The notes under the pieces: model-generated | What the model was told of the DNA's origin: nothing | The model's database searches: none | The model's input: the letters and a program-made list of their open reading frames with translations, nothing else | Assembly: GCA_043757865.1 (NCBI GenBank) | Contig: JAYVOP010000254.1 | Coordinates: 1 to 55,140 of the forward strand | Source of the DNA: Verrucomicrobiales bacterium | GTDB lineage: Bacteria > Verrucomicrobiota > Verrucomicrobiia > Verrucomicrobiales > V1-33 | Reading direction: 5' to 3' | DNA length: 55,140 nucleotides | Shown here: positions 1 through 55,140 of the stretch, piece by piece | Numbering within the stretch: position 1 is the stretch's first letter | Layout: each line of letters starts with the position of its first letter | Translations under genes and position numbers: made by a program

Positions 1-1762
1 CTTCATCTCCCTCGTCTGCGACCAAAAGACCAACCGCAACAAAAAGGACAACCACGGCATCCGCCCCCTGCCCAATCTGGAAACCAAGTTCGTCGCCGCA
101 GACACCCTCATCGGCCTGCCGGAGATGACCCAATCCCTGCTCGTCGATCCCCGCGTCGGCCTCATCGAGAAGGAGATCGAATCTCTCTACCACAGCCACT
201 TCTCCGAGCAGAACCGCACCAGAAAACTAACCAATCAGCGCAAGGTCAAAACCCTCCGGCAGGAACTGGGAAAACTCCTCGCCGAAAGCCTCATGGCTCC
301 AAAAAAGGCGAAGCATGTCGCCGAGTGGGATCCATTTGATCCGCAATCTTGCGCCGACTTCTTCGATCCGCACTGGATGTTTGGACAAGTGCTTGCAGAT
401 GGTTTCGATATAGTAATCGCCAATCCGCCGTATCTATTTTTAAGCGGGAAAGGTAGTCTTGTCCAAAAGCTGGCCAAAGAGGGCAAGCAACAACAGGCAG
501 AAAGGTTGAAAGCATATTTTGATCTGGTTGCAGACCGCCTGCCCCGTTCGTCAGAGGGTTGCAGGGACTACTACAAATGGTTCATTGACAGAGGTCTTAG
601 TTTACTTACGCCAGAAGGCGTCCTAGCCTACATTACGCCCAACACTTTTCTGACATTGAATAGGTATGCGGATGTCAGAAAGCTGCTTTTCGAGAATGCC
701 CTGTCCCGCTCAAACATCATTGATTTAGGATTTGATGTCTTTGAGGTGCCGATTGTCCCTTCAGCAATAACTGTAATTCAGAGAAAATCCGGTAAGGAGG
801 GTAAGTCAGCGATCAAATTTGCTGACTTGAAGCAAACGGAAGGCATATTCAAGTCCACTGAGGCTATTCAATCCGCTGTGACAGAGGGATCGATTGAGGT
901 CGCTTATAAAGACACTCAGTTGCTTTTGTTCAAACATCCATTGGCTGAGTCTATCTATCTCAACGCATCAAAATCTGGCATTCACTACTTCAAAGCCAAG
1001 GAGGGAGAACACGGCTTGGATATGAGTAGATTGCTGGCGAGCACAGCCACTTCACGAGGTGTAGTTCCTGTTGTGATTGATTCAGAACTGTCGCGATTTG
1101 TGTTCTGTCGCGAAGGCTCAGTTCCTGTAGATGCTTGCCCTAGGTTCGACTCGGATTTGCACAGCGGGCGCAGAATGTTCATCCGAAAGACTGGAGACAG
1201 TATAGTGTGTGGATTTCCTAACGGCGAACATACCGCAGTCGCCCACCAAAATGTTTACGTGGTAAAAGCGCACGACCAACGGTTGCACTGGACGGTTTCG
1301 GCAATCCTCAACTCGTCGGTTGCAACATTCTTATACCGCTGCGGTATCCACGGCCAAAAAGGCAGAATCATGGCTCAATTTCGAGTTCATGCCTTAGAGG
1401 CAATTCCATTCCCTGCCGAGCTACGCCCAAGTCAAGCTACGCTGTTTGCCTGCATTGTGCCACAGTTTCGGGTCGCAACACCAGCCGAGCGAGCCTTCCT
1501 CGAAGACCTCATCGACGCCTGCGTGATGGAGTGTTACTTCCGCGAGCACATGGCGGAGCGGGACCTGCTCTTTCACGACACCCTTGCGCCCCACCTCGCC
1601 GCCTACGCCCCCGAGGCCAGCGAAGCGCAGCAGCGCGACTTCCTCACCCACCTCCACCAGACGCTCAACGCCCCCAGCCACCCCATCCGCAACCGCCTCC
1701 TCCGCCTCACCGCCGACAGCCCCGACCTCCTCGCCGTCATCAAACAGGAGGGCCGCGTATGA
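1..1762 (+). CDS. Type IIG (Eco57I-like) restriction-modification enzyme / N6-adenine DNA methyltransferase with C-terminal target recognition domain; 5'-partial
   Basis: The frame is open from base 2 (FISLVCDQ...RPLPNLETKFVAADTL), so the gene starts upstream of the window. It contains the amino-MTase motif IV GFDIVIANPPY, GVLAYITPNTFL, and a TaqI_C-like TRD (IRKTG...AILNS). No endonuclease domain is visible within the window. Confidence 0.88.
   Translation, partial: FISLVCDQKTNRNKKDNHGIRPLPNLETKFVAADTLIGLPEMTQSLLVDPRVGLIEKEIESLYHSHFSEQNRTRKLTNQRKVKTLRQELGKLLAESLMAPKKAKHVAEWDPFDPQSCADFFDPHWMFGQVLADGFDIVIANPPYLFLSGKGSLVQKLAKEGKQQQAERLKAYFDLVADRLPRSSEGCRDYYKWFIDRGLSLLTPEGVLAYITPNTFLTLNRYADVRKLLFENALSRSNIIDLGFDVFEVPIVPSAITVIQRKSGKEGKSAIKFADLKQTEGIFKSTEAIQSAVTEGSIEVAYKDTQLLLFKHPLAESIYLNASKSGIHYFKAKEGEHGLDMSRLLASTATSRGVVPVVIDSELSRFVFCREGSVPVDACPRFDSDLHSGRRMFIRKTGDSIVCGFPNGEHTAVAHQNVYVVKAHDQRLHWTVSAILNSSVATFLYRCGIHGQKGRIMAQFRVHALEAIPFPAELRPSQATLFACIVPQFRVATPAERAFLEDLIDACVMECYFREHMAERDLLFHDTLAPHLAAYAPEASEAQQRDFLTHLHQTLNAPSHPIRNRLLRLTADSPDLLAVIKQEGRV
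1554..1762 (+). repeat. Direct repeat copy 1 = 3' end of the R-M gene (ERDLLFHDTLAPHL...IKQEGRV*), including AGGAGG and an ATGA stop/start overlap
   Basis: Aligns by eye with 3452-3635 and 3894-4141. Confidence 0.95.
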
Positions 1763-3447
1763 AATCCCGTCTCCACAAAATCGAGATCACCAACTTCAAA
1801 GCCTTCCGCCAGTTCACCCTCCCGCTCGAAGGCCGCCACCTCCTCGTTTACGGCGACAACGGAGCCGGCAAATCCTCCCTCTATTGGTCACTCTACACGT
1901 TTCTACAAAGCGCCCGAAAACCGACATTAGGGGATGCCGGAATCGCAAAATATTTCGATCCCGCAGTTCTGCAAAATCTGCTCAACACTCACGAGCAAAC
2001 GGAACCAAACCCACGGCCCAGCGAGATCGCTGTGACGTTGCGTGATATGGCGACGAAGACCGATACCACCTATCGGATCGGAAGGGATTTAAGCGGGCAA
2101 ACCATCCATGGCACGCAACAGCAGCCGGCCATCCTAAAAGGTGACCTCGCCAGCGACTTCATCACTTATCGCTTCTTCTTTGGCTTTTCCCATTTCCGCA
2201 ATTCTAAAGAACTGAATCTCTGGCCGCTATTCGAGGAAGAAATCCTACCGTTCTGCGTATCGACAGGAGGAAAAGTTCCTTTGGAGAGCTGGCAAGCCAT
2301 CAAATCAGAAAGCCCGAATCCCGGTGCATATAAAGGATTGGCGGGAACATACGCCTACGACCGCTTTATCGCGGACACGCAAGCCTTTGCCGGAATCCTC
2401 CCAGGTATCGTGGATGGAATCAGCGCCGAGGCCCAGCGCTTCTACGACAAGCACTTTGCCGCTGACGACAAGGCGAAAATAACGCTCAAGCTTGGGGTCA
2501 CAAAGCTCCCATCCTACGACTTCGATTCGCGGACCTTCACAAAGCCTGAAATCAAATTTGGGATCCAAATTCCGGGGAAAAACATCACTCGCCCGCAGAG
2601 CTTCTTGAATGAAGCGAAGCTGACCCAACTCGCGCTCTCCGTCCGCTTCGCTGCCTCGCTGGTTAACCTGCACGAGTCCGATCTCAAGCTCCTCGTTCTC
2701 GACGATCTTCTCGTGAGCCTCGACATGAGCAACCGGATGAAGGTCGTCGAGATCCTCCTCACTGACGCCGCTTTGGCCAACTATCAAAAGGTCATCCTCA
2801 CCCACGATCTCGGCTTCTTCCGGGAGTTCCGCCGCACCATTGGGCCGAGCCATCCCGATTGGTCCTTCATTCGCTTGGTGGGTGACCCGAAAACCACCAT
2901 CACCTGCCAGAGCGAGAAGACCGAGCTGCAAAAAGCCGAAGAACATCTTCACGGTCGCTGTCTGGACGAAGCCGCCATTTGTCTCCGTAAAGCCGCTGAA
3001 GACATGGCCAAACGTTACCGCGAATGGGCGACAAGCACGAAGCTACCTCCCGGAGAGTTCTTCACGCTCACCGAGAACCTCCGCGCCGCAAAAAACAAAC
3101 TGCTGGAGAAGATTCCAACTCAACTTTACGACCGTGTTCTCAACGGCACACCTGCAGCACACCGGGACCACCTCATGCCCGCTGGCGACGACGACATTGA
3201 CGCACTCTCCGGCCTCAACGTTGCCGACCGTGGCAAGCTCAAGAGTTCGCGAAAGCACCTGCGCTCTCTCCTCAAAGACGAGAACTGGAAAGTGATGGAG
3301 AACATCAAGCTGATCGACCAAGTCCTCAATACCACCGAGCGCGTCCTCAACCCCGGAGCCCACGGCAGCGATGCCCCGCTTTACGAACACGAAGTCCAGA
3401 AGGCGCTCGACCTCCTCAAGCAACTCGAAACCGTTTTCGCGGTATGA
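1759..3447 (+). CDS. ABC/SMC-type ATPase with probable C-terminal HEPN nuclease domain (RloC/PrrC-like)
   Basis: The ATG at 1759 overlaps the R-M stop, with AGGAGG at 1746-1751. Motifs: KIEITNFKAF, Walker A GDNGAGKSS, signature-like FLNEAKL, Walker B LLVLDD, H-loop ILTHD, and C-terminal AAICLRKAAE...RVLNPGAH (Rx6H). Confidence 0.8.
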   Translation: MKSRLHKIEITNFKAFRQFTLPLEGRHLLVYGDNGAGKSSLYWSLYTFLQSARKPTLGDAGIAKYFDPAVLQNLLNTHEQTEPNPRPSEIAVTLRDMATKTDTTYRIGRDLSGQTIHGTQQQPAILKGDLASDFITYRFFFGFSHFRNSKELNLWPLFEEEILPFCVSTGGKVPLESWQAIKSESPNPGAYKGLAGTYAYDRFIADTQAFAGILPGIVDGISAEAQRFYDKHFAADDKAKITLKLGVTKLPSYDFDSRTFTKPEIKFGIQIPGKNITRPQSFLNEAKLTQLALSVRFAASLVNLHESDLKLLVLDDLLVSLDMSNRMKVVEILLTDAALANYQKVILTHDLGFFREFRRTIGPSHPDWSFIRLVGDPKTTITCQSEKTELQKAEEHLHGRCLDEAAICLRKAAEDMAKRYREWATSTKLPPGEFFTLTENLRAAKNKLLEKIPTQLYDRVLNGTPAAHRDHLMPAGDDDIDALSGLNVADRGKLKSSRKHLRSLLKDENWKVMENIKLIDQVLNTTERVLNPGAHGSDAPLYEHEVQKALDLLKQLETVFAV

Positions 3448-3635
3448 GCCCCACTCTTGCGCCCCACCTCGCCGCCTACGCCCCCGAGGCCAGCGAAGCG
3501 CAGCAGCGCGACTTCCTCACGCACCTCCACCAGACCCTCAACGCCCCCAACCACCCCATCCGCAACCGCCTCCTCCCCCTCACCGCCGACAGCCCGGACC
3601 TCCTCGCCATCATCAAACAGGAGGGCAAGGTATGA
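3444..3635 (+). CDS. 63-aa ORF near-identical to the C-terminal segment of the R-M enzyme (gene fragment or stand-alone mini-protein)
   Basis: The ATG overlaps the ATPase stop (ATGA). The peptide TLAPHLAAYAPEASE...IKQEGKV matches the R-M C-terminus. Confidence 0.45.
   Translation: MSPTLAPHLAAYAPEASEAQQRDFLTHLHQTLNAPNHPIRNRLLPLTADSPDLLAIIKQEGKV
3452..3635 (+). repeat. Direct repeat copy 2 of the R-M 3' end
   Basis: 184 bp ungapped match to 1579-1762; 10 mismatches by manual count. Confidence 0.95.
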
Positions 3636-3693
3636 ATCGAAATCGCCATCGTAGAAGGGTCGGCCAAATGAGCACCCGCGCTTCACACGTCTT

Positions 3694-3886
3694 GAGGGCC
3701 AAAGGCCCGGCCCCATACCAGCCCAGGGCAACGCCCTGGGTTACCCGTCGCAAAAATGACCCAAGCCCTGAAAGGGCGACCCAACCGCCGCGCCCGGCCA
3801 TGTCCCGCCCCTTCAGGGCTAGATCGGAACGGAACCCGAAACCCAGGGCGTTGCCCTGGGCTGGCATGGCCCGCACCGTTGGTGCT
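3694..3886. repeat. REP/REPIN-like nested palindromic element
   Basis: Outer inverted repeat 3713-3742 / 3840-3869 (29/30), each arm carrying the hairpin CCCAGGGC-N3-GCCCTGGG. Inner inverted repeat 3764-3778 / 3806-3820 (AGCCCTGAAAGGGCG, 14/15). Extra hairpin GGGCC-AAA-GGCCC. Confidence 0.8.
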
Positions 3887-3893
3887 GAAAACC

Positions 3894-4141
3894 CGGAGCG
3901 CGACCTGCTCTTTCACGACACCCTCGCGCCCCACCTCTCCAATGTGGAGCAGACATTCCTGTCTGCTTCCGCTTCCTCCTCAAACACAGACAAGAAGTCT
4001 GTGCCACCTTCCTCACCTTCCTCACCCACCTCCACCAGACCCTCAACGCCCCCAGCCACCCCATCCTTTCTCGCCCTCCTTCGCCTCACCGCCGACAGCC
4101 CCGACCTCCTCGCCATCATCAAACAGGAGGGCCGGGTGTAA
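3894..4141 (+). repeat. Direct repeat copy 3 of the R-M 3' end, interrupted by a REP doublet
   Basis: Matches 1554-1597 and then 1640-1762; 42 bp of copy 1 are replaced by 80 bp (3938-4017). Confidence 0.92.
3944..4007. repeat. REP doublet of a second family (GTGG-hairpin ... hairpin-CCAC)
   Basis: GTGG+AGCAGACA-TTCC-TGTCTGCT (3944-3967) facing CACAGAC-AAGAA-GTCTGTG+CCAC (3985-4007). Confidence 0.75.
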
Positions 4142-4151
4142 CTTTCAAATA

Positions 4152-4187
4152 TGCCATCATTGACGCAATGCTGGCACTGCTTACATT
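4152..4187 (+). promoter_or_regulatory. Putative sigma70 promoter and operator of the TA operon (probably leaderless)
   Basis: TTGACG (4160-4165), 16 bp spacer, TACATT (4182-4187), ending 6 bp before ATG 4194. Near-palindrome GCAATGC-TG-GCACTGC in the spacer; TGCCATCA at 4152-4159. Confidence 0.55.
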
Positions 4188-4193
4188 TTTGGA

Positions 4194-4454
4194 ATGAGCA
4201 CGACCTTAACGATTCGAAATCTTCCCCAGCCCGTGAAACAAAAGCTGCGGATGCACGCCGCGATCCATGGCCGCTCGATGGAGGCAGAGGCTCGGGACAT
4301 TCTCACCCGCTTCGTGGATGGCGAAAAAATCCTACCCCCACGGACTCCCGAAGAAATGCGAGAGCGTCTGCTCGCTGTCACAGGGATTTGGAAAGATCGA
4401 GCCGAAGGGAAAAGCACGGATGAGATTATGAAGGAACTCCGGGGCGATGACTGA
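4194..4454 (+). CDS. FitA/StbC-like ribbon-helix-helix antitoxin
   Basis: LTIRNLPQPVKQKLRMHAAIHGRSMEAEARDIL is a typical FitA/Arc RHH sequence; the gene overlaps a PIN gene. Confidence 0.88.
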   Translation: MSTTLTIRNLPQPVKQKLRMHAAIHGRSMEAEARDILTRFVDGEKILPPRTPEEMRERLLAVTGIWKDRAEGKSTDEIMKELRGDD

Positions 4455-4848
4455 TTTCGTCCTGGTCGATACAAACATTGTCCTTGATGTGACCAAGGCC
4501 GATCCCGACTGGCTGGGTTGGTCTCGCGATCAGATGGGCCAGTATCCGGGCCGGTTGGTTATCAATCCCCTCATTTATGCAGAACTCTGCCATCAGGCTG
4601 AACCAATTGAGGCTGTAGAATCCATGGTCGCCACGCTGGGTTTAGATTTCAGGGATTTGCCGAGGGAGGCTCTCTTTTTGGCAGCCAAGTCGTATAAAAT
4701 TTATCGGCAACGAGGCGGGACGAAGTCCGCACCACTGGCTGACTTTTTTATCGGCGCACACGCTCAGGCGGAAGGCTTTACCTTGCTGACGCGCGACCCA
4801 ACCCGCTACCAAACTTATTTCCCTGCCGTTTCACTCATTTGCCCATGA
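4447..4848 (+). CDS. VapC/PIN-domain toxin
   Basis: VLVDTNIVLD, IYAEL, ADFFIGAHA and LLTRD PIN motifs are intact. Confidence 0.92.
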   Translation: MTDFVLVDTNIVLDVTKADPDWLGWSRDQMGQYPGRLVINPLIYAELCHQAEPIEAVESMVATLGLDFRDLPREALFLAAKSYKIYRQRGGTKSAPLADFFIGAHAQAEGFTLLTRDPTRYQTYFPAVSLICP

Positions 4849-4940
4849 ACAACGAAATCCCCCTCCTTTGGAGCCAAGAAGCAAACCGCCGAGCGCAAGA
4901 CGGGCGCGCGCGATGGGAAGAAGTGCTGATTTAGGGGAGC

Positions 4941-5759
4941 CTAGCGGGGGACGATCTCCACCACCAGCGCAGTCAGATTATCCTCCCCGCCACGGTAAAG
5001 CGCTTCCTCCATCAGCGCAGGCGTCAGCAATTCCACGTCGGGCGCAGCCATTTGCAGGGCGAGATCGTGATCCCACATGCCATCGTTGACCCCATCCGTG
5101 CAGAGCAGGAAGCGATCCCCCGCAGAATATGACAGGGACGTGAGCTGTGGGTCCATGAACTGCGCCCCTGCGCCTAGCACCTTTTGCAGAATGTTCCGCT
5201 GCGGGTGCCGCCGCGCCTCCGGCTCGGTTAGGGTGCCCTGCCGCCGCATCCAGCCCACATAAGTATGGTCCACCGTGAGCTGCGTCAGGGCCCCCGCCTG
5301 CGGCAAATGATAAATGCGGCTGTCCCCCACATGGGCTAGGTAAAGCGCGTCCGGCGTGATCCATCCCAGGCTCAGCGTAGCGCCCATGCCCGCACATTCG
5401 GGGTAATGCCGCCCATAGCTAACCATGTCTGCATGGATGCGTTTAAAGAGATTCTCTAACACGGTCAGATACTGGCTAGCGTCCGTGCTACTGGGCCGCC
5501 GAAAGGCGGGCGGGATCATCTGTGCAATGCGATCCATGGCGATCCGGCTGGCGAATTCCCCAGAGTTCGCCCCGCCCATGCCATCGCTCACCGCAAAGAG
5601 GAAATCTTGCTGCACCCGCTCGGCGGTTCCCGTTTTGCCCAGGAACCGCAGCCCTTCGGCATCAAAGGCTAACGCCAGAAACGTGTCCTCATTGTTTGGC
5701 CGATACCTGCCGGGATGCGTCAGGCCAGACCAACGGAGCTGGGGGTGGGGAGCGGTCAT
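4941..5759 (-). CDS. PP2C/PPM-family Ser/Thr protein phosphatase
   Basis: GRYRPNNED, AVSDGMGG, MGATL, HVGDSRIY, LLCTDG, GGEDNLT. Confidence 0.93.
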   Translation of the reverse strand: MTAPHPQLRWSGLTHPGRYRPNNEDTFLALAFDAEGLRFLGKTGTAERVQQDFLFAVSDGMGGANSGEFASRIAMDRIAQMIPPAFRRPSSTDASQYLTVLENLFKRIHADMVSYGRHYPECAGMGATLSLGWITPDALYLAHVGDSRIYHLPQAGALTQLTVDHTYVGWMRRQGTLTEPEARRHPQRNILQKVLGAGAQFMDPQLTSLSYSAGDRFLLCTDGVNDGMWDHDLALQMAAPDVELLTPALMEEALYRGGEDNLTALVVEIVPR

Positions 5760-6136
5760 GCGGGCTCTAGAATCGTGGCTAGTTCAAAGTCGATCACACA
5801 GAAGCGGCCATCGCGATGACGGTAAGTCACATTTCTGGTGAAAGGATCATCATGCCGCACGCCAAACTGCTCCACCTCCGCAAACAACTCCACGAGCCGA
5901 TCCTCCGAGATCCGTTCCACCCGCGCCCCGCAGTTCGTGGTCACGAGCCGCAGTTCCTCGGGAAATGTTTCTAACACGCGGGGCACGAAGCCACAGCCCC
6001 GCTCCTCCAGATAGCGCAGCACGCGCACCTCATTCTCAAAGCGCTCCCGCGCCTCATGCCCCCGAAACGTCTTATACACCCGTCCATCGTAACCAATGCG
6101 AACCAGCGAGCGGGCAGTATCTTTAATCTCATGCAT
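5756..6136 (-). CDS. Small (126 aa) protein kinase-like protein
   Basis: VYK, ENEVRVL, HDDPFTRN (HxDxxxxN) and IDFE motifs. Start moved to MHEIKD; 4-bp overlap with the phosphatase gene. Confidence 0.75.
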   Translation of the reverse strand: MHEIKDTARSLVRIGYDGRVYKTFRGHEARERFENEVRVLRYLEERGCGFVPRVLETFPEELRLVTTNCGARVERISEDRLVELFAEVEQFGVRHDDPFTRNVTYRHRDGRFCVIDFELATILEPA

Positions 6137-6140
6137 GGGG

Positions 6141-7502
6141 TTAGCGCGTCGCGCGCTTGGCCTCGATGGCATTGCGCAGGCTTTGCAATTCCGGCAGTTG
6201 GCGATTCACCTGGGCCGCCTCTGCCGCCATGGCTTCCGCGCCCGGGAGATCGCCACTGGCTAAACGATGTTTCCCGACCATCACCTTTAAATAGGGATCG
6301 CCACCGATCTCCGCATCCGCCTTCAGCAGCGCAGGTTCGATGGCCTCTGGGTGCTCTAACTTAGCCTCAACCTCCGCCAGCAGATTACCCGTCACGATCT
6401 GATTCGTCCCCAACGCTGCACTCCACGTCGGCTGAATCGTCAGTTGTTGTTTGAAATTCTCTAACTCCGTGGGGGAAATGATGCCGTCGATCAATTTCTG
6501 ATAGGCGTGAATTGCCACGTCATAGGCGAAGGGCGAATTCCGCACAGAATCCGGCAGTTCCCGCAAGTCTTGCAGCACGTGGGGCTTGTTCAGCACCTCG
6601 CTGGGGATCATGTTTTTGATGGCCAGGATTTGCTCCTTTGTGAGGTCCTCGCCAAACACCGCTTTCCAAGGACGATTGGCCTCGTTGGCTGTGGGCAGCT
6701 CCATAATCACCTCCCGCCGCACCCAATCACTTGCAAACATCCCCCGCTGACAATCCCAGATGTCTGCCACCTGCCACTGCCCTTCCACGGGCACTACGAG
6801 CAAATCAAAATAACTCACCCGCCCTGGTTTGACCATCGTCCGCAGCAGCAACGCTGGATACCCCGCGCGCGTCCGCAGCTTTACGAACTGACAGTCCACC
6901 CGCTCCAGATCACTGCCCAGAATCTGCCGAAACAGCCCCGGAATATCCGCCGTCCAGTGGGCGCGGATCCCATCCCGGATCACGGTGCTTTCGTGCAATC
7001 CTAACTCCATGTTTTGGCACACGCGGTAGATCACCTCTGGCCACACCACGCGGCGTTGCAGCTCTGCCTTACTGCCTTCCTGCAACTCCGTAGCGATCTG
7101 CTTGCCCAGTGCTAACAACGGCTTTTCCTGCTCCTTTTCTACCTGCACCGCCGGGTAGGGATCGTATTGCACATCGATCTTATCCACGAACAACTTCTGC
7201 ACGAAGAAATACACCAGCATCACGGGCAGCCCCAGCCCTACGGCCCAGATCCCCAGATTAGCCCAAGGGTTAGGGGCGCGCGGATCACGCTTCCGTGGGG
7301 GCTTCCCGGTGCCCTTATATTTATCTCCCACCTTCGTCTTCTTGGGGGCTTGCACGCGGGTATAGCCAGCGGGGGGCTGTCCGCCTAACGGCTCGGCGGC
7401 ATAGTCCTCCTCCAGCATTTCCTCATCGTAAAATTCAGGGTCATGCGCGGGATCAGAGTCAGGTGGTGGATTCATAAAAATAGGCCCAGAGTCTGTGGAC
7501 AC
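6141..7502 (-). CDS. Hypothetical single-pass membrane protein with acidic disordered N-terminus and TPR-like C-terminal helices
   Basis: Long ORF with one TM segment (LGIWAVGLGLPVMLVYFFV). The start may be the ATG at 7475. Confidence 0.7.
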   Translation of the reverse strand: MSTDSGPIFMNPPPDSDPAHDPEFYDEEMLEEDYAAEPLGGQPPAGYTRVQAPKKTKVGDKYKGTGKPPRKRDPRAPNPWANLGIWAVGLGLPVMLVYFFVQKLFVDKIDVQYDPYPAVQVEKEQEKPLLALGKQIATELQEGSKAELQRRVVWPEVIYRVCQNMELGLHESTVIRDGIRAHWTADIPGLFRQILGSDLERVDCQFVKLRTRAGYPALLLRTMVKPGRVSYFDLLVVPVEGQWQVADIWDCQRGMFASDWVRREVIMELPTANEANRPWKAVFGEDLTKEQILAIKNMIPSEVLNKPHVLQDLRELPDSVRNSPFAYDVAIHAYQKLIDGIISPTELENFKQQLTIQPTWSAALGTNQIVTGNLLAEVEAKLEHPEAIEPALLKADAEIGGDPYLKVMVGKHRLASGDLPGAEAMAAEAAQVNRQLPELQSLRNAIEAKRATR

Positions 7503-7638
7503 TCAGCCCACAGGCCAAGTGAAATCTCACCTCCAGAGCGATGAATTTTGCCCGGCGTGCGGGTCGGCCTTGCAGGCCTTCCGGGATGCACTACAGCACG
7601 CGTGCCCCCCTCGCCTCACTCATTCTTGCTCCATCCCT

Positions 7639-8577
7639 GTGCCCCGTTCCCTCCTCTTCTTCTTGGTGCTGCTCCTTTGCCAATGCACGACTGTGAAAAA
7701 ATCTCCTAGCCAACTCACTCCGTCCACGTTCACCGCCACGGACGGCAAGACCATGCCCTACACCCGCTGGCCAGAGGCGGCTCAGCCCGCTCCCGCCCCG
7801 CCCCGCGCCATCTTCCTCTGCGTCCATGGGCTCAGCGGAGCAGCTAGTGATTTCTGGCCCGCTGGGGAAATGCTCTCCACGCAGCAGTGCCTCGTCTATG
7901 GCCTGCAACTCCGGGGCATGGGCAATGATCCCACCGTGTCCCAACGCGGCAACATTTCCTCTGCCCGTCGTTGGCAAAAAGACTTGCTAGAGTTCACCCA
8001 ACTCGTCCACCTCCAGCACCCCGGCGTGCCCATCTATTGGTATGGAGAAAGCCTCGGCTCACTGATCGTCATCCACTCGCTCGCCCGCCTGGAAGAAGGC
8101 TCGCAGCTCGTCGCAGGGGTCATTCTTTCCTCCCCCGTCATCGCCTTTCGCCAAGCTCTCCCGGCATGGAAATACTGGCCCATCCGCCTCGCCTGCACCC
8201 TCCTGCCTAGCAAACGCATCAGTCTGGAAAGCCTGGGCGATGCCGAGGTCAAAGTCACCAATACCGCCACCCACAAAGAACAGATGTCCCACACTGCGCA
8301 CTACGTGGAGTTCTTCACCCTGCGCCTCTTCCGAGCCGTGGAGGAAATGATCCGCCACAGCCCGCAGGCCGCCACGCAGATCCACCAGCCCACATTGGTC
8401 TTCTATACGCCGAACGATGTCTTTACCTCCGCCGCCCAAGTGGAAACTTTCTATAACCAAATGCCCGCCCTGGATAAACAGAAGGTGATCTACCCGCACA
8501 GCTACCACCTCATCCTGCATGATGTGGATCGCCCCCACGTGCTAGAGGCGCTGGAGGCTTGGCTGAAGACGCATTGA
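7639..8577 (+). CDS. Alpha/beta hydrolase (lysophospholipase/monoglyceride lipase-like), probable lipoprotein
   Basis: VHGLSG, GESLG nucleophile elbow, ND, HLILH; signal-like LLFFLVLLLCQC. Start set at GTG 7639. Confidence 0.82.
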   Translation: MPRSLLFFLVLLLCQCTTVKKSPSQLTPSTFTATDGKTMPYTRWPEAAQPAPAPPRAIFLCVHGLSGAASDFWPAGEMLSTQQCLVYGLQLRGMGNDPTVSQRGNISSARRWQKDLLEFTQLVHLQHPGVPIYWYGESLGSLIVIHSLARLEEGSQLVAGVILSSPVIAFRQALPAWKYWPIRLACTLLPSKRISLESLGDAEVKVTNTATHKEQMSHTAHYVEFFTLRLFRAVEEMIRHSPQAATQIHQPTLVFYTPNDVFTSAAQVETFYNQMPALDKQKVIYPHSYHLILHDVDRPHVLEALEAWLKTH

Positions 8578-8599
8578 AATTTGCCGTTGGAAAGGGCGA

Positions 8600-9361
8600 T
8601 TAGATCACACCGCGTTGGCTTTCTTTGATGAACTGAGCGAGGTGCGCCACGTGCGGATCCGTGGCGCTAGCTTCCAGTTCCTCCACGGCTTGGGCGCGAT
8701 TGAGCTTCCGCCGATAGATCGTTTTATAAGCCTCCTTTAAGGCCCGCAGCTCTTCTTCTGAGAAACCATGCCGTTGCAGCCCCACGAGATTCAGCCCGCG
8801 CGCCCGCGCGGGATTGCCATCCACGAGCACGAACGGGGCCACGTCTTGCACCACCTTTGTGCAGCCACCAGTAATGGCATAACGCCCCAGGCGGCAAAAT
8901 TGATGCACGGCTGTGAACCCGCCGAGGATGACATGATCTTCTACGAACACGTGACCAGCTAACGTGCCATTATTGGAAAAAATCACATGACTTCCCACGA
9001 TACAATCATGGGCAATATGCACATAGCTGAGGAAATGATTGTGACTGCCAATCTTGGTCAGGGTGCCCGGCAGGGTGCCGCGATTCACGGAGCAGAATTC
9101 CCGGAAGATGTTGCCATCGCCAATCTCGCAGAAAGTCGGCTCTGCGCTGTATTTCAAGTCCTGGCTTTGGCTGCCGATCGTGCAGTAAGGGGAAAATTGA
9201 TTCCCGGTTCCGATCTTCGTCGGTCCCGAAAGGGTCACATGGTTCTGCAATACACAGTGATCGCCTAACTCAACTCCGGCATGAATCACACAATACGGAC
9301 CGATCTCTAGATTCGTGCCTAGCTTCGCCTGCGGAGAGATGATGACGGTGGGATGGATCAT
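8600..9361 (-). CDS. lpxA: Acyl-ACP--UDP-N-acetylglucosamine O-acyltransferase
   Basis: MIHPT start, hexapeptide repeats, QDLKY, HIAHDC, LAGHV, VHQF. Confidence 0.96.
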   Translation of the reverse strand: MIHPTVIISPQAKLGTNLEIGPYCVIHAGVELGDHCVLQNHVTLSGPTKIGTGNQFSPYCTIGSQSQDLKYSAEPTFCEIGDGNIFREFCSVNRGTLPGTLTKIGSHNHFLSYVHIAHDCIVGSHVIFSNNGTLAGHVFVEDHVILGGFTAVHQFCRLGRYAITGGCTKVVQDVAPFVLVDGNPARARGLNLVGLQRHGFSEEELRALKEAYKTIYRRKLNRAQAVEELEASATDPHVAHLAQFIKESQRGVI

Positions 9362-9363
9362 CG

Positions 9364-10671
9364 TTAGCGCTCGATCAGAGTAAAGGTCAGCTCGCCTTGG
9401 GACACCGTTTCTCCATTGACCACGCAGCGACAAGTCGCACAGCCGATGTTGCGGCGGACCTTGGTGATCTCGGCTTCGATGAAGAGCACATCCCCTGGCA
9501 GGACTGGCTTGCGATACTTCACTTTATCTGCGCTCATGAAATAACCGATTTTCCCCTGATTCTCTGGCAGCCGCAGCATGAGGATGCTAGCGACCTGGGC
9601 CATGGCTTCCAGTTGGAGCACGCCGGGCATCACCGGATGGCCGGGGAAATGGCCTTGGAAGAAGGGTTCGTTGATGGAGACATTCTTCACGCCAGTACAT
9701 TTGTTCTCACCTTCAAAGCCGACGATACGATCCACCATCAGGAACGGATAACGATGCGGAAGGATCTGCATCACTTCGTTGACATCTAGCACCGCCTCAC
9801 CATGCGGGATGTTGACCGCTGGCACCATGCTTCTCATGCGGGCGTATTCGGCCTTGAGTTTGCGGGCGATTTCCGTGTTTGGGCCATGCCCAGGTTTCAC
9901 GGCTATGACGTGGCCCATGATGCGCTTTCCACAGAGCATCAAATCCCCCACCATGTCCAAAATCTTGTGCCGGGCGAACTCTTCTTTAAAGCGCATGGGG
10001 TCTTTGCTCATGATGCTTTCATCCCGGATCACCACGGCATTTTCCAAGCTCCCGCCTTTGATTAATCCTTTATCCAGCAAGGGTTTCACGTCCTCGTAGA
10101 ACACAAACGTGCGCGCTGGGGCGATCTCCTTTTCGTAAGTCTCGGGATTGATCTCCGTGGAGAAATACTGCGTCATGCGCCCATCTGGGCCTACTTGAGT
10201 GCAAGAAATGCGAAACTTTTTATCCGGCACGATGGTGATGATGCTGCCGTTAGCCGTCTCCAGATGGATCGGTTCCCGGACTTCAAAGACCATGCGCGGA
10301 GCCTCTTGTTTGACGATGCCCGCTTTCTTGATACACTCCACATACGGCAGGGAGCTGCCATCTCCGATGGGGGGCTCGTTGGCGTCCATTTCAATCAGCG
10401 CGTTATCCACGCCCATCCCAGTGAGGGCGGAGATCACGTGCTCCACGGTGTAAACTTTAACGCTGCCTTCGGAGAGCGTGGTATTCCGCTCCACCATGAG
10501 GACTTTACTGACATCCGCGTCGATAAATGGCTGGTCGTCCAGGTCCATGCGACGGAATTTGAGGCCATAGTTCGGGGGCGCTGGCTTCATGGTGAGGGTG
10601 ACTTTTTCACCCGTGTGCAATGAGGTTCCGGCTAGGCTGGCGGGCTTGGCCAAGGTTTGTTGGAATTCCAT
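9364..10671 (-). CDS. lpxC-fabZ: Bifunctional LpxC deacetylase / FabZ 3-hydroxyacyl-ACP dehydratase
   Basis: LpxC motifs TVEHVISAL, IAPARTF, RHKILD; FabZ motifs LPHRYPFLMVD, GHFPGHPVMPGVLQLEAMAQ. Confidence 0.96.
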   Translation of the reverse strand: MEFQQTLAKPASLAGTSLHTGEKVTLTMKPAPPNYGLKFRRMDLDDQPFIDADVSKVLMVERNTTLSEGSVKVYTVEHVISALTGMGVDNALIEMDANEPPIGDGSSLPYVECIKKAGIVKQEAPRMVFEVREPIHLETANGSIITIVPDKKFRISCTQVGPDGRMTQYFSTEINPETYEKEIAPARTFVFYEDVKPLLDKGLIKGGSLENAVVIRDESIMSKDPMRFKEEFARHKILDMVGDLMLCGKRIMGHVIAVKPGHGPNTEIARKLKAEYARMRSMVPAVNIPHGEAVLDVNEVMQILPHRYPFLMVDRIVGFEGENKCTGVKNVSINEPFFQGHFPGHPVMPGVLQLEAMAQVASILMLRLPENQGKIGYFMSADKVKYRKPVLPGDVLFIEAEITKVRRNIGCATCRCVVNGETVSQGELTFTLIER

Positions 10672-10892
10672 AATTTTTGAGAAAGTTCCTGGCCGCGTGC
10701 AGACTGCTGCGCCCCAGGAAGGCCGTCCGTAGAACGTGAGCGCCTGAGGGTCAAGCCACTTTTGGGTGGTGCCAATGTCCTCCTTGGTCGCTCGCCCCTC
10801 CCGCGTGAACGGCTCCTTTTCTCTTGCTTGCCGTGGAGAATTACGGCTGATACGGGCTCGCCCGATGTTGGGCGTTTTGGTTCTCTTTATCT

Positions 10893-13067
10893 ATGCGTCG
10901 TTTCTTTCCTCACTCTTTTTCGTTCGCCTGTCTGGTGGCGCTGCCTTGGCTGGCGTCGTGCCATAAGAGCGGGGGCACGCCCGCGGCGGCGGCTCCGCCT
11001 AACGTGGCGGTCTCTCCAGCGGTGGCGGTCCCGGTAATCGATACCACCGCCTTTTCCCGGCAACCTTATTTACAACTGGCCACCCCCACGGGCATGCACA
11101 TCGTGTGGCGGCAACTCACGCTGGGCACGCCCATGGTGCGCTGGGGCACGTTGGCCACGGACCTCAGCGGGGAGGCGACGCTGGATCACGGCATCATCCA
11201 GCGTCAGTTAGCGGCGGAAGGCCCCGGCTCCGCAGGCACGCAGCCGCTGCACTCCGCACCGCCGCAGACGCATCAGTTTGAGACGAGCATCACCGGACTC
11301 CAGCCGGACAGGAAATATTATTATACGATCCTTGATGGCTCCAAACCACTGACCACGGTGGGTGAGGAGTTCACCTTCCGCACGCTGCCCACGCCCGGCA
11401 CCGCTCGGCCTGGATGGTTTTGGGTGGCGGGGGATGGCGGCACGGGCGGCAGCATCCAAGCGGCGGTGCATACCGCGATGGTAAATTTTACCCAGCAGAA
11501 AAACGTCGTGTTAGACGGGTTCCTCCACGTAGGCGATATGGCCTATACCAAAGGGCTGGATTCCGAGTTCCAAGGCCGTTTCTTTGCCATGTATGGCGAG
11601 ACGATGCGCCACACGGTGTGCTGGCCAGCGATGGGAAATCACGAGGGCCTAACCTCAAAAGGCGAGGTTGGCGTGGGACCGTATTATGACAGTTTTATTT
11701 GTCCTACTCAAGGTGAGGCAGGCGGGGTGGCCAGCGGGCGGGAGGCTTACTATGCCTTCGATTTCGGGCAGATTCATTATGTGGTTTTAGACTCCTGTGG
11801 GGAATCCTTTACCAAGAAAAGCCATGGGCTCACCGCATTAGGCGAGGCGATGATGCAGTGGCTAAAGGCGGACTTAGAAAAGGCCCAGGCGCAGTGGATC
11901 ATCGCTTACTGGCACCATCCGCCTTACACCAAGGGCTCGCATGATAGTGATACAGAAGCGGACTTCGAGTCGGGCGTGATGCGGGAAAAATTTCTCCCCA
12001 TGCTAGAATCGGCGGGGGTGGATCTGGTACTCTCTGGACACTCGCATATTTATGAGCGGTCGATGTTAATTGATGGCGCTTACAGCACGCCGACGGTGGC
12101 GCGCAATGTGGTCTTTGATGATGGCGATGGTGATCCCAAGGGCGATGGCGCTTATACGAAGAGCGCTGGGCAGCATCCGCATGAGGGGTTCGTGGCCATC
12201 GTGACCGGCAATGCGGGGACGACATTAAAACGCGGCGGCACCATTCCTTTATTTAAAAAGATCATCTTAGAACATGGCTCCGTGCTCTTCCATGTGGAGG
12301 GTGAAACGCTGGACGGCCTGATGCTGAATCGGGATGGGAAGGAGCGCGATCATTTCACGATTAAGAAGTCGGGCAGTGTGGCCGCCCGGGAGCGCCTCGC
12401 CAATCCCAAGGCTGCTCCACCGATGCCGGAGGTGCGCACTGTGAAGGCCGATGGGACGGCGGGCGAGGATAAGGAAAAAGACAAAGAGAGGGACAAAGAA
12501 GTGGCCGAGAAAGACCCGAGTGCTCCCACGGATGGGAAATCCGACCAGCGCTCGAAGGTGCCAGCGCCAGAGAAATTTACCGATGTCATCAAACGTGGCG
12601 ACACGTGGAAATACTTGCTCAACATGCAGCCGCCGAACTGGAATGAGGTGGGCTTCGATGATAAAGATTGGCTCAGCGGTCCGGCGGGTTTCGGCTATGG
12701 GGATGATGATGATGCCACGACCGTGCTGGTCAAAGGCAAGGATGCCCTGCTGCGCCTCCGCCATGAGTTCACGCTGCCAGAAGGGGCGGATGTTAAAAAG
12801 CTAGGCCTGCTCGTCAGTTATGATGATGCGTTCGTGGTCTGGATCAACGGCAAGGAGGTCACGCGCAGCTTGAACATCACGGGCGTAGGTACCGCTGCTG
12901 TGGTCCACAGCCCGCATGAGGCCAATGGGATCTTTGAATATTTCCCGTTGGAAAAAGCCGCCGAGCTGATCCACCCCGGTGTGAATGTGATCGGCATTTC
13001 CGGCTATAACGATGACCTCAATAGCTCGGACTTTAGCTTGAGCCCACAGCTCATCTTGAGCAACTAG
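10893..13067 (+). CDS. Purple acid phosphatase-family metallophosphoesterase, lipoprotein, with N-terminal FN3-like and C-terminal jelly-roll domain
   Basis: Lipobox-like LASC; motifs GDGG, GDMAY, GNHE, HHPPY, GHSHIYER; C-terminal WKY...GFGYGD...YDDAFVVWINGKEV domain. Confidence 0.9.
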   Translation: MRRFFPHSFSFACLVALPWLASCHKSGGTPAAAAPPNVAVSPAVAVPVIDTTAFSRQPYLQLATPTGMHIVWRQLTLGTPMVRWGTLATDLSGEATLDHGIIQRQLAAEGPGSAGTQPLHSAPPQTHQFETSITGLQPDRKYYYTILDGSKPLTTVGEEFTFRTLPTPGTARPGWFWVAGDGGTGGSIQAAVHTAMVNFTQQKNVVLDGFLHVGDMAYTKGLDSEFQGRFFAMYGETMRHTVCWPAMGNHEGLTSKGEVGVGPYYDSFICPTQGEAGGVASGREAYYAFDFGQIHYVVLDSCGESFTKKSHGLTALGEAMMQWLKADLEKAQAQWIIAYWHHPPYTKGSHDSDTEADFESGVMREKFLPMLESAGVDLVLSGHSHIYERSMLIDGAYSTPTVARNVVFDDGDGDPKGDGAYTKSAGQHPHEGFVAIVTGNAGTTLKRGGTIPLFKKIILEHGSVLFHVEGETLDGLMLNRDGKERDHFTIKKSGSVAARERLANPKAAPPMPEVRTVKADGTAGEDKEKDKERDKEVAEKDPSAPTDGKSDQRSKVPAPEKFTDVIKRGDTWKYLLNMQPPNWNEVGFDDKDWLSGPAGFGYGDDDDATTVLVKGKDALLRLRHEFTLPEGADVKKLGLLVSYDDAFVVWINGKEVTRSLNITGVGTAAVVHSPHEANGIFEYFPLEKAAELIHPGVNVIGISGYNDDLNSSDFSLSPQLILSN

Positions 13068-13076
13068 CCGCTAGCT

Positions 13077-13976
13077 ATGCTCCGTTCTTGGCTGCTACTA
13101 CTACTCCTGCTGCCTCCTGTTTGGGCGCACCACGAGGCGGCGGTGACGATCGCTGATCTCACGGCCCAGATCACCCAGACGCCGGAGCTAGCGGAGTTAT
13201 ATTACCAACGCGGGGTGGAATACTTTAATAGCGAAGACCTCCCACGGGCCGAGGCCGACTTCCAGCGCGCGCTGGCATTGCGGCCAGATTTCTTGCCCGC
13301 CAAACGCTACCTCGCCCGACTGGCCGATCTCGCAGGCCAGCCGGAAACGGCCCTGCGCCAACTCCACGCCGCCATCCGCGAGACCCCGCCAGAATATCAA
13401 TTTCTCCTACCCGGCTGCCATCAATTGGAGGCGGAACTTTTACTAAAACTCCAACAACCCGTCCCCGCCCTAGCCGCTATTAAACTAGCCCTGGCCGCCC
13501 CCGTGCCGGACCTAGAATGCTGGCGGCTCCAGGCGCAGATCCAACGCACCCTGGGCCAACCAGACGCGGCCCTAAGCACACTGAAGACCGCCTACGATCA
13601 GAGCAAGGCCATCATCCTGCGTAATGAATGGATCGACTCCCTGATTGATCTCGCGCGCATGGACGAGGCCCTGCCCGTGATCGAATCCGAGCTGGCGCAG
13701 ACCCATTTCCGCAGTTCCTGGCTGATCCGCCGCGCCCGCCTCACGTTGGCCACGCAGCCTGCCGCCGCCCAGCAGGATCTCCAGGCGGCCATTGCGGAAC
13801 TAGTCCCACGGCTGGCCGCGCAGCCGCCACCGGGGGAGTTGCTCGCGGATCGGGGGCTGGCGTATGCGTTGTTAGGCAAAACGGCGGCGGCCCAGGCGGA
13901 TCTGGCCGCTGCGCAGAAACGCGGCGTTTCTCAGACAAGCCTCACCCGACTTCGCGCTCTCTTGGCGGCCAAATAA
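13077..13976 (+). CDS. Secreted tetratricopeptide-repeat protein
   Basis: Signal peptide ending VWA|HHE; TPR patterns (AELYYQRG...AEADFQRALALRP; LLADRGLAYALLG). Confidence 0.85.
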   Translation: MLRSWLLLLLLLPPVWAHHEAAVTIADLTAQITQTPELAELYYQRGVEYFNSEDLPRAEADFQRALALRPDFLPAKRYLARLADLAGQPETALRQLHAAIRETPPEYQFLLPGCHQLEAELLLKLQQPVPALAAIKLALAAPVPDLECWRLQAQIQRTLGQPDAALSTLKTAYDQSKAIILRNEWIDSLIDLARMDEALPVIESELAQTHFRSSWLIRRARLTLATQPAAAQQDLQAAIAELVPRLAAQPPPGELLADRGLAYALLGKTAAAQADLAAAQKRGVSQTSLTRLRALLAAK

Positions 13977-14082
13977 AAAATAGCCACGCCCTAGATTAAA
14001 TATTGCAATTTCTCTAGTCTTACCCACCCTTGCGCACCCTTTCCTAAAATTAAATCATCCCTTTCTCAGCCCCAATTTCCCC

Positions 14083-15696
14083 ATGAGCTACTCCCGCCTC
14101 CTCCTTCCTACCTTTGCGCTCGCGCTCTGCACTCCTCTGGCTAACGCCCGTTTTGTAAACCTCTCGGACCTGCCGAAGGAGAGCAAACTCCACGATGCCA
14201 TCACCAAGCTGGAGAAGGACGCGAAAGACAAAGACGCCTTAGCCGCCATCAAAAAAGCCGCTGATGCAGGGGATAAGGAAGGGCAGTTTGCCCAAGCCTT
14301 CATCATTCAATCCGGCCTGGGAGGCTTTAATCCTAAGGAAGCTAAAGACCCGAAGGCCAAGGCCAAAGAATATGTGGATCAAGCCAAAACACTCTACGCC
14401 AAAGCCGCCAAGGCAGGCTATGCCGCCGCCACGAATAACCTGGATCTTCTCGGTTTAATCACCGCCGAGACTCCGGAAGAAGCCAAAAAGGCCGTGCAGC
14501 TCATTGAAGACGCCGCCACGGGTGGCAATGGCAAATCCCGCCTAACCTATGCGGAAATGTTTCTCGAAGGAGTCGGCGTGACCAAAGACCCAGAGATGGC
14601 CGTGCGTTGGCTTCAACGCGCTTCCGACACCGAGCCTAACGAGGCCGCCTACCTCCTCGCCCGCGTAGCCGAGGCCAACAAAGATGAGCAAAGCTGCGTG
14701 GCGAACCTCATCAAAGCCAGCGACAATGGCCACGTGCCCTCCATGATCTACCTGGGCACCAAGATCCTCAACGGCCAGGGCGTGCGGGGTTCCGCTGAAG
14801 ATGCACGGAAGCTCTTCCAAAAGGCCGTGGACGCGGGCATGAATGCCGCCAAAGTGAACCTCGGCATCATCTCCGAAGTGGAAGCCGCCCAGGAAAAAGA
14901 TGAAGCTAAGAAGGCGGACCATTTCAAGAAAGCCCTCGCCCTCTATCAAGCCGCCGCAGCGGATAAAATTGCCGAAGCGTATAACAAGATCGGTTACTTT
15001 TACGAAAACGGCTTTGGCGTCAAAGCGGACCTAGCGAAGGCTGTAGAGCAGTATTTAAAAGGCGCGGAGGCTGGCCTCAGCATCTGTGATTACAACCTGG
15101 GCGTGCTCAACGAGTCCGGCAAAGGCGTGGCCAAGGCCGATGAAGCCAAAGCGCTGGAACTCTTCTACAAAGCCGCCAAGAACGGTCTGCCCGCCGCGCA
15201 ACTTGCGTTAGGCGACCGCTACCGCAATGGCAAATCCGGCCTGGAAAAAGACCCCGTGGCCGCCATGGCATGGTTTGAAAAAGCTGCCAAAGGTGGGGAC
15301 ATGTCCGCCCAACTCCAACTGGCGAACATTCTGGAAACGGGCGAGGCGGGCGGCGTGAACATCAAGTCTGCGGCGGAACTCTATCTGGATGCGGCCAAGA
15401 AAGGTGCCCCCATCGCCATGTATCAGATCGCAGACATGCTGCAGTTAGGACGCGGCGTGAAAGTAGATCTCCCCCAAGCCTACGCTTATCTAACCGCCTG
15501 CGTGAAATCCACCTCCGCCGACTCTGATCTGGGCAAAAAGGCCACCGAGCGTTTGGACAAAATGAAGAAAGACCTCAGCGCAGACGACCGCAAAGCGGGC
15601 GACGAAGCCTTCCTCAAACTCACTGGCACAGCCAATACGGACACCCCCAAGGCCGATGCTCCCAAAGCGGACGCGCCTAAGAAAACCACTAAGTAA
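14083..15696 (+). CDS. Sel1-like repeat protein, secreted
   Basis: Signal peptide; multiple A.YNLG..Y..G.GV..D...A..W..KAA repeats. Confidence 0.92.
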   Translation: MSYSRLLLPTFALALCTPLANARFVNLSDLPKESKLHDAITKLEKDAKDKDALAAIKKAADAGDKEGQFAQAFIIQSGLGGFNPKEAKDPKAKAKEYVDQAKTLYAKAAKAGYAAATNNLDLLGLITAETPEEAKKAVQLIEDAATGGNGKSRLTYAEMFLEGVGVTKDPEMAVRWLQRASDTEPNEAAYLLARVAEANKDEQSCVANLIKASDNGHVPSMIYLGTKILNGQGVRGSAEDARKLFQKAVDAGMNAAKVNLGIISEVEAAQEKDEAKKADHFKKALALYQAAAADKIAEAYNKIGYFYENGFGVKADLAKAVEQYLKGAEAGLSICDYNLGVLNESGKGVAKADEAKALELFYKAAKNGLPAAQLALGDRYRNGKSGLEKDPVAAMAWFEKAAKGGDMSAQLQLANILETGEAGGVNIKSAAELYLDAAKKGAPIAMYQIADMLQLGRGVKVDLPQAYAYLTACVKSTSADSDLGKKATERLDKMKKDLSADDRKAGDEAFLKLTGTANTDTPKADAPKADAPKKTTK

Positions 15697-15743
15697 AACC
15701 GCTTGGGATCAGACCATTTGGATCGCCACCAGCACCGCCCACC

Positions 15744-16361
15744 ATGCTCGGAATCATAGATTACGGCGGTGGTAATATCCAGAGCGTGCGCAATGCCCTC
15801 ACGGCTTGCCAAGCTGAGTTTATTGAGGTCAGCCGCCCAGAGCAGCTTGCTGAGGTTCATGCGTTAGTCTTTCCCGGCCAGGGAGCCTTTGCGGATTCCA
15901 TGGCCGCGCTCACGGCTCGTGGATTAGTAGAGCCGCTGCGGGAATGGCTGCGGGCAGATCGGCCGTTTCTGGGCATCTGCATTGGTTACCAAGTGCTCTT
16001 TGACTCTAGCGAGGAAGCCCCCGGCATCGCTGGGCTGGGTGTCTTTGGCGGCAGCGTGGTGAAATTTCCTAGCATCCCCGGCTTAAAGATCCCCCACATG
16101 GGCTGGAATACCGCAGAGGTCATGCACCCGCAGCACCCACTCTGGGCCGGGCTTGGCGCAGAGCCGTTCTTCTACTTCGTGCATTCGTATTACCCACAGC
16201 CCACGGACCCCAGCCTCATCGCCACCCGCACCACTTACGGCCCCGTGACCTTTGCCTCCAGCATCCAACGCGGAAATGTGCAGGCCACCCAGTTCCACCC
16301 GGAGAAGAGCCAGGAACATGGCTTGCGGCTCCTGGGCAACTTCATCAAGCAGTGGGCCTAG
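15744..16361 (+). CDS. hisH: Imidazole glycerol phosphate synthase glutamine amidotransferase subunit
   Basis: IIDYGGGN, PGQG, GICIG, PHMGWN, YFVHSY, QFHPEKS. Confidence 0.96.
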   Translation: MLGIIDYGGGNIQSVRNALTACQAEFIEVSRPEQLAEVHALVFPGQGAFADSMAALTARGLVEPLREWLRADRPFLGICIGYQVLFDSSEEAPGIAGLGVFGGSVVKFPSIPGLKIPHMGWNTAEVMHPQHPLWAGLGAEPFFYFVHSYYPQPTDPSLIATRTTYGPVTFASSIQRGNVQATQFHPEKSQEHGLRLLGNFIKQWA

Positions 16362-16483
16362 CACATCCAACCCCCACCGTTTCCGCGTAAATTTACTCAC
16401 CCATTTTTCGCTGGATTTTCAAATTCAAGACGCCACCGTGCGCCCCCCTGAAATTTTTACCCTTAAGCAAGAACCCCAAGATT

Positions 16484-17047
16484 ATGGCAGATACCACTCC
16501 CCCCTCCACCAAAGACACCCCCGCTAAACCCGCCTGCACCAAGCCCTGCTGGACAGACTGGACCTGGGCCGCCATCCTGCTGCGTGTCTGCGCTGGGGTG
16601 TTACTGCTCTTTTCGGGCACGGATAAATTTAAGTCTGCCACCAATCCGGCCGTTTACAGCTTGGAAAATTACTACGGCAGCGCTGCCGAACTAGCCGAAA
16701 ACAAAGTCCCCAAATTTGTTAAGATCGTCAACGTGGTATTTACGAACAGTGGTCTAGACAATGCAGACCAAGTGGGATTGAAAGCTGCCAACACCTTCGC
16801 TTGGATGTTCTATGGCTTCGGTAAAGTGCTCCCTTGGTTGATGATCGTGAGCGGTGGAATGATCCTGCTAGGATTGAAATCTCGTTTCGCCCATTTCGTC
16901 GGCGGCTTCGTTTGGATCAGCCTGATCGCTGGACAACTGATGCTGCCAGACATCGAGACCGTCGTGCGCTTGCTGGTGGTCTTTCTTGTCAGTGTCGGGG
17001 CTCTGGCCTTACAAGATCATAACCGCCTGACCATTACCAAAGGCTAA
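16484..17047 (+). CDS. DoxX-like membrane protein
   Basis: LLRV..G...FSG.DK N-terminal pattern and four hydrophobic helices. Confidence 0.65.
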   Translation: MADTTPPSTKDTPAKPACTKPCWTDWTWAAILLRVCAGVLLLFSGTDKFKSATNPAVYSLENYYGSAAELAENKVPKFVKIVNVVFTNSGLDNADQVGLKAANTFAWMFYGFGKVLPWLMIVSGGMILLGLKSRFAHFVGGFVWISLIAGQLMLPDIETVVRLLVVFLVSVGALALQDHNRLTITKG

Positions 17048-17080
17048 GCCTCAGGATTCCTTAACTCCAACGCAATCCCC

Positions 17081-18535
17081 ATGAGCCAGCCCCCCACAGC
17101 CCCTGCGGCTATCGATCTGACCCGCCGTTCCTTCCTGCGCACGGGAGCCGTCAGTGCCGCCGCCCTGAATCTGACTAAACGCACGGCAAATGCCGCCGAG
17201 CCCTCGGATACCGTCAACATCGCCCTCATTGGCTTCGGAGCCCAGGGCGAAACGCTGCAACGCGCCATTTCCAAAGTCACCAGCGTCCCCTTCAAGTGGG
17301 TGGCCATGTGCGACATCCTCAAAAGCAAAGCAGGCTCTGCCGCTCAGAAGGTCGGCGTGGGGCTGGAAAATGCCTACACCGACTTGGATTCCATGCTTAA
17401 GGCGCACCCGGAGATTGATGCCGTTTTCATTGCCGTGCCAGACTGGTTACACGCGCCTTACGTCATCAAATGTCATCAAGCAGGCAAGCAAGTCTATTGT
17501 GAAAAAATGATGTCCAACACGCTGGAAGCAGCCCAGAGCATGGTCAAGAGCCAGCGCACTTCTGGCCTCCTGCTCCAGATTGGCCACCAACGGCGGAGCA
17601 ATCCCCGCTATCGTTTCGCGCGGGACGAGATCATGCGGAACCTCAAAGTCTGCGGCAAGATCACCCACGCCTACGGTCAGTGGAATCGCGGTGTGACCAA
17701 GCCCATCAGCGGGCGTTATGATCCAGAACAGGTCAAGACCATCACGGACTCTGGCTACAAGGACGTCTTCGAATACTTGAACTGGCGTTACTACCGGAAA
17801 TACGGCGGCGGTCCTTACTCTGACCTAGGCGCGCACCAGATCGATATTTTCAACTGGATGTTCGGCGTCACTCCACGTTCCGTCATGGTCACGGGCGGCA
17901 CGGACTATTATAAGAACATCAATTTCGATAAAGAGAATCCGAGCAACCTCATCACCTACGAGCATCCCGATAACGTGATTGCCGTTTACGAATACGATGT
18001 GCCTAACAACGGCCTCGTGCGTGTGGTTTATCAAGTGGTGACGACCAATAGCTCCATGACCGCCTACGAGAAATACATGGGCGACAGCGGCACGATGGTG
18101 CTAGCAGAAGTGGATTCCTATAACCAAGTGTATCGGGAGAAATTCGATGGTGATGTGGCCAAATGGGAAGACCAGTTTTTCCGCAAAGGCTATCTGAAAA
18201 AGAACGCTGGGAACATCAAGAATAAGTTCTGGGAACGGGACCGCTCCACGTGGGCCAAGCCTGATCCCTGGCTGGACAAAGAAGGGGTGGTCGACGTGCG
18301 CGCCTCCGCTCCGCTGGACCCGTATGAACTCCCCATCACACTCAGTTTACCCTACCACACTCCCCACGTGGAGAACTTCCTGAAGACCGTGCATTCCAAA
18401 GGTAAACAGAGCGATCTGAACTGCCCCGTGGAAGATGCCTACAAATGTGCCGTAGCCGTGATCCGCGTCAACGAGCTGGTCCTGGCTGGTGGCGGGAAGA
18501 TTGACTTCAAGCCGGAAGAATTTATCGTTGCCTAA
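17081..18535 (+). CDS. Gfo/Idh/MocA-family oxidoreductase with Tat signal
   Basis: TRRSFL Tat motif; IGFGAQG, VPDWLH, YCEK, GHQRRS, DLGAHQID. Confidence 0.92.
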   Translation: MSQPPTAPAAIDLTRRSFLRTGAVSAAALNLTKRTANAAEPSDTVNIALIGFGAQGETLQRAISKVTSVPFKWVAMCDILKSKAGSAAQKVGVGLENAYTDLDSMLKAHPEIDAVFIAVPDWLHAPYVIKCHQAGKQVYCEKMMSNTLEAAQSMVKSQRTSGLLLQIGHQRRSNPRYRFARDEIMRNLKVCGKITHAYGQWNRGVTKPISGRYDPEQVKTITDSGYKDVFEYLNWRYYRKYGGGPYSDLGAHQIDIFNWMFGVTPRSVMVTGGTDYYKNINFDKENPSNLITYEHPDNVIAVYEYDVPNNGLVRVVYQVVTTNSSMTAYEKYMGDSGTMVLAEVDSYNQVYREKFDGDVAKWEDQFFRKGYLKKNAGNIKNKFWERDRSTWAKPDPWLDKEGVVDVRASAPLDPYELPITLSLPYHTPHVENFLKTVHSKGKQSDLNCPVEDAYKCAVAVIRVNELVLAGGGKIDFKPEEFIVA

Positions 18536-18575
18536 CTCCCCCTAAAACACCTCTTTCCCTAACCCCCCTGTTCTT

Positions 18576-19412
18576 ATGAAAAAGCATCCTCTCTCGCTCG
18601 CTCTAGCCGCTGTGGCTGTGCTCGCCCTGAACTCCTGTGACGCCCCACCTCCCGGCATGTCCGCCTCCGGCGGTGGTGCCACGGCGGCTCCCATCGTAGC
18701 AGTCGCTCCCGGTGTAGCCCCTGCTCCCGTCGCACCTGCTGCGGCTCCAGTTCCCGTCGTTGCCAAAGCTCCAGAGCCCGTCCGCGCGGCTCCAGCAACC
18801 CCCGCCGCCGTGCCTGCTGGCCCGCTGCAAAAAGTAAGCCCAAAGATGCCCGAGCCGCTCTTCGCAGGCACGCCGTTGCCCGCCGATAACACCATCCCTA
18901 ACTTGGACAAAGCGGGAACCCCGCCCGTCCTCACCGCCGATCTCCCAGAAGGCTCCAAGCTGCTTTCCATGAAGGCCAAGGTCACCTCCAGTTGCCCGAA
19001 TCCCTTCACTGGCACCTTGGATTTGGTGACCGATGGCGAGAAGGATGGCAGCGATGGCTACTTCGTGGAGCTAGACCCAGGCAAACAGTGGGTCCAGATA
19101 GACCTAGGCGAAACCAAGGAAGTCTGGGGTCTCTGGATGTGGCATTTCCACAAAGCCGCCTTCGTCTATAAGGGCGTCGTGGTCCAAGTCTCCAATGATG
19201 CCGACTGCAAGAACGCCACCATCATTTATAACAACGACTACGATAACTCCGTGGGCCTGGGCGTCGGCAAAGATAACTCCTATACCGAGACCAACAATGG
19301 CCGTTACGTGGCAGGCAAAGGCACCAAAGGCCGCTACGTCCGCCTCTGGTCCAATGGCCGTTACCTGGATGAGATGAACCACTACATTGAAGTGGAAATC
19401 TACGGGAAATAA
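18576..19412 (+). CDS. Lipoprotein with Pro/Ala linker and discoidin (F5/8 type C)-like domain
   Basis: LNSC lipobox; VTDG...WVQIDLG...GRYVRL...IEVEIYG. Confidence 0.8.
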   Translation: MKKHPLSLALAAVAVLALNSCDAPPPGMSASGGGATAAPIVAVAPGVAPAPVAPAAAPVPVVAKAPEPVRAAPATPAAVPAGPLQKVSPKMPEPLFAGTPLPADNTIPNLDKAGTPPVLTADLPEGSKLLSMKAKVTSSCPNPFTGTLDLVTDGEKDGSDGYFVELDPGKQWVQIDLGETKEVWGLWMWHFHKAAFVYKGVVVQVSNDADCKNATIIYNNDYDNSVGLGVGKDNSYTETNNGRYVAGKGTKGRYVRLWSNGRYLDEMNHYIEVEIYGK

Positions 19413-19891
19413 GGCACGCTTATCCGAAGAGGTGCCTTCCGCATGAGGCCCCCCACCCTAGCCCGCAGCCGACTCACCTCGGCGGTTACCTGTAGCAGCA
19501 AACCTGAGTTCCTCTGCGCCCGCATCACGGCCCCGCCCTGCACCTTCATCAGCTCACGGAGGCGTTTGAGTTGCAGCGTTCGGGAGCCGTCTAGCAGGTC
19601 TGCGAGGAATGAGCGCAAGCCTGGATTGGAAAGGATGATCCCAGCAGAATCTAGCCCACGCCCTGGCCGATGATTCCCCTCCTGATAACGCAAAATCCCA
19701 GCTGCCAGTCGAGTGGCTAGGGCGTCCCGTCGAGCCTCCGCTATCGCCCAACCGCCATCGTGGGAGATTATGGGATGCTGTAATATGACCCGTTGACCGT
19801 ATAGCATGGTCTCCCGGCTGTTGAGCGTGATTACCAGGGGTTCCTTCTCCAAGTCTCCGGTAGAAAAGGGTTCAGCTCCTTTTACACCCAT
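19400..19891 (-). other. Hypothetical ORF / possible remnant of an N-acetylmuramoyl-L-alanine amidase gene
   Basis: The only sizeable ORF in a 490-bp gap. Segments resemble amidase N-terminal and C-terminal parts, with no catalytic core. Confidence 0.3.
19411..19438 (+). terminator. Possible terminator hairpin after the lipoprotein gene
   Basis: AAGGCAC...GTGCCTT stem overlapping the stop codon; weak U-tract. Confidence 0.35.
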
Positions 19892-19903
19892 CGCTGCCTA
19901 AAG

Positions 19904-20701
19904 TTAGCGCTCCGTGTCTGGCCAGCGGAAAAAGGCCTGAGCCACGGCGGTGGTTTGCTGGGCTAAGGTGGCTAGGCTCACGCCACGGGCGTCTGCGATG
20001 CACTGGGCGGTGTGGCGCACGTGGGCGGGCTCGCAGCGCTCGCGTTTCACGGCTTGGGGGCTGAGGTAGGGCGCGTCCGTTTCCACCATAAAGGTGCCCG
20101 GATCCGCCTGCATGGCGCATTCCAGCACCTCTGGGGCCTTCGGGTAGGTGGCGATGCCCGTGAAGGAAATGACGTGCCCCGCCGCCACTAATGGCTGAGC
20201 CTCCGCCCAGGAATTGATGAAGCAATGGAACTGCGCCCGCAGTTTCCCCGCGTAGGGCGCGATCATCGCAGTGCTCTCCGCAAAGCAGTTCCGTTGATGC
20301 ACCACCACGTTCAACTGACGTTCCACGGCCAGACCTAACTGGGCGCGATAGAAGTCCGCTTGCCGCGCTTTATAGATTTCCCAGGTCGTGTCCTGAGGTG
20401 CGTGGAAGTAGTCCAGGCCCATCTCGCCTAGGGCCACCACGCGGGGATGCTCTGCCATGCGGGCGATCTGCTCTAGCCAGTCCGGCTCTGTGACCTCCAT
20501 CACATAACAAGGATGCACGCCCACGGTGCAGAGGACTTGGGGGAAGGTCTCGGCTATTTCAATAGCCCGGCGGGAGCTAGCCACATCACACCCAATGGCG
20601 ATCATCTGCGTGACCCCCGCATCCTCCGCACGGCGGATGACATCAGGCAAATCCCGCGAGAAACGGGCGGAGTTCAGGTGGCAATGGGTATCAATCAACA
20701 T
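19904..20701 (-). CDS. tatD: TatD-family metal-dependent DNase
   Basis: IDTHCHL, GVHP, GEMGLDY, HCF, ETDAPYL. Confidence 0.93.
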   Translation of the reverse strand: MLIDTHCHLNSARFSRDLPDVIRRAEDAGVTQMIAIGCDVASSRRAIEIAETFPQVLCTVGVHPCYVMEVTEPDWLEQIARMAEHPRVVALGEMGLDYFHAPQDTTWEIYKARQADFYRAQLGLAVERQLNVVVHQRNCFAESTAMIAPYAGKLRAQFHCFINSWAEAQPLVAAGHVISFTGIATYPKAPEVLECAMQADPGTFMVETDAPYLSPQAVKRERCEPAHVRHTAQCIADARGVSLATLAQQTTAVAQAFFRWPDTER

Positions 20702-20880
20702 GGCGCATCGGTAACGATCCCTGCGTGAGAGGCGAGGAATATTTTTTCCTTACCACGGCCAGCGGGGTGCCGCAGATCACGCTCCAATACCTTGACGTGA
20801 AGGATGAATACCTTGGCGGGCGGTGCTCCTGCGGAAATGGACCTTGCCAGGGCGGGACGGCGGCGGATACTCGGGGCTCT

Positions 20881-22014
20881 ATGAGACCATTACAATATTC
20901 CTGGGCCTGCGGGCTGTTGTTTTCCACCACGCTCTGGGCGGCCCCGGAGGCGGATTGGCCGTTGTGGCGGGGCACGGCAGACATGCGCGGCGTGGCGCGT
21001 GGAGAGTTGAGTTTTCCCCTTTCCCTCCAATGGAAATTTGCTGCCGCTAAGCCGATCAAGGCCACGGCGGTGAGTGATGGGAAGCGCGTCTTCTTGGGGG
21101 ATGGTGCGGGCGTCTTCCGCGCCTGGGACGTGGCCACGGGGAAGGTGCTGTGGGAGTTCAAGCTGCCGAATGAGAAGGTCAAAGACCCCATTGAGGGCTC
21201 GGCTGCGTTGTTGGATGAGCGCGTGATCTTCGGCGGTGGAGACGGCGGCATTTACTGTCTGGAGCAGGCGACGGGCAAGCTGGTGTGGAAGTTCCTCACC
21301 GAAGGGGAAATCAAGGGGGCAGTGAATCTTTACCGTCCTGCGGACAAGCCCGCGGTGGTGCTGGTGGGCAGCTATGATAACCAACTCTATGCGCTGAATG
21401 GCACGGACGGCACCAAGCTCTGGACGGTGCCTACGAGTAACTACATCAATGGTGCGGCGGCCCTAGCCGGGAGCCGCGCGCTCTTCGGCGGGTGTGATGG
21501 GTTCCTCTACATCGTGGATGTGGAGACGGGGAAAGAAGTGGGCACGGTGGAGGTGAAGGACCCCATCGCTAACACGGTGGCCACGGATGGGACTCTGGCC
21601 TATCTGAGCCACTCCGGGAATGCCGTGCTGGCGATAGACTTGGGGACGCAGAAGACGAAATGGAGTTTTTCCGAGACGGATTTCCCCTACTTTGCCTCGC
21701 CTGCGGTGACGGATAAATACGTGCTAGCCGGAGACCGGGGGAAGCGGCTGCGTTGTCTGGACAGAGCCACCGGGGCTGAAGCGTGGTCCTTCCGCGCGAC
21801 GGGGAAGGTGGATAGCTCCCCTGTGGTGGTGGGCACGGCGGTGGTCTTCGGCAGTGATGATGGGCGGATCTATGCCGTGAATTTAGCAGACGGGAAAGAG
21901 CGCTGGAATTACGAGATTGGACCCGCCGTGCAGACTAGCCCGTGCGTGGCCGCAGGCCGCGTGCTGCTAGGAGCGGATGATGGCGTGCTGTATTGTTTCG
22001 GTGGGAAAGAATAA
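20881..22014 (+). CDS. PQQ-binding-like beta-propeller protein (BamB-like), secreted
   Basis: DWPLWRG; repeated A.D..TGK..W motifs; signal peptide from ATG 20881. Confidence 0.88.
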   Translation: MRPLQYSWACGLLFSTTLWAAPEADWPLWRGTADMRGVARGELSFPLSLQWKFAAAKPIKATAVSDGKRVFLGDGAGVFRAWDVATGKVLWEFKLPNEKVKDPIEGSAALLDERVIFGGGDGGIYCLEQATGKLVWKFLTEGEIKGAVNLYRPADKPAVVLVGSYDNQLYALNGTDGTKLWTVPTSNYINGAAALAGSRALFGGCDGFLYIVDVETGKEVGTVEVKDPIANTVATDGTLAYLSHSGNAVLAIDLGTQKTKWSFSETDFPYFASPAVTDKYVLAGDRGKRLRCLDRATGAEAWSFRATGKVDSSPVVVGTAVVFGSDDGRIYAVNLADGKERWNYEIGPAVQTSPCVAAGRVLLGADDGVLYCFGGKE

Positions 22015-22118
22015 CTCAGGCTTTTGATAAATCTCCGCTGGATTGTTCCCCCACTCTCGATACTGGTCACAATCCCATCCCCCAAAGCCGCGTCTCATCC
22101 GGCCTCCCCCCTTGCTGC

Positions 22119-22796
22119 ATGGACACTCTGATCGATCATATTAAACAATTTCTCCACGATCCCAATCTCGCGCTCACCGAGTGGGCAGAGCTATATAAGG
22201 GGTGGATCTACGGCATCCTCTTTCTCATCATTTTCTGCGAGACGGGGTTGGTAGTGGCACCGTTTTTGCCAGGAGATTCGTTGCTCTTTGCCGCAGGCGT
22301 GGTGGCCGCTAAGCCCGGTGGTATGGAGCTTTGGGTGCTGATGGTCATCCTGCCGTTAGCCGCTATCTTAGGGGATAATTTTAATTACCTAATCGGCCGC
22401 ATGGCTGGTCCCAAAGTCTTTAGTAAGGAGGGCAGCCGCTGGTTTAGCCGCAAGACGCTGGATAAAACCCAGGCTTACTATGACAAGCACGGACCCAAGA
22501 CGGTCGTGCTAGCACGGTTCATCCCGCTGGTGCGCACGTTCGCTCCCTTTGTGGCGGGGGTGGGGCAGATGTATTACCCCCGGTTCATGATCTTTGGGGT
22601 GATCGGCGCGTTTCTCTGGGTGCTGGTGTGCTGCGGTGCAGGGGCCATGTTTGGCAATAATGATCTGGTGAAAAATCATTTTGATGTGGTGGTCCTAGCC
22701 ATCATTGGCATTAGTCTGCTGCCGCCCTTGATTGGCTGGCTGAGCGGCGTGCTCAAGGAAAAGAAGGCCGCGCGCGCAGAGGGTGAATCGAATTAG
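22119..22796 (+). CDS. DedA-family membrane protein
   Basis: FCETGL...FLPGDSLLFAAG, GDNFNY, ARFIPLVRTFAPFVAG. Confidence 0.94.
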   Translation: MDTLIDHIKQFLHDPNLALTEWAELYKGWIYGILFLIIFCETGLVVAPFLPGDSLLFAAGVVAAKPGGMELWVLMVILPLAAILGDNFNYLIGRMAGPKVFSKEGSRWFSRKTLDKTQAYYDKHGPKTVVLARFIPLVRTFAPFVAGVGQMYYPRFMIFGVIGAFLWVLVCCGAGAMFGNNDLVKNHFDVVVLAIIGISLLPPLIGWLSGVLKEKKAARAEGESN

Positions 22797-23713
22797 CTAG
22801 CCTCTTCCTCCTCAGGCTCCGGCTCCTCTTCAATATCCGGGGCCACATAGACGAACTCGTAGGCTGGCTGATCGCTTGGATCAGCCACTGGTCTGGCCTC
22901 TAGCACGGGCATGGTAGGGCTTTCTGGCTGCGCAGCCTTAGGGCGCTTCGGTTTGGGCTCCTTTGGTTCTTTGGGTGGGGCGGAATCCAGCGGGAGTTCG
23001 TCCTGGTTAGGCTCGGCAGCGGGGGCTTTCTTGCCTTTGACAGTGGGCGGGGGATCGTCCTCGGGCTCGGGTAATTTTACGGAGCGGAGTTCCGCAGCGT
23101 TGGGCAGATCATCCACGGTCTTGATGCCGAAGTGTTCTAGGAAAAGATCCGTCGTTTCATAAAGCAAAGGCCGTCCTGGCAGATCTGCGCGGCCTGCTAT
23201 GCGGACGACATTTCGATCTAGCAACGTCTGCATGGGGCCATCCACACTGACCCCACGCACGGCTTCGATGCTGGCCCGCGTGACTGGCTGCCGATAAGCA
23301 ATAATCGCCAGTGTCTCCAGCGCACTGGGCGTAAGTCGGCTCGGTTTTTTCTCTGGAAAGAGCCCGCGGACCCAAGGTGCATAGTCTGGCCGAGCTGCGA
23401 TACGATAGCCCGTGGGCCGCTCAATGAGCGTAAAGGCACGGCCCGTTTCTTGATAGTTCCGCACCAGCGCCAAGATGGCCTCCGTCACTTGCTCCTCGGT
23501 CACGTCCGCATAGCGCAGCATCATCAGCGTGTGATCGTCCAGCGCCTCCAGCGGCTCTGCAAAGTTCTCCATTTGTCCTAACGCGGCATCCGCCGCATCC
23601 TTCTGCGCCTTCGCAGGTGCAGCGGAGGTGGTAATGACGCGGGCCATTTCCCGGGCGGACACGCCATCTGGGCTAGCAAAAATGAGGGCTTCAACAATGT
23701 GTTCTAATTCCAT
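22793..23713 (-). CDS. scpB: Segregation and condensation protein B
   Basis: VEALIFAS, ALETLAIIAYRQPVTRASIEAVRGV, GRPLLYETT. Confidence 0.95.
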   Translation of the reverse strand: MELEHIVEALIFASPDGVSAREMARVITTSAAPAKAQKDAADAALGQMENFAEPLEALDDHTLMMLRYADVTEEQVTEAILALVRNYQETGRAFTLIERPTGYRIAARPDYAPWVRGLFPEKKPSRLTPSALETLAIIAYRQPVTRASIEAVRGVSVDGPMQTLLDRNVVRIAGRADLPGRPLLYETTDLFLEHFGIKTVDDLPNAAELRSVKLPEPEDDPPPTVKGKKAPAAEPNQDELPLDSAPPKEPKEPKPKRPKAAQPESPTMPVLEARPVADPSDQPAYEFVYVAPDIEEEPEPEEEEAS

Positions 23714-23725
23714 GTGAATTCGAGG

Positions 23726-24478
23726 TTAGGCATTTTCATTGCGGGTCAGGGTGATGATGCCCAGTAGGGTGTCTTGGCTGACGCGGAACTGCCGCAGTTT
23801 AATGAGTTCTAACATGGCGATAAAGGTCACGATCATCTCATCACGCGTGCAGCCATAAGGGAAGAGCGCGATCAGCCCGATGCTCTGCCCCGGCTCCACT
23901 TCCCGCAGCAGATACTCAATTTTATCTGCCACCGTCCAGCGCTCATCCACGATCTCTCGCAGCTCAGGGAGCTTGGGGCCTTCTTTAAAACGGTCCAGAA
24001 TCCCATTGAACGCCTGGATCAAATCAAAGATCCCTAACTCCTTAGGAAACGGCTCCGGTCCATCGTCCACTTCCATGCCCTCGGGCGCTTCCGGCACTGA
24101 GGGGAAAAAATTCTCATTCAGCAAGGCGCGACGTTGCAGAAAGCTAGCCGCGTCCTTGAACTTCTTATATTCGATCAGTTGGCGGATCAACTCCCAGCGC
24201 GGATCATCCTCGTCGGCATCTTCCTCGGGCGGTTGCACCACCTTCGGCAGTAGCGTGCGGCTCTTCAAATACATCAAGTTAGCCGCCATGACCACGAACT
24301 CGCCAGCTAGGTCGATGTTCAGCATCTTGAAGGCATTCATGTATTCCAGATACTGCTTGGTGATGCGCTCCATGCTCAGATCATGGACGTCCACCTCGTC
24401 CTTCTTCGCTAGATAGAGAAGCAAGTCGAGCGGGCCCTCGAAGATATCGAGTTTAACTTTGTAAGGGTCATCGAGCAC
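23726..24478 (-). CDS. scpA: Segregation and condensation protein A (kleisin)
   Basis: FEGPLDLLL, AGEFVVMAA, KSRTLLP, VTFIAMLEL. Confidence 0.95.
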   Translation of the reverse strand: MLDDPYKVKLDIFEGPLDLLLYLAKKDEVDVHDLSMERITKQYLEYMNAFKMLNIDLAGEFVVMAANLMYLKSRTLLPKVVQPPEEDADEDDPRWELIRQLIEYKKFKDAASFLQRRALLNENFFPSVPEAPEGMEVDDGPEPFPKELGIFDLIQAFNGILDRFKEGPKLPELREIVDERWTVADKIEYLLREVEPGQSIGLIALFPYGCTRDEMIVTFIAMLELIKLRQFRVSQDTLLGIITLTRNENA

Positions 24479-24631
24479 GTTACGGGAGGTAAAAACTGGG
24501 GAAGCCCCAGCGGGCCGGGCTTCTAGCGCAGGCCCCGGTGGGGTGCAAGGAAATGGCGCACGGATTTTTGGGGGCCGCCGAGCCCCGTCCGCCTCGTTGA
24601 CAAGGGACTTCGTCTGGCTCGTTTAGCAGGC

Positions 24632-25315
24632 ATGATCTCCGCCCTGCGCAAAGCCTTGTCCCAGTTACTCACTGACCCCAAAATGTGGTTACTAGTGTTC
24701 TGGAGCGTCATGCTCGCGTTGCTCTGTTTCCTGGCCTTGTGGGCGGGGATGGGTGGGCTGTTGCGTTGGGGGGCGGGGCATTGGCCCAGGGTGGCGGGAT
24801 GGTTAGAGGTCGGCGGGTGGGTGGTTAGTTTTGTGGCGGCGTGTCTGTTGTTTCCCTCCACGTTTGTGCTGGTGCAGAGCTTTTTCCAAGAGGCGGTGGC
24901 GGAGCGGGTGGAGGCGAGGCATTACGCTCATCTGCCACCTGCCGCAGGGGTGCCGCTGGCGACGACGATCGGGCGGGCGCTGAAATTTTTCGCCATCATG
25001 GTCTCACTGAATCTGGGCGCGGCTCCCGTGTATCTGGGACTGATGTTCCTCGCAGGCAGTGGTGCGGCGGTCTATGCGGTGCTCAATGGCTGGCTGGCCG
25101 GGCGGGAGTATTTCGAGGTCATCGCGTTGCGGCGGATGAGCGGGGCGGAGGTGGATGCAGCACGGAAAGCCCGTGCTGGAGCAGTCTTCTGGACTGGGCT
25201 GGCAATCACGCTGTTAGGTTTGATCCCCATTGTTAATCTCCTCATGCCCATTCTAGGCGCAGCAGCCATGGTGCATGTGGCCCAGCGGCCTCTACGGGAG
25301 GCGGCTACTTCGTAA
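24632..25315 (+). CDS. EI24/CysZ-like membrane protein
   Basis: Hydrophobic helices; AERVEARHY, GWLAGREYFE, IPIVNLLMP. Confidence 0.8.
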   Translation: MISALRKALSQLLTDPKMWLLVFWSVMLALLCFLALWAGMGGLLRWGAGHWPRVAGWLEVGGWVVSFVAACLLFPSTFVLVQSFFQEAVAERVEARHYAHLPPAAGVPLATTIGRALKFFAIMVSLNLGAAPVYLGLMFLAGSGAAVYAVLNGWLAGREYFEVIALRRMSGAEVDAARKARAGAVFWTGLAITLLGLIPIVNLLMPILGAAAMVHVAQRPLREAATS

Positions 25316-25616
25316 AACGGAAGATCGTCTCGCCCGGCTTATGCAGGTCTAGCAGATCCCGCGCTTTGAGTTCAATGAATGCGCGGTCGCCATCCAGGAG
25401 CACATTCTCGTTCTCTAGGCGTTCCTTGTTTTCCTGTAACGTGGACAACTCTGTCTTGAGACTAGCGATCTTTTCATCGGTCGCCCGCAGCCCTTTGAAC
25501 TCGGGCAACAACGTCAGCGCCAGCCCACCAAACAACAATATTAAGCAGCCGACAAAAGCGAGTCGGGTGACTAAAGTCCAGGCAGAGCTGGGTTCGTGTG
25601 AGGCAGGCTGGCGCAT
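25305..25616 (-). CDS. FtsB/DivIC septum formation initiator family protein
   Basis: TM followed by coiled coil and IELKARDLLDLHKPGETIF; directly downstream of eno. Confidence 0.85.
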   Translation of the reverse strand: MRQPASHEPSSAWTLVTRLAFVGCLILLFGGLALTLLPEFKGLRATDEKIASLKTELSTLQENKERLENENVLLDGDRAFIELKARDLLDLHKPGETIFRFTK

Positions 25617-25629
25617 GATGTGTGGGTGG

Positions 25630-27084
<1,455 letters not shown>

Positions 27085-27174
27085 TCAAGATCGGGGTCGG
27101 GCTGAGGCCTGAGGGCGCGCGCTTGAGAACTTCCTCCTTTCCATTTCCCGCAGCCCGCTATGATCCCCGCCACT

Positions 27175-28308
27175 ATGACGAAAATAATCAATGTTGGCAT
27201 CATCGGCGGCGGCCTTATGGGTCGGGAAATGGCGAGTGCTTTTGCACGTTGGTTCGCGCTGCGGGATCTGCCCGTGCGGCCCGTGCTGCGGGCGGTGGCG
27301 GATGTGGCCGCCCCGGTGCTAGCGTGGTTCCAGCAGTTGCCAGTGCCACCCGCGCTCTTGACCACGGACTACCATGAAATGTTAGCCGATCCCGCCATCG
27401 ACGTCGTTTACGTGGCCGTGCCGCACCATTTGCACGAGAAAATTTATCTCGATGTGCTCGCTGCGGGCAAAGACCTACTGGCAGAGAAACCTTTTGGCAT
27501 CGACCTCGCAGCCGCCCAGCGCATCGTGGCGGCCACGGCGGCGGGCTCGTGCTTTGTGCGTTGCTCATCAGAGTTCCCCTTCTTTCCCGGTGCCCAGGCG
27601 GTGTATCAAACCGCGCTGGCTGGCGGGCTGGGGCGCATTTTAGAAGTGCAGAGCGGCTTCCATCACAGCAGTGATCTTGATGCCTCCAAGCCTGCTAACT
27701 GGAAGCGCCTGAACGCCACCTGTGGGGAGATCGGCGTGTTAGGAGATCTCGGGATGCACACGCTCCACGTGCCGCTGCGGCTAGGGTGGCAGCCGCACAG
27801 CGTCTATGCCCAACTACAAAAGGGCTTCTCCACGCGCCCGAATCCCGATGGCACCTCGACCGCTTGTGACACTTGGGACAATGCGCTGCTGCACACCTGG
27901 GTCACACTGGAAAGCCAGCCGGAGGCCGTGCCCCTGCGGTTGGAAATGAAGCGGCTGGCTCCGGGAGCGACGAATAGTTGGTTCATCAACGTCATCGGCA
28001 CCCAGGGCGGCATCCGTTATACCACCGCCGAGCCGAAGACCATCCACCGCTTCCGCTCAGCCAAGGAGCAGGGCTGGGAGCGCATCGACCTGGGCTTCGA
28101 GACGGCCTTTCCCACCATCACGGGCCATATTTTCGAGCCCGGTTTTCCGGATCTCATGCAGCAGATGTGGGCGGCCTATCTCATGGAACGCGCGGGCTTG
28201 CTAGCCGGACGGTTCGGCTGCGTGACGCCTGCGGAGGCGCTGGCAGCTCACCGCATCTATGCCGCAGCCCTCGCCTCCCACGCCACTGGCCGCGCAGAGC
28301 CCGTGTGA
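27175..28308 (+). CDS. Gfo/Idh/MocA-family oxidoreductase (cytoplasmic)
   Basis: GIIGGGLMG, AVPHHLH, AEKP, DLGMH; start at 27160 or 27175. Confidence 0.9.
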   Translation: MTKIINVGIIGGGLMGREMASAFARWFALRDLPVRPVLRAVADVAAPVLAWFQQLPVPPALLTTDYHEMLADPAIDVVYVAVPHHLHEKIYLDVLAAGKDLLAEKPFGIDLAAAQRIVAATAAGSCFVRCSSEFPFFPGAQAVYQTALAGGLGRILEVQSGFHHSSDLDASKPANWKRLNATCGEIGVLGDLGMHTLHVPLRLGWQPHSVYAQLQKGFSTRPNPDGTSTACDTWDNALLHTWVTLESQPEAVPLRLEMKRLAPGATNSWFINVIGTQGGIRYTTAEPKTIHRFRSAKEQGWERIDLGFETAFPTITGHIFEPGFPDLMQQMWAAYLMERAGLLAGRFGCVTPAEALAAHRIYAAALASHATGRAEPV

Positions 28309-28463
28309 TCGTTAAATGGAGCGCGGACTTGCTGTCCGCCGCATCACGCACGGGCAAAGCATTGGAAAATTTACAGAAATTCTAAATTTGAGTTTTCCCC
28401 AGACGCCCCCACTATACACGCCATCCCGCCCCCTGGCGCTTCCCCCCTAACTATTTCCCCCAC

Positions 28464-31064
28464 ATGGCCAAAACCCTGATCATCGCTGAAAAACCGTCCG
28501 TCATGAACGACCTTGCCCGCGTGCTGGGCAAGCTGCCGGGAATGTCCAAGTTTGAAAATAACAAGGAGTATCACGAGAACGACACCACGATCATTTCCAG
28601 TGCCGTCGGCCATTTGCTAGAGCTGACCATGCCCACCAGTGCAGACGGGAAGAAGCTCCAATGGAAATTCGACCACCTGCCGGTCCTGCCGCAGCAGTTC
28701 GACTTGCAGCCCATCGAGAAAGCCGAGGCCCGCCTGAAGCTCCTGAAGCGCCTGCTTAAGCGCGCAGACGTGACCGAAGTCATCAACGCGTGTGACGCCG
28801 GGCGGGAAGGTGAACTCATCTTCCGCTACATTTTACAAGACTCCGGCGTGAAGAAGCCCATCAAGCGCCTCTGGATGCAATCCATGACCGCCCAAGCCAT
28901 CACTACCGCCTACAGCCACCTGCGCAGCGAGGCCGAAATGCAGCCGCTAGCAGATGCCGCCGTCTGCCGCAGCGAAAGCGATTGGATTGTGGGCATCAAT
29001 GGCACCCGCGCCATGACGGCCTTTAATAGTCGCAATGGCGGCTTCTTAAAGACGACCGTGGGCCGCGTGCAGACGCCCACCCTAACAATCATGGTGGTGC
29101 GGGAAAAGGAGATCAGTGCCTTTGTGCCACGCGCATTCTGGGAGGTTGTGGGTGACTTTAAAATCAGCGCTGGAAACTACGCTGGGAAATGGTTCGACGA
29201 GAAATTCAAGAAGGGTGACGACGAGCACGCCAAGGCCGATCGCTTTTGGGACAAGGCGCAAGCGGCTGCCGTCAAGACCCGCTGCGAGGGCAAGCCGGGC
29301 GTCATTGAAGAACACAAAAAACCCGCGAAACAAGCCGTGCCGCTGCTCTACGATCTCACCAGCTTACAGCGGGAGGCCAGCAATCGCTTCGGATTCAGCG
29401 CGCGGCGGACCTTGCAGATTGCCCAAGGTTTATATGAAGCCCACAAGGTCCTAACCTACCCCAGAACGGATTCCCGCTACCTGCCAGAGGACTACGTGCC
29501 GACCGTGAAGGAAGTCATGAAGGGCTTCGCTGCGTTAGGGGATCACCTCACCGTCTCCGATGCCTTCCCGCATGATCTGCCGAAGTTTGCAGCACGGTCC
29601 CTCAAGGAAAACCTCATTTTCCCTAGCAAGCGCATCTTCGATAACGCCAAAGTCAGCGACCACTTTGCCATCACTCCCACGGGCGTGATTCCGAAAAATT
29701 TGAAGCCCGAGGAGCAGAAACTTTTCGACATGGTGACGCGACGTTTCATCGCAGTCTTCTATCCGCAGGCAGAATTTGAAGTCACCACCCGCATCACTCG
29801 GATTGAAAATGATGCGTTTAAAACCGAAGGAAAAGTGATGAAAATCCCCGGCTGGCTGGAAGTCTATGGCAAACTCGCCAGTGAGAACGACGACTCCATC
29901 GTCCCCGCCAAAGCGGGTGAAACCGCGCTGAATCAGAGCATCGAAGTCAACGAGAACATCACCAAAGCACCACCCCATTTCAACGAAGCCACACTCCTCG
30001 GAGCCATGGAAAACGCGGGGAAATTAGTCGATGACGAAGAGCTAGCCGAAGCCATGAGCGAACGCGGCCTCGGCACCCCCGCCACCCGCGCAGCCACCAT
30101 CGAAGGCTTGATCTACGAAGCCTACATCGTCCGTGATGGCAGAAATTTAGTCGCCACCAACAAGGCCATTTCCCTGATCGACCAGCTCACCGCCATCGGA
30201 GCGGACGGCCTCACCAGCCCGCAGATGACAGGTGAATGGGAGTTCAAACTCAAGCAAATGGAGCAAGGGAAACTGGACCGCAAAACCTTCATGAGCCAGA
30301 TCCGCGAGTATGCTAGCGACGTGGTGGCCAAGGCCAGAAAATACGCGGGCCAAGTCACGAACATGGACTATCCCGATCTCCCCGCGCCCTGTCCACAATG
30401 CCAAGCCCCTACGCTGCGCCAGACGGACAACGCCTTCAAATGCAAGCTCCCAGAGTGCGGCTGGTCCACCTACAAAACCATTGCCGGCCACGCCCTCACC
30501 ATGGACGAAGCCAAGCAACTGCTCACCACCCGCCTTGTCGGCCCCATCACCGGCTTCCGCAATCGCTTCGGCAAAGACTTTGATGCTGCCCTGCAACTGA
30601 CCGCCGAAAACAAAGTAGAATTCGTCTTTGAAAAAGGCGAGGGCGTCTCCAGCCCCGAGGAAGACCTCGCTGCGATCAAAGACCCCGCTAACATCCTTTG
30701 CGAATGCCCCGTCTGTGCGGTCAAGAAAACCAAAAACCACATTTACATGACGGACACCCACTACGTTTGCGAAGCTGTGGTGCGCGGAGAAAAGACCTGC
30801 AAACCCAAAGCCCGCCTCGCCAAAGAGTTTTGCCAACACCCCATCACCAAAGAACAAGCCCTCAAGTTCTTCCAAGGCGGCAGCACCGACGTCATCGAGA
30901 AGTTCATCAGCAAAAAAGGCCGCCCATTTTCCGCCAGCCTAGTCCTGCAAACCGAAGGCAAAGTCGTCTTCGAATGGAAATTCCCCCCTCGTGAACGCAA
31001 AGAGCCCGTGGCCAAAAAAGCCACTCCATTTGGCGCTAAGAAGAAGGCGGCTAAGCAGGCGTAG
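28464..31064 (+). CDS. topB: DNA topoisomerase III (type IA) with C-terminal Zn-ribbon/topo repeats
   Basis: IAEKPS, DAGREGE, GRVQTPT, TYPRTDS, GLGTPATRA, F.SK.G..F.A repeats. Confidence 0.93.
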   Translation: MAKTLIIAEKPSVMNDLARVLGKLPGMSKFENNKEYHENDTTIISSAVGHLLELTMPTSADGKKLQWKFDHLPVLPQQFDLQPIEKAEARLKLLKRLLKRADVTEVINACDAGREGELIFRYILQDSGVKKPIKRLWMQSMTAQAITTAYSHLRSEAEMQPLADAAVCRSESDWIVGINGTRAMTAFNSRNGGFLKTTVGRVQTPTLTIMVVREKEISAFVPRAFWEVVGDFKISAGNYAGKWFDEKFKKGDDEHAKADRFWDKAQAAAVKTRCEGKPGVIEEHKKPAKQAVPLLYDLTSLQREASNRFGFSARRTLQIAQGLYEAHKVLTYPRTDSRYLPEDYVPTVKEVMKGFAALGDHLTVSDAFPHDLPKFAARSLKENLIFPSKRIFDNAKVSDHFAITPTGVIPKNLKPEEQKLFDMVTRRFIAVFYPQAEFEVTTRITRIENDAFKTEGKVMKIPGWLEVYGKLASENDDSIVPAKAGETALNQSIEVNENITKAPPHFNEATLLGAMENAGKLVDDEELAEAMSERGLGTPATRAATIEGLIYEAYIVRDGRNLVATNKAISLIDQLTAIGADGLTSPQMTGEWEFKLKQMEQGKLDRKTFMSQIREYASDVVAKARKYAGQVTNMDYPDLPAPCPQCQAPTLRQTDNAFKCKLPECGWSTYKTIAGHALTMDEAKQLLTTRLVGPITGFRNRFGKDFDAALQLTAENKVEFVFEKGEGVSSPEEDLAAIKDPANILCECPVCAVKKTKNHIYMTDTHYVCEAVVRGEKTCKPKARLAKEFCQHPITKEQALKFFQGGSTDVIEKFISKKGRPFSASLVLQTEGKVVFEWKFPPRERKEPVAKKATPFGAKKKAAKQA

Positions 31065-31265
31065 CAAATTTTTTACACCTCAGAGGAGAAAATGCCCCAG
31101 AGTTTTAATTTTTTGAGCCCTCTGTGGCTTCCCGTCTCTGGGATGTAAAAGCTCTGGCGTTGGCGGAAATCATGGGTTGAGGTCATTCTGCTTCCGGTAA
31201 AGATTAAGCTAGGCAGCCCCCACCTTCCGGGTTTACTTAGTTCTGGAGAGGTGTAGGATGCGTGG

Positions 31266-31931
31266 ATGAATTCTCGCTTTATTTCCCTGTTAGTAGCAAT
31301 GTGTGCTTGGTGTAGCTGCAAGTCCGTCCGGCATGTGAAGAACGATGCCCTGGAACAGACGCGGATTGGTGGATCGGACATGATGGAGAGTAAATTCCAA
31401 GCGAAGCCAGAGGATGCCTCGTGGTTCTCCACGGCGGGGGATGAAGATGGCAAGACGGCCTCCAAGCAGGGCAAACATGAGGCGGAAAAGAAGCGATCCA
31501 TGTTTGAAAAGGTCGTCTCTGAGAACCGCAGTAAGGTGGATGCCCACGGGCCTAGCCAATGGGATAAGCGCGCGAATTACGAGAAGGAATGGTCTGGCAG
31601 TAAAGAAAAAAAGACCTTCACGTGGCCATGGCAGAAAGGAGACGTGAAGAAGCAGGAAAGCCTGCTGGCCAAGGATTATGCGGGGCTCAAGAAGGATCAG
31701 CCGCAGGGTGAAAAGGTGGCTAGGGAGGACGCAGATACTTTTAACGGCAACAGTAAAATGTATGCCACCACGGACTACCAGACGCGTCGCCCGGACATCA
31801 CGAAGAAGGAAGAATGGATGACGGAGAAGGCGGATGCGCACCACCAACCGAAGATCATTGAGGACCGGAGTAAGCCGAAGGATGATGAGTGGAGTATCTC
31901 CGACATCCGCACGATCCTGGGCAAACACTAA
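31266..31931 (+). CDS. Hypothetical lipoprotein, highly charged
   Basis: Signal with CSC lipobox; hydrophilic remainder; probably co-transcribed with the SulP gene. Confidence 0.65.
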   Translation: MNSRFISLLVAMCAWCSCKSVRHVKNDALEQTRIGGSDMMESKFQAKPEDASWFSTAGDEDGKTASKQGKHEAEKKRSMFEKVVSENRSKVDAHGPSQWDKRANYEKEWSGSKEKKTFTWPWQKGDVKKQESLLAKDYAGLKKDQPQGEKVAREDADTFNGNSKMYATTDYQTRRPDITKKEEWMTEKADAHHQPKIIEDRSKPKDDEWSISDIRTILGKH

Positions 31932-31936
31932 CTCGT

Positions 31937-33769
31937 ATGCGCAGTTTCCGCTTTGGCCTCCAGACCCTGCGCTCGTGGGGACGGTTCCTCACGGAGAATC
32001 CGCTGGAACTGTTTCCCCTGCGGAAATCCTTACGGAGTTATAACATACGAAAGTTGAAAGCGGACGTGCTGGCGGGCACGAACGTGGCCATGCTCGCGAT
32101 CCCCCAGAGCATGGCTTTCGCGATGATTGCGGGGCTGGATAATGTGGCCTATGGCATCACCTGCACGGCGGTGGGCTGCCTGTTAGGGGGTTGGCTTTCC
32201 AGCTCCCGGCTCACGAGTCTAGGCCCGACGAATGCCACTGCGCTGATGATCTACAGCGCGCTGGCGGGCACGGGCGTGGCGGTCGCGGAGCGCGGGGTGC
32301 TGCTGCCGGTGCTGGTGTTTCTAGCCGGATTACTCTTAGTGCTAGGAGCCTACCTGCGCATGGCGGATATGATCCAATACATCAGCCGCAGCGTGGTGGT
32401 GGGCTACGTCACGGGCGCGGGCGGCCTCATCATGGCGGGGCAACTCCGGGAGACGTTAGGCATCCCGCCCCCACAGTTAGGCGCGGGGCCACAATCGCGC
32501 AGTCTGGTGAGTGTGTTGAGCGATGCGCTGGGCCATTTAAATGAGATCCACTGGGTGACGGTGCTGGTGAGTGTGGGGACGTTGCTCATTTACCTTGCCT
32601 TAAAACGCTGGGCGCGGAAATGGCCGTGTTTTGCCATCGCGCTGGTGAGCGTAAGTGCGGGAGCGGCTTGGCTGCGGCATCTGGGCGTGCCCGTGGAGTT
32701 GGCGAGGTTGTCCGGCTTTGCCCAGGGCCACGTGCTGCCAGTGCTGCCGGACTTTCGGGACGCGAGCACGTTCGGCCACATGGGAGTGTTGCTGGCGCCC
32801 GCTCTCGCAGTGGCATTTCTGGCCGCCTTAGAGCAGTCCGTGATGGCCAAGACCCTGGCCAGCCGCACGGGCGAGCGGCCAGACCTGAATCAAGACCTGC
32901 TCAGTGTGGGCGTGGCTAATCTAGGTGCGGCCATGGTCGGGCAGTTGCCCGTGTCCGGCAGTCTCACGCGCTCGGCTTTTAATTATGAAAGCGGAGCCCT
33001 TACCCAAGTGGCTAGCCTCGTGACGGGTGTCATTTGCTTGCTGGGGCTCTGGTGGCTGGGCGGAGCAGTCGGCTACATCCCCAAGTGTGCCCTCGCAGTG
33101 CTCATCATGGCGGTCAGTGTGAGCTTATTTAATCGACGAAATTTGAAAATCTGCTGGCGGGCAACACGGGCGGATTCGGTGACGTTAGCGGTCACGTTAG
33201 GGGCCACGTTACTGCTGCCGCTGCACGTAGCCATCTTCCTGGGCGTGGCCACTTCCGTGGTGCTCTATTTACGCCAAGCCGCGCGTCCCTCACTGGTGGA
33301 ATATACCTTTAACAACGATGGCGATCTAACGGAGAAAGGGGACACCGCCCCGCGCGTCTTCCCGCAGATCTCCATCGTGCATGTGGAGGGGGAGCTGTTT
33401 TTTGGCGCGGCGGAACTCTTCCGTACGCAGATCCAACGCACCGTGGTGGACCCCAATCTGCGCGTCATCATCCTGCGCATGAAGAACGCCCGCCATCTGG
33501 ATGCCACCAGCGTCATGGCCCTGGAAGAGCTGGTGCATTTCCTGCGGGACAAGCAGCGGCACCTCATCATTAGCGGGGCTATGAAGGGCGTCTATCAGGT
33601 GCTGAAAAACGCAGACATGATCGACGTGATTGGCCGGGAAAATGTCTTCCTGGGCAGCGCACAGAATCCAAACCTGAGCACACGTAACGCCTTAAAACGC
33701 GCGCAATTTCTCCTCGGTACCAAGGAGGCGGAGGTGAAAATTTACTTTGATCCTAGCATCAAGTCTTAG
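31937..33769 (+). CDS. SulP/SLC26-family anion transporter with STAS domain
   Basis: AIPQSMAFAMIAG, GPTNA, NQDL...ANL, SGSLTRS, GELFFG, DATS. Confidence 0.94.
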   Translation: MRSFRFGLQTLRSWGRFLTENPLELFPLRKSLRSYNIRKLKADVLAGTNVAMLAIPQSMAFAMIAGLDNVAYGITCTAVGCLLGGWLSSSRLTSLGPTNATALMIYSALAGTGVAVAERGVLLPVLVFLAGLLLVLGAYLRMADMIQYISRSVVVGYVTGAGGLIMAGQLRETLGIPPPQLGAGPQSRSLVSVLSDALGHLNEIHWVTVLVSVGTLLIYLALKRWARKWPCFAIALVSVSAGAAWLRHLGVPVELARLSGFAQGHVLPVLPDFRDASTFGHMGVLLAPALAVAFLAALEQSVMAKTLASRTGERPDLNQDLLSVGVANLGAAMVGQLPVSGSLTRSAFNYESGALTQVASLVTGVICLLGLWWLGGAVGYIPKCALAVLIMAVSVSLFNRRNLKICWRATRADSVTLAVTLGATLLLPLHVAIFLGVATSVVLYLRQAARPSLVEYTFNNDGDLTEKGDTAPRVFPQISIVHVEGELFFGAAELFRTQIQRTVVDPNLRVIILRMKNARHLDATSVMALEELVHFLRDKQRHLIISGAMKGVYQVLKNADMIDVIGRENVFLGSAQNPNLSTRNALKRAQFLLGTKEAEVKIYFDPSIKS

Positions 33770-34692
33770 GCCAGCTCCGCCACCGCCCGATCCAGCGAGG
33801 CCATGTCAGCGATGCTCAGCACCTTCGTGCCTTTGGCGATGCGCCCGAGCATTCCCGCGAGTTGCCCGCCGGGGCCTAACTCAAGAAAGAAATCATGCCC
33901 TCCTGCCAGCAATGCGGCCATACTCTGCGCCCAGCGGACGGAGCCGGTGACTTGATTTTCCAGCGTGTGGCGAATCTCTGTGGCGGTGGCCACGGGCGCA
34001 GCCGTGAGGTTAGCGATGACTGGAAACCGGGGCGTTCCTAACGTGGTGGACGCCAATTCCACGGCCAATTTTTCCTGCGCGCTCCGCATGAGCCGCGAAT
34101 GATAGGCCCCGGCCACGGGCAGCTCCTTGCCCCGCAGGCCACGTTCCTTGGCCAGCCCAGCTGCCTGCTGGATGTTTTCCTTGGCCCCGCTGAGGACGAT
34201 CTGTCCGGGCGTGTTAAAGTTGGCTAGATCGACATCGCAATCCGCCGCCAGTTGGCGCACCGCTGCCTCTTCTCCGCCCAACATCGCTAACATGGAACCT
34301 TGCGTCGCCAGACACGCCTCCTCCATGAAAAGCCCCCGCCGCGCCACCAACTTCAACCCCGTGGCGAAGTCATACGTGCCCGCCGCCGCATGGGCGGTAA
34401 ATTCTCCTAACGACAGCCCTGCCGCCGCACTGATCTCCAGATCCGGCACCCGCTCTAGCAGTAGCCGCAGCACCGCCACGCCATGGGTATAGAGCGCGGG
34501 TTGGCAGCGGGAAGTCCGCGTTAATTCCTCCATCGGCCCATGCAACATCGTCTGCGCCAGCGGCATTCCTAACAGCGTATCCGCCTCCGCAAACAACGCC
34601 TGCACCCCAGCACTCTGCGCGGCTAGATCCGCGCCCATGCCCACCACTTGGGCTCCTTGCCCCGCAAATAATAATACGACTTTTTTACTCAT
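33766..34692 (-). CDS. fabD: Malonyl-CoA-ACP transacylase
   Basis: FAGQGAQ, GLSLGE, N.PGQ, GAYHS, ELGPG. Confidence 0.95.
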   Translation of the reverse strand: MSKKVVLLFAGQGAQVVGMGADLAAQSAGVQALFAEADTLLGMPLAQTMLHGPMEELTRTSRCQPALYTHGVAVLRLLLERVPDLEISAAAGLSLGEFTAHAAAGTYDFATGLKLVARRGLFMEEACLATQGSMLAMLGGEEAAVRQLAADCDVDLANFNTPGQIVLSGAKENIQQAAGLAKERGLRGKELPVAGAYHSRLMRSAQEKLAVELASTTLGTPRFPVIANLTAAPVATATEIRHTLENQVTGSVRWAQSMAALLAGGHDFFLELGPGGQLAGMLGRIAKGTKVLSIADMASLDRAVAELA

Positions 34693-34755
34693 AGGCCGCC
34701 CAGCATGTCGGGGAAGCCCAGTGAGGCAAATGGGAAATCTGTGCCTCGTCAGGCT

Positions 34756-36138
34756 TCATTTCTCGGGCTTAGGACTGACTGGTGGCGGGGCCGCAGGGGC
34801 AGGGGCAGGCACGGGCACGGGCTTATTCAAGCGGTCTTCCCACGCCGTTAGAGTATAGCCGGAGTTCACGCCGCCTAGTTTCGCCAGTAAGGCTTGGCAT
34901 TGCTCCGTCCATTTGGCGAGGTTCGGTTGGCGTGCGGGTTTGTCTGCGCTGTTAGGAAAGATCAGATAGGAAATTTTAAGATCGTCCACGGGTCGCGCGT
35001 TGGAGGTGGCCTTGGGATTGAGTTCCTTGGCAATGCGCAGGCTGGCCTCGCCCATTTTTTCACGCGGGCCATAGTCGCCAATGATGGCGGGCAACAGCTT
35101 ATCTTGATAAATCACCACCACATAATCACCCAGCCCCGGAGCGTAGGCGTTGAAGCCTTGATAGGATTTCATGGAAAGGGGAATGACGATAAACGGATCT
35201 TCGGACGCGATCAGATAGCTCTTGGACTTCATTTCCGCCACCGTGCGGGCCAGTGATTCTGCTCGCGCCTTATCGGCTTTGCTGCCGCCTTTCGCTTTCT
35301 CTTTGGCTTCGGCTAGGTGCGTTTCCGTGCGGGCGAGAAGTGGGTTCGGCGTCTTGGTTTGTTTCGGCCAGGAATAGCTGGTGGTGGCTTGGAAGAAGGC
35401 GCTTTTGATGATGGCTTCATCCAGCGTGGGTTGGCGATCCCCGTCTGCACCATCACTCACCACGTCCATTTCTCCTTGGATCAGCAGTGCTTTTTGCTTC
35501 GTCTGCGGATGCTCTAGCTCGAGCACCGTTTCCAGATCGTAATAGTTATAACGGGAAAGGATTTTATCCAGCCGGGTGATGTCCATTTGAATGTCTTTTT
35601 GCTTCACTTCATAGAGATAGTGGAAAAAACCACTGACCTTGGCCGTCTGCATGAGCAGGGGAAAGGCAGTTAGGGCCTTGGGTAAATGTGGGTTCAGCGC
35701 AGTCATGTCGTCCAGTGTGGCGGCGGGCTTGGGCGCGCGCAGGGTGACTTGGAAGGAGACGGTGTAGCTGTCTGCGCTGGTGCGTTCTTTGGAGGCAAAA
35801 TCTCCCGGCACGGTCTCAATGTTATTTTGCAGGCGCAGGCCATTGAAGAGTTCGGCTAGGTTAATGAGCTTGTTCGGGACAAACTTATCTGGCAGCGGCG
35901 GCGGAGGCGCAGGCACTTCCACGCGTTTCTCCACGATGCGCTCTGTGACCACGGGCGGCGGACTGAAGGTCTCCTGGAGTTGGCGTTTAAAAAATGGGGT
36001 AAAAGGGAGCGCCACTAACGCCAGGATCAAGCACGCCAGAGCGATCTTGCCCCCGCCACCAGACTGTGGCGAGCGGGGGGAGCGCTGCCACCCAGGCGGG
36101 CGAGCCTGGGGCGTAGCGAAACGCTCGTCGAAGTCCAT
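34756..36138 (-). CDS. Membrane-anchored glycoside hydrolase family 75 (chitosanase-like) protein
   Basis: N-terminal TM; MDVVSDG, PFIVIP, GDYVVV, GDYGP...GEAS. Confidence 0.75.
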   Translation of the reverse strand: MDFDERFATPQARPPGWQRSPRSPQSGGGGKIALACLILALVALPFTPFFKRQLQETFSPPPVVTERIVEKRVEVPAPPPPLPDKFVPNKLINLAELFNGLRLQNNIETVPGDFASKERTSADSYTVSFQVTLRAPKPAATLDDMTALNPHLPKALTAFPLLMQTAKVSGFFHYLYEVKQKDIQMDITRLDKILSRYNYYDLETVLELEHPQTKQKALLIQGEMDVVSDGADGDRQPTLDEAIIKSAFFQATTSYSWPKQTKTPNPLLARTETHLAEAKEKAKGGSKADKARAESLARTVAEMKSKSYLIASEDPFIVIPLSMKSYQGFNAYAPGLGDYVVVIYQDKLLPAIIGDYGPREKMGEASLRIAKELNPKATSNARPVDDLKISYLIFPNSADKPARQPNLAKWTEQCQALLAKLGGVNSGYTLTAWEDRLNKPVPVPAPAPAAPPPVSPKPEK

Positions 36139-36142
36139 GAGC

Positions 36143-36451
36143 TTAACGTAGTGCGAGCACGCCTAACACGCTACCGACGATCGCCAGCCCGGCCATGATG
36201 CCAGCGGGGTAGAGTTGCTTCCGTTTCAAGGCCACGGGGAGAAAACGCCCGAGCAGCAGCACGCAGACCCCCAGCGCTAACCACACACCGGCGCGTTGTC
36301 CCTGGCCTTGCAGATACCAGCCTAACAGCAGCAGTCCGCCAGAGATGGCCCCTGCGATGAGTGAGGCCTTACTCTTGCCCCGCACCATGCCGAGGATGCC
36401 GAGGACGATGCTAACGAGACCGAAGATGAGGGAGAATTCTGTAAAGTTCAT
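36143..36451 (-). CDS. TMEM14-family small membrane protein
   Basis: GILGMVRGKSKASLIAG and PAGIMA motifs; start MNFTEF. Confidence 0.85.
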   Translation of the reverse strand: MNFTEFSLIFGLVSIVLGILGMVRGKSKASLIAGAISGGLLLLGWYLQGQGQRAGVWLALGVCVLLLGRFLPVALKRKQLYPAGIMAGLAIVGSVLGVLALR

Positions 36452-36522
36452 AAAGTGCCCGCACGCTGCATGGCCGCCCGAACCTTGGCAAATGCCTTCA
36501 CAACAAAAAAAACCGACGCACC

Positions 36523-37479
36523 TCAGTGTTCCAGTTTGGCTAGGCCCATGCCACTGAGCCAACGCTGGAAGCGGGGTAGCCACTCGCGGGCCACATCCCC
36601 ATGGTCCGGCAGGGTGCCGTAACCGTGGCCGCCTTGTTCCCAGATATGCAGCTCGCCCTTTACGCCTTGGGCCTGCATGGCGAGGTAGAATTCGATACTA
36701 TTCCGGCAGGGCACGCCTTTGTCATCGCTAGTGCTAACGAGGAAAGTGGGCGGAGTCTCGGGGGTGACGTGGCGGTTGGTGGTGATGAGATCGAGCACGG
36801 CGGGATCAGGGTCTTTGCCGAGCAAATTTCTCATAGAACCAGCGTGGCCGTAGGGCTCGGCCATGGCGATGACTGGATAGATGAGGCCCGCAAAGTTAGC
36901 CGTGTGCGCCATTTTCTGAAATTCTGCATCGTCTTCGCCCGCGAGTTTGGTTTTAGCTAGGGTTGCGATGCATGAGGCGAGGTGGCCGCCGGCACTGAAG
37001 CCCATGACGCCGATCTTCTGGGGGTCGAGATGCCATTCGCTTGCATGTTGACGGGTGAGGCGCAGCGCCTGGCGGGCATCCAGTAAGGGCAGTGGCCACG
37101 GGTAGAGACCCGGGTGTTTAGAAGAGACGCGGTATTTACAAACGATGCCAGCCACGCCCACGGTGGTGAGCGCCTGGGCGATGTCGTTGCCTTCATGGTC
37201 GATGGCCAGGATACCGTAGCCGCCGCCCGGGCAGATGACCACGGCAGCCCCGGTGGCCGTTTCTGGGCTAGGAAGAAAGACGCGCATGTCCGGCATCTGC
37301 ACGTGATCGATGCGGGTGATCGGATCGCCTGTCTTACGATAGGTGTTCTCTGGCTCTGCGCTTAGCGGCACGCCGCCTGCCGGGGCTCCGGTGTAAAGTG
37401 GGAGGTCGATGGGTGGCTGCGCGGACAGGGGGAGCATGAGGGCGAGGAAGAGGAGAGAGAATTTCATAAAGGGGCTCAT
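36523..37479 (-). CDS. Alpha/beta hydrolase (carbohydrate esterase-like), secreted
   Basis: CPGGGY, GFSAGGHLA, DD..V, GGHG. Confidence 0.9.
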   Translation of the reverse strand: MSPFMKFSLLFLALMLPLSAQPPIDLPLYTGAPAGGVPLSAEPENTYRKTGDPITRIDHVQMPDMRVFLPSPETATGAAVVICPGGGYGILAIDHEGNDIAQALTTVGVAGIVCKYRVSSKHPGLYPWPLPLLDARQALRLTRQHASEWHLDPQKIGVMGFSAGGHLASCIATLAKTKLAGEDDAEFQKMAHTANFAGLIYPVIAMAEPYGHAGSMRNLLGKDPDPAVLDLITTNRHVTPETPPTFLVSTSDDKGVPCRNSIEFYLAMQAQGVKGELHIWEQGGHGYGTLPDHGDVAREWLPRFQRWLSGMGLAKLEH

Positions 37480-37592
37480 TGTGCGAGGAGGGTGGGGATG
37501 GCAAATGCGGGTGTGCGGATTGCGGCCATTAGCTCACGTGCTACTGAAACCTTTGTGGTTGATGAAACGGAATTAAATCCTAAGAATGCGCT

Positions 37593-37826
37593 ATGATCGC
37601 AACCCTAGATTCCTTCACTGCCGATGGACGTGTCGTCTTATCCTTTCCAGAGTCCGCGCTACAGGCAGTAGCGCGCGAGGACTTCATCGCCTTTACCAAA
37701 CGAGAGTGGCTGGCGCGGCAAAGCCATCTCACCGAAACTGAGGCCACTAGCATCGCCCATGATATTGACTCCGGTTGGTGGGATCGCAATCGTAAGCGCA
37801 TCCTCAAGAGCATTGGTGAGCGATGA
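37593..37826 (+). CDS. Putative antitoxin
   Basis: 77-aa ORF with an ATGA overlap to a PIN gene. Confidence 0.65.
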   Translation: MIATLDSFTADGRVVLSFPESALQAVAREDFIAFTKREWLARQSHLTETEATSIAHDIDSGWWDRNRKRILKSIGER

Positions 37827-38236
37827 ATGAGCGTGTGGTGGTGGACTCTAATTTTATTTTCTCCGAGTTGATCGCCACGAACTATCGACTTCGGAAGGCC
37901 TTCGACTCGTCGCCAGCGACTGAGTTCTTCTGCCCCAAATATGTCATGTTAGAGCTATTCAAGCACAAGGAGCGCATTGTCGCAGCCACTGGCCTTGATG
38001 AAGTAAGTTTGCTAGGGTTGCTCCATACCCTGTTGGAGCGCATCCGCTTCTACGACGAGGATGCCATCAGCATCGGCAGTTGGACCGAGGCTTGGCGTCT
38101 CTGCCGAGGCGTGGACGAGAACGATGTGGCTTATGTTGCTCTAACCCTTTAACTACAAGGGCAACTATGGACTAGCGACCGCGCTTTGGAAATCGGCCTG
38201 CGCAAGAAAGAGTTCACCAGATTTTATCGCCCATGA
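37823..38236 (+). pseudogene. PIN-domain toxin interrupted by an in-frame TAA at 38150-38152
   Basis: VVVDSNFIFS...VDENDVAYVALTL*LQGQLWTSDRALEIGLRKKEFTRFYRP*; the PIN C-terminal LWTxD motif lies after the stop. Confidence 0.85.
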
Positions 38237-38262
38237 ATCGCTGCCACAGCAGACGCCCCAGC

Positions 38263-39513
38263 TTAGGAAAAATTCCGTTCCCCAATATCCGTGCGGCTTT
38301 GGGCACCGGGGAAATGGAGTTGGGCGGCAGCGGCATAGGCGCGGGCGCGGGCCTCTGCGCGCGTGGGGCCTTGGGCCACCACGGCTAGGACGCGTCCGCC
38401 GTTCGTTTCGTAATCCCCGGCGGCATTGCGGCGGGTGCCACAATGATAGACGCGGGCGTCTGTCACATCGGCTAGGCCAGTGATGACATCTCCGCTGCGG
38501 CTGGTGACAGGATACCCCGCAGAGGCTAGGATCACGCAGATGCTCCAGCCACCAGCAAAGGTCAGCAGCTCCGGGCGCAGGATGCCGCGTGCGCCATCAA
38601 GGCAGTATTGGGCAAAGTCTCCACTCAGCAGCGGCATCACCGCCTCACATTCAGGATCGCCAAAGCGGCAATTATACTCGATCACCTTCGGCCCCTCCGC
38701 CGTTAGCATTAGCCCGAAATAGAGGAAGCCGCGATACGGCAGCCCATCCGCGCGCAGGCCTGCCACTGTGGGTTGCACGATCCTAGCATCAATCTCGGCC
38801 AGCATTTCCGCCGACACCATTTCCATGCTTGCCACTGCGCCCATGCCGCCCGTGTTCGGGCCTTCGTCCGCGTCATAGATGCGCTTATAATCACGCGCTG
38901 GGCAGAGGATCTGGTAGCGATCATCCACGATGGAGGCAAAGACGCTCAACTCTGGCCCCACGAGGCATTGCTCTACCACCAAGCGCCCAGGCCCGAAGGA
39001 ACATTTCACAAACACGGTATCCAGGAACTCCAGCGCCTCCTCCCGCGTGGCGCACACGGCCACACCCTTGCCTGCGGCTAAGCCATCGAACTTTAGCACG
39101 ATGGGAAATTCTGTCAGGGCGGCCACCGCCGCGGCATCCGTTTCCACCGCCACATAACGGGCTGTGGGGATGCCGTGGCGCACTAGGAACTCCTTGGCAA
39201 ATTCCTTGCTAGCCTCCAGTTGGGCACTCTCCTTCGGCGGCCCCCAGCAAGGGATACCCGCGGCCTCACAGGCATTGGCTAAGCCCTGGCCCGTCACCAG
39301 ATAGCTCTCCTCACCAGCCACGCATAGCTCGATCTGTTGCTCTTGCATGAAGGCGATGAGTGAATCTAGATCCGTGGCCGGAGTGCGCTGGGCCAGGGAA
39401 AAGATGGCCTCACTGCCAGGAAAAGCATAGATCTCCTGCGCCCCTGGCGAGGCCGCCAAAGCCGTTATCAACGCGTGTTCACGCCCACCTTTACCTACCA
39501 CAAGGATCTTCAT
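38263..39513 (-). CDS. purD: Phosphoribosylamine--glycine ligase
   Basis: GKGGREHA, LEASK, DGLAAGKGV, GPNTGGMG, EYNCRFGDPE, GGRVL. Confidence 0.96.
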   Translation of the reverse strand: MKILVVGKGGREHALITALAASPGAQEIYAFPGSEAIFSLAQRTPATDLDSLIAFMQEQQIELCVAGEESYLVTGQGLANACEAAGIPCWGPPKESAQLEASKEFAKEFLVRHGIPTARYVAVETDAAAVAALTEFPIVLKFDGLAAGKGVAVCATREEALEFLDTVFVKCSFGPGRLVVEQCLVGPELSVFASIVDDRYQILCPARDYKRIYDADEGPNTGGMGAVASMEMVSAEMLAEIDARIVQPTVAGLRADGLPYRGFLYFGLMLTAEGPKVIEYNCRFGDPECEAVMPLLSGDFAQYCLDGARGILRPELLTFAGGWSICVILASAGYPVTSRSGDVITGLADVTDARVYHCGTRRNAAGDYETNGGRVLAVVAQGPTRAEARARAYAAAAQLHFPGAQSRTDIGERNFS

Positions 39514-39591
39514 AGGCCGGGAATCAGAGACGCGATCCCTCGCAACGCAAGCAGCTTCACGCCACCTGCTGGCAGCCATCGGAGTGGCGGC

Positions 39592-41145
39592 TCACACGCC
39601 TAACAGCACGCGGGCCTCCGCTTGGCCAGGGGCGGGGCGGCCATATTCACTGGCGGTCACGCGGGCTAGGGACATGAGATGCCGCCAGCGGAAGGCCGGG
39701 CGGGTGCGGGAAAATTCATCCTCGCAGGTGGCGAAATATTTCTCCGCATGGAGCGCTCCGTCTTCACTGACGGCAAAGGGCAGCAGGCGGGCGAAGACGG
39801 GCTCCGGGGCTTGGCCTAGCGTCGCCATCTGTTGCACCAGCGCAATGGCGTGACCTTGGAGGTTATTGCTGATGGCGGTGTCTAACTCTGTGAGGAGTTT
39901 GCTAGGATCAGTCTTGGCCACGGATGCTAGTAAAGAGGCGGTGGGCAGCGGCTGCCAGTCCATGAAGGCTTGGCCGCTGGCGCGTCGATCACGCGCCACT
40001 TGCCATGCGCCCAGGATCAGGCAGGCCACGGCATGATGGCCGTGACTCACTTGCGCAAGGTTCCGCCAAGCATGCACGGAGTCACTCGCATGAACGCCCA
40101 CGGAATCCCCATGCACACTGCCGGGCGGCTTGCCGGGGGACTCCCATTCTGGCGGGCGACCATGATCCCGCAGCACCAGTTGATTTGCGGCTAGGGAAAT
40201 GGCCTCTCCCACATGCCGGGGATCGAATCCCTCTGCCAAGGCCGCCGCCACGGCTCCGGCGGCGGCTTCAGGCGAGGCTTCAAAGATGATGATGCTCAGC
40301 GCTGAGAGGCCCGAGTCATCCAGCGCGCGCTGGCCGAGCGGTTTGCCTAGCAAGTGATGTTCGTCCAGCAAACGGGAGAGCGCTTGGGCATTTTCCTCCC
40401 ATTCCGGGCGGCGGTAAGACTCGGCTTGGAGGCAATAGCGCAGGGATTGGCGGAGCATGGTGGTGGCGTGTTCTGACCCCACGATGTCTAGCAAGTCCCA
40501 CGCGCGATACGGCAGCACCGTGCGATGCACCTCTGGCGCGTCCTGCACGCAGGTGAGCAAGGCCGCAAATCCGTCGTCTAAATTTTGCTTTACTAACGTG
40601 GCCAGCGTCCGTTCCGCTTCGGCGTGATCCTTCCGCTGCACGGCGGCGTGGAGTTGCTCCGCTGTCGCTCCGGCGGGGCCAGCGGCCACGGGATGCAGCA
40701 CTTCCGCCGCGCGTCCGCCGTGTTCTTGGATGCGATTCGTATTCCGATAGAGCACTTTGAAAACGGGCAGCGCCCGTTGCTTCTCCGGCATGGCTGCGGT
40801 CATTTTCCAAGCTGGGCCTAACGCCATCAACGTGTGGAAGCCCACGTAATCCTCTCCGCCAAACGACCGCGCATTGGCTAGCACGCCTGCGGCCACTAGT
40901 TCTTTTAACGTCACCCCTGCCGCTAATTTCTTCACCAAAGTTTCCTGGAGTTTGGCGATGGGCGTTTCTTGCAGCATCGCCACCAATGGCTCAGCAGCGC
41001 CAAAATGCAGGCTTCCGGGCGTTTCGTTTACCGCTGTGGGAGCGAGATCTAACTCTGCGCCCAGCGCAGGTCCAATCGTGGCTAGCAAGGTTCCTTTACC
41101 GACTTCGGTCAGGAAACGACGACGTGATGTGGCTGATGAATGCAT
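39592..41145 (-). CDS. Conserved hypothetical helical protein with Tat-like signal and His-rich motifs
   Basis: SRRRFL; GFHTLM, EVHRT, VHGDSVGVHASD, LHAEKY. Confidence 0.75.
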   Translation of the reverse strand: MHSSATSRRRFLTEVGKGTLLATIGPALGAELDLAPTAVNETPGSLHFGAAEPLVAMLQETPIAKLQETLVKKLAAGVTLKELVAAGVLANARSFGGEDYVGFHTLMALGPAWKMTAAMPEKQRALPVFKVLYRNTNRIQEHGGRAAEVLHPVAAGPAGATAEQLHAAVQRKDHAEAERTLATLVKQNLDDGFAALLTCVQDAPEVHRTVLPYRAWDLLDIVGSEHATTMLRQSLRYCLQAESYRRPEWEENAQALSRLLDEHHLLGKPLGQRALDDSGLSALSIIIFEASPEAAAGAVAAALAEGFDPRHVGEAISLAANQLVLRDHGRPPEWESPGKPPGSVHGDSVGVHASDSVHAWRNLAQVSHGHHAVACLILGAWQVARDRRASGQAFMDWQPLPTASLLASVAKTDPSKLLTELDTAISNNLQGHAIALVQQMATLGQAPEPVFARLLPFAVSEDGALHAEKYFATCEDEFSRTRPAFRWRHLMSLARVTASEYGRPAPGQAEARVLLGV

Positions 41146-41254
41146 AGTTTTCCTCCTGGGGTTTGATGAGCCCGCAGTGTCCTGCCCTAGCCGAATGGAG
41201 GCAAGCTAAATGTCGTGGTCCAGAGCCGGAGTGAGAACGCTCTGGGCCTCCGTT

Positions 41255-41284
41255 ATTCCTCATTCGACATTCGACATTCCTCAT
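41255..41284. repeat. Short tandem heptamer repeat (ATTCSWC x4)
   Basis: ATTCCTC ATTCGAC ATTCGAC ATTCCTC AT just upstream of rsmE. Confidence 0.7.
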
Positions 41285-41296
41285 GCTCCGGTCCGC

Positions 41297-42040
41297 ATGG
41301 CCGGACACCGTTTCTATCTCCCTGCCGCTGCTTGGGCGGCGGATGTTTTCACTCTGGATGCAGAGGAATCCCACCACTGCGTGGATGTGGTGCGGCTGCA
41401 CGTGGGAGATGTCATCACTGTGTTCGATGGGCAGGGACGCACCGCCACGGGCTCCATCCTAACCGCTCATCGGAAAGGCGTGACGCTCCGCCCCGCAGCC
41501 ATCCAGGCAGCGGCCCCGCCGCCTGCGCACATCAGCATCGCCATGGCGATGCTGAAGGGCGGGCACACAGAGTTCATCATCGAGAAAGCCGTCGAGTTAG
41601 GCGTGAGCGAGATTTACCCCCTCACCACGGACCGCACCGTGGTGCGGCTGGATGCGGCAGAGGCCGCCAAGAAACAGGGGAAATGGCAACGCCTAGCCCT
41701 AGAGGCCTGCAAGCAGTGTGGACAAAATTTCCTGCCGCAGGTGCATCTGCCGCAGCCGTTAGGGAAATTTTTGGCCACGTGTGCGCCGGTGGACCTGCCG
41801 TTGATCGCTGCGCTGGATCCCGCCTCCCAGCGGCTGCCGCGCTGGATGGCTGCGGCTCCAGATCCTCCGCAGAGCGCCTGTGTGATGGTCGGGCCAGAGG
41901 GAGATTTTACCGCTGCGGAGCTAGCTGCTGCGCTGGCTCACGGCTTCCGCCCGTGGGATCTGGGGCGGATCATCTTGCGCGCAGAGACCGCTGCCCTGTA
42001 TTGTCTGAGCGTGCTGACGCATGAGTTAGGCGAGGCGTGA
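41297..42040 (+). CDS. rsmE: 16S rRNA m3U1498 methyltransferase
   Basis: HH..V.R, EKAVELGV, EACKQC, VGPEGDF, ILRAETA. Confidence 0.94.
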   Translation: MAGHRFYLPAAAWAADVFTLDAEESHHCVDVVRLHVGDVITVFDGQGRTATGSILTAHRKGVTLRPAAIQAAAPPPAHISIAMAMLKGGHTEFIIEKAVELGVSEIYPLTTDRTVVRLDAAEAAKKQGKWQRLALEACKQCGQNFLPQVHLPQPLGKFLATCAPVDLPLIAALDPASQRLPRWMAAAPDPPQSACVMVGPEGDFTAAELAAALAHGFRPWDLGRIILRAETAALYCLSVLTHELGEA

Positions 42041-42092
42041 GGCTGGCGGAGCCCACGCCCTGGAGTTGCGTCCGCCTTAGCTTCGGCCCACG

Positions 42093-42677
42093 CTAATGCG
42101 CCAGGAAAATCTCCCAGTCCTTCACCCGGTGCTGGTTCTTAATCAGCGCGCTGACGGGCACTTCCCGAGGGGCGATGGGTTTACGCAGCAGGCGCAGGCC
42201 TGCTTCCTCTGGACTGCGGCTGCCTTTCCGGCTGTTCACATCCTTGTGGGCTAACACACAATTTTCCCACGTGGAAGCACCGCCACGGCTGCGGGGGACC
42301 ACGTGGTCGATGTTGCCTTCCCCTGGTTTCAGCACCTTGCCAGTGTATTGGCAGCGGCCCCCATCCCGCTCCCAGATGCCGCGGGTGCCGAACTTCGGAC
42401 GCTTCTTGGGCACCTTGGAAAAGTTGGAGAGCACGATCACGGTGGGCACCCGGATGGGGCCACGCACGGTGCGCACCACGTTGTCCATTTCTCGCACGGG
42501 GAGCTTCATCCAGTCAGAAAAACGCACGGGCTGCATCCCCCCATCCTCGGCAATATCCAGCGCTGTAGCCGTATCTGTGGCCAGCATCCCAAACGCTTCT
42601 TGGGGAGATTTCACATTGATTGCCTGCCAGTTCCGATTCAGAACCAGCACCGTCGCTTTGGTCAAAACATCACTCAT
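42093..42677 (-). CDS. HNH endonuclease
   Basis: VLVLN, RDGGRCQY, IDHVVPRSRGG..WEN.V.....N..K. Confidence 0.92.
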   Translation of the reverse strand: MSDVLTKATVLVLNRNWQAINVKSPQEAFGMLATDTATALDIAEDGGMQPVRFSDWMKLPVREMDNVVRTVRGPIRVPTVIVLSNFSKVPKKRPKFGTRGIWERDGGRCQYTGKVLKPGEGNIDHVVPRSRGGASTWENCVLAHKDVNSRKGSRSPEEAGLRLLRKPIAPREVPVSALIKNQHRVKDWEIFLAH

Positions 42678-42804
42678 GGGGCCGAATCGTATCTCGCTTT
42701 GGGTAAATTTCTAGTAAATAGTTTCCTCCCCTGCGGCTGCGGAGTTCCGTATGATTTCCAACTGGCTGCGGGCCGCCAGTGCTCTTAGAACTTGCGATCT
42801 GCCT

Positions 42805-44352
42805 ATGAAATTTTCCACTCTCCTGCTGTGCCTCCTCACTACATTTCTCTCCGCCGCCGATCAGCCGCAGTGGGGGGAGCGGAACACCCGTAACATGATC
42901 TCTAGCGAGCGTGGATTGCCGGACACCTTCGAGCTCAGCACGAAGCAAAACGTGGCTTGGGCCGTGCCGATCGGGACGCAGACGCATGCTACTCCGATGG
43001 TGGCCCATGGGCGCATTTACATTGGCACGAACAACGCCCAGCCGCGTGATCCTGCGCTAGCCGCTGACTCCGGGGTGCTGCTGTGCTTAGATGAAGAGGA
43101 CGGTCATCTGCTCTGGCAAATGGTGGTGCCCAAACGCACGGAAGACCAATATTTCGACTGGCCCAAGACGGGCATGTCCTCCCCTGTGACGGTGGAAGGC
43201 GACCGCGCTTACACTGTGACTAACCGAGGCGAAGTGGTCTGCCTAGATGTGCTCGGCATGGCCAATGGCAATGATGGTCCATTTAAAGATGAGGCCGCCC
43301 ACTGCCACCCGCACGGGGCTCCGCCGCCGGAGTTCAAGCCCGCTGTGGCTGATCCTGCGGAGACGTTTCCCCCGCCTGGGAGCAAGGATGCAGACATTCT
43401 CTGGCTCTACGATATGCCTGCCGAAGCAGGGACTTGGCCGCATGATGGCGCGCATAGTTCCATCCTCATCCAGGGAGATTACCTCTATTTAAATACTGGC
43501 AATGGCGTGGATAATACCCACCGCGTGGTGCGGCGGCCGGATGCGCCTAGCCTAATTGTCTTGGAGAAAAAAACGGGTCGGTTAGTCGCTGAAGACGGTG
43601 AGAAAATAGGCGACAACATTTTCCACGCCACGTGGTCCTCGCCATCCTTTGCGGTCATCAATGGCCAGCCGCTGATCTTCTTTGCTGGGGGTGATGGAGT
43701 GGTGCGCGCTTATAAAACGATCACTGCCAGTCCGCCCGCTGGGACGGTGGCCAAGCTGGAGCGCGTGTGGAGTTTCGACTTCGATCCGGAGGCTCCAAAG
43801 CAGAAGGTGCATCTCTTTACAACCAATCGCCAAGAAGGCCCCAGCGACATCTACGGCATGCCCGTGGTGCTCCAGAATCGCATTTATGTGGCGGGCGGAG
43901 GCGACATCTTTTGGGGGAAAAATGCCGCCTGGATGAAGTGCTTCGATGCCACGCAGACGGGCGATGTAACTACCAAAGCACTGCGTTGGAGCACCCCGTT
44001 AGGGAATCACACCATGACCACGCCTGCCATCGTGGAGGGCCTCGTCTTCATTGCGGATACGCGCAGCCTGCATTGCCTGGATGCAGAGACCGGGAAAGAG
44101 TATTGGGCGCAGGAGCTAGGTGGCGATGTCTGGGCCAGTCCACTAGCCGCCGATGGGAAAATTTACATCGGGACGCGGAAGGGCGACTTCTGGATCTTAG
44201 CCGCTAGTAAAACGCAGCGCGTCTTGGCAAATATCCCTGGGAAATCCCCCATCAGCGCCACCACCACCGCCGCCAACGGGGCCATTTATATTGCCACTCA
44301 AGAACAACTCGTGAAACTCCGCGTGCCCACCCCGGTGCCTGCTAAACTCTAA
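42805..44352 (+). CDS. PQQ-binding-like beta-propeller protein, secreted
   Basis: Signal peptide, QPQWG, repeated CLD..TG...W motifs. Confidence 0.88.
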   Translation: MKFSTLLLCLLTTFLSAADQPQWGERNTRNMISSERGLPDTFELSTKQNVAWAVPIGTQTHATPMVAHGRIYIGTNNAQPRDPALAADSGVLLCLDEEDGHLLWQMVVPKRTEDQYFDWPKTGMSSPVTVEGDRAYTVTNRGEVVCLDVLGMANGNDGPFKDEAAHCHPHGAPPPEFKPAVADPAETFPPPGSKDADILWLYDMPAEAGTWPHDGAHSSILIQGDYLYLNTGNGVDNTHRVVRRPDAPSLIVLEKKTGRLVAEDGEKIGDNIFHATWSSPSFAVINGQPLIFFAGGDGVVRAYKTITASPPAGTVAKLERVWSFDFDPEAPKQKVHLFTTNRQEGPSDIYGMPVVLQNRIYVAGGGDIFWGKNAAWMKCFDATQTGDVTTKALRWSTPLGNHTMTTPAIVEGLVFIADTRSLHCLDAETGKEYWAQELGGDVWASPLAADGKIYIGTRKGDFWILAASKTQRVLANIPGKSPISATTTAANGAIYIATQEQLVKLRVPTPVPAKL

Positions 44353-44358
44353 ATTCCG

Positions 44359-45810
44359 ATGAACCCTATTTTCCAACATCAACTCCTCCAGACGCGTCGC
44401 CAATTCTTCGGCAGCTCGGGCCTGCGGTTAGGCAGCCTAGCGCTGGCGGGCATCCTGGGTAAGGCGCAGGCTGTGGAGCGTGTGCAGCCAGCGCAGCCGG
44501 GATTACCGCATTTCAAGCCCAAGGCCAAGGCAGTCATCTACATTCACATGAGCGGCGGCCCCTCCCAGTTAGACCTCTGGGACTACAAGCCGGACCTCCA
44601 GAAACTTTACGATACGGAACTCCCCAAATCCATCCGTGGCGATCAACGTATCACCACCATGACCAGCGGCCAAGCCAAGCTGGCCGTGGCTCCGTCCTTA
44701 TTTAAATTTGCTCAACACGGCCAATGTGGCCGCTGGGTCAGCGAGCTGCTGCCGCACACCGCCAAGATCGTGGACGACATCGCCCTGATCAAAACGGTCA
44801 ATACCACCGCCATCAACCACGATCCCGCCTGCACGTTCGTCATGTCAGGATCAGAGATTCCGGGGCGTGCTAGTTTGGGCTCCTGGCTCTCTTATGGCCT
44901 CGGCAGCGTCAGCAATGACCTGCCCGCCTTCGTCTGTCTCACGCCGCGCTATCCCTTGACCAGCAATGGTCAGGCGCTCTTCTCCCGCATGTGGAGCAGC
45001 GGCTTCCTGCCCACCAAACACACGGGCGTGGTGCTCCGGGGTGCGGGTGATCCGGTGCTCTTTTTGCAGAACCCGGAGGGCCTCGCCAGCACGGAACGTC
45101 GCGCGATGTTGGACGCGTTAGGGAAACTGAATCAACAAGGCTTTGAGCGCATTGGCGATCCCGAAATCCAGACCCGCATTTCCCAATACGAAATGGCCTT
45201 CCGTATGCAATCCAGTGTGCCGGAGCTGGTGGATCTGAGCAAGGAATCGCCCGCCACGTTAGAACTTTACGGCAGTGAAGTCAGTAAGTCTGGCAGCTTC
45301 GCGCACAATGCCTTGATGGCTCGTCGCCTCGTGGAACGGGGGGTGCGCTGCGTGCAGATCATGCACCGAGGCTGGGACCAACATGGCAATTTACCGAACG
45401 ACATCCGCAACCAATGCAAGGACACGGACCAAGGCGTGAGCGCATTAGTGCAAGACCTCAAACTGCACGGCATGTTGGAAGACACGCTGGTCATCTGGGG
45501 CGGAGAATTTGGCCGCACGGTCTATAGCCAAGGCGGTCTCAGCGCCACGAATTATGGAAGAGATCACCATCCACGGAATTTCTGCATGTGGATGGCGGGC
45601 GGCGGCATCAAGCCTGGGATCAGCCTTGGTGAGACTGACGACTTCTCCTACAACGTCGTCAGCGACAGCGTCCCGCTCTTCGATTTTAACGCCACCATCC
45701 TCCATTGCCTGGGCATCGATCACGAGAAATTCACCTACCCCTTCCAAGGCCTGGACATGAAACTCACTGGCGTAGAGCCCGCCAAAGTCGTCTCGCAAGT
45801 GCTGGCGTGA
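44359..45810 (+). CDS. DUF1501 (sulfatase-like) protein with Tat signal
   Basis: [35 protein letters not shown]. Confidence 0.92.
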
Positions 45811-45836
45811 GGGAGTTGCTAGCCCCCAATGAAACG

Positions 45837-46181
45837 ATGCCGAAGCCAGACCCCGAGCCTCCCGCCACATCAGCAGAGGCCCCGCCTACGTTGGCCTCGG
45901 TGATTGTGCGCACGCTTTGCTTTTTAGTGGTAACGGGCGGTGCCGTTTACGTGCTAGCGAATGCGATGCATTCGGGGATCAATGGCTCGGTTAGCAAAAC
46001 TACGCGTGGAAATGATGCTATCGGAGGTTTTGACATTATCTTTATTCCCTTGCTCGCCATATTGCTCGGCTGGGATCTGTGGGATGCTTGGAAAACCCGG
46101 CGGAAACATGTGCGGATTGAACTGCCAGAGCCGCCCCAGCCTGCACCACGGAAGAAGCACAGATCTGATCCAGTTGAGTAA
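45837..46181 (+). CDS. Hypothetical two-TM membrane protein
   Basis: Two hydrophobic segments; fills the gap between co-oriented genes. Confidence 0.6.
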   Translation: MPKPDPEPPATSAEAPPTLASVIVRTLCFLVVTGGAVYVLANAMHSGINGSVSKTTRGNDAIGGFDIIFIPLLAILLGWDLWDAWKTRRKHVRIELPEPPQPAPRKKHRSDPVE

Positions 46182-46243
46182 TGAGGCCCGCGCTTGTTTT
46201 CCTCCTGGACTGGCCGTAGCAGCCTGCGCACCTATTTCCCACT

Positions 46244-47563
46244 ATGTCTAAATCATCACTCCTTTGCTTCCTTCTCACCCTAGCCGCTAGCCAGGCTGCG
46301 CCTGAAGCCGCGTGGTTCCGGGATTTCGTGGGGGTGAATGGGCACACGGTGACTTTTAAGCCGGAGTTGTTTGCTCCGGTGTGTCGGATCGTGCGGGACT
46401 ATCATCCAGTGGAGTGGGATTTGGCGGGGGATACCAGCGTGTTGCCGGACTGGCCGTTTGCGAAAAACAAAGTTTCCTGGGAGGCGGTCTATGGCTCGTG
46501 GCAGAAGGCGGGGCTGCGGACTAGCGCTTGTTTGCAGATCGATGGAATGAAGGACCAATGGAAGGATCTGGAGCACGATGCCCACGCTTATGCCGCTAGT
46601 TTTGCCGCCCAGTTTGGGCCGGGAGGAAAGTGGCCGCTGGTGGACTGGGTGGAGCTGGGCAATGAGCCTGGGCTCTATGATGACGCCACTTACACGCGGC
46701 TCTTCAAGGCCTTGGCTACAGGCATCCGGGAGGGGAATCCGCAGCTCAAGATCGTGACCTGCAATGTGGAGTCGGAGCACAGTGATCGGTATTGGAAAGG
46801 GGCGTCGGTATTTGCAGATTCGCCTGAGTTATATGATGTGTTACAGATTCATCGCTATGCCATCGCAGAAGGCTGGCCCGTCTGGCGACGCTCTTACCCA
46901 GAGGATCCGCAGGTGCCATTTCTCAGCGCCATTTCTAACCTGCTGAAATGGCGTGATGCCCACGCGCCTAGCAAGCCACTGTGGGTCAGTGAGTTCGGCT
47001 GGGACAGCAGCACGCAGCCGCCAGACCCCAAGGGAGAGTTTGCCAAATGGATCGGCAGCACGGACGCGGAGCAGGCGCGGTATCTCGTGCGCTCGTTCCT
47101 GCTCTTTGCGGAAATGGGCGTGGCTAAGGCCTTCGTGTATTTTCACAATGACAAGGATGAGCCGAAGCTGCACGCCGCCTCGGGCCTCACGCGGAACTAC
47201 CAGCCGAAGCCCGCTTATCATGCCGTGGCGTGGATGCTGGGAGCGTTGTTAGACTATCGTTTTTCTAAAGTGGTAGCGCACTCACTAACGGATGGTTATG
47301 CTTATGAATTCAGCCCTGAAAATGCGTCCGCTCCCAGCATCCTAGCCGTCTGGCATCCCACGCAGGAGGAAGTCGTGATGAAGATTCCCCTCGCAGGCCG
47401 GAGGCTAGTGAAAGCGGAGTGCATGCCGCTGACGCCGGTGCAGAAAGAGGGCCCGGAAGAGACCGCAAGGCTAACCCCTGCGGCTAATGTCACGCAGGAC
47501 GCGGGCAATGATAATGTAAGCGTGCGGGCGGGGCAGCGCCCGATTTTCCTGTGGTTGCAGTAG
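46244..47563 (+). CDS. Secreted clan GH-A glycoside hydrolase-like protein
   Basis: Signal peptide; ELGNEP acid/base, IHRY, WVSEFGW nucleophile, PKPAY. Confidence 0.8.
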   Translation: MSKSSLLCFLLTLAASQAAPEAAWFRDFVGVNGHTVTFKPELFAPVCRIVRDYHPVEWDLAGDTSVLPDWPFAKNKVSWEAVYGSWQKAGLRTSACLQIDGMKDQWKDLEHDAHAYAASFAAQFGPGGKWPLVDWVELGNEPGLYDDATYTRLFKALATGIREGNPQLKIVTCNVESEHSDRYWKGASVFADSPELYDVLQIHRYAIAEGWPVWRRSYPEDPQVPFLSAISNLLKWRDAHAPSKPLWVSEFGWDSSTQPPDPKGEFAKWIGSTDAEQARYLVRSFLLFAEMGVAKAFVYFHNDKDEPKLHAASGLTRNYQPKPAYHAVAWMLGALLDYRFSKVVAHSLTDGYAYEFSPENASAPSILAVWHPTQEEVVMKIPLAGRRLVKAECMPLTPVQKEGPEETARLTPAANVTQDAGNDNVSVRAGQRPIFLWLQ

Positions 47564-47569
47564 GCTGGA

Positions 47570-48460
47570 TCACGGCACCGCTGCCTGATTCAGCGCAGCG
47601 ATGGCTTGGTCCTTGGCCTGGATGAGCGGATCGAACTGCGGGATCTCCACCCCGTTCCCACCTTGCTCATGCTTGCGCGAGCCGAAGAGGTAGATCTCGT
47701 TTTGCGGACGCGTGCGGTTGAAGAAGAGCGTGTTTTTGGCCACGATCTCGGTGCGCAATTTTTCTGATCCAGCTTGGCCTGACTTGGCGAGCACGACGAG
47801 GGCGCTGGCCACGGCAGGGGCGATTTTGGCATAGCCAGCGGCGGTGAAATGCACGCCATTTGAAGTCAGGTGGGCCGGGCTGGCGTCCAGGATCGAGCGC
47901 AGCGGAGCTTGGAGGTCTATAAAATTTAGCTTTCGTTCAGCGGCCAGCGCCTGCACGGCGGCGGCCACTTTGGCTAGTTGAGCTTGGCGCACCAACATCA
48001 TTTCATTCTGGCCTTTGGTTTCCACTGGCGGCGGGGAGAGGAGCACCACCTGTTGGGCTTCGGCTGTGCCAATGAGGTCTAGCAGCTTGGCGTAGTCCTT
48101 GATAAATGACGTTAGTCCGGCCTCGCCTTCCGCCGCCACGGCGGCTCCGTAGCAGCAAAAGATCACGTTCGGTTTCACCAGCGTGAGGTTTCCTTGCAGA
48201 CGCTGTTGCCCCTCCGCAGGCGGGCCGAAGTAGCTGCGCGCTTGCTCGTTAGGGGTATTGCCGCTCCAGGCTAGATTGCGCACGTGCAGCGTCTTCCCCG
48301 GATGTCCGGCTAGCAGGGCGGATTCGATGTGGCCATAGGTGCCCTCTCGTTCCAGAAAGGTGTCACCCAGAAACACCACGATGTCCCCCTCCGCTAACGT
48401 CACGGGAGCGGCAGGGGCGATATTTAAAAGGAGTAGGAAAGCAGGGAGCAGGCGAATCAT
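47570..48460 (-). CDS. SGNH/GDSL-fold protein, secreted
   Basis: FLGDT, RNLAWSG, NGVH...GY; catalytic Ser/Asp appear substituted. Start MIRLLP. Confidence 0.8.
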   Translation of the reverse strand: MIRLLPAFLLLLNIAPAAPVTLAEGDIVVFLGDTFLEREGTYGHIESALLAGHPGKTLHVRNLAWSGNTPNEQARSYFGPPAEGQQRLQGNLTLVKPNVIFCCYGAAVAAEGEAGLTSFIKDYAKLLDLIGTAEAQQVVLLSPPPVETKGQNEMMLVRQAQLAKVAAAVQALAAERKLNFIDLQAPLRSILDASPAHLTSNGVHFTAAGYAKIAPAVASALVVLAKSGQAGSEKLRTEIVAKNTLFFNRTRPQNEIYLFGSRKHEQGGNGVEIPQFDPLIQAKDQAIAALNQAAVP

Positions 48461-48553
48461 GCGCCACGCATAGCCGTGCAGGCCGCAGATGCAACGAGCG
48501 GCATTGACATTCCGTGACTGCGTTGAACTATGGCTCGTCCTTGCCCCACACCT

Positions 48554-49843
48554 ATGAAATACGCCCCCATCCCTGCGGACCTCTTTGTCCAGAATCGTCG
48601 TCGCCTCGCTGAAATGCTCGCGCCTAATTCCATTGCCATCATTCATTCCTCGGACATCATGCCGCGCAGCGCGGATGGCGTCATGCCCTTCATCCAGAAC
48701 TCGGATCTCTTCTACCTCACTGGGGTGGATCAGGAGGACAGCGTGCTCATCATTTACCCTGCGGCGGCGGAGGCCAAGCATCGGGAAGTGCTCTTTCTCA
48801 AAGAAACCAACGACCACATCCGGGTCTGGGAAGGCGAGAAGCTAACCAAGCCCCAAGCCCAAGCCGCCACGGGCATTCAAACGGTGCTGTGGAATGAGGA
48901 ATTTCCGCTGCTCCTGCGCACGTTAGTGATGTCCGCCGAGACCATTTATCTGCCGCTCAATGAGCATCTGCGCGCGGTGCTAACGCTAGAGACGAACGAG
49001 GTGCGCTTCGCCAACCACTGCCAGCGCATGTTCCCGCTGCATCGCTATGCGCGGCTCAGCCCACTGCTCTATGAACTGCGCTGCGTGAAGAGCGAGCCGG
49101 AGATCGCCCTGCTGCAAGAGGCCTGCAATATGACGGACCGGGGCTTCCAACGCCTGTTAGGCTTCGTGCGCCCCGGCGTGTGGGAATACGAAGTGGAGGC
49201 GGAGCTAGCGCACGAATGGATGCGCCGCCGCAGCCGTGGCTTTGCCTATCCGCCCATCATTGCCAGTGGCATCAATGCCTGCACGTTACATTACGTGACT
49301 AACGATCACCAATGTCAGGATGGAGATCTGCTCCTGTTAGACGTGGCCGCAGAATATGCGAACTACAACGCGGACATGACTCGCACCATCCCGGTCAATG
49401 GCCGCTACACCAGCCGCCAACGCCAAGTCTATGATGCCGTGCATCATGTGATGAAAGAATGCTATAAACTCCTAACCCCCGGCACCCTGCTGCGCGACTA
49501 TCAGAAATCCGTGGAGAAAATCATGGAAGAACAACTCCTCCTCCTCGGCCTGCTCAACGCAGAGGAAGTGGCCAAACAAGATCCTGACAAGCCGCTGCTC
49601 AAGAAATATTTCCCCCACGGCACCAGCCACCACCTAGGCCTGGACGTGCATGATGTGGCCCCGCCAAACTACGCGCTGCGCCCCGGCATGGTGCTCACCG
49701 TAGAGCCTGGCATCTACATCCGAGAGGAAAACCTCGGCGTGCGCTTGGAGAATGATGTCCTCATTACCGAGCACGGTCTGATCGACCTCATGGGCCACAT
49801 CCCCATCGATGCCGAGCACATCGAGGATCTGATGAATGCGTAG
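48554..49843 (+). CDS. pepP: Xaa-Pro aminopeptidase (M24B)
   Basis: DLFYLTG, LHY, DVAAE, ADMTRT, HGTSHHLGLDVHD, EPGIY, RLEND. Confidence 0.93.
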   Translation: MKYAPIPADLFVQNRRRLAEMLAPNSIAIIHSSDIMPRSADGVMPFIQNSDLFYLTGVDQEDSVLIIYPAAAEAKHREVLFLKETNDHIRVWEGEKLTKPQAQAATGIQTVLWNEEFPLLLRTLVMSAETIYLPLNEHLRAVLTLETNEVRFANHCQRMFPLHRYARLSPLLYELRCVKSEPEIALLQEACNMTDRGFQRLLGFVRPGVWEYEVEAELAHEWMRRRSRGFAYPPIIASGINACTLHYVTNDHQCQDGDLLLLDVAAEYANYNADMTRTIPVNGRYTSRQRQVYDAVHHVMKECYKLLTPGTLLRDYQKSVEKIMEEQLLLLGLLNAEEVAKQDPDKPLLKKYFPHGTSHHLGLDVHDVAPPNYALRPGMVLTVEPGIYIREENLGVRLENDVLITEHGLIDLMGHIPIDAEHIEDLMNA

Positions 49844-49902
49844 CACTTCCCGCGTCCACGCCCCTTGCCCACCACCCGTCCAGCGCTACTCTGCCCGCCA
49901 CT

Positions 49903-50454
49903 ATGAAATCCATCCTAACGCTCCTCTACTCCCTCGCCCTCATGCTTCCGCTCACTGCTGACGATGCCAAAGTCTATACCATCCCGCTCAAGAATATTGA
50001 TGGTAAAGATACCTCTCTGAAAGCCTACGCGGGCAAAGCCATCCTGGCGGTCAACGTCGCTAGCAAGTGCGGCAACACCCCGCAGTATAAAGGCCTGGAG
50101 GAACTCTACAAAAAATTCTCCGCCAAGGGACTCGTGGTCGTAGGCTTTCCCTGCAATGACTTTGGGGCTCAAGAACAAGGCACCAACGAAGAGATCAAAG
50201 CCTTCTGCTCTGCCACTTACAAAGTGACTTTTCCGATGATGGATAAACTCCACGTCAAAGGTGCGGAGCAACACCCACTCTATGCCGAACTCAGCGGCCC
50301 CAGCGCAGCCTTCCCAGGCGATGTGAAATGGAACTTCGGGAAATTTCTCATTGGCCGAGACGGCAAAATCATCGCCCGCTTCGATCCTAAAACCCAGCCA
50401 GATTCTGCTGAGGTGACCAAAGCCATCGAAGCCGCTCTAGCTGCTAAGCCGTAG
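49903..50454 (+). CDS. Cys-type glutathione peroxidase family protein with signal peptide
   Basis: VNVASKCG, GFPCNDFGAQE, WNFGKFLI. Confidence 0.94.
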   Translation: MKSILTLLYSLALMLPLTADDAKVYTIPLKNIDGKDTSLKAYAGKAILAVNVASKCGNTPQYKGLEELYKKFSAKGLVVVGFPCNDFGAQEQGTNEEIKAFCSATYKVTFPMMDKLHVKGAEQHPLYAELSGPSAAFPGDVKWNFGKFLIGRDGKIIARFDPKTQPDSAEVTKAIEAALAAKP

Positions 50455-50467
50455 GCCGAGGGCTGGC

Positions 50468-51178
50468 TTATGTGCTAGACGGGCGGACTAAAGTCCGCGT
50501 TCCGTGGATGGCGGCACAGATCATGCGCAGGGATTCCTCTAGATTACCATCGGCGGTCTTGAAGGCATCCGCATCAATGGTCAGCGGAGCGCCTAGCACG
50601 ACGAGCGGAGCGCCATACTGCGGGCAGAGGATGGCTTGCTCTAAAGTGAGTCCACCGACGGCTTGCACGGGAATCTGCACGGCTTCCACCACTGCGCGCA
50701 GTTGATCCAGCGGGCTGGGCATCGGATGCCCGGCGGCGGCTAGGCCACGGCGTTCGTCATAGCCGATGTGGTGGATCACGTAGTCACAGCCCAGGTCTTC
50801 TAACATGCGCGCGCCCGCCACCATGTCTGGGCAGACCATGTTATCTCCCATGACTTTACAGCCGAAATCTGCGCCTGCTTTGACCACACATTTGATCGTC
50901 TCCGCATGAGCCCGGGCCATCACCACCACGTGCGTGGCTCCAGCCTTGGCCATCATTTCTGCTTCTAGATAGCCGCCATCCATGGTCTTCAAATCCGCCA
51001 CGATGGGCACGCCGGGAAAGGCCTGGCGTAAGGCGCGCACGCCGTGCAGGCCCTCCGCTAGGATCAAGGGGGTGCCTGCTTCTAGCCAGTCCACGCCTGC
51101 CCGCAGGGCCAGCGCGGCGGTGGCTAGGGCTTCGTCGATGTTGGTGAGATCCAGGGAAATTTGAACGATGGGTTTCAT
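50468..51178 (-). CDS. 3-hexulose-6-phosphate synthase / KGPDC-like protein (OMP decarboxylase superfamily)
   Basis: QISLD, EAGTPL, ADLKTMDGG, HIGYD, VGG. Confidence 0.85.
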   Translation of the reverse strand: MKPIVQISLDLTNIDEALATAALALRAGVDWLEAGTPLILAEGLHGVRALRQAFPGVPIVADLKTMDGGYLEAEMMAKAGATHVVVMARAHAETIKCVVKAGADFGCKVMGDNMVCPDMVAGARMLEDLGCDYVIHHIGYDERRGLAAAGHPMPSPLDQLRAVVEAVQIPVQAVGGLTLEQAILCPQYGAPLVVLGAPLTIDADAFKTADGNLEESLRMICAAIHGTRTLVRPSST

Positions 51179-51233
51179 GCTAGTGGTTTGAGGGTGAAGT
51201 GGGTGGGACGGGAGGACTAAAGTCAGCATTCTG

Positions 51234-53177
51234 TTAGGGGTTGGTGATGCGCAGGCGGCCAAAGCGACGCGGCTCCTCCTCAGAGTTCAGATCCGTGACC
51301 TCGATCAGCTCCTCCAGATTGTCCTCGCCACTGCTGGAAAAGATCGTCGTCCAGCCACTACTCAGGTCTGCCGACGATTCCACCACATAAGTCACGTCGG
51401 GCCGGGCTAGCCTAGTAAAGGAAAACGTGATCCGCCGCGAGTCCGCAGCATAGCTACCCGTTAGGGTCTTGGGCGCATTGCTCCGCAGCGGGTTCGTGCC
51501 GAGGGCATATTCTAGCAGGTTCGAGCTGCCATCGTAGTCCGCATCTGCTAGGCTAGCACCTGGGCCCGCATCCTCCGTCGAGCCGAAATATTGGAATCGC
51601 CAACGTGCTAACGACAGCAGCGGAGCCACTGGCGTATGCCTGTAAAATATGCCCGCAGAAGGGGCGGTGCCCTCTGCATTCCGCGCCACCACTCGCAGAT
51701 ACATTTCCGCCCCCGAGAGCAATGGTCCTAGCTCTAGCAGCGTGGTGTCCGCTGGCCGCGTCACTAGCAAGCTGTAGCTCACCCCATCCGCTGACTGCTC
51801 AATCTCATACGCGGACTCCATCTGCACATCATCCCAGCGCAGCCAGGCGTGTGTGGCATCCAGCGCCACTACGGCTAAGCCAGAAGGCGTTCCGGGCAGG
51901 ATCAGCGGGCCGGATGGTGTTTTCTGCATCGTGAAATGATCCGCAAACACCCCCGTTTCTCTAAGGAAACGCACGTCCAGCCGCTGATCCGCCACATCCA
52001 CCACCAGCGATCCTAACTGCCCCAGCGATTTATAGAATGCTCCATGCGGGGTGGTGCTGCCCGCCTGCCCAGCGGACCCCGTGACCACATACACCGTGCC
52101 CCGTCCGGCCTGGGGACCGTCGATAAATTTCTGGTACACGCCATTACCCTCCTCACGCCCATCGCCCTCCTGCACCTTATGCGTGGCCGCATCGAACGTG
52201 CCGGAACTGCCATAGTGCCCCCGCATAAACCACGATCGCTCATACACATGGCTATGCCCACATAGGACCAGATCCACCCCCGCCGCTTCCATGAGCGGAC
52301 AAAACTGCGTGCGTACCTGGATTAAGTCCCCCTCGAAGTCAGAGTTATGCGTGCCATGCGTGTAAGGCGGATGGTGGAAGAAGACGATCTTCCACGGAGC
52401 CACCGCATTGGCTAGATCGTCTTGCAGCCACAGGGCCTGCGCCCCCGTCGCTAGCCGACTGCTCTGCATCATGTCCAGGCACACGAAATGGATATTGGCA
52501 TAATCAAAGGAATAGTAATGCTCCGTGCCAGACGGCGTGCCGCCGCACTCCGCATTGGTGGGAAAGGTAAAGAGATTGAAATATGGCGGAGCATTGGCAT
52601 TCGCGTAGGTTTCATGGTTCCCCAGGCACGACCAGACACAGGCATTGGCAAAATAAGATTGATACACCCCAAAGCATTTGGACACATACTCTGAATCCTG
52701 ACCACTGCCATAAGCATTGTCCCCTAAGAGCACGATGAAATCCGCCGCATGTTCTGCCTGCACTGGGGCAAAGGCATTGCGCACATTGAGTTGCGCGCTG
52801 GTGCCCGTGCCCGCATCTCCCAGCGCCCAAAAGCGCACTGCCCCCGTCGAGCCCACGATTGGTGGCGTGGTGAACTGTGCCTCCGCAGACGTATCATCCC
52901 CCGGCACTTCCGTCGTATAGAAATAAGTCGTGCTAGCGGCTAGCCCTGTTAGCCGCAGTTCATGCTCGGTGGTGCCCGCCGCTTCATTCAGACTTTGCGT
53001 TAGCGTCCCCGGGACCGTGCCATAGCGCACCGTGCCCACGTCATTGGTGGTGGAGCGCCAACGCACCGTGATGGCCGTGGGCTGCGCCATTTGCAGATAC
53101 GGTTCAATGACGAACGATTCCGCTGCCGGAGTTAGGCTAGCAAGTATCAAAAGCAGGGTCAGGCGAGGCTGGGGCAT
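51234..53177 (-). CDS. Purple acid phosphatase-family metallophosphoesterase with FN3 domains and a C-terminal D.D.DG..NL.EYA.GT.P domain
   Basis: Signal peptide; GDAG, GDNAY, GNHE, HHPPY, GHSHVYER. Confidence 0.9.
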   Translation of the reverse strand: MPQPRLTLLLILASLTPAAESFVIEPYLQMAQPTAITVRWRSTTNDVGTVRYGTVPGTLTQSLNEAAGTTEHELRLTGLAASTTYFYTTEVPGDDTSAEAQFTTPPIVGSTGAVRFWALGDAGTGTSAQLNVRNAFAPVQAEHAADFIVLLGDNAYGSGQDSEYVSKCFGVYQSYFANACVWSCLGNHETYANANAPPYFNLFTFPTNAECGGTPSGTEHYYSFDYANIHFVCLDMMQSSRLATGAQALWLQDDLANAVAPWKIVFFHHPPYTHGTHNSDFEGDLIQVRTQFCPLMEAAGVDLVLCGHSHVYERSWFMRGHYGSSGTFDAATHKVQEGDGREEGNGVYQKFIDGPQAGRGTVYVVTGSAGQAGSTTPHGAFYKSLGQLGSLVVDVADQRLDVRFLRETGVFADHFTMQKTPSGPLILPGTPSGLAVVALDATHAWLRWDDVQMESAYEIEQSADGVSYSLLVTRPADTTLLELGPLLSGAEMYLRVVARNAEGTAPSAGIFYRHTPVAPLLSLARWRFQYFGSTEDAGPGASLADADYDGSSNLLEYALGTNPLRSNAPKTLTGSYAADSRRITFSFTRLARPDVTYVVESSADLSSGWTTIFSSSGEDNLEELIEVTDLNSEEEPRRFGRLRITNP

Positions 53178-53182
53178 CGTAA

Positions 53183-54004
53183 TTAGGGAGTGAGGGCAAT
53201 GGCCACCGCTGCGGCCTGCACGTCTAGCGTGGCGGGCAAACCTTGGAGGTGCGTGGGTAATATTTTTAGCGCCGCTAGGCATTGCTGGGCGGCCTCCCGC
53301 GCGCCAGCGGAGTCCGGCAGGGTTTGGCAATACTGCGCTTCTTTAAGCCAGAGGAATTCCTTCCGAGCCGCCCTGCTGCGCAGCCGCGCAAACCTCGCTC
53401 TCACCGCCGCTGGACGTGCTAGTTGAATTTCTAAACGCAGCGCCTCCTGCTCCCAGACCGCCAGTCGTTGGTGCTCCTCCATCCAGGCATCGATCCATGC
53501 CAGGGCCGCCGCCACCTCCGTCTGGGCTAGGAGCTGCGTGCGTTGCAGCACCAGCTCTGGCAGCCGTTCCGTGCTAGTAGCTAGTAAATGATCCGCCTCC
53601 GCTAGGGCCAGCGTCGTTTCCTGTTGCTGGCACAGAATCTCCAGCCGCTCCCAGTGGGCTGCAGCATCCGCTGGCACCCGCTCCAGATAAGCCTCCACCT
53701 CCGTGCGAGCCGCCTCCCAATGACCGCTCAGCCGCTCCCACTGGGCTTGTAAAAACCGCCGCCGCGCCATCCCTGGAGCTAACTTCTCCGCCGTTTCCAA
53801 GTCCTCCCTCGCCGGGGCTAATTCCTCATGCTCCAGATACACCCGCGCCCGGTCCAGCCGCACCTCTGCATTCGTCGGAGCCGCCTGTAGCCGTGCATTC
53901 ACCGCTCCTAGCTGCTCCGGGTAATTCCCGTGTGCCCACACTCCCCCCAGCGCTAACCGCCAAACGTATAACGCCAACCACCGAGATGAAGGGGGGAATC
54001 TCAT
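53183..54004 (-). CDS. Secreted tetratricopeptide-repeat protein
   Basis: Signal ending VWA|HG; TPR patterns (AEVRLDRARVYL...AREDLETAEKLAP). Confidence 0.82.
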   Translation of the reverse strand: MRFPPSSRWLALYVWRLALGGVWAHGNYPEQLGAVNARLQAAPTNAEVRLDRARVYLEHEELAPAREDLETAEKLAPGMARRRFLQAQWERLSGHWEAARTEVEAYLERVPADAAAHWERLEILCQQQETTLALAEADHLLATSTERLPELVLQRTQLLAQTEVAAALAWIDAWMEEHQRLAVWEQEALRLEIQLARPAAVRARFARLRSRAARKEFLWLKEAQYCQTLPDSAGAREAAQQCLAALKILPTHLQGLPATLDVQAAAVAIALTP

Positions 54005-54011
54005 GGCACGG

Positions 54012-54040
54012 AAGATAGGAAATCCACCTTCACCTGACAA
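54012..54040 (-). promoter_or_regulatory. Putative sigma70 promoter for a leaderless TPR-phosphatase transcript
   Basis: Minus strand reads TTGTCA-17 bp-TATCTT-7 bp-ATG, preceded by an AT-rich tract. Confidence 0.55.
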
Positions 54041-54261
54041 GATATTATTTCACTTGGATCATGCTCCCGTGGCGCGCGCCTTGGCAAGGGCTCCGATGGC
54101 TCGGGATAGAAATGGAATTCGCCTAGCAGGAATGTGGTTCAGCGCGCTCGGATGAACCGTCATTCATCCTTAAATGGAACTAGGGTTTGACGCATTTTTT
54201 GGGCGCGGAAGCAATCCTAGAAACAGTTAGCCGTTTCCCGAGCGCAGCCCAACAGGCTGAT

Positions 54262-54720
54262 CTACAGTTCCTCGTTGACGCTGAAGGTCATGTTCTTGAT
54301 CCCGGCATATTGGAGGGAGTTCAATACATCGGCCACGCGGCTGTATTTCGTATCGGGCTGGGTACTCACGGTCACCACCACATTGCTTTGGCTGACCTTG
54401 CCCTGTTCGGCTAGGCGCTTCATGCGGTCTTTGAGTTGGACGAGATCACCGCCGGGCACGCCGCCGGGATCCAGGGTCTCATCGTTGTGGGAAATGACGC
54501 CATTTTCGTCGATAACGATCGTCTCCTCTAACGACTCCAAGCCGGACACGCTGGTGGACGTTTCCGCACTGCCAGGAAGTTTGGATTTGATCTCCGTCTC
54601 GGTCTTCCGCGCTCCCACTTTAACCATGAAGAAGAGCATGATGACGAAGACCACGTCGATCATCGGAGCGATCTGAAAGCCGACGTCTTCGTTTTTGTGT
54701 TGGTGTTTGATGCGGCCCAT
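54262..54720 (-). CDS. exbD: ExbD/TolR biopolymer transport protein
   Basis: FQIAPMIDVVFVIMLFFMV; Y..V.DVLN.L..AGI. Confidence 0.88.
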   Translation of the reverse strand: MGRIKHQHKNEDVGFQIAPMIDVVFVIMLFFMVKVGARKTETEIKSKLPGSAETSTSVSGLESLEETIVIDENGVISHNDETLDPGGVPGGDLVQLKDRMKRLAEQGKVSQSNVVVTVSTQPDTKYSRVADVLNSLQYAGIKNMTFSVNEEL

Positions 54721-54724
54721 GAGC

Positions 54725-55140
54725 TTACTCGGCTTGGTTGATGGTGAGGAAGGCAATGTTGTCGATGCCCGCTTGGGCCGCGCAGTTCATCACCTTCTGG
54801 ATTTCCTTGGCTTGTAACTCGCGGTCGCCCCGGATGAGGACTTCGGGGTTTTCCCGGCCTATTTTCTTGGCTTCTAGGGCATTTTTCAGTTCCTCGGCGT
54901 CTTTGTAGGTGGAGCCGTCCACGGTAAAGACCGCTTCTTGCTTTTCGTTATTCCACTTCACATTGACGATCATCTGGTTCTTGTCCGGCTTGCGTTCCTT
55001 GGCATCGGGAGCCACGGGCAAGCGGATGTTTTTATCCACGGCCTCGACCTGGGCCGTGGTGATGGACATGAAGAAGATCAGCAACGTGAGTAACACGTCG
55101 ATCATTGGGGCGATTTGAAATTCGGGTTCGCCCTCACCAC
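54725..55140 (-). CDS. exbD: ExbD/TolR biopolymer transport protein; probably 5'-partial
   Basis: GEPEFQIAPMIDVLLTLLIFFM; IRGD...VM..A..AGI; the frame is open to the window edge. Confidence 0.88.
   Translation of the reverse strand, partial: GEGEPEFQIAPMIDVLLTLLIFFMSITTAQVEAVDKNIRLPVAPDAKERKPDKNQMIVNVKWNNEKQEAVFTVDGSTYKDAEELKNALEAKKIGRENPEVLIRGDRELQAKEIQKVMNCAAQAGIDNIAFLTINQAE

Follow-up and report, generated by a model that had tools for sequence, protein, structure and literature searches.

Why should the end of one restriction-type gene be present three times in a row, with other genes lodged between and behind the copies? The question is raised by one end of the window, that is, the whole 55,140-nt stretch of Verrucomicrobiales DNA analyzed here, in which a sequence-only reading had seen an integron-like platform capturing unrelated defense cargo at a conserved gene end.

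All genes and gene ends of the window described below are read from the + strand. The contig begins inside an Eco57I-type methylase/TRD (“type IIG-like”) gene, of which the last 586 codons are present (2..1762), the 5′ end being lost to the contig start. This gene matches the Pfam families Eco57I (6e-17), TaqI_C, and N6_Mtase, and aligns with residues 668–1295 of a 1,295-aa protein from the complete genome G115, which PADLOC calls REase_MTase_IIG. Its last ~95 codons (1484..1762; residues 495–586, from FLEDLID to the stop) form a conserved block, hereafter the tail, to which neither Pfam nor PADLOC returned a match. Repeat finding in the window and a whole-genome search both recovered the three direct copies of the gene end that had been claimed, and the search found no further copy in the 402-contig genome. 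Copy 1 (1554–1762) closes the methylase gene. Orphan copy 2 lies in a 63-codon ORF (3444..3635) whose ATG overlaps the stop of the preceding ATPase gene; its homology to residues 527–586 spans 3452–3635, the first third of the tail block is missing, and the same ATPase-stop/ATGA/MS(P/Q)TLAPHL junction is also found in locus L120. Orphan copy 3 (3894..4141) is broken: its two blocks, 3894–3940 (94%) and 4017–4137 (92%), are parted by a 76-nt insert with two small hairpins (3941–4016), the frame changes twice, and the 3′ end reads GTGTAA. The S(N/S)VEQTFLSASAS stretch of this insert stands in frame within an intact gene of another genome (G003:C52), and an insert-free form of copy 3 (joint 3937>4014) is present in the same metagenomes.

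Copies 1 and 2 are 95% identical over 184 nt without gaps. The count of 10 differences in 184 positions stands as previously given, but their description as mostly synonymous or conservative had to be mended: four codons are synonymous and four change a residue (S/N, R/P, V/I, R/K), R/P being non-conservative, and the R/K codon alone holds 3 of the 10 changes. The nearest relative of copy 2 is copy 1 (96% over 174 nt), with 1 of 112 outside copies closer; judging from these identities, in the window copy 2 may have arisen by in-place duplication or gene conversion just as readily as by separate acquisition.

The gene between copies 1 and 2 (1759..3447) encodes an ABC/SMC-type ATPase (Pfam SMC_N, AAA_15) with an all-helical, HEPN-like C-terminal domain, an architecture reminiscent of PrrC/RloC. 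It is coupled to the methylase gene by AGGAGG-N7-ATGA (1746..1762), a Shine–Dalgarno sequence followed by a stop/start overlap, and the ATPase of relatives begins at this same ATG. Far from being captured, unrelated cargo, this gene is an operon partner: homologs that are 64% identical immediately follow the tail in G115 and G266, where a helicase (PADLOC HKD+Snf2, 5.5e-122), the 1,295-aa methylase, and the ATPase follow one another, the last at the same ATGA, and no other gene is found behind the tail as often as the ATPase (18 of 97 non-redundant tail ends). The canonical operon in relatives is a PLD-SNF2 helicase, an Eco57I-type methylase/TRD, and an ABC-ATPase with a HEPN-like end, and the window holds the 3′ part of such a defense operon with the ATPase as its canonical third gene. 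The R528-x6-H535 motif of this ATPase is invariant in 8 of 8 sequences, and its C-domain model (pLDDT 82) has a weak fold match to the HEPN structure 2q00_A. PrrC/RloC-type proteins similarly combine, in the part of the published account drawn on here, an ABC-type ATPase with a C-terminal helical domain bearing an R-x6-H motif, are encoded within restriction-type operons, and have RhuM-like genes, which also figure among tail followers, in their neighborhoods (Anantharaman et al. 2013, PMC3710099). The window ATPase differs in that its likeness to AAA_13 falls under the Pfam cut-off (26 vs. 36 bits), its HEPN fold match is weak, and it is partnered by an Eco57I-type methylase and a PLD-SNF2 helicase rather than by a type I system.

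AGGAGG-N7-ATGA ends both copy 1 and copy 2, as the sequence-only reading had noted, so that a gene placed next is translationally coupled to the tail. That the repeat supplies a Shine–Dalgarno sequence and a start codon to its cargo holds for copy 1, whose ATGA opens the ATPase gene at the junction that is normal in relatives, but fails for copy 2, whose ATGA leads only to an 11-codon remnant, IEIAIVEGSAK and a stop (3636..3671), and then to a REPIN-like element. By its translation, the remnant stems from the 3′ terminus of a second kind of methylase gene (the ...LYGLTPEEIAIVEG end), fuller versions of which occur in L105, L079, L101, L076, and L104, and which stands at true gene ends in L083, L153, and L160. 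The REPIN-like element (3680..3893) has 30-nt inverted arms (3713–3742 and 3840–3869) that are 97% complementary and form a long hairpin (DNA fold of −68.9 kcal/mol, z = −9.0); it is ~92% identical to an element in L079, where the junction with the tail is also the same. The array closes with a toxin–antitoxin (TA) module (4194..4848), namely a FitA-like RHH antitoxin (4194–4454; Pfam FitA-like_RHH, 7e-18) and a PIN/VapC-like toxin (4447–4848; Pfam PIN, 1e-9), and homologous FitA/PIN adjoins a tail in L094. This pair is not coupled to copy 3, which ends in GTGTAA 53 nt before it, and the one promoter-like site at 4160–4187 is no more than expected by chance. By a crude count, a 5-mer Shine–Dalgarno sequence precedes 3 of 41 long ORFs, in rough agreement with the claim that most genes of the region lack one.

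Conservation along the methylase gene is mosaic. Mean nucleotide identity is 0.78 in the tail against 0.40–0.53 upstream, and the share of identical residues of at least 4-fold degeneracy that use the same codon is 0.60 in the tail (0.58 if the portion serving as search pattern is left out), compared with 0.47 in the first 60 ATPase codons, 0.25 in the methylase domain, 0.25 in the TRD, and 0.30 in the rest of the ATPase. Tail identity does not track flank identity (rho of −0.21, −0.56, and −0.10), and between the window and L072 the tail is 0.91 identical when the TRD is 0.32. These comparisons, drawn from 21 non-independent pairs of only seven loci, support the view of the tail as a separate, unusually conserved stretch of DNA with its own history, and its low synonymous divergence could also stem from DNA-level constraint or from the way the loci were found, all having been selected through a 35-nt pattern inside the tail.

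The genes behind the tail vary across genomes rather than keeping to a single fixed arrangement. We examined 110 fetched loci, mostly from Verrucomicrobiota, many of them short contigs and several representing one record in two collections, whose 117 tail ends came down to 97 once near-identical ends were removed. At least 12 gene families other than the ATPase were found behind a tail: DinD/Bro-N-like genes (12 of 97), RhuM (5), DUF4258/DUF2283 TA genes and AAA_21 ATPases (4 each), an unknown ~190-aa gene and the second methylase end remnant (3 each), two unknown genes and a DUF3800-like gene (2 each), and FitA (1), with 36 followers outside the reference set and 5 contig ends. Elsewhere, diverse defense and TA genes thus stand behind the tail, often at the same ATGA, which is present at 54 of the 97 ends.

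Arrays in which a tail, a cargo gene, and another tail succeed one another recur in ~16 loci (the window, L079, L084, L087, L103, L111, L112, L115/L166, L118, L120, L131, L133/L176, L146, L156, L161/L173, and L163), L146 holding three tails and three different genes. The idea that the tail may serve as a homology anchor for defense genes is thereby supported in part, by the conserved block, the variable followers, and these arrays, the ATPase as cargo excepted. The nearest relative of a tail is usually not a sister within its array (77 of 112 outside copies are closer to L146_122 than its sisters are), which points to separate acquisitions. Furthermore, in L118, codon ~120 of the ATPase is fused to the end of a second methylase gene, followed by a tail ORF, and in L072, 45 codons remain from the 3′ end of a second ATPase allele; both are deletion scars of tandem systems.

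The reading that we favor, with a probability of roughly 0.55, is that such loci are orphan-module arrays built as modules were serially replaced, added, and deleted, the tail providing shared homology, and that the end piece is found threefold in the window because tail-led defense-gene modules were stacked, swapped, and trimmed here. Copies 2 and 3 would be orphan tails from earlier occupants of the locus: incoming modules made of a methylase, its tail, and an accessory gene would have landed atop or beside older ones, and illegitimate joins and deletions would have stripped the older gene bodies, sparing their 3′ ends and whatever lay behind. RecA-type homologous recombination between tails could then add, remove, or reshuffle modules of a tail and a gene within and between genomes, with no dedicated recombinase involved. 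The order of these events and the role of homologous recombination are what we infer from the patterns described above.

A simpler account, to which we lend perhaps half as much credit or less, is that the extra tails are only defunct 3′ pieces of methylase genes that were replaced or deleted, persisting because promoterless 3′ fragments are harmless, with no further role in exchange. It agrees with the frameshifts and insertions of copy 3, with left ends of orphan tails that spread over residues 474 to 567, and with the many orphan tails that are frameshifted, truncated, or invaded by small repeats (REP-like or AT-rich mini-elements). Other genes leave 3′ remnants as well (the ATPase in L072, a type I HsdR gene in L079 and L163, and the second methylase end), and constraint is relaxed in stand-alone tails (dN/dS of 0.48, against 0.27 in fused tails). 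However, decay alone explains neither the low synonymous divergence of the tail relative to its own gene, nor the recurrence of the same cargo families behind tails in varied orders and contexts, nor the ~16 array loci.

Intact stand-alone tail ORFs, which make up 28 of the 56 full-length tails of the loci, also invite the less probable view that the tail is a functional unit, either a protein or domain of ~94–115 aa or a leader ORF for the coupled gene, whose copies are kept by selection. Indeed, in L083, L153, L160, and L118, a related methylase gene ends normally (...LYGLTPEEIAxxE..AK and a stop) and a separate tail ORF begins at an ATG overlapping that stop; 439 clusters of 51–165-aa proteins match the tail, of which most of the 120 listed span at least 90% of the query, and lengths of 94 and 115 aa recur; the stand-alone dN/dS is below 1; and the ATGA is often retained. 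Yet the protein database holds called ORFs only, so that broken copies are invisible in the cluster count, many orphans in the loci are truncated or frameshifted, and a dN/dS below 1 can be inherited from time spent within working genes. In the window itself, copy 2 lacks both the first third of the block and a gene behind it, copy 3 is broken, and the tail is without a Pfam or PADLOC match. The tail may nonetheless have a function of its own, which the orphan-module reading does not need.

Site-specific capture, in which an unrecognized recombinase or a Y1 transposase/REP machinery would insert promoterless ORFs at the tail or its ATGA, is in our view very unlikely. Cargo ORFs do meet tails at ATGA on both sides (window, L115, L146, L103), REP-like elements join the tail at residue 519 in 10–11 of 61 occurrences from several genomes, and IS200-like Y1 transposase genes adjoin tails in G160 and L100. 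However, the ATGA at cargo 3′ ends is the native coupling junction of those genes in intact operons, the shared REP–tail junction can reflect common descent of one REP–tail block, ~92% identical between the window and L079, no inverted repeat was found inside tails by a repeat search, and neither a tyrosine recombinase (PF00589) nor a Y1 transposase was detected on the contig, the seven and two (weak) matches of the genome all being on other contigs. Likewise, no loop-out joint at the depth of the organism (~15) was seen in the contig-level Logan data, and two joints (1572>3534 and 3681>1495) seen at depths of 77–160 must come from other community members. The absence of an integrase was thus correctly noted, but the likeness to an integron is architectural only: since orphan tails start at many positions and decay, capture at a defined site is unsupported, and these features fit illegitimate joins, general homologous recombination, and decay instead.

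Finally, it is highly improbable that an assembler strung together strain variants of one tail, even though the tail is repeated throughout the community (summed contig depth of 136–336 vs. ~15, and 6,000–8,000 in the REPIN-like region), the contig begins inside the methylase gene, and 3626–4103 is covered by short contig pieces only, so that the linkage of copy 2, the REP element, and copy 3 rests on the original assembler: single Logan contigs from a different assembler (four runs of one study, possibly the source sample) cover 1713–3485, 1842–3626, and 1842–3520 with 0 differences and independently bridge copy 1, the ATPase, and copy 2, an unrelated metagenome contig, L120, has the ATPase-to-tail junction too, and the order of remnant, REP, and tail recurs in L079.

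How do these arrays compare with known systems? As in integrons, mostly promoterless ORFs are arrayed with a repeated element between them and read from one end, but there is no IntI, attI, or structured attC, and the repeated element is itself coding, its 5′ limits vary, and many copies are decaying. Accessory genes embedded in defense systems reportedly occupy, as variable genes, a fixed slot in multi-gene defense operons, as in the tail operon, and TRDs of R-M genes are said to be swapped between conserved flanks, a mode of exchange that the tail operon appears to share. To our knowledge, tandem orphan 3′ ends carrying a coupling signal for varied accessory genes apparently feature in neither study, as far as the portions at hand extend. 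In the lpl cluster of S. aureus, which consists of tandem paralogs, a highly conserved nucleotide stretch within the ORFs is described, in the sections considered here, as the site of homologous recombination, with the 3′ part of an ORF staying linked to the beginning of the ORF behind it (Tsuru and Kobayashi 2008, PMC2568036). There, whole paralogous genes of one family form the units, whereas tail arrays repeat nothing but the 3′ block, between whose copies lie mutually unrelated genes.

The orphan cdiA-CT/cdiI and Rhs-CT/rhsI arrays also combine, in the portion of the account used here, a full-length main gene with a series of its own 3′ fragments behind it, each fragment retaining a variable length of a conserved block before a small partner gene, with the same modules at different positions between strains, interspersed IS and repeat elements, and a proposed recombination in the conserved block by which the main gene would take up an orphan (Poole et al. 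2011, PMC3150448). In those systems, one protein holds both the conserved block and, downstream of it, the variable toxin domain (Poole et al. 2011, PMC3150448), whereas the tail closes its gene and what varies is a separate gene downstream, coupled to it by ATGA; moreover, the main gene is a restriction-type DNA methylase/TRD rather than a secreted toxin, and the cargo consists of mixed defense, TA, and ATPase genes rather than cognate immunity genes. By analogy, tail arrays would resemble in their behavior what is thought of orphan cdiA-CT/cdiI and Rhs modules: every module has the same tail, so that ordinary homologous recombination can shuffle modules, and the pattern of stacked methylase tails, resembling toxin-gene orphan-module arrays, recurs in many related bacteria.

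Repeat detection and a genome-wide search over all 402 contigs recovered four matching stretches of the tail (the conserved last ~95 codons of the Eco57I-type methylase/TRD gene, from FLEDLID to the stop), all of them on contig C254, which bears out the threefold repetition noticed in the sequence-only reading. They form three direct copies on the plus strand, namely copy 1 (1554-1762), which is the 3' end of the 5'-open ORF 2-1762, copy 2 (3452-3635), which is 95% identical to copy 1 without gaps, and copy 3, made up jointly of two blocks (3894-3940 and 4017-4137). Copy 2 departs from copy 1 at 10 of the 184 positions, with four synonymous codon changes and four residue changes (S/N, R/P, V/I, and R/K), and both terminate in AGGAGG-N7-ATGA; copy 3 carries a 76-nt insert and two frame shifts, and has GTGTAA at its end. 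The unit between copies 1 and 2 is a gene for an ABC/SMC-type ATPase (1759-3447), a REPIN-like hairpin element (3680-3893; arms 97% complementary, fold z = -9.0) lies between copies 2 and 3, and copy 3 is followed by two genes that overlap by 8 nt (4447-4454) and match FitA-like_RHH (7e-18) and PIN (1e-9), a FitAB/VapBC toxin-antitoxin pair with an RHH antitoxin gene overlapping a PIN toxin gene. The minus-strand genes behind this pair (4941-7502), which include a PP2C-type phosphatase gene (4941-5759), a short APH/kinase-like ORF (5756-6172), and a 453-aa ORF without a Pfam match, are outside the array.

The strong Shine-Dalgarno (SD) sequence of the tail looks unusual for this genome: under a crude first-start model, a 5-mer SD at -18 to -5 precedes 3 of 41 long ORFs of the window, in agreement with the initial remark that most genes of the region lack one, and a TGA overlaps 14 of the 41 starts. 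No promoter was found within the tails, the single sigma-70-like site (4160-4187) comparing with 0.8 expected by chance, and no known RNA family came near its gathering score over 1300-5000, where two opposite-strand matches had E values of 0.46 and 0.89.

As regards the assembly, we compared positions 1-6000 of the window with Logan contigs (assembled contigs of sequencing runs) from four runs of one study, possibly the source sample. Because single contigs span 1713-3485, 1842-3626, and 1842-3520 with zero differences, both ATPase-tail junctions are real and no product of an assembly collapse. The stretch 3626-4103 is covered by short contig pieces only, since the summed contig depth, about 15 in unique sequence, climbs to 6000-8000 at the REP-like element; the succession copy 2, REP, copy 3 therefore depends on the original assembler, and it is matched in an independent record, the tail-bearing locus L079. 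Joints seen in Logan contigs were discounted as signs of deletion or circle formation, their depths being far above that of the organism or their sides only 20-36 nt long. A form of the tail lacking the insert of copy 3 is present in the same metagenomes (joint 3937>4014). The insert itself (3941-4016) holds two small hairpins within its 76 nt, a hairpin motif that is single copy in this genome when looked for as a genome-wide repeat; its first part reads S(N/S)VEQTFLSASAS, a string found in frame in the intact methylase gene of the related genome G003 (locus L024, G003:C52, about 3420-3460), with related strings in other frames of that gene. Finally, C254 starts within the methylase gene, with nothing assembled upstream of the window, and summed contig depth is 98-129 over positions 1-200 versus about 14 deeper into the contig; other community members thus have the conserved methylase core in common with it, which probably accounts for the contig break at this gene.

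The ORF 2-1762 matches an Eco57I methylase (6e-17) and a TaqI_C specificity domain (2.6e-4), and a full-length 1295-aa relative likewise has both, together with PADLOC REase_MTase_IIG (5e-122), which puts a gamma-class N6-adenine methylase domain and a TaqI_C-type TRD in one chain, as in type IIG enzymes. This relative has no nuclease family in Pfam and is preceded by a PLD-SNF2 protein, which may supply cleavage. The gene order in G115, a complete genome, and in G266 is a 1113-aa PLD-SNF2 helicase (PADLOC "HKD+Snf2", 5.5e-122), the 1295-aa methylase/TRD protein, and a 557-aa ATPase that is 64% identical to that of the window and joined at the same ATGA overlap. Since both genomes share this order, the ATPase is the normal third gene of the operon and not, as had been proposed, captured cargo, and the SD-ATGA of the window is, judging by this operon, the ordinary methylase-ATPase coupling junction. 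The intact operon is also carried by L086, a record labelled as an isolate (Verrucomicrobium sp. BvORR106). The first ~667 codons of the methylase and its helicase partner were not recovered from the MAG (90% complete) with these queries.

The N-terminal part of the ATPase matches SMC_N (1.7e-11) and AAA_15 (5.5e-8) in Pfam, with Rad50 as its sole PDB sequence match, which gives it an ABC/SMC-type N-terminus as in PrrC/RloC-like proteins. The C-terminal domain is predicted to be all-helical (model pLDDT 82, versus only 64.6 for the whole ATPase), and R528, N531, and H535 (motif R528-x6-H535) are invariant in 8/8 homologues, none of which occurs in the 60 nearest genomes, homologues having surfaced only under wider sampling. 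Foldseek returned no PDB match to the C-terminal domain model at E ≤ 0.001; the sole suggestive fold match is the rank-2 entry 2q00_A (E 0.28, prob 0.98, TM 0.54 by target), given as a HEPN family structure in PMC3710099, a paper that also notes how often ABC-ATPase-HEPN proteins turn up in R-M operons alongside RhuM-like genes. On these grounds, the label "ATPase-HEPN" is plausible but not proven.

Beyond the window, the tail was detected at the protein level in 17 of 401 genomes of the order, this MAG included, and a 35-nt degenerate pattern from the tail end retrieved 38 genome_contigs loci, nearly all from Verrucomicrobiota MAGs, and 72 metagenome_contigs loci. These 110 loci and the window were mapped by tblastn against reference proteins drawn from them (107 sources with at least one hit), and 97 of 117 tail 3' ends were kept after removal of near-identical records, a follower being a gene within 60 nt behind the tail 3' end, annotated from PADLOC/Pfam. 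The genes behind the tail proved variable, with many families over the 97 ends: the ATPase follows 18, a DinD/Bro-N-like protein (PADLOC PDC-S13) 12, RhuM five, a DUF4258/DUF2283 pair four, AAA_21 ATPases four, an unknown ~190-aa protein three, the remnant of a second methylase end three, two unknown proteins and one DUF3800-like protein two each, and FitA one; 36 ends have nothing from the reference set behind them, and five run into a contig end. The tail stop is straddled by ATGA in 54 of the 97 ends and by GTGA, TTGA, or CTGA in 16 more. Of the complete tails, 21 form the end of a long methylase ORF, 28 are free-standing, and seven reach a contig end. Genes for IS200-like Y1 transposases lie directly behind the tail in L058 (genome G160, 7585-8037) and, in L100 (444-1532), within a truncated ATPase gene. 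In L145 and L150, the first ~609 codons of the methylase are separated from a stand-alone tail by a 565-aa AAA_21/AAA_15 ATPase gene, which seems to have taken the place of the methylase C-half and TRD.

Two or more separated tails occur at about 16 distinct loci, a lower bound because many loci are short contigs. The idea of the tail as a cargo-bearing platform is thus retained as far as the varied followers and these arrays go, and is given up for the native ATPase. The arrays include tail, 325-aa gene (c325), tail, DinD-like gene, tail, 265-aa gene (c265) in L146; tail, DUF3800-like gene, tail, 325-aa gene in L115/L166; intact methylase tail, DUF4258/DUF2283, tail, RhuM in L112; RhuM and tails in alternation in L156; and REP-tail, DUF4258/DUF2283, tail, 3' part of a type I HsdR gene in L079. 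In L120, an ATPase-stop/ATGA/"MS(Q/P)TLAPHL" junction is identical to that at 3444 in the window. Certain modules also recur: tail plus DUF4258/DUF2283 is shared by L079, L087, L112, and L160, tail plus RhuM is seen at five non-redundant ends, and tail plus c325 and tail plus c265 are found in L115/L166, L146, and L102. As in orphan arrays, these loci hold fragments of the main gene's own 3' region with a varying share of the conserved block, and the same modules at other positions in other genomes.

In 11 intact genes, among them that of the window, no other part of the C-terminal 530 residues comes near the tail in conservation. Counted over identical residues with four or more codons (seven loci, 21 pairs), the same-codon share is 0.60 in the tail (0.58 without the search-pattern stretch), 0.47 in the first 60 ATPase codons, 0.30 in the rest of the ATPase, and 0.25 in both the methylase domain and the TRD. 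Pairs of loci with similar tails are not correspondingly similar in the methylase domain (rho -0.21), the TRD (-0.56), or the ATPase body (-0.10), and the tails of one array are mostly not mutual closest relatives, the window, where copy 2 is closest to copy 1, being an exception. Because codon sharing is high and identity unlinked to the flanks, the ancestry of the tails is read as more recent than that of the flanking genes, with the caveats that the loci were ascertained through the tail and that a DNA-level constraint is possible; recombination at the block edges would give such an outcome.

Signs of decay accompany this pattern. Orphan tails (copies detached from a methylase gene) begin at many residues, from 474 to 567 in the numbering of the window's 586-codon methylase fragment, and frameshifts or mini-elements, either REP-like or AT-rich and palindromic, are present in many of them. 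Directly after the copy 2 stop lies "IEIAIVEGSAK*", left over from a related methylase gene whose ordinary end reads "...LYGLTPEEIAIVEG"; the same remnant is found beside tails in L105, L079, L101, L076, and L104. In L118, ATPase codon ~120 is joined in frame to an ordinary methylase end, itself followed by a tail ORF, a fusion that is, by its sequence, a deletion scar between two formerly tandem systems. In L072 (flipped, 3945-4073), a 3' remnant (45 codons) from a second ATPase allele lies 20 nt past the intact ATPase gene, a scar like the orphan tails, here of a different gene. AT-rich palindromic mini-elements typified by "GGATGAAGGATGAA..." interrupt the orphan tails of L071, L088, L092, and L146, and also occupy spacers behind tails in L024, L050, and L051. 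The REPIN-like element has only two other matching places in the MAG (70-80%), where two weak Y1_Tnp matches lie off C254; it is about 92% identical to that of L079. REP/REPIN-like elements join the tail at one position, before the ERDLLFH codons (residue 519), in 10-11 of 61 motif occurrences from several genomes (window 3680-3893; L079 265-470; L020, L021, L059, and L060 of genome G006; L076/L127/L141/L152; L172), which would be explained either by a preferred site of insertion or by a REP-tail block that the loci share.

Taken together, the locus fits best, as far as sequence can tell, with an orphan-module array. Modules made of a methylase tail and an accessory gene would have been brought to one locus and older gene bodies deleted, with the shared tail serving as a handle for general homologous recombination through which modules could be added, dropped, or reshuffled. 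Parallels are the orphan cdiA-CT/cdiI and Rhs arrays and the conserved intragenic recombination block of the Staphylococcus aureus lpl cluster, as described in PMC3150448 and PMC2568036, respectively. In contrast to both, the conserved block is here the very end of the gene and bears a coupling signal, and the variable parts are separate, unrelated downstream genes of many families; the polymorphic toxin domain in the main protein and cognate immunity gene that characterize CDI/Rhs systems are absent here. Term searches of the open-access literature, supplements aside, uncovered no account of R-M genes whose 3' ends recur as tandem orphans carrying accessory genes.

Alternatively, the tail may itself be functional, either by encoding a peptide or by serving the coupled gene as a leader ORF. 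In L083 (2042-2424), L153 (1586-1968), L160 (flipped, 2570-2958), and L118, a related methylase gene closes with the ordinary "...LYGLTPEEIAxxE..AK*" end, and the tail forms an ORF of its own (~94 aa) that starts at an ATG overlapping the methylase stop; 439 clusters of 51-165-aa proteins match such a stand-alone ORF. The dN/dS ratio of stand-alone tails, 0.48 versus 0.27 in fused ones, points to a relaxed constraint without reaching 1. As for an integron-like capture platform, the likeness of the window array is one of cassette-wise architecture alone and the idea is not supported, as the seven PF00589 matches of the whole genome all lie off C254, no IntI is on the contig, and neither an attC-type imperfect inverted repeat per cassette nor a defined crossover point is found, the REPIN-like pair being the only inverted repeat reported within 1554-4141 and tails starting anywhere from 474 to 567. 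Since the ATGA at cargo 3' ends is the native junction of those genes in intact operons, ORF-precise boundaries call for no special insertion machinery.

Building on the orphan-module array, a further, tentative reading, to which we give a probability of roughly 0.3, is that the ~280-bp tail would act as a portable adaptor combining a homology arm with an SD-ATGA ribosome-loading signal for genes joined behind it, and that verrucomicrobial defence loci would contain recombinase-free cassette arrays in which tail-tail recombination stores, exchanges, and switches accessory effectors coupled to the restriction system (ABC-HEPN ATPase, RhuM, DinD-like proteins, TA pairs, and others). If true, such arrays would be to defence genes what orphan arrays are to toxins, with general recombination as the driving force.

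To our knowledge, apart from the hotspots of phages, satellites, and integrons, there is still little explanation of how defence islands acquire and shuffle their genes. In the present loci, a coding stretch that closes a methylase gene is a recurrent linker, with its own coupling signal, between a limited set of accessory defence/TA genes on over a hundred contigs, mostly of Verrucomicrobiota. If the tails are only scars, the locus would still be a clear record of serial restriction-module replacement, and a warning that "cassette-like" repeats can arise without capture machinery. If tail-tail recombination is active, it would provide a simple, recombinase-free means of stacking and switching second-line effectors behind a restriction system, and would extend the orphan-module principle of CDI/Rhs toxins to anti-phage defence.
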